64,000 bases of DNA. Origin: a virus. Lineage: Duplodnaviria; Caudoviricetes. The notes beneath the pieces are model-generated. The model saw only the letters and a program-made list of their open reading frames with translations, ran no database searches and had not been told where the DNA came from. Made by a program: the position numbers and the translations under genes. The DNA lies in the IMG/VR virus record IMGVR_UViG_3300002515_000003, positions 64,001-128,000 of that record; one strand, 5' to 3'. Each line of letters opens with the position of its first letter. Within the stretch, counting starts at the first letter, position 1. Below, piece by piece: positions 1 through 64,000 of this stretch.

Positions 1-4
1 ACCT

Positions 5-1384
5 TTGACTCTAAAATTAAATATCGGAGAAATACAAAATCAATTAAGGCAAATTACTGCACAAACGGAACAATTTAAAGCTACTATGAGTTCTAGTATG
101 GGTCTCAACACTGGTGGGTTTGATAAAGTAATGACGACTGTTAGAGAAATAGAAGGTGGAATGGGAAAGGTAGCGAGTACGGTCACCACTATTTCAAGTA
201 ATATGGGTCAAGTTATTACAACTACAACAAAACATGTATCGTTAATCGGAGAAGCATTAAGTATACAAAATCAAATAAGTCAAGCTGTTGTAAAAACTAC
301 AGATAATTATAAAACACAATTAGCTATAAAAGAAAAATCTATCGCAATGGGTGAATCAGGCTTAATTCAACGTGAAAACGTACTATTAGCAGAAGCTACT
401 GCATTAATGACAAAGAAACTAAACTTAGAACAACAAATTAAAGTAGCAAAAGAAAGTGGAAATTTACCATTACAGAGAGCATTGATTTTAAGAGAACAGG
501 AAGTTGCACTTCAATTACAATCTGCGAGAGCTAGTTTATCTAATTCTAGTGAGGCAACTAAATCTACTTTATTACAAAGAGAAGTTGAAATAAGGGCAAG
601 TATTGTTCTTCAAAATGCTAAAATATTAGGTCAAGGACAATTAGAAGCTACTGAGATTAAACGAAGAATAGCATTATATCAGCAAGAAAAAGAATTACAA
701 ATGGCAGGAATGAATCAGAAATATGGTTCATCTATAAATACTGCAAATTTAGCACAAGCACAATTAGCTATAAGACAATTAGGAACATCTGGCATAACAA
801 GTCTTAGTCAATTAAATGCAAAAGAACAACAAGTAAATATGAGTTTGAAAGAAATAGGAGCAAATGCTAGAGTTGCATCAAATGCTTTAAAACAAACAGG
901 AGGTTTGAGTGGTGCATTTAATGGGTTAGTATCGAATATGAAAAGTATGGCAATTTGGAGTCTTACAGCAGGTGCTATATTTGGAACGGTTAATGCTATA
1001 AAAGAAGGTATTGGTTCAGCGTTAGAAATGGACAAAACCCTCTCAATTTTATCTATTACAATGAACGGTACAAAAAGTGATTTTCAAGCAATGGCTAAAG
1101 AAATACAAAGTACCGCTATAGCGACAGGTAGTTCAGTGGAAGCTGTATCAGATGCTAGTAAAATTTACGCAAATATGGGAGAAACTGCAAGTTCAATACT
1201 TGAAAAGACGCGTTCTGCAATTATGTTATCGAACGTCACAGGGCTTGATACATCACAAACAACAGATTCTGTGCATGCAATTTTAAACCAGTATAATGAA
1301 GTGGGAAAGACGGCTACGGTAACATCTGAGCATGTTGCAAATTCTCTAGTAGCAATAAGTAAAAATATGGCAATGGACTTCGGT
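5..1384 (+). CDS. Tape measure protein, exon 1 (5' end probably lies upstream of the window)
   Basis: Helical A/Q/K-rich ORF with TMP-core-like end (SAIMLSNVTGL...ISKNMAMDFG); frame is open to the window edge; ends at the U of a P1 U.G pair. Confidence 0.85.
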
Positions 1385-2568
1385 AGTCTAAAATGTGCCG
1401 ACTAGGGTAGAAATATTCCTATGAAGAAACAAACCAATATCGGTAGAAGCTAAATTATAAAAATAAATCCAATACCTCAATAAAAACTTTAATATGTCAC
1501 CAACATAAAAGTATAGAATATAGTAATATAAATATAATATAAAAAAGGAAGCGAAATTAATGAAAAATAAGTATGGTCAAATCTATATGATAACTAATAA
1601 AATAGATGGGAAAGTCTACATAGGTAAAACCGTGGGTAGAGATGTTCTCAAAGATAGATATAATGGTAATTTACTATCAACGCATAATTTACATTTAAAA
1701 AATTCTATTTTAAAATATGAAATACAGAATTTTGAGATTAGCACATTATGTTGGGCAAACTCAAATGAGGAATTAGGAAATAAAGAAAAAGAATATATTT
1801 TAAAATATGATGCAATGAATGATAAAAAAGGATATAACATGCATGAGGGTGGACAAGGTGGAAGAATGAGTGCTGAAATTAATCTTATAATTGGAGAAAA
1901 ATCAAAGGAGTTTTGGGATAGTCATTCTGAAAGAAAACTTGAACTTGCTAAAAGTATGGTTGGTGAAAATAATTTTCTTGTAAAGCTAGGTGGTCATAAC
2001 GATGAAACAAAATTAAAAATGAGTAATTCGAGAAAACAACTATTAAAAGACCATAAAGACATTTTAGATAAGTCATTGGAAGCTTGTAACACACCTCAAG
2101 CTATTAGAAATAGAGTAATATCACAAAGCAAATTTTGGAATATTCAATATGATTTAGGTATGAATGAATTAAATAGATTTCATACGATGAAGGATATGTA
2201 TAATTTTATGATTAAAAATAATATTGAGACAAATATAACTTATGGTGGATTTAAAAATAAGAGCAAACTGAATAAGGTGTTTGGTGAACACCAATATAAA
2301 GGATTTTATTGGAGAAAAATTGGGAAATGATTTTTATAACAAGCTAGTACCGAGATAAAGCACATTATAATAGATGTGGCTCATCGTAACGCATAGAAGT
2401 TGAAACTGTGTTTTAATGCAGAACAAAATACTTCCACGAGTGGTTTGCACCTAAACAAGTAAAGTTGAAGGTGAAAATGTATGCTAGACTGGGTAGTATT
2501 GACCTACCGATTAAAATGAGGGAAACCTCCAGAGCAGTAGATAAAAAGCTACTGGGTAATTACGTACG
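1385..2568 (+). mobile_element. Group I intron 1 in TMP, containing a GIY-YIG homing endonuclease
   Basis: P1 UCGGU(1380-1384)/GCCGA(1397-1401); P4 UCGGU/ACCGA flanks the ORF; P7 GCAUA/UAUGC; terminal G2568; removal joins MAMDFG to AGIEEITKG in frame. Confidence 0.88.
1560..2330 (+). CDS. Intron-encoded GIY-YIG homing endonuclease with NUMOD-like C-terminal repeats
   Basis: GQIYMITNKIDGKVYIGKT motif, conserved R/E and GYN; RBS AAGGAAG. Confidence 0.9.
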   Translation: MKNKYGQIYMITNKIDGKVYIGKTVGRDVLKDRYNGNLLSTHNLHLKNSILKYEIQNFEISTLCWANSNEELGNKEKEYILKYDAMNDKKGYNMHEGGQGGRMSAEINLIIGEKSKEFWDSHSERKLELAKSMVGENNFLVKLGGHNDETKLKMSNSRKQLLKDHKDILDKSLEACNTPQAIRNRVISQSKFWNIQYDLGMNELNRFHTMKDMYNFMIKNNIETNITYGGFKNKSKLNKVFGEHQYKGFYWRKIGK

Positions 2569-2668
2569 GCAGGTATAGAAGAAATAACTAAGGGAATTCA
2601 GGTAGTGGGAACAGTTTCGTCCCAAACAGCAAAACTTACCTCAGATGAAACAGAAGCAATGATTGGAG
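2569..2668 (+). CDS. Tape measure protein, micro-exon 2 (AGIEEITKGIQVVGTVSSQTAKLTSDETEAMIG); not in the ORF track
   Basis: Open frame between two intron cores; fills the TMP core before AIVEKTR...GNGLKTIMARI; 3' border is 2668 or 2669. Confidence 0.82.
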
Positions 2669-3073
2669 TAACAAAAATAATTTAATAATTATAGCTCCCT
2701 TTGTCAAGTAATTGGCATAGCAAATAACACATATATGCAGGTAACTCCTAAAGCCTTACACTAAAACGGAATAGCGAATAGCTATATATGGAATGGTACG
2801 AAAGTAGAAAAAACGTAAGGATGATTAAATGGTTAAATCCTAATTAATCGTAAACAATGGATGTTCATGCAGGGAATTAGCGAATAGCTTTGCCCTCAAC
2901 GACTATCTCGAAAGAGAGTAAAACCGTAAGCGATTGACGGAGGAAAAGTGTTACTCCTTATTTAATAAGGATGGTGAAATAGTCTCGACTCTATATGAGA
3001 GTATAGGAAGTTTATTATATTAAATTAATATAAAAGAACTGCTTGGATTTAGCAAATTTAGGTGAAGATTACG
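2669..3073 (+). ncRNA. Group I intron 2 in TMP (ORF-less, canonical P7)
   Basis: P1 GGAGU/GCUCC(2694-2698); CAACGACUA (~2897-2905) and AAAUAGUCU (~2977-2985) P7 strands; P9 hairpins; likely omega G3073; 5' border ambiguous by 1 nt. Confidence 0.85.
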
Positions 3074-6000
3074 CAATTGTAGAAAAAACTCGATTAGGTG
3101 GAGAAACTGTCGGAAATGGTCTAAAAACCATAATGGCAAGAATCTACCAATCAAAAAGTATAGACCCAGATGTTTCTGATGAAGATATGTCTAAAATGTC
3201 AGCGATGCTTAGTAAATTAGGAATACAAGTTCGTGACACTACTGGTGCTTATAGACCTCTAAATGATATTTTGCAGGAAATAAGAACTAAACAAGAAGGA
3301 CTTACTGATTCCCAGAAAATGGCAATTAATACACAGGCATCTGGAATTCGCCAAGCTAATATTTTTGCGAATGCTCTTAGTACTGTAGAAAAAGCACAGA
3401 CTCTAAGTAACGAGGCAACCAATTCAAACGGGGAACTACAAAATGCGAATAATAAGTACTTAGATACGGCTCAAGCAAAATGGAAAATATTGGGTTCTAC
3501 TATGACGGCAATGTGGCAGAATTCAGTATCTTCAGATGGAATTAAAGGAATGATTGATGGATTAACAGGAATTGTAAAAGTTTTTGGTAATTTAAAAACT
3601 ATAGCAATGGCAGTTGTAACAACATTGTTACTTTTTAAAGGAGTGGGAATTCTTAGTTTTTTTACAGCACTTCCTGCAAAAATAATTGGAAGTATTACAT
3701 CATTAACATTATATAGAAATATTTCTGCCACCGTACAAATGCAACAAGCAGGAATGATAACAACAAATCAAGCATTATCGTTCTCATTTAAAGCATTAGG
3801 TGTTTCAATAAAAACAGCTTTTCTCTCTAATCCGCTAGGTTGGATAGCATTAGGAATTACTGCTATAGCTAGTGCCTTTTCCTTTGCTAGTTCTCAAGCT
3901 AAAAAACTTCAAGAGAATAACGCAGAACTACTTACAACCTCTAAAGAAGCAACTAATGCCAATAATGAAAATTTAAAATACTTTCAAGAAGAGGGAAATT
4001 CATATGACACATTAAAAGACAAAGTAACATTAACCACTGCAGAAAAACAAAAACTTCAAGAAATTCAGACCAAAATAGGAGAACAATTTCCTCAATTAAT
4101 AAAGGGATATGATGCTGAAGGAAAAGTTATTATTGATAAAACTAAAAACGTAAAAGATTTAGTTGAAGCTTTAAAAGAACAAAACACACAACAACAAAAT
4201 ATATTATTAGCAAATGGGGGAGATGCTTTAAAAGGGTCTCAAAAAACAATCTCTAATAATAACGCTTCGAAAGTTGAAAATAATACAGAATTAAAAAAAC
4301 TAGAAACAGGAAATTATACTACTGGTCATAATGACGCACCTATATATGAATCAGAGAATATAACTGCCTATACTAAAAAAGTAGCAGACTTAACAAAACA
4401 ACAAAAAGATGGGAAAAATGTAACAGATGAATTAGCAAAAGCAACGGCAACATTAAAAGACTTAGAATATAAACGTTCTGATATATTAAACGCTAATTCA
4501 GTATTAGAATCAAAAAATAAAGATGAAATGGCTAAAATAACTCCATATATTAGTGCTGTTATTAGTCAGTATGAAGGATTAAATGATGTTCAAAAGAAAT
4601 TTGTTGAAAATAGTGTTGAATTAACTCCATCGGATTTAATGAAGTTTGGAGAAGGAGATTTTAGTGGATTAAGAACAGCAGTTAATGAACAAATTAAAAA
4701 ACTTTCTAACTCTAAAGAAGTTGTAGACCTTGATAATTTAATTAAAATAGAAAACCCAAATCCTGCACAAATAAAGGAATATTTTGATTTAATATTTTCA
4801 TTGGCGAAAAAAACTGGTAAAAATCCCATAGATTTATCAAAATTAATGCCACTACAAGGTGATTCAACAGAAATAGAAAAACAATTAAAAATTTATCTTG
4901 ATGAAGTTAATTCTAAAATGAAAAAAGAAAAAGACAGTAATAAAATAAAAGCGTTAAAAACACAAGCAGATACAATAAATAATATGATTATTGCAGTACA
5001 TGTTGAAGCAACAGAGGTTGATGATGCACAAGTTAAATTGGATAAACTAGCAACTGCTATAAAAGCTTTAACAACAACTTTTGACACATCTATGGATTCA
5101 ATATCTTCTTATAATAAACTTATTTCACAATTCGATGAAGATGGTAGTTTTTCTGCTGAATCTATAAAGGAAATAATTGACAGTCATCAAGAATTAGCTG
5201 GGTATTTAGGCGATGAACCACTTCTCTATAATAAAATAAGTGAAGCAATGAATGCTTCGAAAAATACCGCAAATAAAGCTTATGCAGAAATGATGGCTTC
5301 TAATGAAGCTTACTATACCTCAAATATTAAAGGAACAGACATAATTAAAAAAGCATTAGGCTCTTATTATGATGAATTATCAGTAGACCAAAAAAATGAT
5401 TTAGAAAATTCTAAAACACTGGCAGAAAGTAAATTAATTGTTGAAAAATCACTCATTTCAAGATTAGCCTCAGCTTGGGATGCTTATAATAAAGCTGTTA
5501 GTGATGTCCTAAGTAAACATACTGAGTTAGCAACAAGGGCAGAGGGAAATGAAGCAGGAGATGAGCACACTGATGCTCTTTTAAGTCGGCTAGTTGGAAA
5601 CAATAAAGCAGTGCAAGATGCCTACACTTCGGCACAAAGTATACAGTCTCAAATTGATAAAATCGATACTTCTTTTAGCAATATTACTGCCAACATAAAA
5701 GCTCCAAACATTGATTCTTATGGTGCCTCTGTGGAAAAAGCAACTGATTCAACTAATAAGCTTACTGAGGCAGATAAAGCTTTAACTCAAGCCAATAAAG
5801 ATTTAGCACAAGCTACAAAACAATCAAAAAACGCAACAGATGATTATGATAATGCTATGAAATCTTTATCTGTACAAATGAAATTACTTGATTCGAGTCA
5901 ATCTAAACTTGAGGAACATTCTAAAGCTTACCGAGATGGAATTGAAAAGAAAATAACATTGTTAAAACAAGAATTAGATATAACTAAAAAATCTATGGTT

Positions 6001-6787
6001 GTGAATCAAGCTAATGCCAAAATATTACAATCACTTGAAGGTACTGCAAATATAGCTAGTGCTAATTCTGTATCTTCTAAAGCAGGACAAGACGTAGTAG
6101 CCGAAGCAAAGAAATATCTTGGAACTCCTTACGTATGGGGAGGTTCTAATACAAATGGTTTTGATTGTAGTGGGTTGGTACAATATGTATATAAACAACT
6201 TGGAGTAGATATAGGAAGAACAACATATGACCAAGTTAAACAAGGTACATCGGTAGCTAAAAAGGATTTACAAGCAGGTGATATTGTATTTTTTGGAGAC
6301 GCATCAAGCCCTCATCATGAAGGAATGTATATTGGTGATGGTAAGTTTATTCAAGCACCAAAAACAGGTGATGTTGTTAAAATATCACAATTAAATAGCA
6401 GAAGTGATTATGCAGGAGCTAGACGTATTTTAAGTGGTGGCTCTTCGGCAAGCAAATCTTCTACATCATCAAGTTCTTCAAGTAGTGGTTCATATGCAGG
6501 AGGATATGCAAATGGTAAATATAAAGATTGGATAAATCAAGCAGGAGCAAAATATGGAATTGACCCAAATATAATTGCAGGAATTATTCAAACCGAATCA
6601 AGTTTTGACCCTACTCAGAAAAATGCAAGTGGACATGTTGGATTAGGACAATTTTCAGCTTCTACTGCTAAAGAAGTTGGGTTAACAAATAGAACAGATG
6701 CTCAATCCTCTATAAATGCAATAGCTAAATATTTAAAAACAAGAATTGGATGGGCAGGTGGAGATGTCAATAAAGGCATCATGGGCT
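3074..6787 (+). CDS. Tape measure protein, exon 3, with NlpC/P60 peptidase and N-terminal part of an SLT lytic transglycosylase domain
   Basis: GNGLKTIMARI TMP core; LGTPYVWGG...GFDCSGLVQY...HEGMYIG (NlpC/P60); IIQTESSF...GLGQF (SLT). Confidence 0.92.
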
Positions 6788-7072
6788 AATTCTCAAATTG
6801 GCGTTTTAAATAGAAATATTTATTATTATTAGTGAGGAAAATCGGTGAAGAGTGAGAATCTTAATACCGAGAGGGGTTGTATCACAATTCCTTGTAGAGC
6901 GTAGAAGGTGAGCGTTATGAAAGCAATAATCCTTCCAAGAGTCTTCGCCACATTAGCAAGTAAAGTTGAATGTGAAAATGTACGCCGAACTGTGCTCGAA
7001 TTAACGAGTTGTAATGGAGTAAAATGAACTCCCAGAACATAGGGATAAAAAACCTTATGGATAACACAATTG
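6788..7072 (+). ncRNA. Group I intron 3 in TMP (ORF-less, 285 nt), inside the SLT domain
   Basis: P1 with U6787.G6800; P7 GCGUA/UACGC; omega G7072; splicing rebuilds codon TAT, giving KGIMGYGEGTTAYLNRVLG. Confidence 0.9.
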
Positions 7073-8610
7073 ATGGAGAAGGAACAACTGCTTACTTAAA
7101 TAGAGTATTAGGTAATACACCTAAAGGTGGAAGTAGTTCGTCAGGTATTTCAAGTAGTGCAGATACTTCTGTAACAGATGGAGGTTCTGATAATCTTTTA
7201 TCTACAATAGACAGTCAAAGAAATGCAATAATTGAGTTAGAAGACCAAATTATAGAGCAAATGTTTGTTAAAGTTAAAAATGTCTTATCAGAATATGATG
7301 ACAGAGTTACAGATATAACTAAGAAAAATAGTACTCTAAAAAATGAATCAGATGATACTTTAGATGGAAATAGACGAGTAGAAATATCTAAAGAAATTGA
7401 TAAAAATCTAACACAAGAATTATCATTAACTAAAGAAAAAGAAGCATATATAAAACGTGAAATAGCAAGTAGAAAATATACGGTAGGACAAGTTGCTGAG
7501 TTAAACTCACAGTTGTTGGAAGTTTTAGATTCTGAATCATCTATTAGTTTAGAAATTCAACAACAATATAATGATAAAATTACTATTATTCAATCTGCGG
7601 AAAGTAAAATTACTGAAATAATTAATAAACAAGTTGAAAAACGTAAGAAAATAATCTCCGACCAATATGATGCTGAGAAAAAAGCTATTACAGATACTCA
7701 AGCTTTATATTCAAAGCAAAATACTACAGATGATTATAATAAAAATTTAACTACAGAACAAAAATCTTTATCAGATATTAACGCTTCAATTACTTCTGCA
7801 AGTAGAGATACTTCAAGTAGTGGATTAGCAAGAGTTGCACAATTAAAACTAGATTTAAAAACTCAACAAGATAAAATTGATGCAATGGTTTTAGATAGAG
7901 GAAGAGCTTTAAATAATGATAAATATGATACAGAATTAACTAAATTAGATGACCAAAATACTGCGACATTAAAGAAAATGGATGAAACTTATTCTGAAGA
8001 GAATATAAATAAAATGGCGAGTGCAAGTGTTGCAAGTGGAGTGTTGACAGATATCAATGATAAGGTTGTTTCATTAAATTCAGCTTATATTGCATTTGAA
8101 AATGAATTTGGTGAAGGAATGTCTGCTATGGGAGATAGTATAAAAGCCAATCTAATAGCAACATTAACGCAAGCAAGTGGATTAATGAAATCTATGGGAA
8201 TTGATAGTTCAACTGTGAGTGCTAAAAAATTAGTGGACGGAAGTCACGAATCAGGGTTAAAAAATGTCCCAAAAAATGGGTATATAGCAGAATTACATAA
8301 AGACGAAGGAGTATTAACGAAAGAAGAAAATACAGAATATAAGAAATTAAAGGCAATGGGAATATTAAATAATTTAGGACAAATTGCTAAAGGTAAATTT
8401 AATAATCTTTTGACTAATTTTAATATACCTAAATCGAATAATGTTGATATGAGCAATGTAAAATCTCAAGGTTCAACATCACCTGTTATTAATTTTAATA
8501 AAGCATTTATGGAAATAGGAAGTGTAAGTAATGACATAGATATGGAAAAATGGGCTATTAAAGCAAGAGATATGGCAACTAGTGCAATCTATGATGCAAT
8601 AAAAGCATAA
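7073..8610 (+). CDS. Tape measure protein, exon 4 (end of SLT domain and C-terminus)
   Basis: In frame after intron 3; GSHESGLKNVPKNGYIAELHKDEGVLT motif typical of TMP C-termini. Confidence 0.9.
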
Positions 8611-8637
8611 ACATTAATAACTAAATCACATCCATTT

Positions 8638-8668
8638 AGAGGAGGAGATAAAATCCCTTCTCTTTTCT
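8638..8668 (+). terminator. Putative intrinsic terminator after TMP
   Basis: AGAGGAGG/CCTTCTCT stem followed by T tract. Confidence 0.5.
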
Positions 8669-8736
8669 TATGTAAATAATGAACTAAAATATAGATAAAT
8701 AAGAATATAAAATATAATACAAAAGGAGGTTATAAT

Positions 8737-9531
8737 ATGAGTTTTTCGGGATTAAATTTTAAATGGAATAATATAGAAAATACAGAATTAGACATTGTAC
8801 TTGTTAGAACTTCTACTGGAACAATTACACAATCATTATCCTCGCCTAAAACATTTGCAACAGAACATGTAAAATTTGGAGACACATATTTTTATGGTTC
8901 TGACCAAAGTACATATAATTTAAACTTCTCAGTGATGAAATCGAATATGGACGAAGAGCCGTTTACCAATGAAGAGAGGATGGATTTGATGAGATATTTT
9001 TGTCCTGACAATAATTTCCATCCGTTTATTTCAGAAGATTTTGACGAAGAATCAGGTCAACAAATTGAGTTCTGGGTGCAATTTAACAAGGCACAATTTA
9101 CAAGTTTTAGAAAGAATGTAGGTGTGTATGAGCTTGAGGCTACCTCAAATGCACCTTATCCATTCTCAGAATTAATGACTTCTTCATTTATTTCAAAACA
9201 AGATGACAATATAATGCAAATTTCTAATAATTGTAATACTCAACCTTTTTATACTCCTACTTGTCTTAATATATCACTTTTAAACGATGCAACTAGTTTC
9301 TCATTAAGAAATTTAAATACAGGTAAATTACTTGAGTTTAAGGATTTAGATAAACTTGAGAAAATATCAATTAACTCAAGACAAGAAATTATAAGTAATA
9401 CAGGTAAAATAAGAATAGATAATTTTAATTTCGGATTTGGAGCACTTGACCTAGCTTTTGGAATAAATGACCTTGAAATCTCCGTTGATTGTGAGATAGA
9501 ATTTCAAATGCAATATCCAATACAAATATAA
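8737..9531 (+). CDS. Distal tail protein (Dit)-like
   Basis: Directly after TMP; 264 aa; APYPFS and LAFGINDLEI motifs of Dit family; strong RBS AAGGAGG. Confidence 0.8.
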   Translation: MSFSGLNFKWNNIENTELDIVLVRTSTGTITQSLSSPKTFATEHVKFGDTYFYGSDQSTYNLNFSVMKSNMDEEPFTNEERMDLMRYFCPDNNFHPFISEDFDEESGQQIEFWVQFNKAQFTSFRKNVGVYELEATSNAPYPFSELMTSSFISKQDDNIMQISNNCNTQPFYTPTCLNISLLNDATSFSLRNLNTGKLLEFKDLDKLEKISINSRQEIISNTGKIRIDNFNFGFGALDLAFGINDLEISVDCEIEFQMQYPIQI

Positions 9532-9605
9532 TAATATAAATGCAATATAGATGGTAATTGATTGGAGTAATTAGCTGTGAAGAATAGTGATTACTCCATA
9601 TTTAC

Positions 9606-9701
9606 GTGGATAGGGAGAGCTACCCGATAAGTATACATTCCTAAGTATACTTCCACTGTTTTAAATTAGGAAATTTAGATTCATTAGGAGGAGTTTAATT
9701 A
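9606..9701 (+). promoter_or_regulatory. Structured 5' leader (three-way junction, anti-SD loop), copy 1
   Basis: GTGGA/TCCAC outer stem; GGG-AGAGCTA-CCC hairpin; AAGTATAC/GTATACTT hairpin whose loop ATTCCTAA complements TTAGGA at 9666 and 9684 (RBS). Confidence 0.65.
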
Positions 9702-11090
9702 ATGGGATTAATAACAGAAAAGGTAATTATGAAATGGAATGGAAGAACTGCTAAATATTATAAAGAAAAGGGATATATTTTTACGAAGTGGTATGATGAA
9801 TTTGAAATTAAAGTAAAAGATTTAAGTAATGGGAGTAATCTTTCAGTGGACATAGAATGTGATTGTTGCAATAAAATATTAAAAAATGTTCAATGGTATA
9901 AATATATAAATAGCATTAAAAATGACGGAAAATATTACTGTCAAAAGTGTTCAATGAAATTATATTCAACAAAAAACATGGTAAAAACTAAATTATTAAG
10001 AGGTAAGTCTTTAGAACAATGGTGTATTGAAAACAAAAGAGAAGATATCTTAACTCGTTGGGATTATGAATTAAATGAATGTTCACCAAGTGATATATGT
10101 TATAGTGCAAATGGTAAAGATAAAAAAGGTTATTGGTTTAAATGTGAAAGAAATATTCATCCAAGTGAATTAAAAATTATTCACATTTATAATACCAAAG
10201 ACTCAGTTATAAGCAAGTGTAGTAAATGCAACTCATTTGCACAATGGGGAATTGATAATATTTGTTCTGATTTTTTAGAAAAGTATTGGTCTAATAAAAA
10301 CATATTAAATCCTTGGGAAATTGGACATTCATCTAATAAAAAGATATATATAATATGTCAAGAAAAAGAATATCATGAAGATTACCCAGCAACATCTGGA
10401 AGTTTTATAAGAAAAGTTAGATGTTCAAATTTTCATGGAAAAGTACATCTATTGGATAGTTTAGGAACATTATTTCCTGAATCTTTAAAATATTGGTCTA
10501 ATAAAAATATAAAAACTCCATTTGAATATACACCCAAAACAAAACAGAAAGTTTGGTGGAAATGCCCTGATGGGAAACATAAAGACTTTTATAGAGGTAT
10601 AGGTGATTCTAACGCATGCGATTTTAGATGCGTAGATTGCACAAGAGAAAGAGATGAATCCATGTTGCAAGAAAAAACTAGATTGTATTTAAATGAGTTG
10701 GGATATCAAGTGCTACATGAAAATAAGTGTACTCTAAACCCTAAAAATATAGTTGTACCTCCAAATAATAGAAGAACTAAAAAGTTAAGATATGATAATG
10801 AAATAATAGTAAAAGGGGTTCATTTTTTGATAGAAGTAAATGGTGGGCAACATTATATAATAAATACGTGGCATGAGCATATCGCCAAAAAATATAATAC
10901 CACACCACAACAAGAATTAGATTATCAGATAGCAAAAGATAAATATAAAAAAGAATATTCAATTTCTAATGGGTATGAATACTTAGCAATACCTTATTGG
11001 GAATTTGATAAAAACGACATATATAAATCAAGTATTTATAATAAAATACAAGAAATTTTAAATAAATCAATATGTAATAATATAAAATAA
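9702..11090 (+). CDS. Free-standing putative homing endonuclease: conserved N-domain, Cys-rich Zn-ribbon repeats and a C-terminal PD-(D/E)XK (Vsr/DUF559-like) nuclease
   Basis: WFKC/WWKC-xxGxH repeats; RYD...LIEVNGGQH...DKYK...IPYWE. Confidence 0.75.
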   Translation: MGLITEKVIMKWNGRTAKYYKEKGYIFTKWYDEFEIKVKDLSNGSNLSVDIECDCCNKILKNVQWYKYINSIKNDGKYYCQKCSMKLYSTKNMVKTKLLRGKSLEQWCIENKREDILTRWDYELNECSPSDICYSANGKDKKGYWFKCERNIHPSELKIIHIYNTKDSVISKCSKCNSFAQWGIDNICSDFLEKYWSNKNILNPWEIGHSSNKKIYIICQEKEYHEDYPATSGSFIRKVRCSNFHGKVHLLDSLGTLFPESLKYWSNKNIKTPFEYTPKTKQKVWWKCPDGKHKDFYRGIGDSNACDFRCVDCTRERDESMLQEKTRLYLNELGYQVLHENKCTLNPKNIVVPPNNRRTKKLRYDNEIIVKGVHFLIEVNGGQHYIINTWHEHIAKKYNTTPQQELDYQIAKDKYKKEYSISNGYEYLAIPYWEFDKNDIYKSSIYNKIQEILNKSICNNIK

Positions 11091-11114
11091 ATATCAAGAA
11101 AGGAGAGAAAATAA

Positions 11115-13838
11115 ATGAGTTCATTATTTGATAATTTAAATTTAGATAATAAAAAATATAAATACACTCTGACTCAAACGTTAAAGAATAAATTTCCAAT
11201 TAATATTTTAAGTACTGCTTTTAATAGGACATTAGATTCAAGTATTTCTGAGACAGATGTTCTTAAATTTAGTATCCCACTTTATATTGAAGATATTTAT
11301 ACACATGAAAAAATAGAAAATCCTCAATATTCATCGATTTTAACAGAGAACTTAATATTATTAAAAATAGGAGAACCTACAAATCCATTATCTCAATCAT
11401 ATTACATAATAAAGAATCTTAGTGAAAGCACAGACACTCTCAGTTTAGATGTTGAATGTAAAGATAGAAGTTTTTCTTTAGATAGTGATAATATTACTAT
11501 CTCAGGTTCGGGGATTGAAAGAGAATTAATTACAACTGTAGATATTAATAATGTTGTTATCACAGATATTGACAAACTTGGAGTGTTGAATTTAATAGAA
11601 GCTCAGACTACGTGGAAAGTTGGATATATTGACCCAACTTGTCTTATAGATGTATTAGATACCGATTCTTCAGTACCTCGTGTAAGGTGGATTGATGCAA
11701 TTTCAAAGCCGATACTTCAATTCTTAAATGATGACATTGCTACTGCTTATAATTTAATAATAAATTATGACAGTTTTAATAAATTGATAAATATATACAA
11801 CAAGGATTCATATGGTCAGAACACAGGAATAATATTATCTGAACAAAATTACATGAAAAGCTTAGTTAAGTCTACAAAAGGTGACGCAGTTTATACTAGA
11901 CTTAATGTTAGTGGAAAAGATATTCTTATTTCTGATTTAACTTTAGATGGTACTAATTATGTTACAAATTATGATTACTATAAAAAATCAGGACAAATGA
12001 GTGCTGAATTAATTTTAGCTTTAGAATATTTCGATGAATTATTAGCAGTAAAAGACGTTGAATTTAAATTATTAAAAAAGAAATTAGATGAACTAAATGC
12101 AACAATTGTTATTAAAACAAGTGAATTAGGATTATTAACAGAAGGACAAAAAGTATTAGATGGGATTCAAGCAAGTTATGCAATCAATAAAGATGCTTTA
12201 AATTTACCTAATGCAACTAAAAATTGTTCTGATAATATAACTGCCGTAGCGGATAAAAATGGAGAAATTGCTTTATTAAATACACAAGTTATCTCTATTA
12301 ATTTACAAATAACTCAAATAAGTATTGATATAAATAAAAAAACTGCATGTATTGTTAATTCTAAAATATTAATTTTTACAGATAATCTGATAGAAGAGTT
12401 AGAAGATTGGACATTAACACAAGATTGGAGTTCAGATGTTTACACAACTCCTGAATTATTAAAGAAAGCAAGTGAAGAAGCTTTAGCAAAGAATAATATC
12501 CCAATAATTGAATTTCAAATTTCTATGATAGATTTATTTGCACTTATGGAAGCACAACATATATGGGGAAAAATAAAATTGGGAGATTTAGTAAGAATAT
12601 ATTCACCTAAATTAAAAGTGAATATAGATTTAAGAATAGTGAGTTATTCTTATAATATTGATACGAACGCTTTAAATATCGTATTTAGCAATAAAGATAA
12701 TAAACTAGATAAAACGGTTGGGATTGGAAGTAAAATAACACAAGCTGTTAATGCAAGTAAATATGTTAATGCTAAAAAAATAGAATGGAATACAATAAAA
12801 GATACTAAAAATTCAGTTGATACTTTTTTAAATAGTAATTTTGATGTAGCCTTACAACAAATACAAGCCTTATCATCTAGAAATAAAATATCAATGACTG
12901 AGAATGGAATTATAATTTCTGATGCAGTAAACCCTGATGATTTGTTGTACTTGACTGCGGGTCAAATAATTGTTTCTGACGACAATCTTAAAACTGCTAA
13001 GGTCGCAATTAATTCAAGTGGAATAAATTCTGAAGTAATAACAGGACGGCTTTTAATTTCTAAAGAATTATATGTAGAGAATACAGCAGGCAATTTAAGT
13101 TTTACAGAAAATGGGTTTGAGTTAAAAGACGATAAATATAAATTATTACTCTCAGGAAAAGGAATAATTTCACATGATAATTTTGGTTTCCCCGAGCAGG
13201 TCGATAAAGACCATCCCTATGTGATTAATTTTAACGTTAATGAAAATGTAAATGTTATAAGCGAAGTATTGTTGAAATTAACCGTAGAGCCATATAGGGC
13301 TACTGAATCATCTGTACTTGTAGGAGATTCAGGAGGTACTGGAGTTATTACAGGAGGAGCAACAAGCACTTCATTAGCAGGAGGACATAAGACTAAATTG
13401 TTTTCATATGATTCTGATGTTACAAGTGGTGGAGATACTCCATATACCACTTACTTACAATACATGGCAAAGAGTTCAAATAATGGTAATATTCCGTTTG
13501 TATTTAAAACAACTAGTGGGAGCAGTGCTAATCAAGATATATATGCCGAAGAAACTCCAAATCATGTTCATAATATTGCTTCGTCTACTTACACAACAAG
13601 TGCAAGACAATTAGATGGTAGTTTAGTTTATGGAATATGGGAGAAACCAATAACTCTAGAATCTATGCCAATAACAATTGATGGAGTAGTTCGAGCAACG
13701 GCTACGCCTAGTGTTCAGCAGATTGTCGATATTACACAATTTATTGTTACAAAAGGATGGCACTGTATTTCTGTAGGTGCTTCCTCATTAAATAGATATA
13801 GTATTTCAATATCAATGAAATCTTATATCGGTGCTTAA
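11115..13838 (+). CDS. Tail-associated (Tal/tail spike-like) structural protein
   Basis: Follows Dit; YTRLNVSG, KLGDLVRIY...RIVSYSY motifs; coiled coil; 907 aa. Confidence 0.78.
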   Translation: MSSLFDNLNLDNKKYKYTLTQTLKNKFPINILSTAFNRTLDSSISETDVLKFSIPLYIEDIYTHEKIENPQYSSILTENLILLKIGEPTNPLSQSYYIIKNLSESTDTLSLDVECKDRSFSLDSDNITISGSGIERELITTVDINNVVITDIDKLGVLNLIEAQTTWKVGYIDPTCLIDVLDTDSSVPRVRWIDAISKPILQFLNDDIATAYNLIINYDSFNKLINIYNKDSYGQNTGIILSEQNYMKSLVKSTKGDAVYTRLNVSGKDILISDLTLDGTNYVTNYDYYKKSGQMSAELILALEYFDELLAVKDVEFKLLKKKLDELNATIVIKTSELGLLTEGQKVLDGIQASYAINKDALNLPNATKNCSDNITAVADKNGEIALLNTQVISINLQITQISIDINKKTACIVNSKILIFTDNLIEELEDWTLTQDWSSDVYTTPELLKKASEEALAKNNIPIIEFQISMIDLFALMEAQHIWGKIKLGDLVRIYSPKLKVNIDLRIVSYSYNIDTNALNIVFSNKDNKLDKTVGIGSKITQAVNASKYVNAKKIEWNTIKDTKNSVDTFLNSNFDVALQQIQALSSRNKISMTENGIIISDAVNPDDLLYLTAGQIIVSDDNLKTAKVAINSSGINSEVITGRLLISKELYVENTAGNLSFTENGFELKDDKYKLLLSGKGIISHDNFGFPEQVDKDHPYVINFNVNENVNVISEVLLKLTVEPYRATESSVLVGDSGGTGVITGGATSTSLAGGHKTKLFSYDSDVTSGGDTPYTTYLQYMAKSSNNGNIPFVFKTTSGSSANQDIYAEETPNHVHNIASSTYTTSARQLDGSLVYGIWEKPITLESMPITIDGVVRATATPSVQQIVDITQFIVTKGWHCISVGASSLNRYSISISMKSYIGA

Positions 13839-13872
13839 TTATAATAATATAAAATTAATACGATTTAATTTT

Positions 13873-14006
13873 AGAGAATACCATAAGAGACTAATTAACT
13901 CTTATAAAAATAGTTTATCAATCCACTGTTGGTATTCTCTGTTTATATATATAAAATACATGGATTGAAGAATTAAAATAATATAAATGAAGGGATTGAT
14001 TATGAA
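13873..14006 (+). promoter_or_regulatory. Structured 5' leader (three-way junction, anti-SD loop), copy 2
   Basis: AGAGAATACC/GGTATTCTCT 10-bp stem; ATAAGAG/CTCTTAT hairpin; AATAGT/ACTGTT hairpin whose loop TTATCAATCC complements GGATTGA at 13962 and 13993. Confidence 0.65.
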
Positions 14007-15794
14007 GTGTTACTAAATGAAATAACAATAATAAAATGGAATGTAAGAACGAAAAAACATTATGAAGAAAAAGGTTATATATTCACTAAATTTGGTGATG
14101 AATTTGAAATTAAAACAGAAGATTTGACACATGGAAGCCATGAAAGAGTCAATGTAAAATGTGATTGTGAAGACTGTAAAAATCCTTATTTGAAACCCAT
14201 AGTATGGAAAAATTATATAAGATATGTAAAAGAGGATGGAAAATATTATTGTGCTAAATGTTCGCACAAATTATTTAGTGCTGAAAAACTAAGAAAAATA
14301 TTATTAGATAAAGGGACATCATTTGAGAAGTGGTGCTTAAATAATAATAAACAAGATGTTTTTGATAGATGGGATTATGAATTGAATGGCAAAAATCCTG
14401 ATGATATAAATTGTAATACACCTACAACTTATTGGTTTAAATGCCCAAAAGGGTTACACAAAAGTGAATTAAAACATATTAATTATTACACACAAGGACA
14501 TGAGGGAAGTATGTATTGTAATGCTTGTAATAGTTTTGAATGTTGGTGTATAACACATAAAAGAGAGGATATTCTAATTCGTTGGGACTACGAAAAGAAC
14601 AATTGTTTACCCATTGAAATATCTTATGGTACAATGAAAAAATATTATTTTAAATGTCCAATTCATATTCATAGTAGTGAATTGAAAAATATTAATAATT
14701 TTACTAATGGAAGTGAAGGAAGTATAAGATGTAATCAATGTAATTCATTTGAACAATGGTGTATAGATAATGATAGACAAGATATTTTAAATAGATGGGA
14801 TTATGAGTTAAATGATTGTAATCCAATTGAAATACCTTATGGTACAGAAATGAAAAAGTATTTTAAATGTCCACAAGGAATACATAGAAGTGAGTTAAAA
14901 GTTATAAATCACTTTACTATATCGCATCAAGAAGGAAGTATGAGGTGTAATCAATGCAATAGTTTTGCTCAATATCTTATTAATATGTATGGAGACTATG
15001 CTTTAGAATTATATTGGGATTATAAGAAAAATAATGAATTGAAACTCAATCCTTGGGAAATAGACAGATGTTCGGGGAAAGAAATAAATATTTACTGTCA
15101 AGAACAAAATTATCACAAAAGTTACAAAACTAGTTGTGATAATTTTGTTGAAGGTAAAAGATGTCCTCTTTGTTGTAATCATCATGGTAACGTTCATATC
15201 GAGGATTCACTAGGAACATTATTCCCACAAGTATTAGAAATTTGGAGTGATAAAAATATAAAATCACCTTTTGAATGTACTCCATATGGGCATGATGAGA
15301 TTTGGTGGAAATGTCCTGATGGAAAACATATAGATTATTTAAGAATTGTAAAAGATTCAAATACTTACGAATTTAGATGTCCAGAATGCGGATTTTATAA
15401 AGGTGAAAAGAAGATAGAAGAATGGTTATTGAAAAACTGTTTTAAAAATATAAACGAATATGATTGTGGAAGAATAGATGAAAAGAATAAATATTATAAA
15501 CCTCAGAAAAAATTTGATGGTTTATTAGGTTTAAAAAATGGTCAATTGTCCTATGATTTTTACTTACCTAATCATAACCTTTTAATAGAATATCAAGGAG
15601 AACAACATGAAAAACCTATTGCATTTTTTGGAGGAGAAGAACAATTTATTAAACAGGTTGAACACGATAAACGTAAAAAACAATACGCAAAAGATAACAA
15701 TATAAAATTATTGCCAATTTGGTACTATGATTATGATAATATAGAAATTATCATTGATAATTATTTAAAGGAGGTTAATAAAAATGGCATTTGA
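14007..15794 (+). CDS. Free-standing putative homing endonuclease, paralog of 9702..11090, with tandem Zn-ribbon repeats and a PD-(D/E)XK domain
   Basis: Same N-domain; three ~71-aa repeats; YDFYLP...LIEYQGEQH...HDKRK...IWY; GTG start. Confidence 0.78.
   Translation: MLLNEITIIKWNVRTKKHYEEKGYIFTKFGDEFEIKTEDLTHGSHERVNVKCDCEDCKNPYLKPIVWKNYIRYVKEDGKYYCAKCSHKLFSAEKLRKILLDKGTSFEKWCLNNNKQDVFDRWDYELNGKNPDDINCNTPTTYWFKCPKGLHKSELKHINYYTQGHEGSMYCNACNSFECWCITHKREDILIRWDYEKNNCLPIEISYGTMKKYYFKCPIHIHSSELKNINNFTNGSEGSIRCNQCNSFEQWCIDNDRQDILNRWDYELNDCNPIEIPYGTEMKKYFKCPQGIHRSELKVINHFTISHQEGSMRCNQCNSFAQYLINMYGDYALELYWDYKKNNELKLNPWEIDRCSGKEINIYCQEQNYHKSYKTSCDNFVEGKRCPLCCNHHGNVHIEDSLGTLFPQVLEIWSDKNIKSPFECTPYGHDEIWWKCPDGKHIDYLRIVKDSNTYEFRCPECGFYKGEKKIEEWLLKNCFKNINEYDCGRIDEKNKYYKPQKKFDGLLGLKNGQLSYDFYLPNHNLLIEYQGEQHEKPIAFFGGEEQFIKQVEHDKRKKQYAKDNNIKLLPIWYYDYDNIEIIIDNYLKEVNKNGI
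14319..14960 (+). repeat. Three tandem 213-216 bp coding repeats (SFExWC...RWDYE...FKC..GxHxSELK...CNxCN)
   Basis: Units start at 14319, 14532 and 14745; a diverged unit starts at 14961. Confidence 0.85.
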
Positions 15795-16260
15795 ATTAGA
15801 AGTACAAACTAAATACGGAGTTAATGCTAATTACTGGAAAATATCAAAAGTTGAAAAAGATTATTTTAGTTCTTCGGCTTTTGTAATTATCTATGGCTTT
15901 AAAGACCAATTTACTCGTGAGCAAATGAAAGATTGTCTAGAGAAAAGATATATAAATGTGTATCCAAATAATTTTGACCCAGTATTTGGTATGGAACAAT
16001 TAAGTCAAACAGGTATGAATGATTTAAAATCACTTTATATTTATATTAAAGAAAACGAACCTGAGTTTAAAGATGCCATTATTGTTGATGAAGAACCTTT
16101 AGTAGTTACTCTACCAACGATAGAAGAACCTATCACAGATGTGCCAATAGAAGAAACTCCAATAGATAACACTACAATAGAAGTTCCAATAACAGAAATA
16201 CCAACCACCAATACCACTGTAATTCCCGATTCCACAACAAACGAAACTCCAACTTCATAA
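15784..16260 (+). CDS. Small tail-associated protein with P/T/E-rich C-terminal tail
   Basis: RBS AAGGAGG; tail-module position; GVNANYWKI N-terminus. Confidence 0.6.
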   Translation: MAFELEVQTKYGVNANYWKISKVEKDYFSSSAFVIIYGFKDQFTREQMKDCLEKRYINVYPNNFDPVFGMEQLSQTGMNDLKSLYIYIKENEPEFKDAIIVDEEPLVVTLPTIEEPITDVPIEETPIDNTTIEVPITEIPTTNTTVIPDSTTNETPTS

Positions 16261-16328
16261 AACATATATAACCAACGATGATATCAAATTAAATATAAAA
16301 AATAATATAAAAAGGAGTGATATAATAA

Positions 16329-19300
16329 ATGTCAACTCAAAAACCATATTCATTTTCAATTGACTTATATCAACCAAGTCCAATTCCTAAGATGGAATTT
16401 TATCAAACAGATAGAAATAATTGTGTAATGAATATCATATTAAAAAAACAACAAAAGGGATTAGATATGACAGGATTAACTCCTTATTGTGCAATTTTAA
16501 AACCTGACAACACTTTATCAATTTATTCCAATGATGTATTTGTAACAGATTTAGAGGATGGACAAATTCAAGTAACATTATCAATGCAATCTTTAGGTTC
16601 TGTAGGATTATGTCATGCACAAATATTTCTAACATCTGGAGCAAATACAAAAATAACATTGCCTGAATTTACATTTAGAGTTAGAAAATCATATGAAGAA
16701 GATGGATTATTTGAACAAACAAATGAATTCCCTATTATGAGTTCTGTTGCAAATATCATAGCAAACTTTCAAGAAAAAGGTGATTATGATAATACAGTAA
16801 AATATGAAGTATATAATATGGTAAGATATGGTATTGGAAATTACATAAATACAAATTCTTGCACAGGAATTATTCCTACAAATATTACTAATTGGAAACT
16901 TGTTAGTAGGGATGGTAAAAATGGATTTTCTGCTATGCAAACAAGCACGTTTACTGCAATAGCAAATGGAACTTCACATATTATAACAGGATTTGTAAAT
17001 TATGATGATACACATGATAATATTCAAGTTATAGATTCCTACACGGGAGGAGAATTAATTGAAGGAATAAATTATACTTGTAATACAGATGGGGCTAGTA
17101 TTGATTTAATAGGATGGACTGTTGATATAGGATATTCATTTGGATTTACATTATATTCAAATTTAAATGGTGCAACATTACAATCTGATATAGATAATGC
17201 TATTGCTCAAAAAGCTTTGCTTGAAGCAAGTATCATAGAAGCTAAAAAAAGTACGTTTGCAGATGAGATTGCTAATGGAAGACAAGGGAAAACTAGTATA
17301 TTAGAAAATTTTCAAGAAAAGGATGTAAAAATAGCAAATTTAATAGCAGAAGTTGTAGCAAGTAGACAAGGCTCTGCAAGTTTATTAGCTAATTTGCAAG
17401 GTAATGATGCAGTAATGGCACAAGCTATTGCAACTAATTTTACCACTACTACTAATTTAAATAAAATTAATACAGATAAAATAAACATCATAGGAGACCC
17501 AACTTTAGTAGATAATTATACACCTAAATCTATGACTGTAAGGATAGAAGATAGCGATAGTGGACTAAAATATGTCGGTGCATTTGTAGCAGTTACATCC
17601 CCTATATATCCTTATTTGACATCACATGTATCTACAAGCGTAAATGACGTTGTAAATTTCACTTTTACTGGTTCTGCAATTAAATTATATGATATAACAA
17701 CTCCTAATAGTGGAATTATAGAAATATTTATTGATGGGATTAGCAAAGGTAAAATAGATAGATATTCTACTGCTATTACAACAGGACAAAAAGCTTATGA
17801 GGTTGCTAATTTAGTTTATGGAGAACATTTATTTAAAATAGTAAATACAGAAACTAAAAATGTAAATTCTACTGGATATGCTTTTGCCTTAGATTATTTA
17901 GAAATAATTACAAATTCTTCAATCCTTAGAGACGTTTCATTAGAGGTAACAAATAGTGTAAAACAAGGTGATATATATCTTAACGTTAAAGATTTTGGTG
18001 CTAAAGGGGATGGAGTGACAGATGATACACTTGCCATTCAAGATTGTATAAATCATGCAACTAATACAAGCACAATATTTTTTCCATCAACAGGACTACA
18101 TTTTTATAATGTTTCTAGTTTAACAATTCCAACAACAACATCTGATTTAAGATTATTAGGTTCAGGAATGGTTCATAGTTGGATTAAATTTACATCAAAC
18201 GTTGCAGTATCTATATTAACAAATGGTTGTCATTTTAGTAATATGAGATTGACAGGAACTGGATTCTCTACAAGTGGTAGTACTATATTTAAAGACAATA
18301 GAACATTAAATACAGCAGATTTTGATTTTAGTATGGATAATTGTTATATATCAGATGCAGAGACTGTAGTAGATGTAAAAGGTAGAGGTGTTAGTATTGA
18401 TTCAAGTTTCTTTTATAATATTCGTTATCAAATAATAAAAGCTGATTTCCCAGCAGTATCAGTATTTGTTGCAGGAGCAGAAACTACTCAAAAATTTGCA
18501 ACAGGTTTTAGAGGTTTCGTATTTAGAAATAGTGGAGTACATTATTCTCCATGTTCAATTATAACTAATCTTGGAGCAAACGCTAAAAACATGGTTGGTA
18601 TTTTAATAACAGGGAATAAATTAGAGGGTTCTGTTTCATATTTCGAAGGTTATGCTAGAAACATGACTATATCAAATAATATTCATTACCACGTTGGTAA
18701 TACTAGAGAAGCATTAATAATGTTACATGGATGTGATAATGTGAATATTGATGTTAATGTAAGTGGAATGAAAGTTGAAGTTGATGGTGTTAATTCTTAT
18801 TGCAATAAACTTGTACATTGTAGTGGTTTTTACAACAATCTTACAATCAAGGCAAATATACAAGACACTTGGAAAGATGTATTTTGTTTTACTGCTGGAG
18901 GTAATAACTTAGATATACAAGTAAATGCTGGTAGGATATGTCAGAACAGAGATGCAGACTATAATTTAGTTAGACTCTTAACTCCTTCAGCTATTTATGA
19001 TGGAGTTAATGTTCGTGGTTCAACAACTAGCCCTTTTAATCATTTTATGGGTATTCAAAGGGATTCTAATCAAGTTAATAACTATAACGTCAACTTAGAT
19101 ATTATAGGAGATTTTTATATGTATGATAATCTCAATTCTTTAAGTGCAGGTGTAAGAAGAACATTAACAGGGATATATGGTGGAGATGGAAAAGCTACAC
19201 AATATGTACAAGTTAAATATAAACCAGCTTTAGTACAAATAATGGCAGTTGGATATGTTGGTATAAAACCAGTAGGAACATCAGTTATATCTGGTGAAAT

Positions 19301-19379
19301 TACAATTACTGATGGAGGTTTTGTTATAACAGGTATTGCTAACACTTTAAATAAAATTTATGCTTATACAGTTATGTGA
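16329..19379 (+). CDS. BppU-type baseplate/receptor-binding protein with a CBM-like domain and a pectin-lyase-like beta-helix (putative depolymerase)
   Basis: FYQTD...KPD...DGQI BppU-like N-terminus; NVKDFGAKGDGVTDDTLAIQ motif. Confidence 0.8.
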   Translation: MSTQKPYSFSIDLYQPSPIPKMEFYQTDRNNCVMNIILKKQQKGLDMTGLTPYCAILKPDNTLSIYSNDVFVTDLEDGQIQVTLSMQSLGSVGLCHAQIFLTSGANTKITLPEFTFRVRKSYEEDGLFEQTNEFPIMSSVANIIANFQEKGDYDNTVKYEVYNMVRYGIGNYINTNSCTGIIPTNITNWKLVSRDGKNGFSAMQTSTFTAIANGTSHIITGFVNYDDTHDNIQVIDSYTGGELIEGINYTCNTDGASIDLIGWTVDIGYSFGFTLYSNLNGATLQSDIDNAIAQKALLEASIIEAKKSTFADEIANGRQGKTSILENFQEKDVKIANLIAEVVASRQGSASLLANLQGNDAVMAQAIATNFTTTTNLNKINTDKINIIGDPTLVDNYTPKSMTVRIEDSDSGLKYVGAFVAVTSPIYPYLTSHVSTSVNDVVNFTFTGSAIKLYDITTPNSGIIEIFIDGISKGKIDRYSTAITTGQKAYEVANLVYGEHLFKIVNTETKNVNSTGYAFALDYLEIITNSSILRDVSLEVTNSVKQGDIYLNVKDFGAKGDGVTDDTLAIQDCINHATNTSTIFFPSTGLHFYNVSSLTIPTTTSDLRLLGSGMVHSWIKFTSNVAVSILTNGCHFSNMRLTGTGFSTSGSTIFKDNRTLNTADFDFSMDNCYISDAETVVDVKGRGVSIDSSFFYNIRYQIIKADFPAVSVFVAGAETTQKFATGFRGFVFRNSGVHYSPCSIITNLGANAKNMVGILITGNKLEGSVSYFEGYARNMTISNNIHYHVGNTREALIMLHGCDNVNIDVNVSGMKVEVDGVNSYCNKLVHCSGFYNNLTIKANIQDTWKDVFCFTAGGNNLDIQVNAGRICQNRDADYNLVRLLTPSAIYDGVNVRGSTTSPFNHFMGIQRDSNQVNNYNVNLDIIGDFYMYDNLNSLSAGVRRTLTGIYGGDGKATQYVQVKYKPALVQIMAVGYVGIKPVGTSVISGEITITDGGFVITGIANTLNKIYAYTVM

Positions 19380-19394
19380 TTAAAACAATATAAA

Positions 19395-19438
19395 TTAATA
19401 ATAAGAAGCCACATTAATTTGTGGTTTTTATTATTAAA
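19395..19438 (+). terminator. Long hairpin/terminator
   Basis: TTAATAATAAGAAGCCACA / TGTGGTTTTTATTATTAA inverted repeat. Confidence 0.55.
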
Positions 19439-19455
19439 AAGAGGAGGAATTATAA

Positions 19456-19845
19456 ATGGGAGCTTTATCAATAATCGAAGATATTAAAAAACTTATAGTA
19501 GAGTTTGATGAATTAATAATTAACGAAAATAATAATACTGCTATTTTAAATGAATCAAAAGGAGTAGAAGAAAGTTTAGCTATTCGATTAGATAAAATAA
19601 ATTTAGAATTATCCAAAAAGAAGAAAGAGGTGTCATTTATAGCCATAGCAGATAACGCTTCTAATATTACTTTTGAGGGTATTTTAGATTTGACATTAAT
19701 ATCTTTTGATTTAACTTTCAAAGGTGTTTTATTCGATGAAACTAATTTTTCTATTAATCCTGAAAATCTATCTGAAATAATCTTAACAGATTGGAGTATT
19801 AATACTGGAGATAAAATATTGTTGAAATATTTTGCTAATATGTAA
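19456..19845 (+). CDS. Hypothetical tail-module protein
   Basis: RBS GAGGAGG; C-terminus (LTDWSINTGD) resembles a segment of the 16329 protein (LIGWTVDIGY). Confidence 0.65.
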   Translation: MGALSIIEDIKKLIVEFDELIINENNNTAILNESKGVEESLAIRLDKINLELSKKKKEVSFIAIADNASNITFEGILDLTLISFDLTFKGVLFDETNFSINPENLSEIILTDWSINTGDKILLKYFANM

Positions 19846-19965
19846 TAAAAGTAACTAAAGATAAAAATATAAAATAAAAGAGAGGTTATTTAAATGATTA
19901 AAAATAAGACTGATAATATGAATAAATATGCGATAAAAATGAGTAACTATAAGGAGGTTTTATAA

Positions 19966-21522
19966 ATGAGTGCATTGCCAGTAGTACAAGATATAAAAGA
20001 TTTAAGAACGGACGTAAACCTCAAGTCTAGTCAAATATCGTTAAATGAAACTAATAATAATGTTACGAATATATCTACAGAGTTAACAAATTCAAGAGGT
20101 GGTAAAGTAAATTTAAATGCTCGACTTATAGAAAATGAGTCGAGTTTGGCAAATAATTTGACGCAAGTAGCATTGAAAGTAGATAAAGTTATTGGCAAAG
20201 GATTATCTACAAATGATTATAGTGCTACGGAAAAAGCAGAGGTTGCAAAAGTAGCAATAAAAGCTGATAAAGCTTATACAGATTTGCAAATAGCAAATGT
20301 AGCAAGCGGGACACCAAGAACAACTTATGCAACATTGGCTTTATTGGTAGCAGGGATACCAACAGGGAATATCTATAGTTATGTATGTACCGATGGTCAT
20401 AGATATTGGTGGAATGGCACTGCATGGACAGATGGAGGAATATATCAAAGTGTAGGAGTTGCAGATAGATGGATAACCCCTATAAAAACATCATTTTTCA
20501 ATGACATATTGAATTATTTTAATAGTGCTACTGGTTTGACTGATAAAGATGTAGACCGTAATAACGGTAATTATTTAACTTTTGTTGGAAGAATGGCAAG
20601 CGAATTTATACCAATAGAGGGAAATACAACTTGGCTTTGTAATTATAGTGGTAATTATGCGTTTTGTGATGTGGAAACTGCTTTTATAAGTGGTGGGATT
20701 ATTACACCTAATGTAGCTTTTACAGCACCTTCTAATGCAAAATACGTAATAATATCCGTTGCAGGATTATCTAATGTACCTACCGCAATGTTGAGTAAAG
20801 ACGCCTTACCAACAACATATAAACCTTATGGTACAACATATATAAATCCAAATTATATTGACGCCTATGCTTTATCTCAAAGTGAAGATTTCCAAATTCC
20901 AATGGCAACCAGTAAATTTGCTACTTTAACATGGAATAGTGAGGGTGATAGTATTACTGCAAATGGTCTATATCAGCCATTAGTACAAGCTAAATTAGGT
21001 TTTGCATTAATTAGAAACACTGGAATAGGTGGCACTTATTTGGCTTCAAATGCTGATGGTTCAAATACTGACGCTATTGTGTTTAGATACCTAAACATGA
21101 ATAACGATGCAGATGTTATTACAATAGGTGGTGGTACAAATGACTGGGGAGCTAATGTCCCAATAGGAACAGTTGGGACAATGGATATAAAAACAATTAG
21201 AGGTGCAGTAGCTACAATTATAGAGGGATTAAATACTAAATATCCAGGCAAATATATTATTTGGTTAACCTTGCCTAAAAGAAATAATGGTTATACGACC
21301 ACAGGAGTTAACGCGAATGGAGATAGTACAAGGGATTACGCAAAGGCTATTATTGATGTATGCGAATCCTATGCTACACCTTGCATAGACTTAGAACAAT
21401 TAAGTGGTATAAATAAATATAACGATACCTCATATCTAGGTGATGGAATACATCCCATCGAATTAGGTAATAAGAGGATAGCAAGTTTAATAATTGATAT
21501 GTTTAATAAAGTAGTTTATTAA
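19966..21522 (+). CDS. Tail fibre/RBP with C-terminal SGNH/GDSL esterase
   Basis: KVDKVIGKGLSTNDY fibre motif; GDSITA, GGTNDW and DGIHP SGNH blocks. Confidence 0.82.
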   Translation: MSALPVVQDIKDLRTDVNLKSSQISLNETNNNVTNISTELTNSRGGKVNLNARLIENESSLANNLTQVALKVDKVIGKGLSTNDYSATEKAEVAKVAIKADKAYTDLQIANVASGTPRTTYATLALLVAGIPTGNIYSYVCTDGHRYWWNGTAWTDGGIYQSVGVADRWITPIKTSFFNDILNYFNSATGLTDKDVDRNNGNYLTFVGRMASEFIPIEGNTTWLCNYSGNYAFCDVETAFISGGIITPNVAFTAPSNAKYVIISVAGLSNVPTAMLSKDALPTTYKPYGTTYINPNYIDAYALSQSEDFQIPMATSKFATLTWNSEGDSITANGLYQPLVQAKLGFALIRNTGIGGTYLASNADGSNTDAIVFRYLNMNNDADVITIGGGTNDWGANVPIGTVGTMDIKTIRGAVATIIEGLNTKYPGKYIIWLTLPKRNNGYTTTGVNANGDSTRDYAKAIIDVCESYATPCIDLEQLSGINKYNDTSYLGDGIHPIELGNKRIASLIIDMFNKVVY

Positions 21523-21557
21523 TTGCTTCGATATAGGAAAAAATATATGAAAGTGAG

Positions 21558-21797
21558 ATGAAAAATATGAGTTGGGGTTCTGAGTTAGAAGATTATGAAT
21601 GTAATGATTGCGGAAAAATATTTCAGTTTAAAATGGATACATTATTTATTGCTAGTCATGGAGGATTACCTATAAAATGTCCGAAGTGTAAAAACAACAA
21701 AATAGAGAAATTAACTACAAATTCTAAAGGCTGTTATGAATTAATAGAAGAGTATAGAACATTATTTAAACATCGAAAAAAACGATGTAATTTATAA
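21558..21797 (+). CDS. Small zinc-ribbon protein
   Basis: YECNDCG...CPKCK motif. Confidence 0.6.
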   Translation: MKNMSWGSELEDYECNDCGKIFQFKMDTLFIASHGGLPIKCPKCKNNKIEKLTTNSKGCYELIEEYRTLFKHRKKRCNL

Positions 21798-22000
21798 AAC
21801 AGCTTAATGACAGAATAGGGAAAATAACTCATAATCAGCGTTAAATCTAAATACGGGATTACCAGTTAAAATTCATGGTATTGCAACCATTTAGGTAAAA
21901 GATACTAAAAATTAATGCATTTTTGGAAGAATTATATCAAAATAGTAAATAAAGTAGTATAATTGCTTGTAGATATTTTATATTTAAGGGGTGGTTTATA

Positions 22001-23131
22001 GTGAAAAAGAATCGAGTAATTATACCTTTAGTATTTTTAATAGTATTAGGCGTTTGTGGAATTGGATATGGTGTTATTCGAAATGACAACAATGTAAAAA
22101 AACTTACTGTTTCAGCTGAACAACAAACAATGAAGAATTCAGATGAGGATATAAGAATTTCAAATTTAAATTTTTATCAAAATCTTCACGAACAACGAGA
22201 TACAAGTGCTTTGGTAATAGGTGATAGTATAGGTGAAAGCACCGGAGCGTCAAACGCAAATAAACAATGGTTTAACCAAATAGCAAAAGATGTTAAGACC
22301 AAATATAATTCAAACATGACCACTGATTTAATGACGGGTGGAAGCAGTACATCAATACGTGGTTGGGTTGAATTGGGTAATACTAAAATTACACAAAAAT
22401 ATGATGTAGCATTTATATGTTTTGGACAAAATGACCAAGGAATTGTAACCCCTCAACAATTTAAAATGTTTTATGAGAGTATGATTATTAATTTAAAAAA
22501 GGCAAACCCAAATATAGAAATAATACCAATTATGGAAAGTTCATTAAAACAGTATAATGAGTATTCAAGTGTTATAGTAGGACTATCAAAGCATTATAAT
22601 CTTCAATATGCTGATACTATACAGGCATTCAATAACTCAGGTAAACTCTATTCTGATTTGACAAAAGATGGAACACATCCTAATGACAAAGGATATAGTT
22701 ATTATATATCAACAATTGAAAAGATTATTAGTGATAACTATAAAGCTAATAAGAAAACAAAAGTTACAGATAGTGTCTTATATTCTGATACTAATAAATT
22801 AAAGAATTTTACTTTTAATAATACGCCTAATTCAAGTAATGGATTTGATTTATCTAATGGAATAATTGGGAATAAAGTCGGGAATTCTGTAACTTTTAAT
22901 ACAACTAATAGTGTTGTTGTTATACATTTTATGCGTCAACCTAATGGAGGTAAATTTAAAGTATTTATTGATGATAAGTTTATAAAAGAAATAGATACTA
23001 ATTTAGCATTTTCAGTTAGTTATTCTGATTTAATATCTGACAATTTAGCAGGAAGTCACAAAATTAAAATTGAAATATCTACTATAAATAAAAGAGGTTC
23101 AGTAAACATACTAGGGCTTGCTACAAACTAA
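22001..23131 (+). CDS. Membrane-anchored/secreted SGNH hydrolase (moron-like)
   Basis: N-terminal hydrophobic segment; GDSIG, GQND and DGTHP; upstream TATAAT (21958) and RBS AAGGGGTGG. Confidence 0.82.
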   Translation: MKKNRVIIPLVFLIVLGVCGIGYGVIRNDNNVKKLTVSAEQQTMKNSDEDIRISNLNFYQNLHEQRDTSALVIGDSIGESTGASNANKQWFNQIAKDVKTKYNSNMTTDLMTGGSSTSIRGWVELGNTKITQKYDVAFICFGQNDQGIVTPQQFKMFYESMIINLKKANPNIEIIPIMESSLKQYNEYSSVIVGLSKHYNLQYADTIQAFNNSGKLYSDLTKDGTHPNDKGYSYYISTIEKIISDNYKANKKTKVTDSVLYSDTNKLKNFTFNNTPNSSNGFDLSNGIIGNKVGNSVTFNTTNSVVVIHFMRQPNGGKFKVFIDDKFIKEIDTNLAFSVSYSDLISDNLAGSHKIKIEISTINKRGSVNILGLATN

Positions 23132-23265
23132 TTAAAAGCAGAATAAGATAATAATCGGAACTAACTATAATATCCAAATATTAAGACACAACAATAATAT
23201 TTTAGTGTAGGTCTCTGTATATTTATGCATTTTATCTACCTATTTTAGATTAAAATTAATTAAAT

Positions 23266-23322
23266 ATTAAACATAATAATTAAGATTGGATAGTAATATT
23301 CAGTCTTTTTATTATGTTTAAT
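23266..23322 (+). terminator. Long hairpin/terminator
   Basis: ATTAAACATAATAA..AAGATTGGATA / TATTCAGTCTT..TTATTATGTTTAAT. Confidence 0.5.
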
Positions 23323-23435
23323 AATATTACAATATAAAATAATACGAATGATAAAAATATGAAAATAATGCAATAAAATATAAATGCAACTCGAAAATAT
23401 AACAATAATATAAAAAATAGGGAGGAATATTAATA

Positions 23436-24260
23436 ATGATAACAGTAATAATTAGCTTTATCGTAGCAAATAGTGAGATAATTATACCATTAGCAATTTT
23501 AATTTTTGGAGGTTTAGTAGCATTAATTTCTAAGAATAGACAAAAGGCTTTTACAAAACTTTATGGATTATGTGTAGAAGCAGAAAATTTAGGATTGTCT
23601 AATATTGAAAAGAATTCTTGGGTATTTAATAAAGCATATTCTATTTTACCTATATACATAAGAGCGTTTGTATCAGCAGATGCAATTAGGTATGCTATAG
23701 AATTCGCACTTAAAAATCTCAAGAAATTTAGTAAATTGAAAATGGGAGTAACTCCAGAATTAGTATTATTAGAACGGGAGAAAAACGTAGAAACTGTAAA
23801 TAAAGTAATAGACGTTATACAAGAATCCAAAGAACAAATTTCTGAAGTTATAGAAGACGTCAAAAATACAATTGACGTTATTTCAGAAACTCCTATTAAA
23901 GAAATTATAGGAAATATATCTACAGAAAAATTTCTTTCAGATATTAAAGATAATAAAAATGCAGGAGATATTATTGAAGATATTGTTGAACAATTACCTA
24001 CGAATTTAGGGAATGAGATTAAGGATATCTGTGAGAATGTTAATGAGAGTAAAGAAGTTATTGAAAATATCGTAGAAGTCGTTAAAGATATAAAAGAGAA
24101 TGAAGATTTAAACCCTATAATTGATAAGATTGAAATAGTAGCTAATCCAGTTTTAGAAAAATTAGAAGATGTTAAGGAAATTGTAGGAGATAAAATTGAT
24201 GAAGTTAAAGAAGTTGTTCAACCTGTTTTAACAAGTGTAGAAAGTGAAAGTTTAAAATAA
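23436..24260 (+). CDS. Putative holin with a long acidic repetitive C-terminal extension
   Basis: N-terminal TM segment, holin-like helical region, located upstream of endolysin. Confidence 0.55.
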   Translation: MITVIISFIVANSEIIIPLAILIFGGLVALISKNRQKAFTKLYGLCVEAENLGLSNIEKNSWVFNKAYSILPIYIRAFVSADAIRYAIEFALKNLKKFSKLKMGVTPELVLLEREKNVETVNKVIDVIQESKEQISEVIEDVKNTIDVISETPIKEIIGNISTEKFLSDIKDNKNAGDIIEDIVEQLPTNLGNEIKDICENVNESKEVIENIVEVVKDIKENEDLNPIIDKIEIVANPVLEKLEDVKEIVGDKIDEVKEVVQPVLTSVESESLK

Positions 24261-24268
24261 TATAAAAA

Positions 24269-24302
24269 ATAGTAGGACGATGTATTATTATCCTACTATT
24301 TA
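24269..24302 (+). terminator. Putative terminator
   Basis: AATAGTAGGA / TCCTACTATT stem followed by T. Confidence 0.5.
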
Positions 24303-24487
24303 ATGAAGTGGGAAATGGAAATTACTTTCCAAGATTAATTATATCATAAAATATGTAATTTGTAAAATATAGGGAAACGAATAAATAAAAATATAAATTA
24401 TATGCGATGTGAATAAATGGAATGGCTTAGATTAATTTCTAGGTCTTTTTTGTGTTAAAAATAAATATGGTTTAAGGAGAATTTATT

Positions 24488-24685
24488 ATGAAAGAATCAA
24501 CGAATGAAGTTTATCGGTGTTTTAGTGGAAAGCAGAAGAAACATCTCTTAGATAATGGAAATAATTATGTTCTCAGAGCAAAAGACTATTACAATAATAA
24601 TACATTTTGGTTATTTATGAAAACAGATAATTTAATAAAAGATTTAGAAAAATGGCGTGAAACTAATCCAAATATTAAGGGTTAG
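24488..24685 (+). CDS. Small phage protein (DUF5659-like)
   Basis: RBS AAGGAG; YRCFS...FWLFxKTDNL pattern. Confidence 0.55.
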   Translation: MKESTNEVYRCFSGKQKKHLLDNGNNYVLRAKDYYNNNTFWLFMKTDNLIKDLEKWRETNPNIKG

Positions 24686-24721
24686 TTTTTTATTATGTAT
24701 AGAATAAAGGAGGAATAAAAA

Positions 24722-25570
24722 ATGTATGACGAGATAATATTTAAAGAAGAAACAATTATAATTGGTGTGTATAAAATAATAAATAAATTGAATGGGAAGA
24801 TGTATATTGGAAGTAGTAAAGATATTCAAAGAAGATGGAAAGAACATATTGGGGACTTAAATAACAACAAGCATATCAATCCTCATTTTCAAAATTCATG
24901 GAGTAAATATGGCGAATATAATTTTAAATTTGAGGTAATTGAGGAAACAAAAGAAGATTCTTTATTAGATAGAGAACAATATTGGATGGATTTTACACAA
25001 TGTTTTGTTCGTACAATTGGGTATAATATCGCAGTTAAGGCTGACTCTCCAATGAGGGGAAGAAAACTAACTTCAAAACAAATTGATGAACTATCTAAAA
25101 GAAGTATTAAAATGTGGGAAAGCGATGAATTTAGAAAATCACACTCTGATAAAATGAAATTGGTATTTACTGACCCAATTAAAAAAGAACAATATTTAAT
25201 TCCTTTGCGAAAATGGGCAAAATTAGATTCATCAAAGTTAATAATGTCAAATAGGTTTAAGCAATTATGGAAGGATGAAGAATATAGGAATAAAATTACA
25301 GAATCAGTAAAAAATATGTGGAGTGATGAACAATTTAAAGATATGATGAGTAAAAAAAGAACTGGTGAAAAGAATCCTAGGGCTATATTTACTAATTTAC
25401 AAATAGAAGATATAAAAGTAAAGTTAGTTGAGGGATGTTCTACTACAGAATTAGGTAAAATGTATGGAACTACAAGTGCACATATAAGAAATATAAGATG
25501 TTTAAAAATATGGAGTAAAATAAGAGAAGATTTAAATGAAGAATTGTTGAAATTAATACATAAAAAATAA
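24722..25570 (+). CDS. Free-standing GIY-YIG endonuclease with NUMOD3-like repeats
   Basis: GVYKIINKLNGKMYIGSS...RWKEH...REQYW...GYN; GEKNP motif. Confidence 0.88.
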   Translation: MYDEIIFKEETIIIGVYKIINKLNGKMYIGSSKDIQRRWKEHIGDLNNNKHINPHFQNSWSKYGEYNFKFEVIEETKEDSLLDREQYWMDFTQCFVRTIGYNIAVKADSPMRGRKLTSKQIDELSKRSIKMWESDEFRKSHSDKMKLVFTDPIKKEQYLIPLRKWAKLDSSKLIMSNRFKQLWKDEEYRNKITESVKNMWSDEQFKDMMSKKRTGEKNPRAIFTNLQIEDIKVKLVEGCSTTELGKMYGTTSAHIRNIRCLKIWSKIREDLNEELLKLIHKK

Positions 25571-25607
25571 TATAAAATAATATAAATTATACAAGGAGGA
25601 ATTATTA

Positions 25608-26645
25608 ATGAGTAAAATAATTAGTTACGATTTTGGACATATGGAAGGTGGAGAAGATGGTTCTGCTAATGGATATTTATATGAATATAAGGTAGTAAGA
25701 GATTATGGGAAGGTTTGCGTTGATAAATTAACAAATGCAGGATACCACTTAGTTAATTGTACCCCTGCAAATGGAAATATATCATTAAGTGCTTCATTAT
25801 CTTATAGAACCAATCACGCAAATGCTAGTGGAAGTATATTACATCTATGTTTCCATGCGAATGCATTTAAAACTACTAGTGGAGCAATGGGGGCTGAGAT
25901 TGAAGTCGCATCTGATATGGGAGCAAAATATGGACAATCAGTGTTGAATGAAATATGTAAGTTGGGTTTCAAATCAAGAGGAGTAAAAAGACCATCACTT
26001 TACATTACAGGTCACACAAATATGACCGCAATTCTCATAGAACCGTATTTTATTGATAGCAAGGCGGATTGTGCTTTATATAACCCTACGACTTTAGGAA
26101 CATCTATCGCAAATGGAGTAATTAAAATATTAGGTGGAACAACTACAACAGTAACCACTTCTACTCAATCTACTCCAACGGAAACATACACAGTTCGTTT
26201 ATCTTATAACAACAAAAAATCTCAACTTATATCTACATCAGACTTATATAAAGCAAAAGACGTAGCGAATTTGCACGGTGGCTATTCAGTTTATAATTCA
26301 AAAGGTCAAAATGTTTATATGTTAAAAGGTTCTACTCCACCTGAAACTTATAGAATTCGCTTGTCTTTCAGCGATGAAAAATCACAAATCGGTGAGGTTT
26401 ATACAGATTATTATCAAGCTAAAGATTTTGCAAATTTGCATCAGGGATACTCAGTTTATAATTCATTAGGTAAAAATTTATATACTTTAGCTGTTAAAAA
26501 ACCTGTTAAAAAAGTTACTCCTGTTAAAGAAGATAATACAACTTATAGGATTGTGGCAGGGAGTTACGTTAATGAATCGAATGCTGATGAGCAGATTGAA
26601 AAGCTCGCAAAATTAGGAATTGATGCTTTTAAAATTGTTAAATAA
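25608..26645 (+). CDS. Endolysin: N-acetylmuramoyl-L-alanine amidase (Amidase_3), two internal repeats and a SPOR-like domain
   Basis: DFGH...E...HANA...ILIE zinc ligands; repeated ANLHxGYSVYNSxG; YRIVAGSY...NA. Confidence 0.9.
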   Translation: MSKIISYDFGHMEGGEDGSANGYLYEYKVVRDYGKVCVDKLTNAGYHLVNCTPANGNISLSASLSYRTNHANASGSILHLCFHANAFKTTSGAMGAEIEVASDMGAKYGQSVLNEICKLGFKSRGVKRPSLYITGHTNMTAILIEPYFIDSKADCALYNPTTLGTSIANGVIKILGGTTTTVTTSTQSTPTETYTVRLSYNNKKSQLISTSDLYKAKDVANLHGGYSVYNSKGQNVYMLKGSTPPETYRIRLSFSDEKSQIGEVYTDYYQAKDFANLHQGYSVYNSLGKNLYTLAVKKPVKKVTPVKEDNTTYRIVAGSYVNESNADEQIEKLAKLGIDAFKIVK

Positions 26646-26962
26646 AAATTAATTTATTACTAAAATAATATAAAATATATCCATTAAATTATCACTACAT
26701 ATAGTAAAACTATCCTTCTTATATGTCCTTTAAATGAATAAGGCTTATAGCAGTAATGTAATTACATGTGTGATTATAAAATTTGATTGTAGGACGTATG
26801 AGGTAGGTTTAAATTGATTAGATTATTTTTAGTGATTTTAAAGTAGAATCATCATTAATTTAGTGTAGGATTTATGAGTTCTCCTTTAAAATCACTAATA
26901 AATCCTACACTTTTATATATTTATCAAACTTATAGGATAAAATCTGCTTAAATTTAACTATA

Positions 26963-26990
26963 ATGCGACAGAATGGTGCTTCTGTAACTT
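26963..26990. other. dif-like candidate recombination site next to the Xer-family recombinase
   Basis: ATGCGACAGAA-TGGTGC-TTCTGTAACTT: 11-6-11 imperfect inverted repeat. Confidence 0.5.
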
Positions 26991-27056
26991 TTTTAAAACA
27001 ATCTGTGTTATACTTATATCAGTACTTGAACGCATATTAAAAATAAAATACTTAGG

Positions 27057-27884
27057 GTGATAATTATGGATTATAAACTATCTAACTTTAGTAAACATCT
27101 ATTAAAAAATAAAAGAGATATCAAAACCATAGAAGTATATATAAGAGACATAAAACATTTTTTAGATTATTATAAAGACAAGAATTTAGAAGATATCGAT
27201 ACTGATGATATTGATGACTATAAAATATTTGTTATTAGAGAATTAAAGTTAAATATTAAAACACTTAATAAAAAATTAGTTGCTATTAATCAATATTTAA
27301 AATTTAATGGAGTTGCTGTAGATATTAAACAAGAAAAAGTACAAAGTCAAAATTTTTTAGATGATATATTCTCCTCTTCTGATTTAGAAAGAATACTAAG
27401 AGCTATTGATAAGAAAAATGATTTAAGAGCTAAAGCAATATTTATGACACTTAGATTAACAGGAATGAGAGTTAGTGAAATGTTGCAATTGACTAAATAT
27501 GATATTGATAAAAATTCTATTACAATTTGTGGGAAAGGTAAAAAATATAGAGATATATTTGTATCAGAAAAGTTAAAAGTAGTATGGCAAGAGTATATAA
27601 ATGTTAGGAATGATAATGTGGATATGCTTTTTAGTGGTCAAAAAGGTGCTATAACAAGGCAAACTGTTGATAGAATTATTAAATACTATACAGGTCAAGC
27701 GAGAGTTAAGAAATCTAAGGGACATGCTCATAATTTTAGACATAAATTTTGTAAAGACTTAGTAGAAAAAGAAATCCCTTTAGATGCAATCGCTGACATC
27801 GTTGGACACGTAAATATTAACACCACTCGTATTTATACTCGTAAGACTAAGAAAGAATTATTAGATATTATAAATAGTATTTAA
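27057..27884 (+). CDS. Tyrosine recombinase, XerC/D-like (start may be ATG 27066)
   Basis: TGMRVSE, GKGKKYR, HNFRH, VGHVNINTTRIY catalytic residues. Confidence 0.92.
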   Translation: MIIMDYKLSNFSKHLLKNKRDIKTIEVYIRDIKHFLDYYKDKNLEDIDTDDIDDYKIFVIRELKLNIKTLNKKLVAINQYLKFNGVAVDIKQEKVQSQNFLDDIFSSSDLERILRAIDKKNDLRAKAIFMTLRLTGMRVSEMLQLTKYDIDKNSITICGKGKKYRDIFVSEKLKVVWQEYINVRNDNVDMLFSGQKGAITRQTVDRIIKYYTGQARVKKSKGHAHNFRHKFCKDLVEKEIPLDAIADIVGHVNINTTRIYTRKTKKELLDIINSI

Positions 27885-27907
27885 GTAAGAAAATTAAATA
27901 TATTTAC

Positions 27908-27939
27908 ATTAAGACTAGGTAAAAATACCTAGTCTTAAT
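27908..27939 (+). terminator. Perfect hairpin after the recombinase
   Basis: ATTAAGACTAGGTA-AAAA-TACCTAGTCTTAAT. Confidence 0.55.
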
Positions 27940-27999
27940 TACGTTAAAAAATAAATTAAAACAATATAAAATTTATAAAAAGAAAGGAATGATTCAGAT

Positions 28000-28290
28000 A
28001 TGGGAAGACAAGGTTCAGGATATTTTGGTACAACAGACACATTAATTTCTACTGCAAATCAAGAAATAATTCAACAAAATAAACCCTCTAATTATCCACC
28101 AATAACGATGGTTACATACAAATTTAGTTTTATGAATCTCCAAGATTGTCATGTTATTATAAACAATTCAGCTAGTCAGATATTCTTAAAAGCTAATATG
28201 GGATTTGAAATAGATTTATTCGATGCATTAATATATTCATTTGTAATTGTAGAAACAGGTATAAATTATTACTATGTCGGTGGATATTAA
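28000..28290 (+). CDS. Hypothetical phage protein
   Basis: RBS AAAGGA; coupled to the next gene. Confidence 0.65.
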   Translation: MGRQGSGYFGTTDTLISTANQEIIQQNKPSNYPPITMVTYKFSFMNLQDCHVIINNSASQIFLKANMGFEIDLFDALIYSFVIVETGINYYYVGGY

Positions 28291-28303
28291 GGAGATGATA
28301 TAA

Positions 28304-29338
28304 ATGGGATTTTTTAATAATAAAGGTAGTATATCAGTAGCAGATAAAGCTAAATTAGATAGTCTTTCTACTCCAATAAAAAATAATCTTATAGCCACTG
28401 AACATCCTACTGCAACTAATGATTCTGGAAGTGGTTATTCTGCTGGAAGTACATGGATTTATGGTGGTATTACTTATACTTGTACAGACGCCACAGTAGG
28501 TAATGCTACGTGGGCAAGTTCAGCAGATATATTTTATTTTGATTCATGGTCTACACTTATAGCATCTATAAGCGTAGTGGGTTCAACGTATACAAATAAA
28601 TACGCAGTTGTATCTAACGCCAACGGAGGAAATAATAGTGGAACTACTTATTCAGCTTCTAGTGGTGCAGCAGTTAATCCCATAGTTGATGGAAACTCTG
28701 CTACTTATAAAATTAACACTCAAGGAACTAATTATAGTGTAACCTGCCAAGTTAGAACAGTTACTAATCCTGTTGTAACTTCTGTTATGCTTACTGCAAC
28801 TACAAAGCCAGTAACAGGAGGATATTATATATTTTCTGTTGTTCCTACAAATGGACTTCCATCAGGAATAGGTCTGAATGATATAGCTTATTTCGATGGT
28901 ACGAATTGGTCTTTATATCAAAAGTATTCTTCTGCTATAGCAGTATTAGTAGCTGGGACTACTACAAATACACAAGTTACATGGAGGAAATTTAATGGAA
29001 CGTGGATGTCAACTGCTGATGAATATGTACCAGATGGAAACGAATATCAGACTGGAAAGTTATGGAGTGGCAAACCTGTATATAGAAAATGTAAAAGTGG
29101 CACAATGACAGGAACTTCTGGTACAAATACAAACGCAGGATTTTCAGTACCAGTCACAGGTAAAATAATAAGTATAGCAGGTGTTTGTAATAGAACAGAT
29201 AATGCAACTATAACTATAACTGGGAATGGAGAAGCACAAATCTTAGTTGGTCTTAGTGGCACAGTTGTTACATGGACTAGTTCTGTCTTATATTTAAGTA
29301 GACCATTTACAGCGTGGGTAGAATACACTAAGTCATAA
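28304..29338 (+). CDS. Putative virion fibre/decoration protein
   Basis: PTATNDSGSGYSAGSTW motif; TGKLWSGKPVYRK...WVEYTK fibre-type C-terminus. Confidence 0.65.
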   Translation: MGFFNNKGSISVADKAKLDSLSTPIKNNLIATEHPTATNDSGSGYSAGSTWIYGGITYTCTDATVGNATWASSADIFYFDSWSTLIASISVVGSTYTNKYAVVSNANGGNNSGTTYSASSGAAVNPIVDGNSATYKINTQGTNYSVTCQVRTVTNPVVTSVMLTATTKPVTGGYYIFSVVPTNGLPSGIGLNDIAYFDGTNWSLYQKYSSAIAVLVAGTTTNTQVTWRKFNGTWMSTADEYVPDGNEYQTGKLWSGKPVYRKCKSGTMTGTSGTNTNAGFSVPVTGKIISIAGVCNRTDNATITITGNGEAQILVGLSGTVVTWTSSVLYLSRPFTAWVEYTKS

Positions 29339-29687
29339 TAAAATATGAATTTTAAATAGGAACATTAAGATTAAAATAATATAAATACATAAGGTCAAAT
29401 AAAAAGTAAATATATTAATAAAATTAGACTTAATATTTCTATTCGGTCATTTGTTATGTTAAAAAAATAATACAATATACAAAAAAATAATATAAACTAA
29501 CTCAAAATTGGAATATAAAGTTAAGACACAATAATAATATAACAATTATTAAAACAAGACAAAAATATTATTATCCCTCTTTTTATTATATTCCACAAAC
29601 TAATGAAATGTAAAATTACAAATGAAAATAATGCAAGATAATATAAATATAAAAAATAATATAAAACGAAAAGGAGTGAATTTTATT

Positions 29688-30020
29688 ATGGCAATACAAG
29701 ATAGTAAATTAATTCAAAACGCACAAACAAAGGTAAGTACAGGTGATTACATAAATGTTGCAAGAGTAGATACATTGATAGTACATATTTTTGGGGATTC
29801 TACAAATTTCAAAGTCGTATTTCAAGGTTCGTTAAATACTACTGATTATTTTGATATATGTGGAACGAGATTAGCAGATTCAACAATGAATTTAATAAAA
29901 GAGAGTTCAGTGCTAAATGAAGGATGGGAATTTGACGTATCAGGATTAGCAACTTTTAGAGCTAACTTGGTAAGCATAGATAGAGGTTCTATTTCTGTTA
30001 TGGCTAATAGCTCGATGTAA
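29688..30020 (+). CDS. Hypothetical phage protein (likely start ATG 29688)
   Basis: RBS AAAGGAG precedes MAIQDSK; beta-rich. Confidence 0.6.
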   Translation: MAIQDSKLIQNAQTKVSTGDYINVARVDTLIVHIFGDSTNFKVVFQGSLNTTDYFDICGTRLADSTMNLIKESSVLNEGWEFDVSGLATFRANLVSIDRGSISVMANSSM

Positions 30021-30049
30021 AAATAATTAGAGAAAGGAGGTAATATAAA

Positions 30050-32308
30050 ATGAAATATAAAGATAAAATAGCACGTGCATTAGCTTTTAAAAATAGTGAA
30101 GATATAAAAAACGTATCTCAAGGAGCAGTTCCAAATGATTCTGTTACAGATGAAAAATTAAGTAGTACAGGAATAAAAGCTACTGTAGCACAAAATGTAA
30201 TAGATATAGCTGAAAAATCAACAGTAGAAAATTCTATAACAAATGGTAAAATTAAGGTAAATAACGTAGATATATCTGTATATGACGATACAACAATAGT
30301 TTCAACCTTGGCAAATAATACGCAACAATTAAACAAAATTACCGACGAAACAACATTAGCTAATTTTGGGAAGAATGTAGATGTTATAACTGTAATTGAT
30401 GACAATAATGTTAATATTAATTATAACGGTACATGGAGCGCATCGATTGATCCTTTGTTTTATAACGGTGGATATCATTCGTCAAATATTAAAGATAATG
30501 CTATTGAATTTACTTTTATAGGGACAGGAATTAACATTTATGATAGTAGAAATACATCAAGAGGTATTATACAAGTGTTTATTGATGGTGTCAGTAAAGG
30601 CACATTTGACAGATACTCAACAGCTTTAGACCATGCTCAAAAGTTTTATACTATTAAAGGATTAGTTGAAGGTACTCATACATTGAGAATTGTTATAACA
30701 GGGACTAAGAATACAAATGCAACAGATTGTAAATTTTTGTTTGACTATATTGAAGTAATATCTACAAATACAAATTCACTATGTTCCAAGATTATATCTA
30801 AAATAGGTCTACCCTCAACTTTAATAGTTGCTGGTGTAAATTCTACGTATAACGATAAAATTAGAGCAGATTACGTGTGTGATGGAATAAATGACGAAGT
30901 AGAAATCCAACAAGCAATAGATTATTTTAGCATGGTAAGTGGTAAAGTGATATTATGCAATGGTGATTATTATATTGATAGTTTATATGATACTGGTACT
31001 GTTTTTGCAGGAAAGTTCGGAATAGCTATCAAAAATGTAACTGCGCAAAGAGAAATAATTATTGAGGGATCTAATGCACCTCTAAGGAAAATGGATGGTG
31101 TAACACAAAATTTAACGGTAGGTGCTATACTTCACCTTAACCTTACAGTATATAATGCTTTAACTACTACTGAATTAGTAACTATTATCGGAGTTTTGCC
31201 CTACGATTTAAACGTAGGAGGCAGAGCGTATCCTGCGATAAGTTTAATTGTAAAAAATATAGGAATTGTTATTCCAGATAATAAAAAAAGTACAATACTA
31301 TTAGATGCGTTTCATGCTAGTAAATTTAAGTGTGATAGTATAATTGGGTCTTTAGACCTACCACGAGATACTATAACGAGTCAATTTAATTTGGCTAATA
31401 TTAATTGTATTGGTATTCGAGGCGTAGATGGATGGAATTGGGGAGAAGGCTATAGAATAGATAATTGTTTCATGTTTGGAATGGGAATATGTTACAACTT
31501 ATCGGGTGAGCATTTAATTATGGCTGATTGTGGAGCAAGAGACTCCCTTTATGGATATACGTTTGGATTAATTGGTACACCAAGTTCAAATGTGCATACA
31601 ATGACTTTAATTAATTGTAGTATGGAAGGAACATTAAAAGGAATGCTATTTGGCGATAATTTGTCTGGGCAACAAATAACCATTATAGATTTTTGTATTG
31701 AAACGGGAGATTATAGAACATTTGCAACTGAACAAATAAAAGGAGCTTTTCGTGGTTCTATTACTTATACCATGTCAAATAATAATATAAATATAGACAG
31801 TATGTTATTTTGGACAGATGGGTGCGGTTCAACTTTTAAAACAGTTAATACTCATCAATTATTGCAAGGGACTACTGCACAAAGACCAATTGCTCCTAAT
31901 TTATATCAAAAATATATTGATACTAGTTTGGGAAAAGAAATACAGATAAAAGCATTGGCAAATAGAGAAATAGATACATTAACAGTAACGTCGGGAGCAA
32001 CAGTATCAGGAGATATTACTATAACACTTAATGGTAGTGGTAATGCTTTTGTAGTTGCAGTTTTAGCAGGAGATACAATTCAAATGGTTGGAGATAAAAT
32101 TAGAGCAAGAGCTAATACTGGAATAACAATAACAAATGTTGGATGGACAATATCAGGTACAGGGGGAACAATTATATTTTCCTCAACTATTTTAGGAGTA
32201 AATATAGCTCCAACAGTTGCAAATGGGGTAACAGGAGTAACATCGGCTTTTGCAGTAACACCAAACACTAATAATGTTTGGATGGATGCAATGGGTACAA
32301 TAGTTTAA
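30050..32308 (+). CDS. Second fibre/tailspike-like protein with a CBM-like domain and a beta-helix region
   Basis: Shares FTFxG..I..FIDGxSKGxxDRYST domain with the 16329 protein; ADYVCDGINDEVEIQQAI; GTTAQRP motif. Confidence 0.75.
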   Translation: MKYKDKIARALAFKNSEDIKNVSQGAVPNDSVTDEKLSSTGIKATVAQNVIDIAEKSTVENSITNGKIKVNNVDISVYDDTTIVSTLANNTQQLNKITDETTLANFGKNVDVITVIDDNNVNINYNGTWSASIDPLFYNGGYHSSNIKDNAIEFTFIGTGINIYDSRNTSRGIIQVFIDGVSKGTFDRYSTALDHAQKFYTIKGLVEGTHTLRIVITGTKNTNATDCKFLFDYIEVISTNTNSLCSKIISKIGLPSTLIVAGVNSTYNDKIRADYVCDGINDEVEIQQAIDYFSMVSGKVILCNGDYYIDSLYDTGTVFAGKFGIAIKNVTAQREIIIEGSNAPLRKMDGVTQNLTVGAILHLNLTVYNALTTTELVTIIGVLPYDLNVGGRAYPAISLIVKNIGIVIPDNKKSTILLDAFHASKFKCDSIIGSLDLPRDTITSQFNLANINCIGIRGVDGWNWGEGYRIDNCFMFGMGICYNLSGEHLIMADCGARDSLYGYTFGLIGTPSSNVHTMTLINCSMEGTLKGMLFGDNLSGQQITIIDFCIETGDYRTFATEQIKGAFRGSITYTMSNNNINIDSMLFWTDGCGSTFKTVNTHQLLQGTTAQRPIAPNLYQKYIDTSLGKEIQIKALANREIDTLTVTSGATVSGDITITLNGSGNAFVVAVLAGDTIQMVGDKIRARANTGITITNVGWTISGTGGTIIFSSTILGVNIAPTVANGVTGVTSAFAVTPNTNNVWMDAMGTIV

Positions 32309-32327
32309 AACAAGACAGTTTAAATAA

Positions 32328-32356
32328 TTGTAAATACCTCTATTTTATGGTAATAT
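32328..32356 (+). promoter_or_regulatory. SigA-type promoter of the acyltransferase moron
   Basis: TTGTAA-17 bp-TAATAT with extended -10 TG. Confidence 0.6.
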
Positions 32357-32401
32357 CTAAGGTGAAATTGTATTTTATTATAAATTAGGGGGAGATTTAC
32401 A

Positions 32402-41079: not shown

Positions 41080-44000
41080 CTATTTATTAATATTAAATTG
41101 TATTATTTTATCTTTACTTTGTCTTGTATTATAAATGAAGTTTCCTAACGAACTTCTATTTCCACTGATGTACTTAAATAAACTCTTATTCTTGTCGGGA
41201 CTTATATCATTCAATACAGTATATAATTCTTTGCCTTTTTTAGTTTTTAATATAATAGAATCATCTATATTTACATTCATTAAAACTCCTACAACTTTGT
41301 CATCTATCATATTTTTAATATCTAATTTTATTCCACCTACGCCCTTCCCATTTTTAGATGCTACTGAATTTATAGACTCTGTTGATATTATTAATCCATG
41401 ACCACTTTGAGTTACTAATAATATGTCTATATCTTGTTTAGATACTGTTGTAGATACTAATGGACTATTTGTATTATATATTTTATCAATAGCAACTTGA
41501 CGATTTTGTACTGGCTTAGATTTAATTAAACTCATTTTACTGACATTTCCGTTTTCAAATGCACATATTAAATTTTCTAACCAATCTTTAGTTGCATGAA
41601 TATATATTACTTTCTCATCCTCTTGTAAGTATTCACCTAACCATGTAGTCATAAATGTTCCAAATTCTGAAGGTAAACAATCTTGTAAATCATATGGATT
41701 TCGTATTAATAATCTTCCTTGATTCGTTATAAGAAGTAAGGAATCTTTATTATTACATTGTATCATCTGTAAGACAGTATCATCTTCTGTTAACTTTTGA
41801 GTATCTGAATATTTACGAGTTTTCTTAATATATTTTGTAGTTAGGATAATTGTAGGATTATAATCTTCTACAAGGTCTGATTTTTCAATTTCTTGAATTT
41901 GTTTATTAGATATAATCTCAGTCATTCTTTCTTTACCATATTTCTTTTTACTGTATTCTAATTGTTCTCTTATAGTGGCATTGAAATATTCTATATTATT
42001 TTCTTTTGATGATAAATCTATAATTTCTTCTTCAAGAATACCAATATTAGCAGTTCTTTTTATAAAGTTTTCTTTATTAATTTGGTATACTTTCATATTT
42101 ATTACTGCCATTCCTTGTAATTCGTCTATATCAAAATATTCCATAACCTTACTAAGAGACTCTTTATCTGTTTTAGATTCTTTCATTAATTGGATTAATT
42201 TATCAATATCCAACAATACTTTTTCCAATCCTCTTAATAAATGCAGTTGTTCTAGTTTTTTCTCTTTGTCAAATTTAATAACTCTATCTATACTAGAATA
42301 TCTAAAACGAAACCACTCATCTAATATTGCTTTTATTCCCATTAATCTTGGAATTCCATCTAGACAAACAATATTCATATTAAAACTATACATGTCTTGT
42401 AATCTAGTTTGACTATATAATATATTCATTAGCTTTTCAACATTACAATTTTTCTTAATATTAATTTGTATGCACATTCCTAATTTAAAATCGGTTGCAT
42501 CAATTACCTTGGTTATGTCTTTTATAACGCTAGTATTACATAATTCGTTAATTCGTTCAATTATAACTTCTCTTGTTGTTGTATAAGGTATCTCTGTTAT
42601 AAATATTGAGTTATTCTTCACATAATATCTGCCCCTAAGAGGAATACTTCCCTTTCCTGTTTCATATATATTATCTAATATTTTAGTGTCAATTAAAGAA
42701 TATCCTTTTGTAGCAAAATCAGGGGATAATAGGTAATCAGATACTTTTAAATCTTTATTGTTTATATATTCAATAGTCAAATCACAAACTTCGTTTAAAT
42801 TAAAACTAGGTGTGCATGAAGCCATACCTACTGCAATACCCTTGTTACAATTTACAAGCACGTTGGGAAATATTGTGGGCAATAATGTAGGCTCTTGCTT
42901 TCGACCATCAAAATTGGGTATAAAATTTACTGCATTCTTATTTATATCTTTAAAAAACTCTTTATTAATTTCATTAGCACCAGTTTCAGTATATCTGGAA
43001 TGAGCTTCTTGTAAATCTCTTGAAGTATGCTGACCAAAATTGCCTTTACCATTTACATATGTATATAATAAAGTATCTTTTTGTCCCATTCTAACTAAGG
43101 TCTGATAAATTGCACCATCTCCATGAATATTATAAGAAGTATTAGAACCAACAACATTCAAAGATTTACTTCTTCTACCATATAAATTCATTTCATGAAG
43201 AGTCCAAAGTAGCTTTCTATGAGAAGCTTTGAATCCGTCAATTCCTATAATCGCACGTTCTTTAATAACCTCAATCGCATATGGTAAACAGTTTTCATCA
43301 AGTACTTGGGTTATATCTTTTTGAGAAATAGGTTCAAAATATTCAACATAATCAAAGTTATTAATAATTACTTCTCTTCTAGGTGCTACTTCATCCCCCT
43401 GCCATAATTCAAACTTCTCAGCCATTAATTTTGTATCTGCTACAGTTACTTGTGTAATTTTTCGAGTTTCAGGTGTCATCATTGTTTCAGATATTATATC
43501 TGGTTCTACTTCCCCTAACCCCTTATTCCGCTCGGGATTGGAGTATTTAATATCTTTTGAATCTAACTCTATAAGTTTCTCTACTTTTTCTTGTTCTGTA
43601 TACACATAGGTTATTAAATTTCCCTTCAAGTCGTTAATTTCATACAATGGACTCTCAGCAATGTACACATATCCTTCTTCTACTAGGGTAGGGGCTAACT
43701 TATACATACAAGTGAGGATTAATGCTCTAATGTTATAAGCGTCAGTATCACTGTCTGTGGCTAGTATTATCTTGTGGTATTTTAGTTTAGTAATATCAAA
43801 GCAATTTAATTCTTTATTATGCTTATCTCTAACTTCAATTCCACATCCTAATTTTCTAAATAATTGCACAACTATTTTATTTTTAAATATCTTTTCATAA
43901 TCTGCTTTTAATAATGATAACATCTTACCACCTACATGTATACAAGCTTGAAAATTAGAATTTCTTCCCATAATTATACTACCTTGAGCAGACGAACCTT

Positions 44001-45345
44001 CTGCTACATATATTTCAGCTTCTTCTGGATTAGTGGTAACACAATCATAAAAGTTTTCAATCTTATCTTTAGATGTATTTTTATCATCTAATTGTTTTTT
44101 TAAGTTCAACTTAGTCTTTTCTGCTTTAGTCCTAGCTCTCATGTTATTCAATATTGTAGAACATATTAAATTTGCTTGAAAACTATTTTCTAAGAAATAA
44201 ACTTGTAGTTTGGTTTTTAATGAATCTGTCACAAATTCTTTTATAAACTCATTGTCGATACTTCGCTTAGTTTGATTTTCATAGCTAGTATAATTTGAAA
44301 AGCTTGATATAATACAAATTAAACTATCTTCAATATCTGTAAATTTTACTTTTTTTTCATCTTTAGTATATAAATTATTAGAACTAATATATTCATGTAT
44401 TGTATCAACAAATGATTTTTCAATAGCTTTTGCAGTAACCCCACCTTGAGTTAATTCTGAGCTATTATGATAATGATGAAGTTCATTTATTTCATTATTG
44501 AATGTAAAAACCATTTCATATCTTGTATTATATTCGTCTTTATCTTGTCTATCCTTTCCTCTACCTGAGTCTTCAAATTTTACAACATCAATTAAGTTTT
44601 TATCATTGGAAATTTCTAATATATAATCTTCTATCCCATTTTCATAATATAAATTATAAGATTTGTTATTAATTTCATCTATTATATCAATATATAATCC
44701 TTTATTTACAAACGCTTGTTTTTTGAATTTATCAACTATCCACTCTATGGGGATGTCTATTTCACTAAATACATTTATATCGGGCTTATAATGTATAATT
44801 GTACCTGTTCTATCTGTATTATTTTCTTCAATTCTTAAAGCTCTTTCTCCTTGCTCTTTTGTGAATAGTGGGTCATCATCATCACATATAAATTCGTTAG
44901 TATCTTTATCAATAGGTCTACCTATTTTACAATTAACTATATACTTTTTACCATCTCTATACGATATAACTTTCATAAATTCAGCACTGAACTGGGACGT
45001 ACAAAGTCCCAACCCATGACTACCAATTGCTTCCGAATCCTTCTTATAATTATCTCCAGCATATAGCATCTTTATTGCTAAGTCCCAATTGAACCCCTTT
45101 TCCTTATCGTTCCAAGCCATAGGTAAACCCTCTGCGAAATCCTCTACTGAATAACTCATATCAGAATGCTTAGTTATTATAACTTTATTGCCATGACCTT
45201 TTTTAAATCTATCTATACTATTACTTCCTATTTCAAAGAGGGATTGTTGAGAACCCCTAATATCAGAATTACCAAACATTACGTTTACTTGTTGTCTTAC
45301 TCTCTGTGAACCTTTTAATCGTTGTAACTCTCCCATTAACATCAA
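41080..45345 (-). CDS. Type IIA DNA topoisomerase, single-chain GyrB-GyrA (ParE-ParC) fusion
   Basis: EIGSNSID and HGLG GHKL motifs; AEGSSA and DSDTD TOPRIM; KGLGE; DGFKASHRK, HGDGAIY, SRYT catalytic Tyr; beta-pinwheel-like CTD. Confidence 0.93.
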   Translation of the reverse strand: MMLMGELQRLKGSQRVRQQVNVMFGNSDIRGSQQSLFEIGSNSIDRFKKGHGNKVIITKHSDMSYSVEDFAEGLPMAWNDKEKGFNWDLAIKMLYAGDNYKKDSEAIGSHGLGLCTSQFSAEFMKVISYRDGKKYIVNCKIGRPIDKDTNEFICDDDDPLFTKEQGERALRIEENNTDRTGTIIHYKPDINVFSEIDIPIEWIVDKFKKQAFVNKGLYIDIIDEINNKSYNLYYENGIEDYILEISNDKNLIDVVKFEDSGRGKDRQDKDEYNTRYEMVFTFNNEINELHHYHNSSELTQGGVTAKAIEKSFVDTIHEYISSNNLYTKDEKKVKFTDIEDSLICIISSFSNYTSYENQTKRSIDNEFIKEFVTDSLKTKLQVYFLENSFQANLICSTILNNMRARTKAEKTKLNLKKQLDDKNTSKDKIENFYDCVTTNPEEAEIYVAEGSSAQGSIIMGRNSNFQACIHVGGKMLSLLKADYEKIFKNKIVVQLFRKLGCGIEVRDKHNKELNCFDITKLKYHKIILATDSDTDAYNIRALILTCMYKLAPTLVEEGYVYIAESPLYEINDLKGNLITYVYTEQEKVEKLIELDSKDIKYSNPERNKGLGEVEPDIISETMMTPETRKITQVTVADTKLMAEKFELWQGDEVAPRREVIINNFDYVEYFEPISQKDITQVLDENCLPYAIEVIKERAIIGIDGFKASHRKLLWTLHEMNLYGRRSKSLNVVGSNTSYNIHGDGAIYQTLVRMGQKDTLLYTYVNGKGNFGQHTSRDLQEAHSRYTETGANEINKEFFKDINKNAVNFIPNFDGRKQEPTLLPTIFPNVLVNCNKGIAVGMASCTPSFNLNEVCDLTIEYINNKDLKVSDYLLSPDFATKGYSLIDTKILDNIYETGKGSIPLRGRYYVKNNSIFITEIPYTTTREVIIERINELCNTSVIKDITKVIDATDFKLGMCIQINIKKNCNVEKLMNILYSQTRLQDMYSFNMNIVCLDGIPRLMGIKAILDEWFRFRYSSIDRVIKFDKEKKLEQLHLLRGLEKVLLDIDKLIQLMKESKTDKESLSKVMEYFDIDELQGMAVINMKVYQINKENFIKRTANIGILEEEIIDLSSKENNIEYFNATIREQLEYSKKKYGKERMTEIISNKQIQEIEKSDLVEDYNPTIILTTKYIKKTRKYSDTQKLTEDDTVLQMIQCNNKDSLLLITNQGRLLIRNPYDLQDCLPSEFGTFMTTWLGEYLQEDEKVIYIHATKDWLENLICAFENGNVSKMSLIKSKPVQNRQVAIDKIYNTNSPLVSTTVSKQDIDILLVTQSGHGLIISTESINSVASKNGKGVGGIKLDIKNMIDDKVVGVLMNVNIDDSIILKTKKGKELYTVLNDISPDKNKSLFKYISGNRSSLGNFIYNTRQSKDKIIQFNINK

Positions 45346-45366
45346 TCTCCTTAAATTAATTATGTA

Positions 45367-46482
45367 TTATTTTATGCTTATGTATTTTTCGATTCCATTT
45401 TCTTTAATGTCTTCATATATCTCTTTGTATTTTTCTTTTAATATTTCAAATCGTGGAGAAAATTCTTTATAATAATATAATTCATATATTTCTCTATGAT
45501 AAACAGCTTCTTCATAAGTTTTAAAACTTCCTACACACCCACTATTATTTTTAACTTGTTGCATGATTTTTTCAGATAAATAAGCAACCCAAGGCTTAAA
45601 TTTTCTTCTTTTGCTATCATAAAACACACCTATACATCCTGAACTATTATATTGTTCTATGTCTATTTTATCAAAACTATTTTCTAATTGTGTGCATAAA
45701 AGTAAATTACTTATTCTATTATCAGTAATTATATGGTTCTTATGATGTACCACCTTATCTTTAGGAGCATTTAATAAAAATCTATGTAGGAACACTGTCT
45801 TTTTATTTATCCAACCACAAACATATCCACTACTACTTAATCTCCATTTATATTGTTTTACTCTTTCGGCATCTTCTAAAGATATTTGAGTATAAGCATG
45901 TGGTATATAATTGATATTATATAATGTTATTTCTGCATATGAGTTATGATATTTTATTTCTAAGTCATCATATCTATTTCTGTCAGGCACAAACCCATGT
46001 TTTTTATTAATATAATAATGATTTTTACAAAATCCTGTAGCAAAAGCCTTGTCGTTACATCCATCTACTTTACATTTTATTCCTTCTGTTAAATGTCTAT
46101 TATGATATTCACAATAACCTTTAGCGTGATAAATACTGTCACATCCATCAATATTACATATTCTTTGACCTTTTTCATTTTTTACAATTAAATTATTATT
46201 TGTATCAAATTTATATAATCCTTTTCTTATGCATTTGTAACAAATATATTTACCATCATGTTTTAGTGTGTTTTTAATATAATTTTTGTAACTAATAGTA
46301 TCATTTTTATTTTCACAGTTTGGATTATCACAAATTACATCAATATACATTCCTTTATTCATCAAATCATCGATATTTATTTCAAACTCATCACCATGTT
46401 TTGTAAATTTATATCCCTTTTCTTCATACCATTTTCTATTAGCACCGTTCCATTTTATTTGTAGTGTCTTAGTTATTATCAT
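45367..46482 (-). CDS. Free-standing HNH-AP2-type endonuclease sharing the N-domain of the 9702 and 14007 proteins
   Basis: KWNGANRKWYEEKGYKFTKHGDEFEI; CxxxGC...GxCxxH fingers; LHRFL...VHHKNH..TDNRISNL; AP2-like GSFKTYEEA. Confidence 0.82.
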   Translation of the reverse strand: MIITKTLQIKWNGANRKWYEEKGYKFTKHGDEFEINIDDLMNKGMYIDVICDNPNCENKNDTISYKNYIKNTLKHDGKYICYKCIRKGLYKFDTNNNLIVKNEKGQRICNIDGCDSIYHAKGYCEYHNRHLTEGIKCKVDGCNDKAFATGFCKNHYYINKKHGFVPDRNRYDDLEIKYHNSYAEITLYNINYIPHAYTQISLEDAERVKQYKWRLSSSGYVCGWINKKTVFLHRFLLNAPKDKVVHHKNHIITDNRISNLLLCTQLENSFDKIDIEQYNSSGCIGVFYDSKRRKFKPWVAYLSEKIMQQVKNNSGCVGSFKTYEEAVYHREIYELYYYKEFSPRFEILKEKYKEIYEDIKENGIEKYISIK

Positions 46483-46500
46483 TATTATTTTATCCTCTCC

Positions 46501-46905
46501 TTATTTTTCAATTGTTTCATCTATTTTTCTTTCAATGCCATTTTTAACTTCTACATATTTATATCCTTTTATAGTTTTTATCTCGGGCAATGAATTAATT
46601 ATTTCTTTACAAGATTTATCTAATAATTCATTAGGTAATAAATCATACAGTATATCGTAATCACTCGTAGTACCCTCAATTTGACTCCAATATATTGTTA
46701 AGCATGTATGATTATTCAATTCATTAATTAGATATGAATATGCACTATTATTAATACCATTACATACCGAGTTAACATCTAATCCCTTATCATAAGGACT
46801 AAAAATTATCATGTTGTTATTTATATCGTCATAATACACCTCGTTTCTTCCACTCTTTTTAATTCTTTTAAACATGTTTATTAAATCTCTTAATTCTAAT
46901 TCCAT
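46501..46905 (-). CDS. Hypothetical protein
   Basis: RBS AAAGGAG; co-oriented operon. Confidence 0.6.
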   Translation of the reverse strand: MELELRDLINMFKRIKKSGRNEVYYDDINNNMIIFSPYDKGLDVNSVCNGINNSAYSYLINELNNHTCLTIYWSQIEGTTSDYDILYDLLPNELLDKSCKEIINSLPEIKTIKGYKYVEVKNGIERKIDETIEK

Positions 46906-47286
46906 TTCATTCTCTCTCCTTTGTTATATACATTTTATATTACTATGTTCTTAATATTGTTACTAATATCTTCCTTATATTCTCAGTATAACTCTTTATT
47001 GGATTAATTACAATACTTATTTTATATTATTATATTTTATATGTATTTAAAAATTCTTATCCCTCAATTAACTCAATATCTCCCAAATTATCTTCTCTAA
47101 TAATATATCTTGTGTCAGGAAACGCCATACTAAATACTTCAGCTCTCTTATCAACCTTATTTATATTTTCAACTATTCCACGTAATCCCCACTTCTTGAC
47201 CTTGTTTGACTTCTTCAAAGTTATTATATTTTATTAATTCCATTTTTAACACTCCTTATTTATTATTTTATTTTAACGAATCTACA

Positions 47287-48021
47287 TCAATAATTTATAT
47301 CTGCATTAGATATGTTAAACTCACTCTCCTCTATATTATATAGATGTCTTAAATCATTCTTAAAACACATATCTCTTTCAATCTGTATAGTTTTCGGTAA
47401 ATCTTTCATATCCTTCATTATATTTTTATTCTCTTTATTAAAAATTTTTATATTATTATAAATATAATCGTTCCCTTTAATTCTTTCTTTAATCTCAGCA
47501 TCTTTTTCAGTTGACATTGAATTTGAAAATAACATATTCGCATAATTATTATAGGATTTTTTACTGAGAGAACATATATTAACATTTCTTAAACTCTCAT
47601 TTGAACGTTCTTGTCTTACATCATAATCTAAAATAATATCACTACAACAATCTCTTATAATAGAATCAATTTTAATATAATTATCATATAATTTACAAGA
47701 TAATTTTAATAAATTATATAAATCATAGAACTTACCAGACTTTATTTTATACGTATCTGTTATATTATGTATGTAAAAATCTATTTCAAAATTATAAGTT
47801 GGCATATGAGAAATTATTGCATAAGTTATATCTCCCAACCCTCTTTTGTAATTTTCTTTATTTGTTTTCTTATTCAATATGAATTCTATATTTGTCAAAG
47901 GATATTTAATTCTTATTTCTTGTAATAATCTTATTGAAGTATTATATGAAACATCATTTATAATAACATCTGGCGACACTTCACTTGTTTCATTATAATT
48001 ATTTATTCTTAAATTTTCCAA
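47287..48021 (-). CDS. Hypothetical protein
   Basis: 244-aa ORF abutting the upstream gene; RBS GAGGAG. Confidence 0.65.
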   Translation of the reverse strand: MENLRINNYNETSEVSPDVIINDVSYNTSIRLLQEIRIKYPLTNIEFILNKKTNKENYKRGLGDITYAIISHMPTYNFEIDFYIHNITDTYKIKSGKFYDLYNLLKLSCKLYDNYIKIDSIIRDCCSDIILDYDVRQERSNESLRNVNICSLSKKSYNNYANMLFSNSMSTEKDAEIKERIKGNDYIYNNIKIFNKENKNIMKDMKDLPKTIQIERDMCFKNDLRHLYNIEESEFNISNADINY

Positions 48022-48600
48022 TTAAATCTCTCCTCTTTTTAATATTTCTTCAATTTCTAACCAACCCTCAACTCTAATTATATTCTCATGTCTCACATCT
48101 TTATTATAATTAGCATCCATTAGAAGTACCTTTATACCACTATCAGCTAACTCAAGTGCGTTATTTTCACAGTCCTCGACAAATACATCAACTCCTAATT
48201 CCTTTGCTTTATCAACCTTATAATGGCTACTAAGCATATGCAAAGGAATATCTTGTAATTTATTATCCTTTAAATAATCTTCAGTTCTTTTTCTAACATA
48301 TTCAGTGTCTTCCCTAGCTGTTATAAAATTACAATTATGAATAAGTTTAATTCGTAATAAAACCTCTACAACATTTTCTCTAATATCAACACTATCAAAG
48401 AATCCTTTAATATTTTGATTATATTTTAGTTTCCATTGTTCTTCTGTTACTCCGAATATATCACGTAAGTAATATTGGGTACATTGAGATTCTATTATAT
48501 TCGTATTGTGTAATTTATTGAAATAAGGTAAATAGTAATATGAATTTGACAATACACCATCAATATCTATTGCCAAATTAAGCTTTCTCATTATCTTCAC
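48022..48600 (-). CDS. HAD-family 5'(3')-deoxyribonucleotidase-like protein
   Basis: AIDIDGV, FITAR, K...DVFVED, YN motifs. Confidence 0.85.
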   Translation of the reverse strand: MKIMRKLNLAIDIDGVLSNSYYYLPYFNKLHNTNIIESQCTQYYLRDIFGVTEEQWKLKYNQNIKGFFDSVDIRENVVEVLLRIKLIHNCNFITAREDTEYVRKRTEDYLKDNKLQDIPLHMLSSHYKVDKAKELGVDVFVEDCENNALELADSGIKVLLMDANYNKDVRHENIIRVEGWLEIEEILKRGEI

Positions 48601-48769
48601 CTTCTGTTATAGAATTTTCTATTTCTACTAAACTTATATATTCATATTTATTATCCATATTACAAATAAATTTAAAATCTATTGGTTCGCCTTGAAATAT
48701 ATTTAACCCCCTTTTACAATAGCTCAAAATAGGACATTCTTTAAAAATACACGAGCATAATTTCGCCAT
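48578..48769 (-). CDS. Small Cys-rich hypothetical protein
   Basis: RBS AAAGGAG; overlaps the next gene. Confidence 0.55.
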   Translation of the reverse strand: MAKLCSCIFKECPILSYCKRGLNIFQGEPIDFKFICNMDNKYEYISLVEIENSITEGEDNEKA

Positions 48770-48814
48770 ATTTACATCTCTCCTTTATATATAATTTTAT
48801 ATTATTTACTTATT

Positions 48815-49117
48815 CTATTTTTTCGGTACTACTCCTGTATCTAAGAACTCTTTAAATCCATCTACAACTTGTTTGTCAGTGTCAATAAGTTTACCATGCA
48901 AATATATTTCTCCATTATGTTCAAATCTTAGAATTTCTTTGAAATTACCTGTTATTATCATTAGTGATTCGTCTTTATTGGCATTAAAATTAATTATATT
49001 ATCATTTAGTGGAATTTCTAATGCCTCACATTTTATTACTTTATAAAATTCAGCATCTTCTTTTGATTGACATGCTTTTATTAATCCTTTTGCTAATTCT
49101 AAATCCATTAATATCAC
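48815..49117 (-). CDS. Hypothetical protein
   Basis: RBS AAGGAG. Confidence 0.6.
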   Translation of the reverse strand: MILMDLELAKGLIKACQSKEDAEFYKVIKCEALEIPLNDNIINFNANKDESLMIITGNFKEILRFEHNGEIYLHGKLIDTDKQVVDGFKEFLDTGVVPKK

Positions 49118-49130
49118 TCCTTCGTATTAA

Positions 49131-49340
49131 TTATATTACTTCAATCCAATATCCCTTCTCAAAATAATCCTCAACTTGACTAGTAGGATAATCTTCTTCC
49201 ATTAATTCTTCTCCCTCAAGCCAAGTAATATATGTAATTTCAGGATTATTTATATCTTGAGTTGCTAGATAATCAAAATCCTTTTCTTCATCATACTCTA
49301 CAAGTTCTTTATTTAAATGAAATAATATATGTTCTGTCAT
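49131..49340 (-). CDS. Hypothetical acidic protein
   Basis: RBS AAGGAG. Confidence 0.6.
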   Translation of the reverse strand: MTEHILFHLNKELVEYDEEKDFDYLATQDINNPEITYITWLEGEELMEEDYPTSQVEDYFEKGYWIEVI

Positions 49341-49361
49341 TTTTATTCAACTCTCCTTTAT

Positions 49362-49820
49362 TTATATTTTAGGTAATTTCTTAGCCCATTTTAACAATTC
49401 TATATTTGCTAGTAATATTAATTTGTAAAGCTTCTCTTCTTTATTTTTATATTTATCTACTGTATATGTATTTTCAGATGATAGAACTCCAAAACTATTT
49501 TCTATAGTTGTATGATTATCATCGTCATATTTAATGGAAAATCCTTTTGGAATAGTTTCAAAAGTTATTCTCTCTGCAAATCTTATATAACAGTAAGGTA
49601 GTTCATCGTAATAATGTCCTGCACAACAATTGTCACTTATATAGCCCTTCTTATTAAGTTCCATTATAATTGGTAGCATTAACTCATCCACTTCAATTAT
49701 CTTGCCATAGCAGTTATTTTTAGGACACATTAACCAATGTTTATCGTCATATGGAATAGATTTAATTTCTTTTATAGAATCTCTGTATATTTGATTACAT
49801 TTTAAACAAAAATTAGCCAT
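49362..49820 (-). CDS. Hypothetical Cys-containing phage protein
   Basis: CxxC...CP..C; VDE...LNKKGY...CCAGH pattern. Confidence 0.65.
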   Translation of the reverse strand: MANFCLKCNQIYRDSIKEIKSIPYDDKHWLMCPKNNCYGKIIEVDELMLPIIMELNKKGYISDNCCAGHYYDELPYCYIRFAERITFETIPKGFSIKYDDDNHTTIENSFGVLSSENTYTVDKYKNKEEKLYKLILLANIELLKWAKKLPKI

Positions 49821-50322
49821 TTATATTATCTCCTTCTGCTATTTGACATACTACTTTAAAATATGCTTGTAATAAATCATTCGCTTCTACTTTAAACATA
49901 AAATCTTCTTTAAAGAAATTATTATTATCTATAAATTCCCAACAAGTAATTTGATAAACATAACTACCTTCAACGGTTTTGCTATCACAAGATATATCTA
50001 TTTTACTATTTGATTTTTCTTCTATAAATTCTCTTAATTGAGTTTCTGTTAATAGAGGAATTATGTCGTCAATATATTGTATATTCCAACTATCTATAGA
50101 TGCACTTGGGCTTCTCCATTCACGCAAAGAGTCTTTATGTCTTAAATCAACAGTTACTATTTCGTACTTATCTACTTTTATAACTATATATTTTTGTCTT
50201 TCTTCGTTTCTTTTTCTATAAAATAAATCATATTGTTCAATATTGTTCTTCCACCAATCTATTAAAGTTTCTTGTACTTCTTCTGATTGTTTTAAAAATT
50301 GTTCTACTGTTATGTATCTCAT
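49813..50322 (-). CDS. Hypothetical clostridial phage protein
   Basis: YITVEQFLKQSEEVQ...IPLLTETQLREFIE; RBS GAGGAG. Confidence 0.65.
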   Translation of the reverse strand: MRYITVEQFLKQSEEVQETLIDWWKNNIEQYDLFYRKRNEERQKYIVIKVDKYEIVTVDLRHKDSLREWRSPSASIDSWNIQYIDDIIPLLTETQLREFIEEKSNSKIDISCDSKTVEGSYVYQITCWEFIDNNNFFKEDFMFKVEANDLLQAYFKVVCQIAEGDNING

Positions 50323-50346
50323 TAGTTACACTCCTCTTATTTTATA

Positions 50347-50547
50347 TTATTTTAATACTTCTAACTCAACTCGTTTTAATAAATCTATCATGTAATCATA
50401 ACTTCCTTCGCTTTCATAATCACCTTTTATTGATTCTAGTGATTTTTGAAGTGATTTAACTATATTCATTGCTCCTTGATTATAACCATCTTTAAATTGT
50501 TGTACCATTAGTTCTCTTAAATCTGTAGAAATTTGTTCTTGATTCAT
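50347..50547 (-). CDS. Hypothetical protein
   Basis: RBS AGGAGG. Confidence 0.6.
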   Translation of the reverse strand: MNQEQISTDLRELMVQQFKDGYNQGAMNIVKSLQKSLESIKGDYESEGSYDYMIDLLKRVELEVLK

Positions 50548-50709
50548 AATTGTTTAGCCTCCTATTTATTTTATATATTATTTTAATCTGATATTTCTTC
50601 TATTAATAAAACTAATAGAAACAATGCCCATAAACAACTTGCACTATGTAATAAAATAGCTACTAATCCTATAGCTAAACATCCTATACTTGATACAATT
50701 GCTTTATTA

Positions 50710-50955
50710 CTAATTTTCATAACTTTCATTCTCCTTTTTTAATTCTTCTTTCAATCTTCTGTTTTCCATTTCTAAACTCCAAGAAGCTAACGTTATTGAT
50801 GTAAGCCATAACAATTGTGTTATTATTAATATAATAATTCCCAATATATTATTTGTAATAGTTCCTACCATCATAGCAATAATGAATGATGGTATAAAAC
50901 ATACTGAACCTAAAATTAATCCTATCAATTCTTTCTTACCTCTTATTTTAAACAT
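50710..50955 (-). CDS. Small membrane protein (2 TM)
   Basis: Hydrophobic segments; RBS AGGAGGAG. Confidence 0.6.
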   Translation of the reverse strand: MFKIRGKKELIGLILGSVCFIPSFIIAMMVGTITNNILGIIILIITQLLWLTSITLASWSLEMENRRLKEELKKENESYEN

Positions 50956-50970
50956 GATTTTACTCCTCCT

Positions 50971-51258
50971 TTATCCTATATTATTTATAATTGTGTGTTC
51001 TTTTATAGATACAAATGCTGAGACTGGTTTTGAATGATGTTTTCTACCTTCAACAATATTCTCTGCTATTTCCCTATTTGGAGCACAACTTTTACAAATA
51101 TATCTTCTAGTAAGTACTCCATTAATTTTAGGATTACTATCAAATTTCCACCCATTCTCTTTCTTAAATTCCTTATGACAAATACAACATTTATTCCAAA
51201 ATAATATTGTATTACATCTTTGTAAATTGTTACTGTTGCTTTTTGAATCTCTCTTCAT
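50971..51258 (-). CDS. Hypothetical Cys-containing protein
   Basis: CCIC...CKSC; RBS AAGGGG. Confidence 0.55.
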   Translation of the reverse strand: MKRDSKSNSNNLQRCNTILFWNKCCICHKEFKKENGWKFDSNPKINGVLTRRYICKSCAPNREIAENIVEGRKHHSKPVSAFVSIKEHTIINNIG

Positions 51259-51283
51259 AATTTAGTCCCCTTTTTTTATATAT

Positions 51284-51547
51284 TTAATCAATCGCTTTAT
51301 TCAATACAAGACACTTTCTTCTATTCCAAAAACGCCACCATTTAGATGTTTTATATCTGGGGATTGCATTATAATAAATATGTATAATATTTTCACTGTT
51401 AAATAGTAATTCTTTATTATGATTAAGTAGATATTTGGAAGCGTCATTTACTGAAGTAATACATCCATCATATAAATAATTATTATAACTATCTAATATT
51501 CTATCAATGGACTTATTATAATATCCTTTGAATATACTTACATTCAA
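51284..51547 (-). CDS. Hypothetical protein
   Basis: Coupled to the upstream ORF; KWWRFW. Confidence 0.45.
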   Translation of the reverse strand: MNVSIFKGYYNKSIDRILDSYNNYLYDGCITSVNDASKYLLNHNKELLFNSENIIHIYYNAIPRYKTSKWWRFWNRRKCLVLNKAID

Positions 51548-51759
51548 GTCAAATCCTTTATATATATATTTGTTTGATGTTTTGCTATATGATATACTCC
51601 TAAAGTTTCAAGTTCATTAATTTCTTTATAAGAAACAAATACTATATGTCCTATTCCTGTTTTGAAATATATAGAATTTGTAGTGTTATTCGCACTCCAT
51701 CCTTCATATTCTCTTATAGTTATATTATCTTCAATGGGTTTTATTGTATTGGTTTCCAT
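51544..51759 (-). CDS. Hypothetical protein (likely start METNT rather than 51870)
   Basis: Shorter start avoids a 92-bp overlap with the upstream gene. Confidence 0.45.
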   Translation of the reverse strand: METNTIKPIEDNITIREYEGWSANNTTNSIYFKTGIGHIVFVSYKEINELETLGVYHIAKHQTNIYIKDLT

Positions 51760-51778
51760 CGTAATTCTCTCTTTTAAT

Positions 51779-52084
51779 TTATTTATAGAATAATTCATGT
51801 AATTCTCCTGAAATATCACATTTAATATTTGCTTCATGATTCTCAGGATAGTAATCTTCGTCCTCTTCAATATTGAATTGTTTATTATCTTTATCTGTTA
51901 ATGGAGCTACAATAAAACTAGGTAAACTTGAACAACCATCGAGTGTTACTAATATTGAAAAAGCTAATCCTTCTAATTTTTCTTTAGTAGTATCTTTTTC
52001 TATTCTATCCCAATAATTAACTAACTCTCTTATATGTTCTAAAAACTCCGTTCTAACTTCTTCTACTGTTTTCTCTTTGGACAT
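51779..52084 (-). CDS. Hypothetical phage protein
   Basis: EGLAFSILVTLDG...GELHE; RBS AAGGAG. Confidence 0.65.
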   Translation of the reverse strand: MSKEKTVEEVRTEFLEHIRELVNYWDRIEKDTTKEKLEGLAFSILVTLDGCSSLPSFIVAPLTDKDNKQFNIEEDEDYYPENHEANIKCDISGELHELFYK

Positions 52085-52473
52085 TTAATAATCACTCCTT
52101 TTATCTTTTATGCCCTCTTTTATGCGTTTTCTAGTTAGGATTCTATAACTTCTAAAATTCTCTTTTGATTCAAATGTTTTATTATAACTCGTAAGTTTAT
52201 GTTTACAATAATTACTTAACCTTTTTTGATATTTATTCATATTTACCAAAACTCCTTTTATTTATATCATTATTATTTAAAACACCATAAAACTCATATT
52301 CTATTGACTTATTTACAAATCCGTCTAGCCTATAGCCCCATTGTTAAAAGTTATTTTGTACTATTAAGGTCATTTTTGCTTAAATGCGTTTAAATTGATT
52401 TTAAATTATATTATGTAATTTTTTAATATTTTTCAACAGAGAGTCGTTTAAATGGCTTCTATATGAAATTATA

Positions 52474-52695
52474 TTAATCTTCAATTTCATTTAAATAATC
52501 AAATATAAAACTGAAGTTGTTTAATTCATCACCAACTAAATATATTTGTGCTAAGTCAATTACTTTATCTATAAATACCTCATCCCATTCTAAATCTTCA
52601 TTATCATATAGTATAATTGAATTTCCATCACTATAACTATTTATGAATTTTGTTGTTGGGTAAAGATTTAATAATTCTTTTATTAATGTATCCAT
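52474..52695 (-). CDS. Hypothetical acidic protein
   Basis: RBS AGGGTGG. Confidence 0.55.
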   Translation of the reverse strand: MDTLIKELLNLYPTTKFINSYSDGNSIILYDNEDLEWDEVFIDKVIDLAQIYLVGDELNNFSFIFDYLNEIED

Positions 52696-52700
52696 ATTTT

Positions 52701-52868
52701 TTATACCACCCTCTTTAATATATCTATAGCTAATTTTATTTGAGCAACTTTTTCTTGATTAGCGTCAAAACATAATAAATTTTCTTGTCTTATTATTTGA
52801 TTTAATTCAAAGATTGCATTTTTAAGTCTTACTTTACATTCCATTTCTACAGTTATTGTATTTTCCAT
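52701..52868 (-). CDS. Hypothetical protein (likely start MENTI)
   Basis: RBS AAAGGAG inside the longer ORF call. Confidence 0.5.
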   Translation of the reverse strand: MENTITVEMECKVRLKNAIFELNQIIRQENLLCFDANQEKVAQIKLAIDILKRVV

Positions 52869-52916
52869 AATTATCATTTCTCCTTTTATGTATGTATTAT
52901 TGATTTTCAAATTTGA

Positions 52917-53213
52917 TTATTCCTCAATAGAAACAGTAGTTTCCCCTCTATTTTCATATTCATTATATATTTCTATTTTATCTTCATAGATTTCCATTTC
53001 TAAATATAATCCGCCAATTTCCCATTCAAATTGTATACTATCTCTCCCAGTAGGAGACACAAAAGGTGTTGGGTTCATTTGTTTTACTAAATCTATTGCT
53101 TTATTAATTAACTTTTCTGTAAAAGGGTTAGCATCGTATGTATTCCAATTTTGTTTTAGTTCTTTAAAGCTTTCAATTTTTTCTATTGCTTGTTTTAGTT
53201 CCATAACAATCAC
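52917..53213 (-). CDS. Hypothetical phage protein
   Basis: LKQNWNTYDA...PTGRDSIQFEWE pattern. Confidence 0.65.
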   Translation of the reverse strand: MIVMELKQAIEKIESFKELKQNWNTYDANPFTEKLINKAIDLVKQMNPTPFVSPTGRDSIQFEWEIGGLYLEMEIYEDKIEIYNEYENRGETTVSIEE

Positions 53214-53614
53214 ATCTCCTTTTTTATTCCCAATAAACCTTCTAATAATTCAACTTTCCCTGATAACATACCAATTCGACATAATGAACCAAAATACAAT
53301 ATATTAGCTTCTCCTTCATATTTTTCTTTATATTCTTTACTCTTATATAATTTTGAATTCTCTTCGCATTCAGCTATTCTTATTTTATAATATTTTAATC
53401 TTTCCTCAAGTCTTAATGATTTAATACTTGTCAAATAATCTTCGTCCAATATTTTACAGTCATTCTTCCAAAACCAATTGCTATCAGCTTCATCTTCTCT
53501 CCCTTTGATAAAATATACATTTTCAGTTAGTAAATCAAATTTTTCCACAACTTCAAACTCTCTTCCTTCCCAACCTTTATAATAGTAATTCCCATATTCA
53601 ATTCTTATTCTCAT
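53210..53614 (-). CDS. Hypothetical protein
   Basis: RBS AAGGAG. Confidence 0.6.
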   Translation of the reverse strand: MRIRIEYGNYYYKGWEGREFEVVEKFDLLTENVYFIKGREDEADSNWFWKNDCKILDEDYLTSIKSLRLEERLKYYKIRIAECEENSKLYKSKEYKEKYEGEANILYFGSLCRIGMLSGKVELLEGLLGIKKEM

Positions 53615-53634
53615 TTTATATCATTTCTCCTTTA

Positions 53635-53826
53635 TTAATACTTTAACCTTTGTCCACATTTATAACAATACTCAACATGATTAGGATTAGTAACTTCATT
53701 TCCACACATAGGACATCTTTCACCTTCTGTTTCAGTTATTATAATTTTATGTGGTATATTTTTATCTAAACATTGTTTAACATACCACACACCCCATCTT
53801 TCATCTCTAGTTGTCTGGTTAAACAT
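53635..53826 (-). CDS. Small zinc-ribbon protein
   Basis: CPMCG...YCYKCGQRL; RBS AAGGAGG. Confidence 0.65.
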   Translation of the reverse strand: MFNQTTRDERWGVWYVKQCLDKNIPHKIIITETEGERCPMCGNEVTNPNHVEYCYKCGQRLKY

Positions 53827-53859
53827 TATTGTTTCCTCCTTATTTGACTATTTTAATAT

Positions 53860-53930
53860 TATAAACTTGCATAATATTGATGAGTGTCTCAGAATTAACG
53901 TCTTAGTATAATTGACTATGCAAGTTTATA
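53860..53930. terminator. Long hairpin downstream of the ligase (terminator or processing site)
   Basis: TATAAACTTGCATA / TATGCAAGTTTATA. Confidence 0.5.
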
Positions 53931-53943
53931 GATTGTTATGTCA

Positions 53944-55884
53944 TTATTTTAAATAAGTATTCATTTCATCTTGATACATGATTTTTATTCCATCAGCCTC
54001 AGCTTTAGATTTTTTACCACTTTTACTCGTATCTCCACAAATTAGATAATCTAATGATTTTTTATATCCTGATTCAAAGGTACATCCTATTTCTGCTAAT
54101 TTAACTTTTAACTCTGCTTTTTTTAAACTAAAGACACCTGTACAGTAAACCTTGCACCCAAAGAGTTTGTTTTCATTACTTCCTTCTTTTACCTTCACTC
54201 TAACTTCCTCCTCAAATTTAATATATTGTAATAATTCATCCATTAATACTTGATTAGTTTCACTATTTAAATAATCTATGATACTTGTTGAAGTTATCTC
54301 TCCCATATCATTCATTAATATTAAATCATTAAATGTACAATTCCTAAAACCATCTATAGTTTTGAATCTAGATTGCAAATCCTTACTTGAACCACTTCCC
54401 ACGTTTGAAATCCCAAGGCTATAAATAAATTTTGCTAAAGTGGTTCTTTTTGAATCTTCTAAACTTTTAATTAAATTATTATAAGATTTAATCCCAAATC
54501 CATCCATGTTAATTATTTTTTCTTTATACTGTTCAATCTTATATACATCCGTTATATCTTTAATGAATCCTTTCTCTATAAACTTCTCAATAGTTTTAAT
54601 ACTGAAGTCGGTTATGTCCATTGCTTTCTTGCTACAAAAGTGCTTTATAGTTTGTGATAATTTAGCATTACAATTAGGATTAATACAATGTAATGTCTCC
54701 GTTCTATCAGATGTCCTTAATTCAACGTCTCCACCACACACAGGGCAACTAGTAGGAAGTATAAAGGAATTACTTTTAGTTAGATTCTCGGATAGCTGAG
54801 GTATTATCATGTTCGCCTTATATACCAAAATTTTATCAGATATACCTAATTCTAAATTTCTTAATATACTAATATTGTGTAGACTAGCCTTACCAACCAT
54901 TGATTGTTCAATCTCTACCTTATCAAAGTAAGCAACTGGGGTAAGGATTCCTGTACGTCCAATCTGGAATTTGATATCTCTTAGAATGGTTTCTTTGTTT
55001 GCATCTTCCCATTTAAAAGCAAAAGCATTATTTTCGTGATGTTGTCCTCCACCTAAACTTTTCCCGAATTTTAAGTCCTGAAACATAACGACTAAACCAT
55101 CCGTAGCAAAGGAATACTCACTTATTTTTTCTTTAAATAATAATACATTGCTTTCTAAAGTTGTAGAATTAACTATTTTATATTCAACACTATCAAATCC
55201 TAATTCACTTAACCAATCTAATTGTGATGTATATAATTCAAATGATTTATCACATTCAACTATTCCAAAAGCTTTAAATTGAATATTCCTCTGTTTTGTT
55301 ATTTTATTATCTAATTGCATAATTGAACCACTTGCTAGATTTCTTGGATTAGCATATTCACCATCTACATTAATTATCTCAAAATCTTCTCTACTTATTA
55401 AAGCTTCTCCTCTAATAACTAATTTACCACCATAATTAATTTGCTGTGGAATCCCTTTAAATACCTTAGCATTATGAAGAACTCTAGAGCCAACGTCACC
55501 TCCGCCTCTCGTAACCGCATCTACCAAAATATTATTATCATATGTTAACACTATAGTAAGTCCATCTTCTTTCCAACTCAAAACTCCTTCTTTATTGCCT
55601 AAGAATTTTATTAATTCATTTATATCTTTAGTTTTATCTAGTGATAACATTTCTTTATTGTGCCTAACTTTTTCAAGTGAGTTAATCACTTCATATCCTA
55701 CGGTTACTGTGGGTGAGTTAATTGGTGTAAAATTAGTTCTATTTTGTAATATCTCCAATTGATTATATTTATCATCCCACTCTTTGTCATTCATATTACT
55801 CTGTTTACCATTATAATATAGTGCAGATTCTTGATTTAATTCTTTAACCAAAGTTTTTATTCTATTAATTCTACTTATTTCCAT
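53944..55884 (-). CDS. ligA: NAD-dependent DNA ligase
   Basis: MLSLDK, KEDG, TRGGG, RGE, NPRNLASG, DGLVV, AFK, GRTG, CPVC...C Zn finger, C-terminal BRCT. Confidence 0.95.
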   Translation of the reverse strand: MEISRINRIKTLVKELNQESALYYNGKQSNMNDKEWDDKYNQLEILQNRTNFTPINSPTVTVGYEVINSLEKVRHNKEMLSLDKTKDINELIKFLGNKEGVLSWKEDGLTIVLTYDNNILVDAVTRGGGDVGSRVLHNAKVFKGIPQQINYGGKLVIRGEALISREDFEIINVDGEYANPRNLASGSIMQLDNKITKQRNIQFKAFGIVECDKSFELYTSQLDWLSELGFDSVEYKIVNSTTLESNVLLFKEKISEYSFATDGLVVMFQDLKFGKSLGGGQHHENNAFAFKWEDANKETILRDIKFQIGRTGILTPVAYFDKVEIEQSMVGKASLHNISILRNLELGISDKILVYKANMIIPQLSENLTKSNSFILPTSCPVCGGDVELRTSDRTETLHCINPNCNAKLSQTIKHFCSKKAMDITDFSIKTIEKFIEKGFIKDITDVYKIEQYKEKIINMDGFGIKSYNNLIKSLEDSKRTTLAKFIYSLGISNVGSGSSKDLQSRFKTIDGFRNCTFNDLILMNDMGEITSTSIIDYLNSETNQVLMDELLQYIKFEEEVRVKVKEGSNENKLFGCKVYCTGVFSLKKAELKVKLAEIGCTFESGYKKSLDYLICGDTSKSGKKSKAEADGIKIMYQDEMNTYLK

Positions 55885-55926
55885 ATTTTATAATCTCCTT
55901 TTATTTTAATATTTTATATATAATTA

Positions 55927-56127
55927 TTAATATCTTTCTCTCTTTTTAGGTTTTCTATATTTGCTATCTCTTCCACTTTGAATTAACTTCTTGCTTTTAA
56001 ATAATGTAATTATACCAAATAACTTATATGAAGTGATACTATAAACATTAAACTCATATTCATACTTAGACATAAATTTCTTAATATTAAATCTTTCTAT
56101 ACTTTGATATTCTTTTGATGTAATCAT
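55927..56127 (-). CDS. Hypothetical basic protein
   Basis: RBS AAGGAG. Confidence 0.5.
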   Translation of the reverse strand: MITSKEYQSIERFNIKKFMSKYEYEFNVYSITSYKLFGIITLFKSKKLIQSGRDSKYRKPKKRERY

Positions 56128-56128
56128 T

Positions 56129-56278
56129 TTATATCATCTCCTTTACAGGTATAAATAATTTAGCTGATTTTATCTTCCATTGTCCGTCTTCATAAATTGT
56201 AAAGAATGGATAACCATTTTTAAATTGAACTCCATAAACTATTTGTATTTTACATTCCTTATTATATACTTCAAACAT
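56129..56278 (-). CDS. Hypothetical 49-aa protein (not in ORF track)
   Basis: RBS GAGGAGG; MFEVYNKECK...; fills the gap in the operon. Confidence 0.5.
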   Translation of the reverse strand: MFEVYNKECKIQIVYGVQFKNGYPFFTIYEDGQWKIKSAKLFIPVKEMI

Positions 56279-56312
56279 TTTATCCCTCCTCTAATTGTAT
56301 TATTTTATATTA

Positions 56313-57035
56313 TTATAATTTATTGAATTTATTAAATAGTTCGTTTTGTTTTAAGTTACTTTTTATGTATAATTTATAATCTTCAAAATCTTCATCTTTT
56401 ATATCTCTTATAGGAGTTTCTCTAATTTTATAATAATCACAGTAATGACATTCACTTGATATATTAATTCCTGCTTTTTGTCCTTCGTCACCATATGATT
56501 CAAATGGACACCAACATCCTTTTGAATCATCATCATAAATCCTATTTATAGGATATTGACAAGTGGGAAATCTTTTCTTATATGAATTTATTTCTGAAGG
56601 AGAATACATCCCATATTCGTTATATTTTTCGTCTGGAAGAGTTTTATTCTCCATATCAATCCAATCTTGTCTTTCCATATCATGGTCTCCAGTATGATTA
56701 AGTGAGTATTCTTGATTCTCTAATAGGAAAGTCTCAATTAAATTATATATATCCTCTTCATGTTCATATATTTCATAATATTCATCGTCTTCTGTCTTAG
56801 ATGTTTCATTAAACCATTCCTTATATTCGTCTTTGTAACAATTAGAGCATAATTGTATCTCGATATTCTCATTATCAAAGTCACTCCCATATCCTCTACT
56901 ATAATTGCTAATTTTTAACTTATGTATCATTTCTTCTATTGGTTGTAGTGTATCACAACAATAGCATAATCTCTCTTTATTTTGATGTTTATATTCCCTA
57001 GTTTCAATTGAATTATTTAGTTTGATATTACTCAT
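56313..57035 (-). CDS. Hypothetical Cys-containing acidic phage protein
   Basis: CYCC...RGYGSDFD...LCSNC; RBS AAAGGAG. Confidence 0.7.
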   Translation of the reverse strand: MSNIKLNNSIETREYKHQNKERLCYCCDTLQPIEEMIHKLKISNYSRGYGSDFDNENIEIQLCSNCYKDEYKEWFNETSKTEDDEYYEIYEHEEDIYNLIETFLLENQEYSLNHTGDHDMERQDWIDMENKTLPDEKYNEYGMYSPSEINSYKKRFPTCQYPINRIYDDDSKGCWCPFESYGDEGQKAGINISSECHYCDYYKIRETPIRDIKDEDFEDYKLYIKSNLKQNELFNKFNKL

Positions 57036-57166
57036 TAATATTATCTCTCCTTTAATTATATATTATTATAGTTTTAATATACTTTATTGATTTATATTTT
57101 CTATTTCTAAAACAATGAGATTGCAGGAAGTATTAGCATTTATTACTAATTAATTCTTACAATCTC

Positions 57167-57196
57167 ATTATAACCCTTTTTACTATTTATTGTCAA
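57167..57196 (-). promoter_or_regulatory. SigA-type promoter
   Basis: TTGACA-18 bp-TATAAT on - strand, followed by a leader hairpin. Confidence 0.7.
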
Positions 57197-57234
57197 GTAT
57201 TTTATATTATTATATTGATATTAATTTTAAATGT

Positions 57235-57540
57235 TTATTTATAAAATACGTATTCATATTTAGTAGGTTGACCGATAACACATAATCTTCTAATATGTAC
57301 TAATACTAGGTCTGTTATTTTATCTTGAACACGTTCTTGTGTTTCATTTTCTTCATTCTCAGCATAAAATTCTAATTCTATATCGCAAGTAAATCCACGT
57401 TTTAGAATCTGTATATATTCTTGAGAACACATTGTTACTTTATCTTCCTCTTCTTTAAAACTTGAAATTGTTATTAGTTCTAATATGCTTTTGCCATTTA
57501 ACATTAACCTTATATTTGGCACATCTAATAAAAATATCAT
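57235..57540 (-). CDS. Hypothetical protein
   Basis: RBS AAGGAG. Confidence 0.6.
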   Translation of the reverse strand: MIFLLDVPNIRLMLNGKSILELITISSFKEEEDKVTMCSQEYIQILKRGFTCDIELEFYAENEENETQERVQDKITDLVLVHIRRLCVIGQPTKYEYVFYK

Positions 57541-57597
57541 TATTAATACACACTCCTTTAATTTTTATTATATTGTTTTGTCTGAATTATCATTCTC

Positions 57598-57846
57598 TTA
57601 ATTATCTTTTCTAAAGAACTTGAAATGTGTCTCTAGTAATTCTATTGTTATATAATATGCACAAAATATAAATGTTAAAGCAATACTGCACATTATTAGA
57701 AATCCTATAAAACCTACTAGAAATTTAACAATTATAAGACTAAACACAAATTCAAATATACTGACAAATATATTTGCTAAAAACATGATTGCTATAATTG
57801 TAAATATTGATGTTATTCCACCCATTATAAATTTTAAATATTTCAT
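57598..57846 (-). CDS. Small membrane protein
   Basis: Two hydrophobic segments; coupled start. Confidence 0.6.
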   Translation of the reverse strand: MKYLKFIMGGITSIFTIIAIMFLANIFVSIFEFVFSLIIVKFLVGFIGFLIMCSIALTFIFCAYYITIELLETHFKFFRKDN

Positions 57847-58370
57847 TTGTTATTTATCTCCTTTTCATATAACTTTTTATATTTGTTTCTTTCAGATTTA
57901 TATCTACTTACACTTCTGTTAAGCTTGGCGATTAATGATTCATCCATAGAATTATATTGTTTCTGAAATTCTCTGCATAATGAGCGTATCATGGAGTCTT
58001 TTAATATGTCTATTGATATTCCAAGTTCTTGACGTTTAGCTTTCTTAACACAGTAATCGCCAAGATAAACACCTATGTGATTTGGTATTTCATCCTTTAC
58101 TTGCTCATAAAGTTCTTTAGTTAAAATATAATAATTAAAATGACCAACAAAAGTATTTTTACATTTAGAATGAAAATCTGATTTAGAAATCTTTATTTCA
58201 TAACATCTAAACTCATGTTTACTATTCATCGTCATATAATCAACTCTTTCTTTTTTACCTTTTTTAGCATTAAATCCAATTGTAACCTCGAAACATGCGT
58301 ACACTCCCATTTTATTAGTAATATCCCATATTTGTCGTTCTAATTCTAAAGTTAAATCTGTTTTAGGGAT
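57843..58370 (-). CDS. PD-(D/E)XK nuclease-fold (MmcB-like) protein; probable ATC start at 58370
   Basis: EV...RVDY...YEIKISKSDF; frame open 20 codons upstream of ATG 58310, reaching RBS GAGGTG. Confidence 0.65.
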   Translation of the reverse strand: MPKTDLTLELERQIWDITNKMGVYACFEVTIGFNAKKGKKERVDYMTMNSKHEFRCYEIKISKSDFHSKCKNTFVGHFNYYILTKELYEQVKDEIPNHIGVYLGDYCVKKAKRQELGISIDILKDSMIRSLCREFQKQYNSMDESLIAKLNRSVSRYKSERNKYKKLYEKEINNK

Positions 58371-58392
58371 TAGTTATCACCTCTTTTATAAT

Positions 58393-58557
58393 TTATGAAT
58401 ACCATCTGTCCATACCTTCAAATACCTCCACCCCATCGGTGTACCCTAATTCTGATAACACTTGACACATTATACTATCTGCCCATATATGACTACATTC
58501 CGTGTCATCATTATCTTTTATTTCATCCATAACATTTTTAAATTCTATTGGTGTCAT
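58393..58557 (-). CDS. Hypothetical 54-aa protein (not in ORF track)
   Basis: MTPIEF...HIWADSIMCQVLSELGY..GVEVF...WYS; RBS AAGGAG; coupled to the upstream stop. Confidence 0.6.
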   Translation of the reverse strand: MTPIEFKNVMDEIKDNDDTECSHIWADSIMCQVLSELGYTDGVEVFEGMDRWYS

Positions 58558-59129
58558 TATTTAACTCCTTCAATTTTAAATTTTTCAATCATTCTATCAA
58601 TATCCTCATATAAATTATCTTGTTCTTCTTCTAATTCAGACGCTTCTAATAATAATTTATCTATTTTTGTATTATAATTATCAATATTAGTTTTCTTAAT
58701 AATCAAATCTGTTAAGAATTCTTTATCATTATTATACAAATTTAATATTTCGTCATTAGTAAATGCAGACAAATCAATTATATGTAATTCATTTTGACGA
58801 GTTGCCTTATATATTATTACTTGAGCAAGATTTTTACAAATTGAAATAGTGTATGTAAAATAATTAATAATAAGAGGATATTTTGTTTTATTTTCTTGTG
58901 TATCTAATATCTGTTGTTTAGTTTTAATTATTTCTAAAGATTCTATATATTGTTCTTCTAATTCATATATCAAAGATTCATTTAAGTCTAATTTAATATA
59001 TTCTCCTCTGATAAGATATGTATATACTCCGATTTCTACAATCGTACCTGTTAATAGAAAATTACCATCTTTCCTTATATAATTTATTTTAACTAAATCA
59101 CCTACATTTGCTTTTTGTTTTGCATTCAT
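58557..59129 (-). CDS. Hypothetical protein
   Basis: KANVGDLVKI start; RBS AAGGAG. Confidence 0.6.
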   Translation of the reverse strand: MNAKQKANVGDLVKINYIRKDGNFLLTGTIVEIGVYTYLIRGEYIKLDLNESLIYELEEQYIESLEIIKTKQQILDTQENKTKYPLIINYFTYTISICKNLAQVIIYKATRQNELHIIDLSAFTNDEILNLYNNDKEFLTDLIIKKTNIDNYNTKIDKLLLEASELEEEQDNLYEDIDRMIEKFKIEGVK

Positions 59130-59288
59130 TATTATATCTCCTTATTATTTTTTATTGTTAGTCTTTTTGTATAATATTTGTACAACCACTCCTCCCATTA
59201 CAAATCCCATAAACCATGCTAAATAATATATCCAAAACATAATTATTTCTCCTTTCTATTGCTTTCTAAATGAATTTATAGATTTATT

Positions 59289-59900
59289 TTATTTATTACT
59301 ACTTCCTAATTTACCTAACCCACGTTCTGATTTAATACTTTTTAATTCTTCCCATGATATTTCCTTGTCTTGAAATATTGGAACTGGTATCATAACAAAT
59401 TGAGTTATAGCTTTAGTAATAGGTTTTATAATGCAATCTGCTTTATTTATATATCTATCTTGAACTACAATGTCATCACCATATATTATTTTAAAATCGC
59501 TATCAAATGTATTTTCTAATAAATCAAACACACTACTCTCTTCTATTTCTTTATCTGATTGAGTGGTAATAATTAAGTATTTGTCTTTATTAGTGTTAAT
59601 CAAAGGAATAAAATAAGAATCACGATACCCAGAGTCACCAACGCCTGCACCTACGATTACGCCTTTACTCCCCATACCTCCTTTATCAAAGAACTTAGGG
59701 AAGTAATTTGTACTACATGCTATAGCTATTCCTGTATCTATTAATCTAGTAGAGCATGGTTCAATTACTATTGTTTCTGTTTCACAAGTATAAATATCTC
59801 TTCCTGCATCCTCTACTCTCTTAGTTGGTATAATTGCGTTTGGTTTAGTTTTAGCAAAGTATAATTCATTACCTTTTATTTCATTAATTTTAGTATTCAT
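59289..59900 (-). CDS. dut: dUTPase (trimeric type, divergent)
   Basis: AGRDIY, TGIA, GVGDSGYR, ITQ, RGLGKLGSS motifs. Confidence 0.88.
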   Translation of the reverse strand: MNTKINEIKGNELYFAKTKPNAIIPTKRVEDAGRDIYTCETETIVIEPCSTRLIDTGIAIACSTNYFPKFFDKGGMGSKGVIVGAGVGDSGYRDSYFIPLINTNKDKYLIITTQSDKEIEESSVFDLLENTFDSDFKIIYGDDIVVQDRYINKADCIIKPITKAITQFVMIPVPIFQDKEISWEELKSIKSERGLGKLGSSNK

Positions 59901-59902
59901 TT

Positions 59903-60392
59903 TTACATTTCTCCTTTTAATTTTATATTATTTTAGTTTTTTTAGTAAGGTTTAGAACATTACCATTTAAATCTATTTCTATATATGTTTTTAGTTGGTC
60001 ATCTTGTGATATGTATTCAAGTTGAATGGTATTTGTTTTTGGATTATAATTAGGACTATATTCTTTGAAATGAATTGCTTCCATATAAAGTCTATATTTA
60101 ACAGATTCATCAAAACATACAAATCTTTTATGGCATAATTTCTTTTTATCCTTATATAGCCTAACTGCCCATTTATTTTTTCATTATCAAAAGAAACTCC
60201 ACTTACTCCACTTGTATTATTATTCTGTTTTGTTTTGTTATATCCATTTTCTCTAATCGTTACGATTCTAAGATTATTTTTTCTATTATTTAATCCATTA
60301 CCATCAATATGGTCAACCATATACTCCAATGAAGAATTGCCCATTCCTATCATTTTCTTTCTCTTTATAAGTTCTTCGTTTGCTCATTTGCA
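59903..60392 (-). pseudogene. Truncated, frameshifted HNH-AP2 endonuclease
   Basis: VDHIDGNGLNNRKNNLR HNH; AP2-like continuation (KWAVRLY...ESVKYRLYME) in another frame after an A6 run at 60176-60181. Confidence 0.7.
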
Positions 60393-60412
60393 TCTCCTTA
60401 TTTTATATTGTT

Positions 60413-60877
60413 TTAATAATTCAATCCTTTTTTATAAATATGCTGATTACTTGTTGCGAGATTTATTCCATACATAGTGTTATTAAGCGTGGTTAACTCA
60501 GGTAAGTATCTACCACATTTAATATAATCACATAATTCTATTATTTCTTTTGGAATTTCTTCCATCTCATATCTTGTAAACAACCATATCTTTTTATTCA
60601 ATGGTTTTAAATCCAATAACATATGTAATAATTCATTATGATTTTGGTCAAGTGGTTCTCCTCCAAATAACATAATATTATCAATAAGATTATCAAAGTT
60701 TTTAACTTTAGCTTGTAATTTTTCACTATATTCTTTGTTATATAATTCTCCTTGATTAAAATCCCAACTTTGGTGATTGTGGCAGTTAACACAGTGGGGT
60801 GAACCACTGCATCCTGCTACATAAATATCTAATGATTTATAAGTTAATGTATATTGTGAAGCTAAAATATTCATCAT
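60413..60877 (-). CDS. nrdG: Anaerobic ribonucleotide reductase activating protein (radical SAM)
   Basis: GCSGSPHCVNCHN, GGEPLDQ, ATSNQ; adjacent to nrdD. Confidence 0.9.
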   Translation of the reverse strand: MMNILASQYTLTYKSLDIYVAGCSGSPHCVNCHNHQSWDFNQGELYNKEYSEKLQAKVKNFDNLIDNIMLFGGEPLDQNHNELLHMLLDLKPLNKKIWLFTRYEMEEIPKEIIELCDYIKCGRYLPELTTLNNTMYGINLATSNQHIYKKGLNY

Positions 60878-60898
60878 TCAATCTCCTTTATTATAGTA

Positions 60899-62794
60899 TT
60901 ATATACTTTTATACCATTTTCTATTTGGATAATCTTCTTCTCGTCTTACTTTATGCCAGTTTCGTATCGCTGTTAAAAAGCCAACTACACGACTATAGTT
61001 ATCTTCAATATCTCCACCACAAACTATACATTTATCTCCTCTACCAACAGACATATGTCCTTCAGAACATCTCTGCAAATTATAATTGACCGCAAAATAA
61101 ACGACGTGCATTTTAGCACATGTTACAATTAATTCAACAATTTTTGCTTCGTCTTCAATCTTTGTATCAATGTTAAGATGACATATTGCTCCACCAGAGA
61201 AGTGCTTATCAAATTTACCTTGTAACATTATTCTATCAAGTAAATCTGCATTTGTGGTTAATGGGATGAATTGATTTGAATAAATATTATACTCATTTTG
61301 GAAACCCATCATCTTATCTTTCTCAGCCATTTTTATACTCATATTTTCAGCTGGTACTTGCTCACAATTATGAGGAGCATTATATAGTTTACCTAACTTG
61401 TCATTTTCAGTATTAATAAATTTTATTATATCAACACCTAATTCTTGTCCCTCAGTAGTAAGAATATCACTACCAAGAATCTCTATACATTCATTAAATC
61501 CATTTACACCGACAGTAGAATACTGCTTAGTTAAGTCCATATATCCAAGAGCATATAATGGGTGATTACCATTTTCAATTCTTTTTTTAACAATGTGTCT
61601 TTTTGCATTATTAATTCTTGCACACACTTCAATTATATCCTTTAATGACTCTTTAAATTTTTCAACTGTTTTATTCTTTATAGCAAGTCTTGGGAAATTA
61701 ATTGAAACTACTCCTAAACTACCTATTTTTGAACTTCCTGCTCCAAAGCTATTAAAGTATTCATTTTTCTTATCACTTCTTAATCTGCAACAACTTGATA
61801 AAGTAGAACTATCTCCTGTATACATATTAATAAAACCGAACTCTAAATCTTGTTTTGCAATGAGTTTTACAAAATTCATATCATTTACATTACCTTCTTT
61901 ATCTACTGAAATACAAGCAGAAGTAATTGGAAAAGTGATAGGAGTTCTTCTCATTTCTTCGTTCATTATATTTAAATAAAGTACTTGCAATTTTCTTACT
62001 ATATCAAGGTTTGGAGTTGAACCATCTGGGAATAAATAATCCTCACAAAGTCCCTCTAAAAAATTATCATCATATATAGATATATTTGTGAATGGACTTT
62101 GATTAGCTCTCATTGGTTGGTTAATGGTATATATAAAACTTACGATATTTTCTCTTACATAACTCCAACAATCTTCTTCAGACACAAATTTAAAATGAGC
62201 ATCGGATTTAGTTTCAAGTATGTTTTTAACAAAATACGACATAACTACCAACATATCAGCCAATCCAGTTGCTCCTAGTGTTGAATTTGAAGCTATTACA
62301 GTGAATTGTTCAAGTTGAGACTTAAAAGCATATAAATATTTTGGTGGCAGAGAAGCTATTTTTTTTACCATTGGCAAACCTTTTGTTAATATATCATATG
62401 TAGAGTAATTGAAGCAATATGGTAATCCAGCACCTATACCATGAAAATCATGAATATAAATATCTCCTGTTAAATTCATTTCTACAATATCATTTGCAAC
62501 TTTTAATCCATAAAGTTTTCTTAATTCTTTCCAAAGTATGTAATAACTATTAAGTCTAAAAAATGGTTTGGGTAGCTCAGTAGAATATGCTATTACAGAT
62601 ATATCATCCACATTTGCATTAGCATCAATAGAAGCATCGGATGTAACTGAGGCAGAAAAGAATTTCTTAGAGAACTTAGACATATCAGTTTGTTCTCCTA
62701 TTCCATCCAAGTTAAATAGTTTATCTGAATATTTACCTCTTAAATACATCATTAAATCATCAAATTTTTGTTCGTAACTAACTTTTAAATACAT
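60899..62794 (-). CDS. nrdD: Anaerobic (class III) ribonucleoside-triphosphate reductase, no ATP cone
   Basis: IYIHD, PYC, QSPFTN, TFP, SSCCRL, EQVPAE, SGGAI, SRVVGF glycyl-radical motif. Confidence 0.93.
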   Translation of the reverse strand: MYLKVSYEQKFDDLMMYLRGKYSDKLFNLDGIGEQTDMSKFSKKFFSASVTSDASIDANANVDDISVIAYSTELPKPFFRLNSYYILWKELRKLYGLKVANDIVEMNLTGDIYIHDFHGIGAGLPYCFNYSTYDILTKGLPMVKKIASLPPKYLYAFKSQLEQFTVIASNSTLGATGLADMLVVMSYFVKNILETKSDAHFKFVSEEDCWSYVRENIVSFIYTINQPMRANQSPFTNISIYDDNFLEGLCEDYLFPDGSTPNLDIVRKLQVLYLNIMNEEMRRTPITFPITSACISVDKEGNVNDMNFVKLIAKQDLEFGFINMYTGDSSTLSSCCRLRSDKKNEYFNSFGAGSSKIGSLGVVSINFPRLAIKNKTVEKFKESLKDIIEVCARINNAKRHIVKKRIENGNHPLYALGYMDLTKQYSTVGVNGFNECIEILGSDILTTEGQELGVDIIKFINTENDKLGKLYNAPHNCEQVPAENMSIKMAEKDKMMGFQNEYNIYSNQFIPLTTNADLLDRIMLQGKFDKHFSGGAICHLNIDTKIEDEAKIVELIVTCAKMHVVYFAVNYNLQRCSEGHMSVGRGDKCIVCGGDIEDNYSRVVGFLTAIRNWHKVRREEDYPNRKWYKSI

Positions 62795-63012
62795 TATGCA
62801 ATTACCTCCTGTAATTTTATTATTTTATTTTCTTTTATTATTAGTGGCATAGACAACATTCCTTGTGTTCTCGCCATTTTCATATATTCTTTTCTTTGAG
62901 ATTCTTCTAAATCATTTAAGAGTTTATATTCAAATTCAATCCCCTTATTTTTCAGTACTGTCTTTGTCATTTCACATGCACTACAATTCTCTTTTCCTAT
63001 AACTTTTATCAT
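62794..63012 (-). CDS. Glutaredoxin/NrdH-like redoxin
   Basis: CSAC motif, SMP cis-Pro; coupled to nrdD. Confidence 0.85.
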   Translation of the reverse strand: MIKVIGKENCSACEMTKTVLKNKGIEFEYKLLNDLEESQRKEYMKMARTQGMLSMPLIIKENKIIKLQEVIA

Positions 63013-63074
63013 TTAACATTTCTCCTTTTATTATGTATTATTACATCGTGTTTTATATTATTATAATTAATATA

Positions 63075-63275
63075 TTATTTTAAACTTTCATTATACCTCC
63101 TTACCCAATATTCCACCTCACTTCCTTCCAAATCATTTTCATTAATAAATTTATCTAAACTAATATCTAATTCTTCACCTAAATTTTTGTCATATGTAAA
63201 ATCAATTTCCTTATAAAATCTTCTTATCTCTCGTGTGTTTTCTCTTATTTCTCCCTCCTTAATTAATAATTCCAT
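63075..63275 (-). CDS. Hypothetical protein
   Basis: RBS AAGGAAG. Confidence 0.55.
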   Translation of the reverse strand: MELLIKEGEIRENTREIRRFYKEIDFTYDKNLGEELDISLDKFINENDLEGSEVEYWVRRYNESLK

Positions 63276-63294
63276 TTACACACTTCCTTATATA

Positions 63295-63996
63295 TTATTT
63301 TACAACGTAACCTCTAATTTGCTGACGACCTAATTCTAAAGCACGATTATTATAATGTGAATCACTCTCTCCATTTTGCCTAACAAGAAAAATATCTAAT
63401 CTATTACCACTATTTAAATCTGAACCGCCACAATCAGTTATCTCTAACCTTCCCATCCCTTCTAATTGAACATAACTTCCTTGTGGAATTGAATTACTGG
63501 CACACATTGAAGCACCGACAAGCTTTCCACTTGAAGTTTGATTACCGTTTAAGTCAGTATACCATGTGCAATTAAAAGTAGTATTATAATTCCCACTATC
63601 ACCACTATTTCCTCTGCTTGGAGAAGTCTTATTCTGTTTAGCAATCCTTTTTTCTTCTTTTACTTTTTCAACTCTAGCCTTTTCTAATCTAACTTTCTCA
63701 GCCTTTTCTTTAGCTTTCTTCTTTTCTAATAATAATCTCTTTAATTCAACTTGCCTTTGTTTCTCAATTTTAGCTTTTCTTTCAGCAACTCTTTTAATTT
63801 CACCTTGTTTAACTTTTCCCATGAAAGTACTAAAATTATCTTTTTTTACAACTTTAACAACCTTAGCTTTTTTATTAACTTTTAGTTTATCCCCATTAAA
63901 ATCATCTTTATGTACTATCGTACTCAAACCAAGAATAGCAGTATATAAACTACTCACAATTAATAATTTCAGTAAAATTTCTTTTCTTCTATTCAT
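63295..63996 (-). CDS. Membrane-anchored 3D-domain (cell-wall hydrolase-like) protein
   Basis: N-terminal TM, K/E coiled coil, PSRG linker, TWY...TSSG...IPQGS...DCGG...RLDIF. Confidence 0.8.
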   Translation of the reverse strand: MNRRKEILLKLLIVSSLYTAILGLSTIVHKDDFNGDKLKVNKKAKVVKVVKKDNFSTFMGKVKQGEIKRVAERKAKIEKQRQVELKRLLLEKKKAKEKAEKVRLEKARVEKVKEEKRIAKQNKTSPSRGNSGDSGNYNTTFNCTWYTDLNGNQTSSGKLVGASMCASNSIPQGSYVQLEGMGRLEITDCGGSDLNSGNRLDIFLVRQNGESDSHYNNRALELGRQQIRGYVVK

Positions 63997-64000
63997 ATAA

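What the first reader, a model, noticed from the sequence alone, without database searches (positions are those of the whole stretch)
1384..7073. Tape measure gene split by three group I introns, including a hidden 100-nt exon
Seen in sequence: the three TMP ORFs rejoin as exons 5-1384, 2569-2668, 3074-6787 and 7073-8610, totalling 6732 nt (2243 aa from position 5). The joins restore the TMP core (MDFG|AGIEE...MIG|AIVEKTR) and the SLT motif (GIMG-Y-GEGT). Established: most described phage group I introns sit in DNA-metabolism genes. Inference: tail assembly here depends on three splicing events, and skipping or failure would give short or truncated TMP.
Basis: partly seen in the sequence, partly recalled or inferred. 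Interest (0 to 1): 0.7.

Follow-up and report, generated by a model that had tools for sequence, protein, structure and literature searches.

The report
Phage tail-ruler gene with three introns
The tail tape measure gene of a large uncultured phage is broken by three self-splicing-type (group I) introns, one hiding a 100-base exon; this is a real feature, but of a kind already described in other phages.

Summary
Joining 5-1384, 2569-2668, 3074-6787 and 7073-8610 gives one 6732-nt frame of 2243 codons. Intron-less relatives align across all three joins without a gap. The gene starts 94 nt upstream of the window, so it is about 2276 aa.

Introns 1 and 3 belong to one IA-type group I family. Its P3/P7 pseudoknot core shows strong covariation. 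A model built without window sequences finds both (E 4e-32 and 2e-42). Intron 1 is a near copy of an ORF-less intron at the same site in a related phage, plus a GIY-YIG endonuclease gene in its P5 loop.

Intron 2 is a different, IA2-like lineage, the ribozyme type of IS607-family IStrons. Its 5' exon appears to end in G, not U.

Rfam's own model misses all three at its threshold. No RNA data exist, so splicing is inferred, not shown.

Tape-measure introns, three-intron phage genes and hidden small exons are all in print. I rate this a new member of a known kind. The genome holds at least six group I introns.

The parts
1..1384 (+). Exon 1 of the tape measure gene (cut by the window edge; likely ATG 94 nt upstream of the window)
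   Evidence: Open frame 2..1405. Upstream extension and start candidates. PHROG tape-measure families match. Colinear with P0005, P0006, P0007 and YomI.
1385..2568 (+). Intron 1 (1184 nt), IA-type group I. P1 1380-1384/1397-1401 with U1384.G1397; P2 1404-1420 (GNRA loop); P3 1430-1435/2442-2447; P4 1440-1444/2349-2353; P5 1448-1450/2343-2345; P6 2354-2385; P7 2391-2395/2480-2484; P7.1 2396-2400/2430-2434; P8 2448-2452/2469-2473; J8/7 2474-2479; branched P9 2489-2532; P9.1 2536-2553; terminal G2568
   Evidence: Model R1 hits 2288-2489 at 113.4 bits, E 4e-32. The 5' part is 90% and the 3' part 94% identical to the ORF-less intron at the same site in L042. Helix coordinates were counted by hand on the ruler.
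1560..2330 (+). GIY-YIG homing endonuclease gene inside the P5 loop of intron 1
   Evidence: Pfam PF01541 scores 26.1 bits against a cut-off of 22.6. PHROG homing endonuclease phrog_314, E 5e-27. The ORF is absent from the L042 copy of the intron.
2569..2668 (+). Exon 2, a 100-nt micro-exon (33 codons plus 1 nt)
   Evidence: Aligns residue for residue, without a gap, to P0006 and P0007 and to L042.
2669..3073 (+). Intron 2 (405 nt, no ORF), IA2-like group I of the IStron-type lineage. P1 2665-2669/2694-2698 (G2668-C2695, U2669.G2694); P2 2700-2724; P3 2725-2730/2948-2953; P4 2737-2748/2859-2870; P5 2754-2759/2815-2820; P6 2871-2896; P7 2901-2905/2980-2984; P7.1 2906-2917; P7.2 2924-2940; P8 2956-2970; terminal G3073
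   Evidence: Model R2 hits 2864-2987 at 110 bits, E 1.4e-21. Rfam RF00028 scores 20.2 bits, E 0.0059, below gathering. About 70% identical to inserts in Staphylococcus phages. The 3' tail is conserved up to G3073 in related introns of other genes. Coordinates were counted by hand.
3074..6787 (+). Exon 3 (3714 nt, 1238 codons). It holds the end of the tape-measure core, the transmembrane and coiled region, an NlpC/P60 domain and most of the SLT domain
   Evidence: Pfam NLPC_P60 at 99.1 bits, SLT at 50.9 bits, PhageMin_Tail at 32.1 bits against a cut-off of 33.2. Colinearity is shown.
6788..7072 (+). Intron 3 (285 nt, no ORF), same family as intron 1. P1 6785-6791/6796-6802 with U6787.G6800; P2 6808-6821; P3 6832-6837/6943-6948; P4 6842-6846/6866-6870; P5 6848-6851/6859-6862; P6 6871-6893; P7 6899-6903/6981-6985; P7.1 6904-6908/6931-6935; P8 6949-6953/6970-6974; J8/7 6975-6980; branched P9 6990-7035; P9.1 7039-7058; terminal G7072
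   Evidence: Model R1 hits 6803-6990 at 147.7 bits, E 2e-42, over the full model. It shares an exact 25-mer with intron 1; 0 were expected by chance. Coordinates were counted by hand.
7073..8610 (+). Exon 4 (1538 nt including the stop), the C-terminal part of the tape measure protein
   Evidence: PHROG tape-measure phrog_10871, profile positions 1753-1970 of 2054, E 2e-33. Contiguous with exon 3 in L005 and L006.

Best explanation
One tape measure gene of about 2276 codons is interrupted by three group I introns of two lineages.

Introns 1 and 3 are paralogues of a widespread IA-type family found in phage structural genes. Intron 1 is the mobile form, carrying a GIY-YIG homing endonuclease gene in its P5 loop. 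Intron 3 is a minimal 285-nt form.

Intron 2 is a 405-nt, ORF-less member of the IA2-like lineage that also forms the ribozyme part of IS607-family IStrons.

The inferred mechanism is as follows. The primary transcript folds each ribozyme. A free guanosine attacks after U1384, after G2668 and after U6787. The freed 5' exons then attack after the terminal G2568, G3073 and G7072. The mature mRNA encodes a full-length protein with the tape-measure core, NlpC/P60 and SLT domains intact.

What is shown here: the exon structure by colinearity, the RNA fold by covariation, and family membership by covariance models. What is inferred: self-splicing itself and the exact 5' cut of intron 2.
For: (1) The joined exons give one 2243-codon frame.

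(2) Uninterrupted relatives cross each junction without a gap: P0006 and P0007, L042 at the intron 2 site, L005 and L006, and YomI.

(3) The intron 1/3 family was analysed on 10 non-window sequences with a hand-drawn P3-P8 core. 94.6% of 444 cells are paired, against 76.1% in shuffles and 34-39% when the partner is slid. 23 of 45 pairs show double changes. P3 covaries at 6 of 6 pairs, P7 at 2 of 5, and P7.1 at 4 of 5. 0 of 500 shuffles reach the observed values.

(4) Model R1, built from those 10 sequences, finds intron 3 (147.7 bits, E 2e-42) and the 3' part of intron 1 (113.4 bits, E 4e-32). Nothing else in the 64 kb scores better than E 0.7.

(5) In the intron 2 family, RNAalifold on 15 non-window sequences predicts 50 pairs, 29 with double changes. 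Model R2, built from 12 non-window sequences, finds intron 2 at 110 bits, E 1.4e-21.

(6) All three inserts end in G. Introns 1 and 3 follow a U that pairs with G in P1 (read). All 9 full-length family members that I delimited also follow U and end in G.

(7) Intron 1 carries a GIY-YIG ORF that is absent from its 90-94% identical counterpart at the same site in L042.

(8) The same families interrupt tape measure genes of phiCD211 (R1 at 157 bits; the record annotates an Intron_gpI) and of phage c-st.
Against: No RNA evidence exists. No run on record as RNA holds the sequence.

Rfam's curated group I model does not reach its gathering score. There is nothing in the whole window and nothing for intron 3 alone at E up to 10. 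Intron 2 scores only 20.2 bits against a threshold of 50.

Intron 2 breaks the U.G rule. The only join that restores colinearity and keeps a terminal G puts G2668, paired with C2695, at the 5' splice site. The U.G pair (U2669.G2694) sits one position inside the intron.

P7 of the intron 1/3 family has only 5 bp, and the family has a single P7.1 stem rather than P7.1 plus P7.2, so its subgroup is not settled.

The covariation structure was drawn by me on these same sequences, which favours it in the slide control.
Confidence: 0.87

Rival explanations
1. Intron 2 is cut at canonical positions instead. Either the 5' cut falls after U2669 and the 3' cut after G3062, giving an in-frame protein with four extra residues, or the 3' cut falls after C3074, giving one residue changed.
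For: U2669.G2694 is the only U.G pair in P1. Relatives show a compensatory change in the P1 stem that fixes this register (L063, L090, L096, L076, read by eye). Both alternatives stay in frame (read).
Against: The 11 nt between 3063 and 3073 are conserved in related introns that sit in other exon contexts, and similarity stops exactly at the base matching G3073. A 3' end at C3074 has no terminal G. The intron-less relative L042 has at the DNA level exactly the junction that the G2668/G3073 cut restores. Three further insertion contexts of this lineage (L064-type, L087-type, L076) also need a non-U 5' exon end to keep colinearity with phiCD211 and L038. IS607 IStron introns are reported to splice at the transposon end that abuts a TGGG motif (PMC10690162, sections 5 and 8 read; figures not seen).
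Confidence: 0.12
2. The three ORFs are separate genes and are not spliced, as the split tape measure of phage c-st is annotated. Alternatively, the gene is a decaying pseudogene whose ribozymes no longer work.
For: The c-st record annotates two tape-measure CDSs as N-terminal and middle parts. No RNA data exist. Rfam's model is below threshold.
Against: Exon 2 has no start codon context and encodes 33 codons that are colinear with relatives. The SLT domain is cut in mid-domain. All four exons stay open over 6.7 kb. The ribozyme cores keep every helix, with compensatory changes relative to their relatives. The c-st gap itself holds a member of the same intron family.
Confidence: 0.04
3. The inserts are removed or bypassed by another route, such as group II splicing, inteins, translational bypass or DNA-level excision.
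For: None was found. IStron relatives of intron 2 can also excise as DNA (PMC10690162, section 8).
Against: The inserts carry stops in the exon frame and are 285-1184 nt long, which rules out inteins and ribosome hopping. No group II family was hit. Intron 2 has no transposase gene. Contigs from two samples carry the inserts as DNA.
Confidence: 0.01

Closest known systems
Group I introns TMP-IVS1, IVS2 and IVS3 in tape measure genes of Bacillus cereus-group prophages (Tourasse and Kolsto 2008, PMC2504315; passages read)
   Same: Group I introns of IA1/IA2 type inside the tape measure gene, at three different conserved sites. Similar introns sit at different sites of one gene. Some carry endonuclease genes and some do not.
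   Different: In the passages I read, the strains described carry two of the three sites in one gene. Here three introns sit in one gene, and they come from two lineages. The hosts differ. I did not compare the sequences directly.
Tape measure introns of Clostridioides phage phiCD211 and Clostridium phage c-st
   Same: Same intron family as introns 1 and 3: R1 scores 157 bits in the phiCD211 gap and 28 bits in the c-st gap. Both host proteins are large YomI-like tape measure proteins of phages of 130-185 kb.
   Different: The insertion sites differ. The c-st intron lies 10 codons downstream of the intron 2 site. phiCD211 is annotated with an Intron_gpI. c-st is annotated as two separate genes.
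Staphylococcus phage Twort orf142 (three self-splicing group I introns in one gene, exon skipping; Landthaler and Shub 1999) and Bastillevirinae polymerase and terminase genes (PMC11878797)
   Same: Phage genes with two or three group I introns. A previously unnoticed small exon between two introns. Exon skipping observed in vitro.
   Different: These are other genes. For Twort I saw only the title as cited in PMC11878797. For Bastillevirinae I read passages, which do not mention tape measure genes (0 occurrences).
IS607-family IStron group I intron (CboIStron of Clostridium botulinum; PMC10690162 preprint)
   Same: Model R2, which finds intron 2, also finds the ribozyme directly upstream of a serine-recombinase TnpA and a TnpB in c-st (89 bits), and upstream of a TnpB in a Staphylococcus phage (96.6 bits). 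The core is IA2, Twort-like. The 5' exon ends in a G-rich motif rather than in U.
   Different: Intron 2 has no tnpA, tnpB or guide-RNA region, so it is a free-standing ribozyme. I did not align it with the published CboIStron sequence itself.
Intron in the tail lysin gene of Staphylococcus phage phiIBB-SEP1
   Same: About 70% nucleotide identity to the intron 2 core. R2 scores 82 bits. The CDS is annotated as joined from two pieces.
   Different: The gene differs, the 5' splice site there can be canonical, and the 3' part is unrelated.

Membership tests
Group I intron | P1 helix in which the last exon base is a U paired with G of the internal guide | tested here: inconclusive
   Met for intron 1 (U1384.G1397) and intron 3 (U6787.G6800), read. 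Not met for intron 2 if colinearity and the terminal G are kept: G2668-C2695 is the last exon pair, and U2669.G2694 lies one position inside the intron.
Group I intron | Intron ends in G (omega G) | tested here: met
   G2568, G3073 and G7072. The 9 full-length relatives of introns 1 and 3 also end in G. The intron 2 tail is conserved up to that G.
Group I intron | Conserved core with P3/P7 pseudoknot, P4-P6 domain and P8, supported by covariation | tested here: met
   94.6% of cells paired, 23 of 45 pairs with double changes, 0 of 500 shuffles as high; 29 of 50 pairs with double changes. The intron 2 P3 was paired by eye only.
Group I intron | Match to the curated Rfam family RF00028 at its gathering score | tested here: not met
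   No match at gathering in the window. Intron 2 scores 20.2 bits against 50. Intron 3 has no match at E up to 10. Own family models score 110-148 bits.
Group I intron | Guanosine-dependent self-splicing | not testable with these tools
   No RNA run is available.
Subgroup IA2 (Twort/T4 td type) | Extra stems P7.1 and P7.2 between P7 and P3' | tested here: inconclusive
   Intron 2 has both, at 2906-2917 and 2924-2940, and both are in the R2 consensus. Introns 1 and 3 have one stem there, P7.1, so their subgroup (IA1, IA2 or IA3) is left open.
IStron (IS607 family) | Group I ribozyme fused to tnpA and/or tnpB and a guide RNA within one mobile unit | tested here: not met
   Intron 2 is 405 nt with no ORF. 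Only the ribozyme type is shared.
GIY-YIG homing endonuclease | GIY-YIG catalytic domain above the Pfam cut-off, encoded inside an intron | tested here: met
   PF01541 scores 26.1 bits against a cut-off of 22.6. PHROG homing endonuclease families match.
Phage tail tape measure protein (YomI-like, with lytic domains) | Tape-measure core plus NlpC/P60 and SLT domains, colinear with known tape measure proteins | tested here: met
   PF10145 itself is just under its cut-off on exon 3 alone (32.1 against 33.2).

The most novel reading that the evidence does not exclude
Exon 3 is exactly 1238 codons long. Skipping it, by joining the 5' splice site of intron 2 to the 3' splice site of intron 3, would stay in frame. 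The product would be a tape measure protein of about 1005 codons, counted from window position 5, without the NlpC/P60 domain. Exon skipping by neighbouring phage group I introns is documented. Alternative splicing could therefore let one gene specify two ruler lengths, or make tail assembly depend on ribozyme folding conditions. A more sober novel point is that intron 2 would be a transposase-less descendant of IStron ribozymes that splices after a G-C pair instead of a U.G pair.
Probability: 0.04. Interest if true: 0.75.

Novelty: new member of a known kind. Interest (0 to 1): 0.4.

Why it matters
It shows how automatic annotation breaks a 2276-codon structural gene into three 'genes' and loses a 33-codon exon. 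The same mis-annotation is visible in the c-st record.

It also documents that two unrelated group I lineages have colonised the most conserved motifs of one tape measure gene. One lineage is endonuclease-borne. The other is otherwise known as the ribozyme of TnpB-carrying IStrons.

Rfam's group I model misses these phage families. The two covariance models made here recover further copies in the same genome and in related phages.

The likely G at the 5' splice site of intron 2 gives a simple, testable case of a natural group I intron without the U.G wobble at the cut.

Tried and rejected
Megablast of the first 9 kb against phage records found no match.

Rfam gave nothing at gathering or at E up to 10 on the 6.2-kb region for group I, and nothing on intron 3 alone.

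No RNA holder was listed. Laying the contigs of two peat metagenome runs showed only intron-containing DNA. It showed no intron-less allele and no joint at the introns.

An exact pattern from the intron 2 P7-P7.1 region found nothing in viral contigs. A different 23-mer then found 66 stretches.

I tried to fix the splice sites of this lineage from the phiIBB-SEP1 tail lysin. The relatives I fetched were also split. Protein homologues allow a canonical junction there, so that case does not bear on intron 2.

L063, which has the same intron type in a tape measure gene, turned out to have two ribozyme cores and an ORF. I could not place its exons.

I first mistook P9 and P9.1 of the intron 1/3 family for P8 and P9, and the P7 pairing for P3. 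Recalled similarity of the 3' end to the Twort ribozyme, followed by covariation, corrected this.

The coordinates were counted by hand and may be off by a base.

Pfam gave no family for the host genes of the other introns in the genome.

Supplementary files of the papers were not seen. They may hold the exact splice-site sequences of the Bacillus TMP introns and of the IStrons.


Full report
**Setting.** The window is bases 64001-128000 of a 195,571-base virus record, estimated 95% complete. The DNA occurs in contigs of two peat metagenome runs. Its tape measure protein is most like those of Clostridium phage c-st and the SPbeta group. A Clostridium MAG contig is 59% identical. A Clostridia-type host is therefore likely, but not shown.

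**The observation.**
- Three same-strand ORFs (2..1405, 3043..6789, 7024..8610) carry tape-measure signatures.
- The first ORF matches tape-measure PHROGs.
- The second holds the last third of Pfam PhageMin_Tail, an NlpC/P60 domain and an SLT domain that stops at profile position 89 of 117.
- The third matches the C-terminal part of long tape-measure PHROGs.
- The frame is open at the window edge. In the genome it reaches back 112 nt, with an ATG 94 nt upstream of the window. The protein then has about 2276 residues, close to YomI (2285) and P0005 (2268).

**Do relatives cross the joins?**
- BLASTP of the joined protein against SPbeta YomI gives one alignment from residue 217 to 866 that runs through junctions 1 and 2. 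A second alignment, 1622-1735, runs through junction 3.
- A search with the first ORF for longer proteins returned 4 proteins with E up to 0.001 among 7998 scored. In a MAFFT alignment, P0006 and P0007 match the micro-exon residue for residue with no gap at either side.
- Viral contig L042 encodes a 55-59% identical protein. It has the intron 1 homologue but reads straight through the intron 2 site.
- Viral contigs L005 and L006 read straight through junction 3, at 46% identity over 336 residues with no gap at the join.
- An alternative 3' site for intron 3, 12 nt upstream, would also be in frame, but it is excluded by this colinearity.

**Introns 1 and 3.**
- They share an exact 25-mer, with 0 expected by chance.
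- That 25-mer occurs in 6 viral stretches and one Jeotgalicoccus MAG. An 18-mer core occurs in 48 viral stretches.
- By a longer motif, 29 loci carry the intron type and 23 of them are distinct. The remaining stretches are chance matches in coding sequence.
- Reading these sequences side by side gave a canonical layout: P1, P2 with a GNRA loop, P3, a 3-4 nt J3/4, P4-P5, P6, J6/7, P7, one P7.1 stem, P3', P8, a 6-nt J8/7, P7', then P9, P9.1 and a short tail ending in G.
- I tested the core on alignment A2, made of 10 non-window sequences. Rows left out were those with an ORF in the P5 loop (they cannot be given as one stretch), c-st (large insertions), L012 (near-duplicate of L010) and the window's own introns.
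- In A2, 94.6% of 444 cells pair, against 76.1% in shuffles and 34-39% when partners are slid by 1-3 columns. 23 of 45 pairs have double changes. P3 covaries at all 6 pairs, P7.1 at 4 of 5, and P7 at 2 of 5. 0 of 500 shuffles reach any observed measure. The structure was drawn on these sequences, which favours it in the slide control, but the margin is large.
- Covariance model R1, built from A2 with P7 left out because pseudoknots cannot be modelled, finds intron 3 over the whole model (147.7 bits, E 2e-42). It also finds the 3' two-thirds of intron 1 (113.4 bits, E 4e-32). The next hits in the window have E 0.7. One of them, at 1442-1476, is the P4-P5 5' strand of intron 1, upstream of the ORF.
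- Intron 1 is 90% (5' part) and 94% (3' part) identical to the ORF-less intron at the same codon in L042, with compensatory changes in a P9 branch. The difference between them is the 771-nt GIY-YIG gene in the P5 loop.
- All 9 relatives that I could delimit follow a U and end in G, as introns 1 and 3 do.

**Intron 2.**
- By eye it has the classical R and S elements of phage IA2 introns.
- Searched alone, Rfam's RF00028 aligns the whole model at 20.2 bits, E 0.0059, below the gathering score of 50.
- It is about 70% identical over bases 75-323 to inserts in 66 phage records, 54 of them Staphylococcus phages. One of these lies in the phiIBB-SEP1 tail lysin gene, which is annotated as a two-piece join.
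- A 23-mer from it occurs in 66 viral stretches. 39 copies had both anchors I used, and 33 of those were distinct.
- RNAalifold on 15 of the 33 distinct copies predicts 50 pairs (P4, P5, P6, P7, P7.1, P7.2, P8), 29 with double changes. P3 lies outside that alignment. I paired it by eye (2725-2730 with 2948-2953), with covarying counterparts in relatives.
- Model R2, built from 12 of the 15 sequences (three with long insertions were dropped), finds intron 2 at 110 bits, E 1.4e-21. It also finds a second copy elsewhere in the genome at 127.8 bits.
- R2 also hits the ribozyme directly upstream of a MerR-resolvase TnpA and a TnpB in c-st, and upstream of a TnpB in a Staphylococcus Silviavirus. This is the architecture of IS607-family IStrons.

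**The odd splice site of intron 2.**
- Colinearity and a terminal G require the cut G2668 | ... G3073 |.
- In P1, G2665-G2668 pair with C2695-C2698, and the only U.G pair (U2669.G2694) involves the first intron base.
- A cut after U2669 needs either a 3' end at C3074, which has no terminal G, or one at G3062, which adds four residues.
- Against G3062: the last 11 intron bases are conserved in related introns that sit in a different exon context, and similarity stops exactly at the base equivalent to G3073.
- Three further contexts of this lineage were read by eye against the intron-less phiCD211 and L038 proteins. These are L064-type (six variants), L087-type (three variants) and L076. They also need a 5' exon that ends in G (or, for L087-type, A) and has no U nearby.
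- This fits the preprint on IStrons (PMC10690162; abstract and sections 5 and 8 read, figures and supplements not seen). There the 5' and 3' splice sites coincide with the transposon ends, a TGGG motif abuts the left end and pairs for 5' splice-site recognition, and scarless splicing was shown by RT-PCR and in vitro.

**How it most likely works.**
- The long late transcript must fold three ribozymes.
- The arithmetic shows that an unspliced message stops after codon 466, counted from window position 5. A message retaining intron 2 stops after codon 498, and one retaining intron 3 after codon 1731.
- Skipping exon 2 stops at codon 462. Skipping exon 3 stays in frame, giving 1005 codons.
- A functional tape measure protein therefore needs all three reactions. 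This is inference.
- Each intron sits in a conserved motif: two in the tape-measure core and one in the SLT active-site region. That is the usual choice of homing introns, as stated for the Bacillus tape measure introns in PMC2504315.

**Comparison with what is known.**
- Tape measure introns at three sites, with similar introns at different sites of one gene, are described for Bacillus cereus-group prophages (PMC2504315, passages).
- phiCD211 carries an annotated Intron_gpI between its two tape-measure CDSs. R1 hits that gap at 157 bits.
- The c-st tape measure gap holds a member of the same family, 10 codons from the intron 2 site.
- Three introns in one phage gene and exon skipping are reported for Twort orf142. 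I saw only the title, cited in PMC11878797.
- Genes with two or three introns, a hidden small exon and a skipped exon are reported for Bastillevirinae (PMC11878797, passages; tape measure not mentioned).
- My literature search for 'group I intron' plus 'tape measure' listed 38 papers. I read passages of two of them.
- I found no description of three introns of two lineages in one tape measure gene, but I did not search for that exhaustively.

**Verdict.** It is a new member of a known kind. The points of moderate interest are the micro-exon, the IStron-type ribozyme without transposase genes, its non-U 5' splice site, and the failure of the curated Rfam model on both families.

Noticed in passing
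Genome outside the window: G000 7224-7431 (locus L131): A fourth intron, of the intron 1/3 family (R1 at 119.7 bits, E 1e-33). It lies between ORFs 6669-7244 and 7478-8797. The first ORF weakly matches terminase large subunit PHROGs (E 1e-4), so the terminase gene is probably split too.
   Followed up: partly
Genome outside the window: G000 33408-33610 (L132:13608-13810): A fifth intron of the same family (R1 at 154 bits, E 6e-44). It lies after ORF 32777-33394 (phrog_11814, unknown function) and before a 384-aa ORF with no family.
   Followed up: partly
Genome outside the window: G000 about 19243-21400 (L131 and L132): A sixth intron, of the intron 2 lineage (R2 at 127.8 bits). It interrupts a virion structural protein gene (phrog_2729) and carries a 507-aa HNH-type endonuclease ORF (phrog_559, E 9e-105). 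I did not find the 3' exon.
   Followed up: partly
L001 (phage c-st) about 170-2724 and 4611-5000: c-st carries an IS607-type IStron just upstream of its tape measure gene: an R2-type ribozyme, a MerR-resolvase TnpA and a TnpB. The gap between its two annotated tape-measure CDSs holds an intron of the 1/3 family. The record annotates neither as an intron.
   Followed up: partly
L010, L011, L012, L014 (viral contigs), about 130 nt upstream of the shared motif: Two group I introns in tandem appear to be separated by an exon of only about 45 nt in another tape-measure-like gene (read by eye). In the L064-type contigs an intron of the 1/3 family and one of the intron 2 lineage are separated by an exon of about 110 nt. 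Micro-exons between tape measure introns may be common.
   Followed up: no
L042 2448-4316: The close relative L042 has a further 1.9-kb insert in its tape measure gene, near codon 424, where the window's gene is continuous. I did not examine it.
   Followed up: no
L059 (phiCD211) 6013-6596: The gap between the two tape-measure CDSs holds the R1 hit at 6006-6224. The record's own Intron_gpI annotation lies at 6306-6571. These may be two ribozyme cores, or one long intron.
   Followed up: no
L015 (Jeotgalicoccus MAG) 6799-7063: A 265-nt member of the intron 1/3 family sits in what reads as the Walker A region of a prophage terminase large subunit gene (by eye).
   Followed up: no
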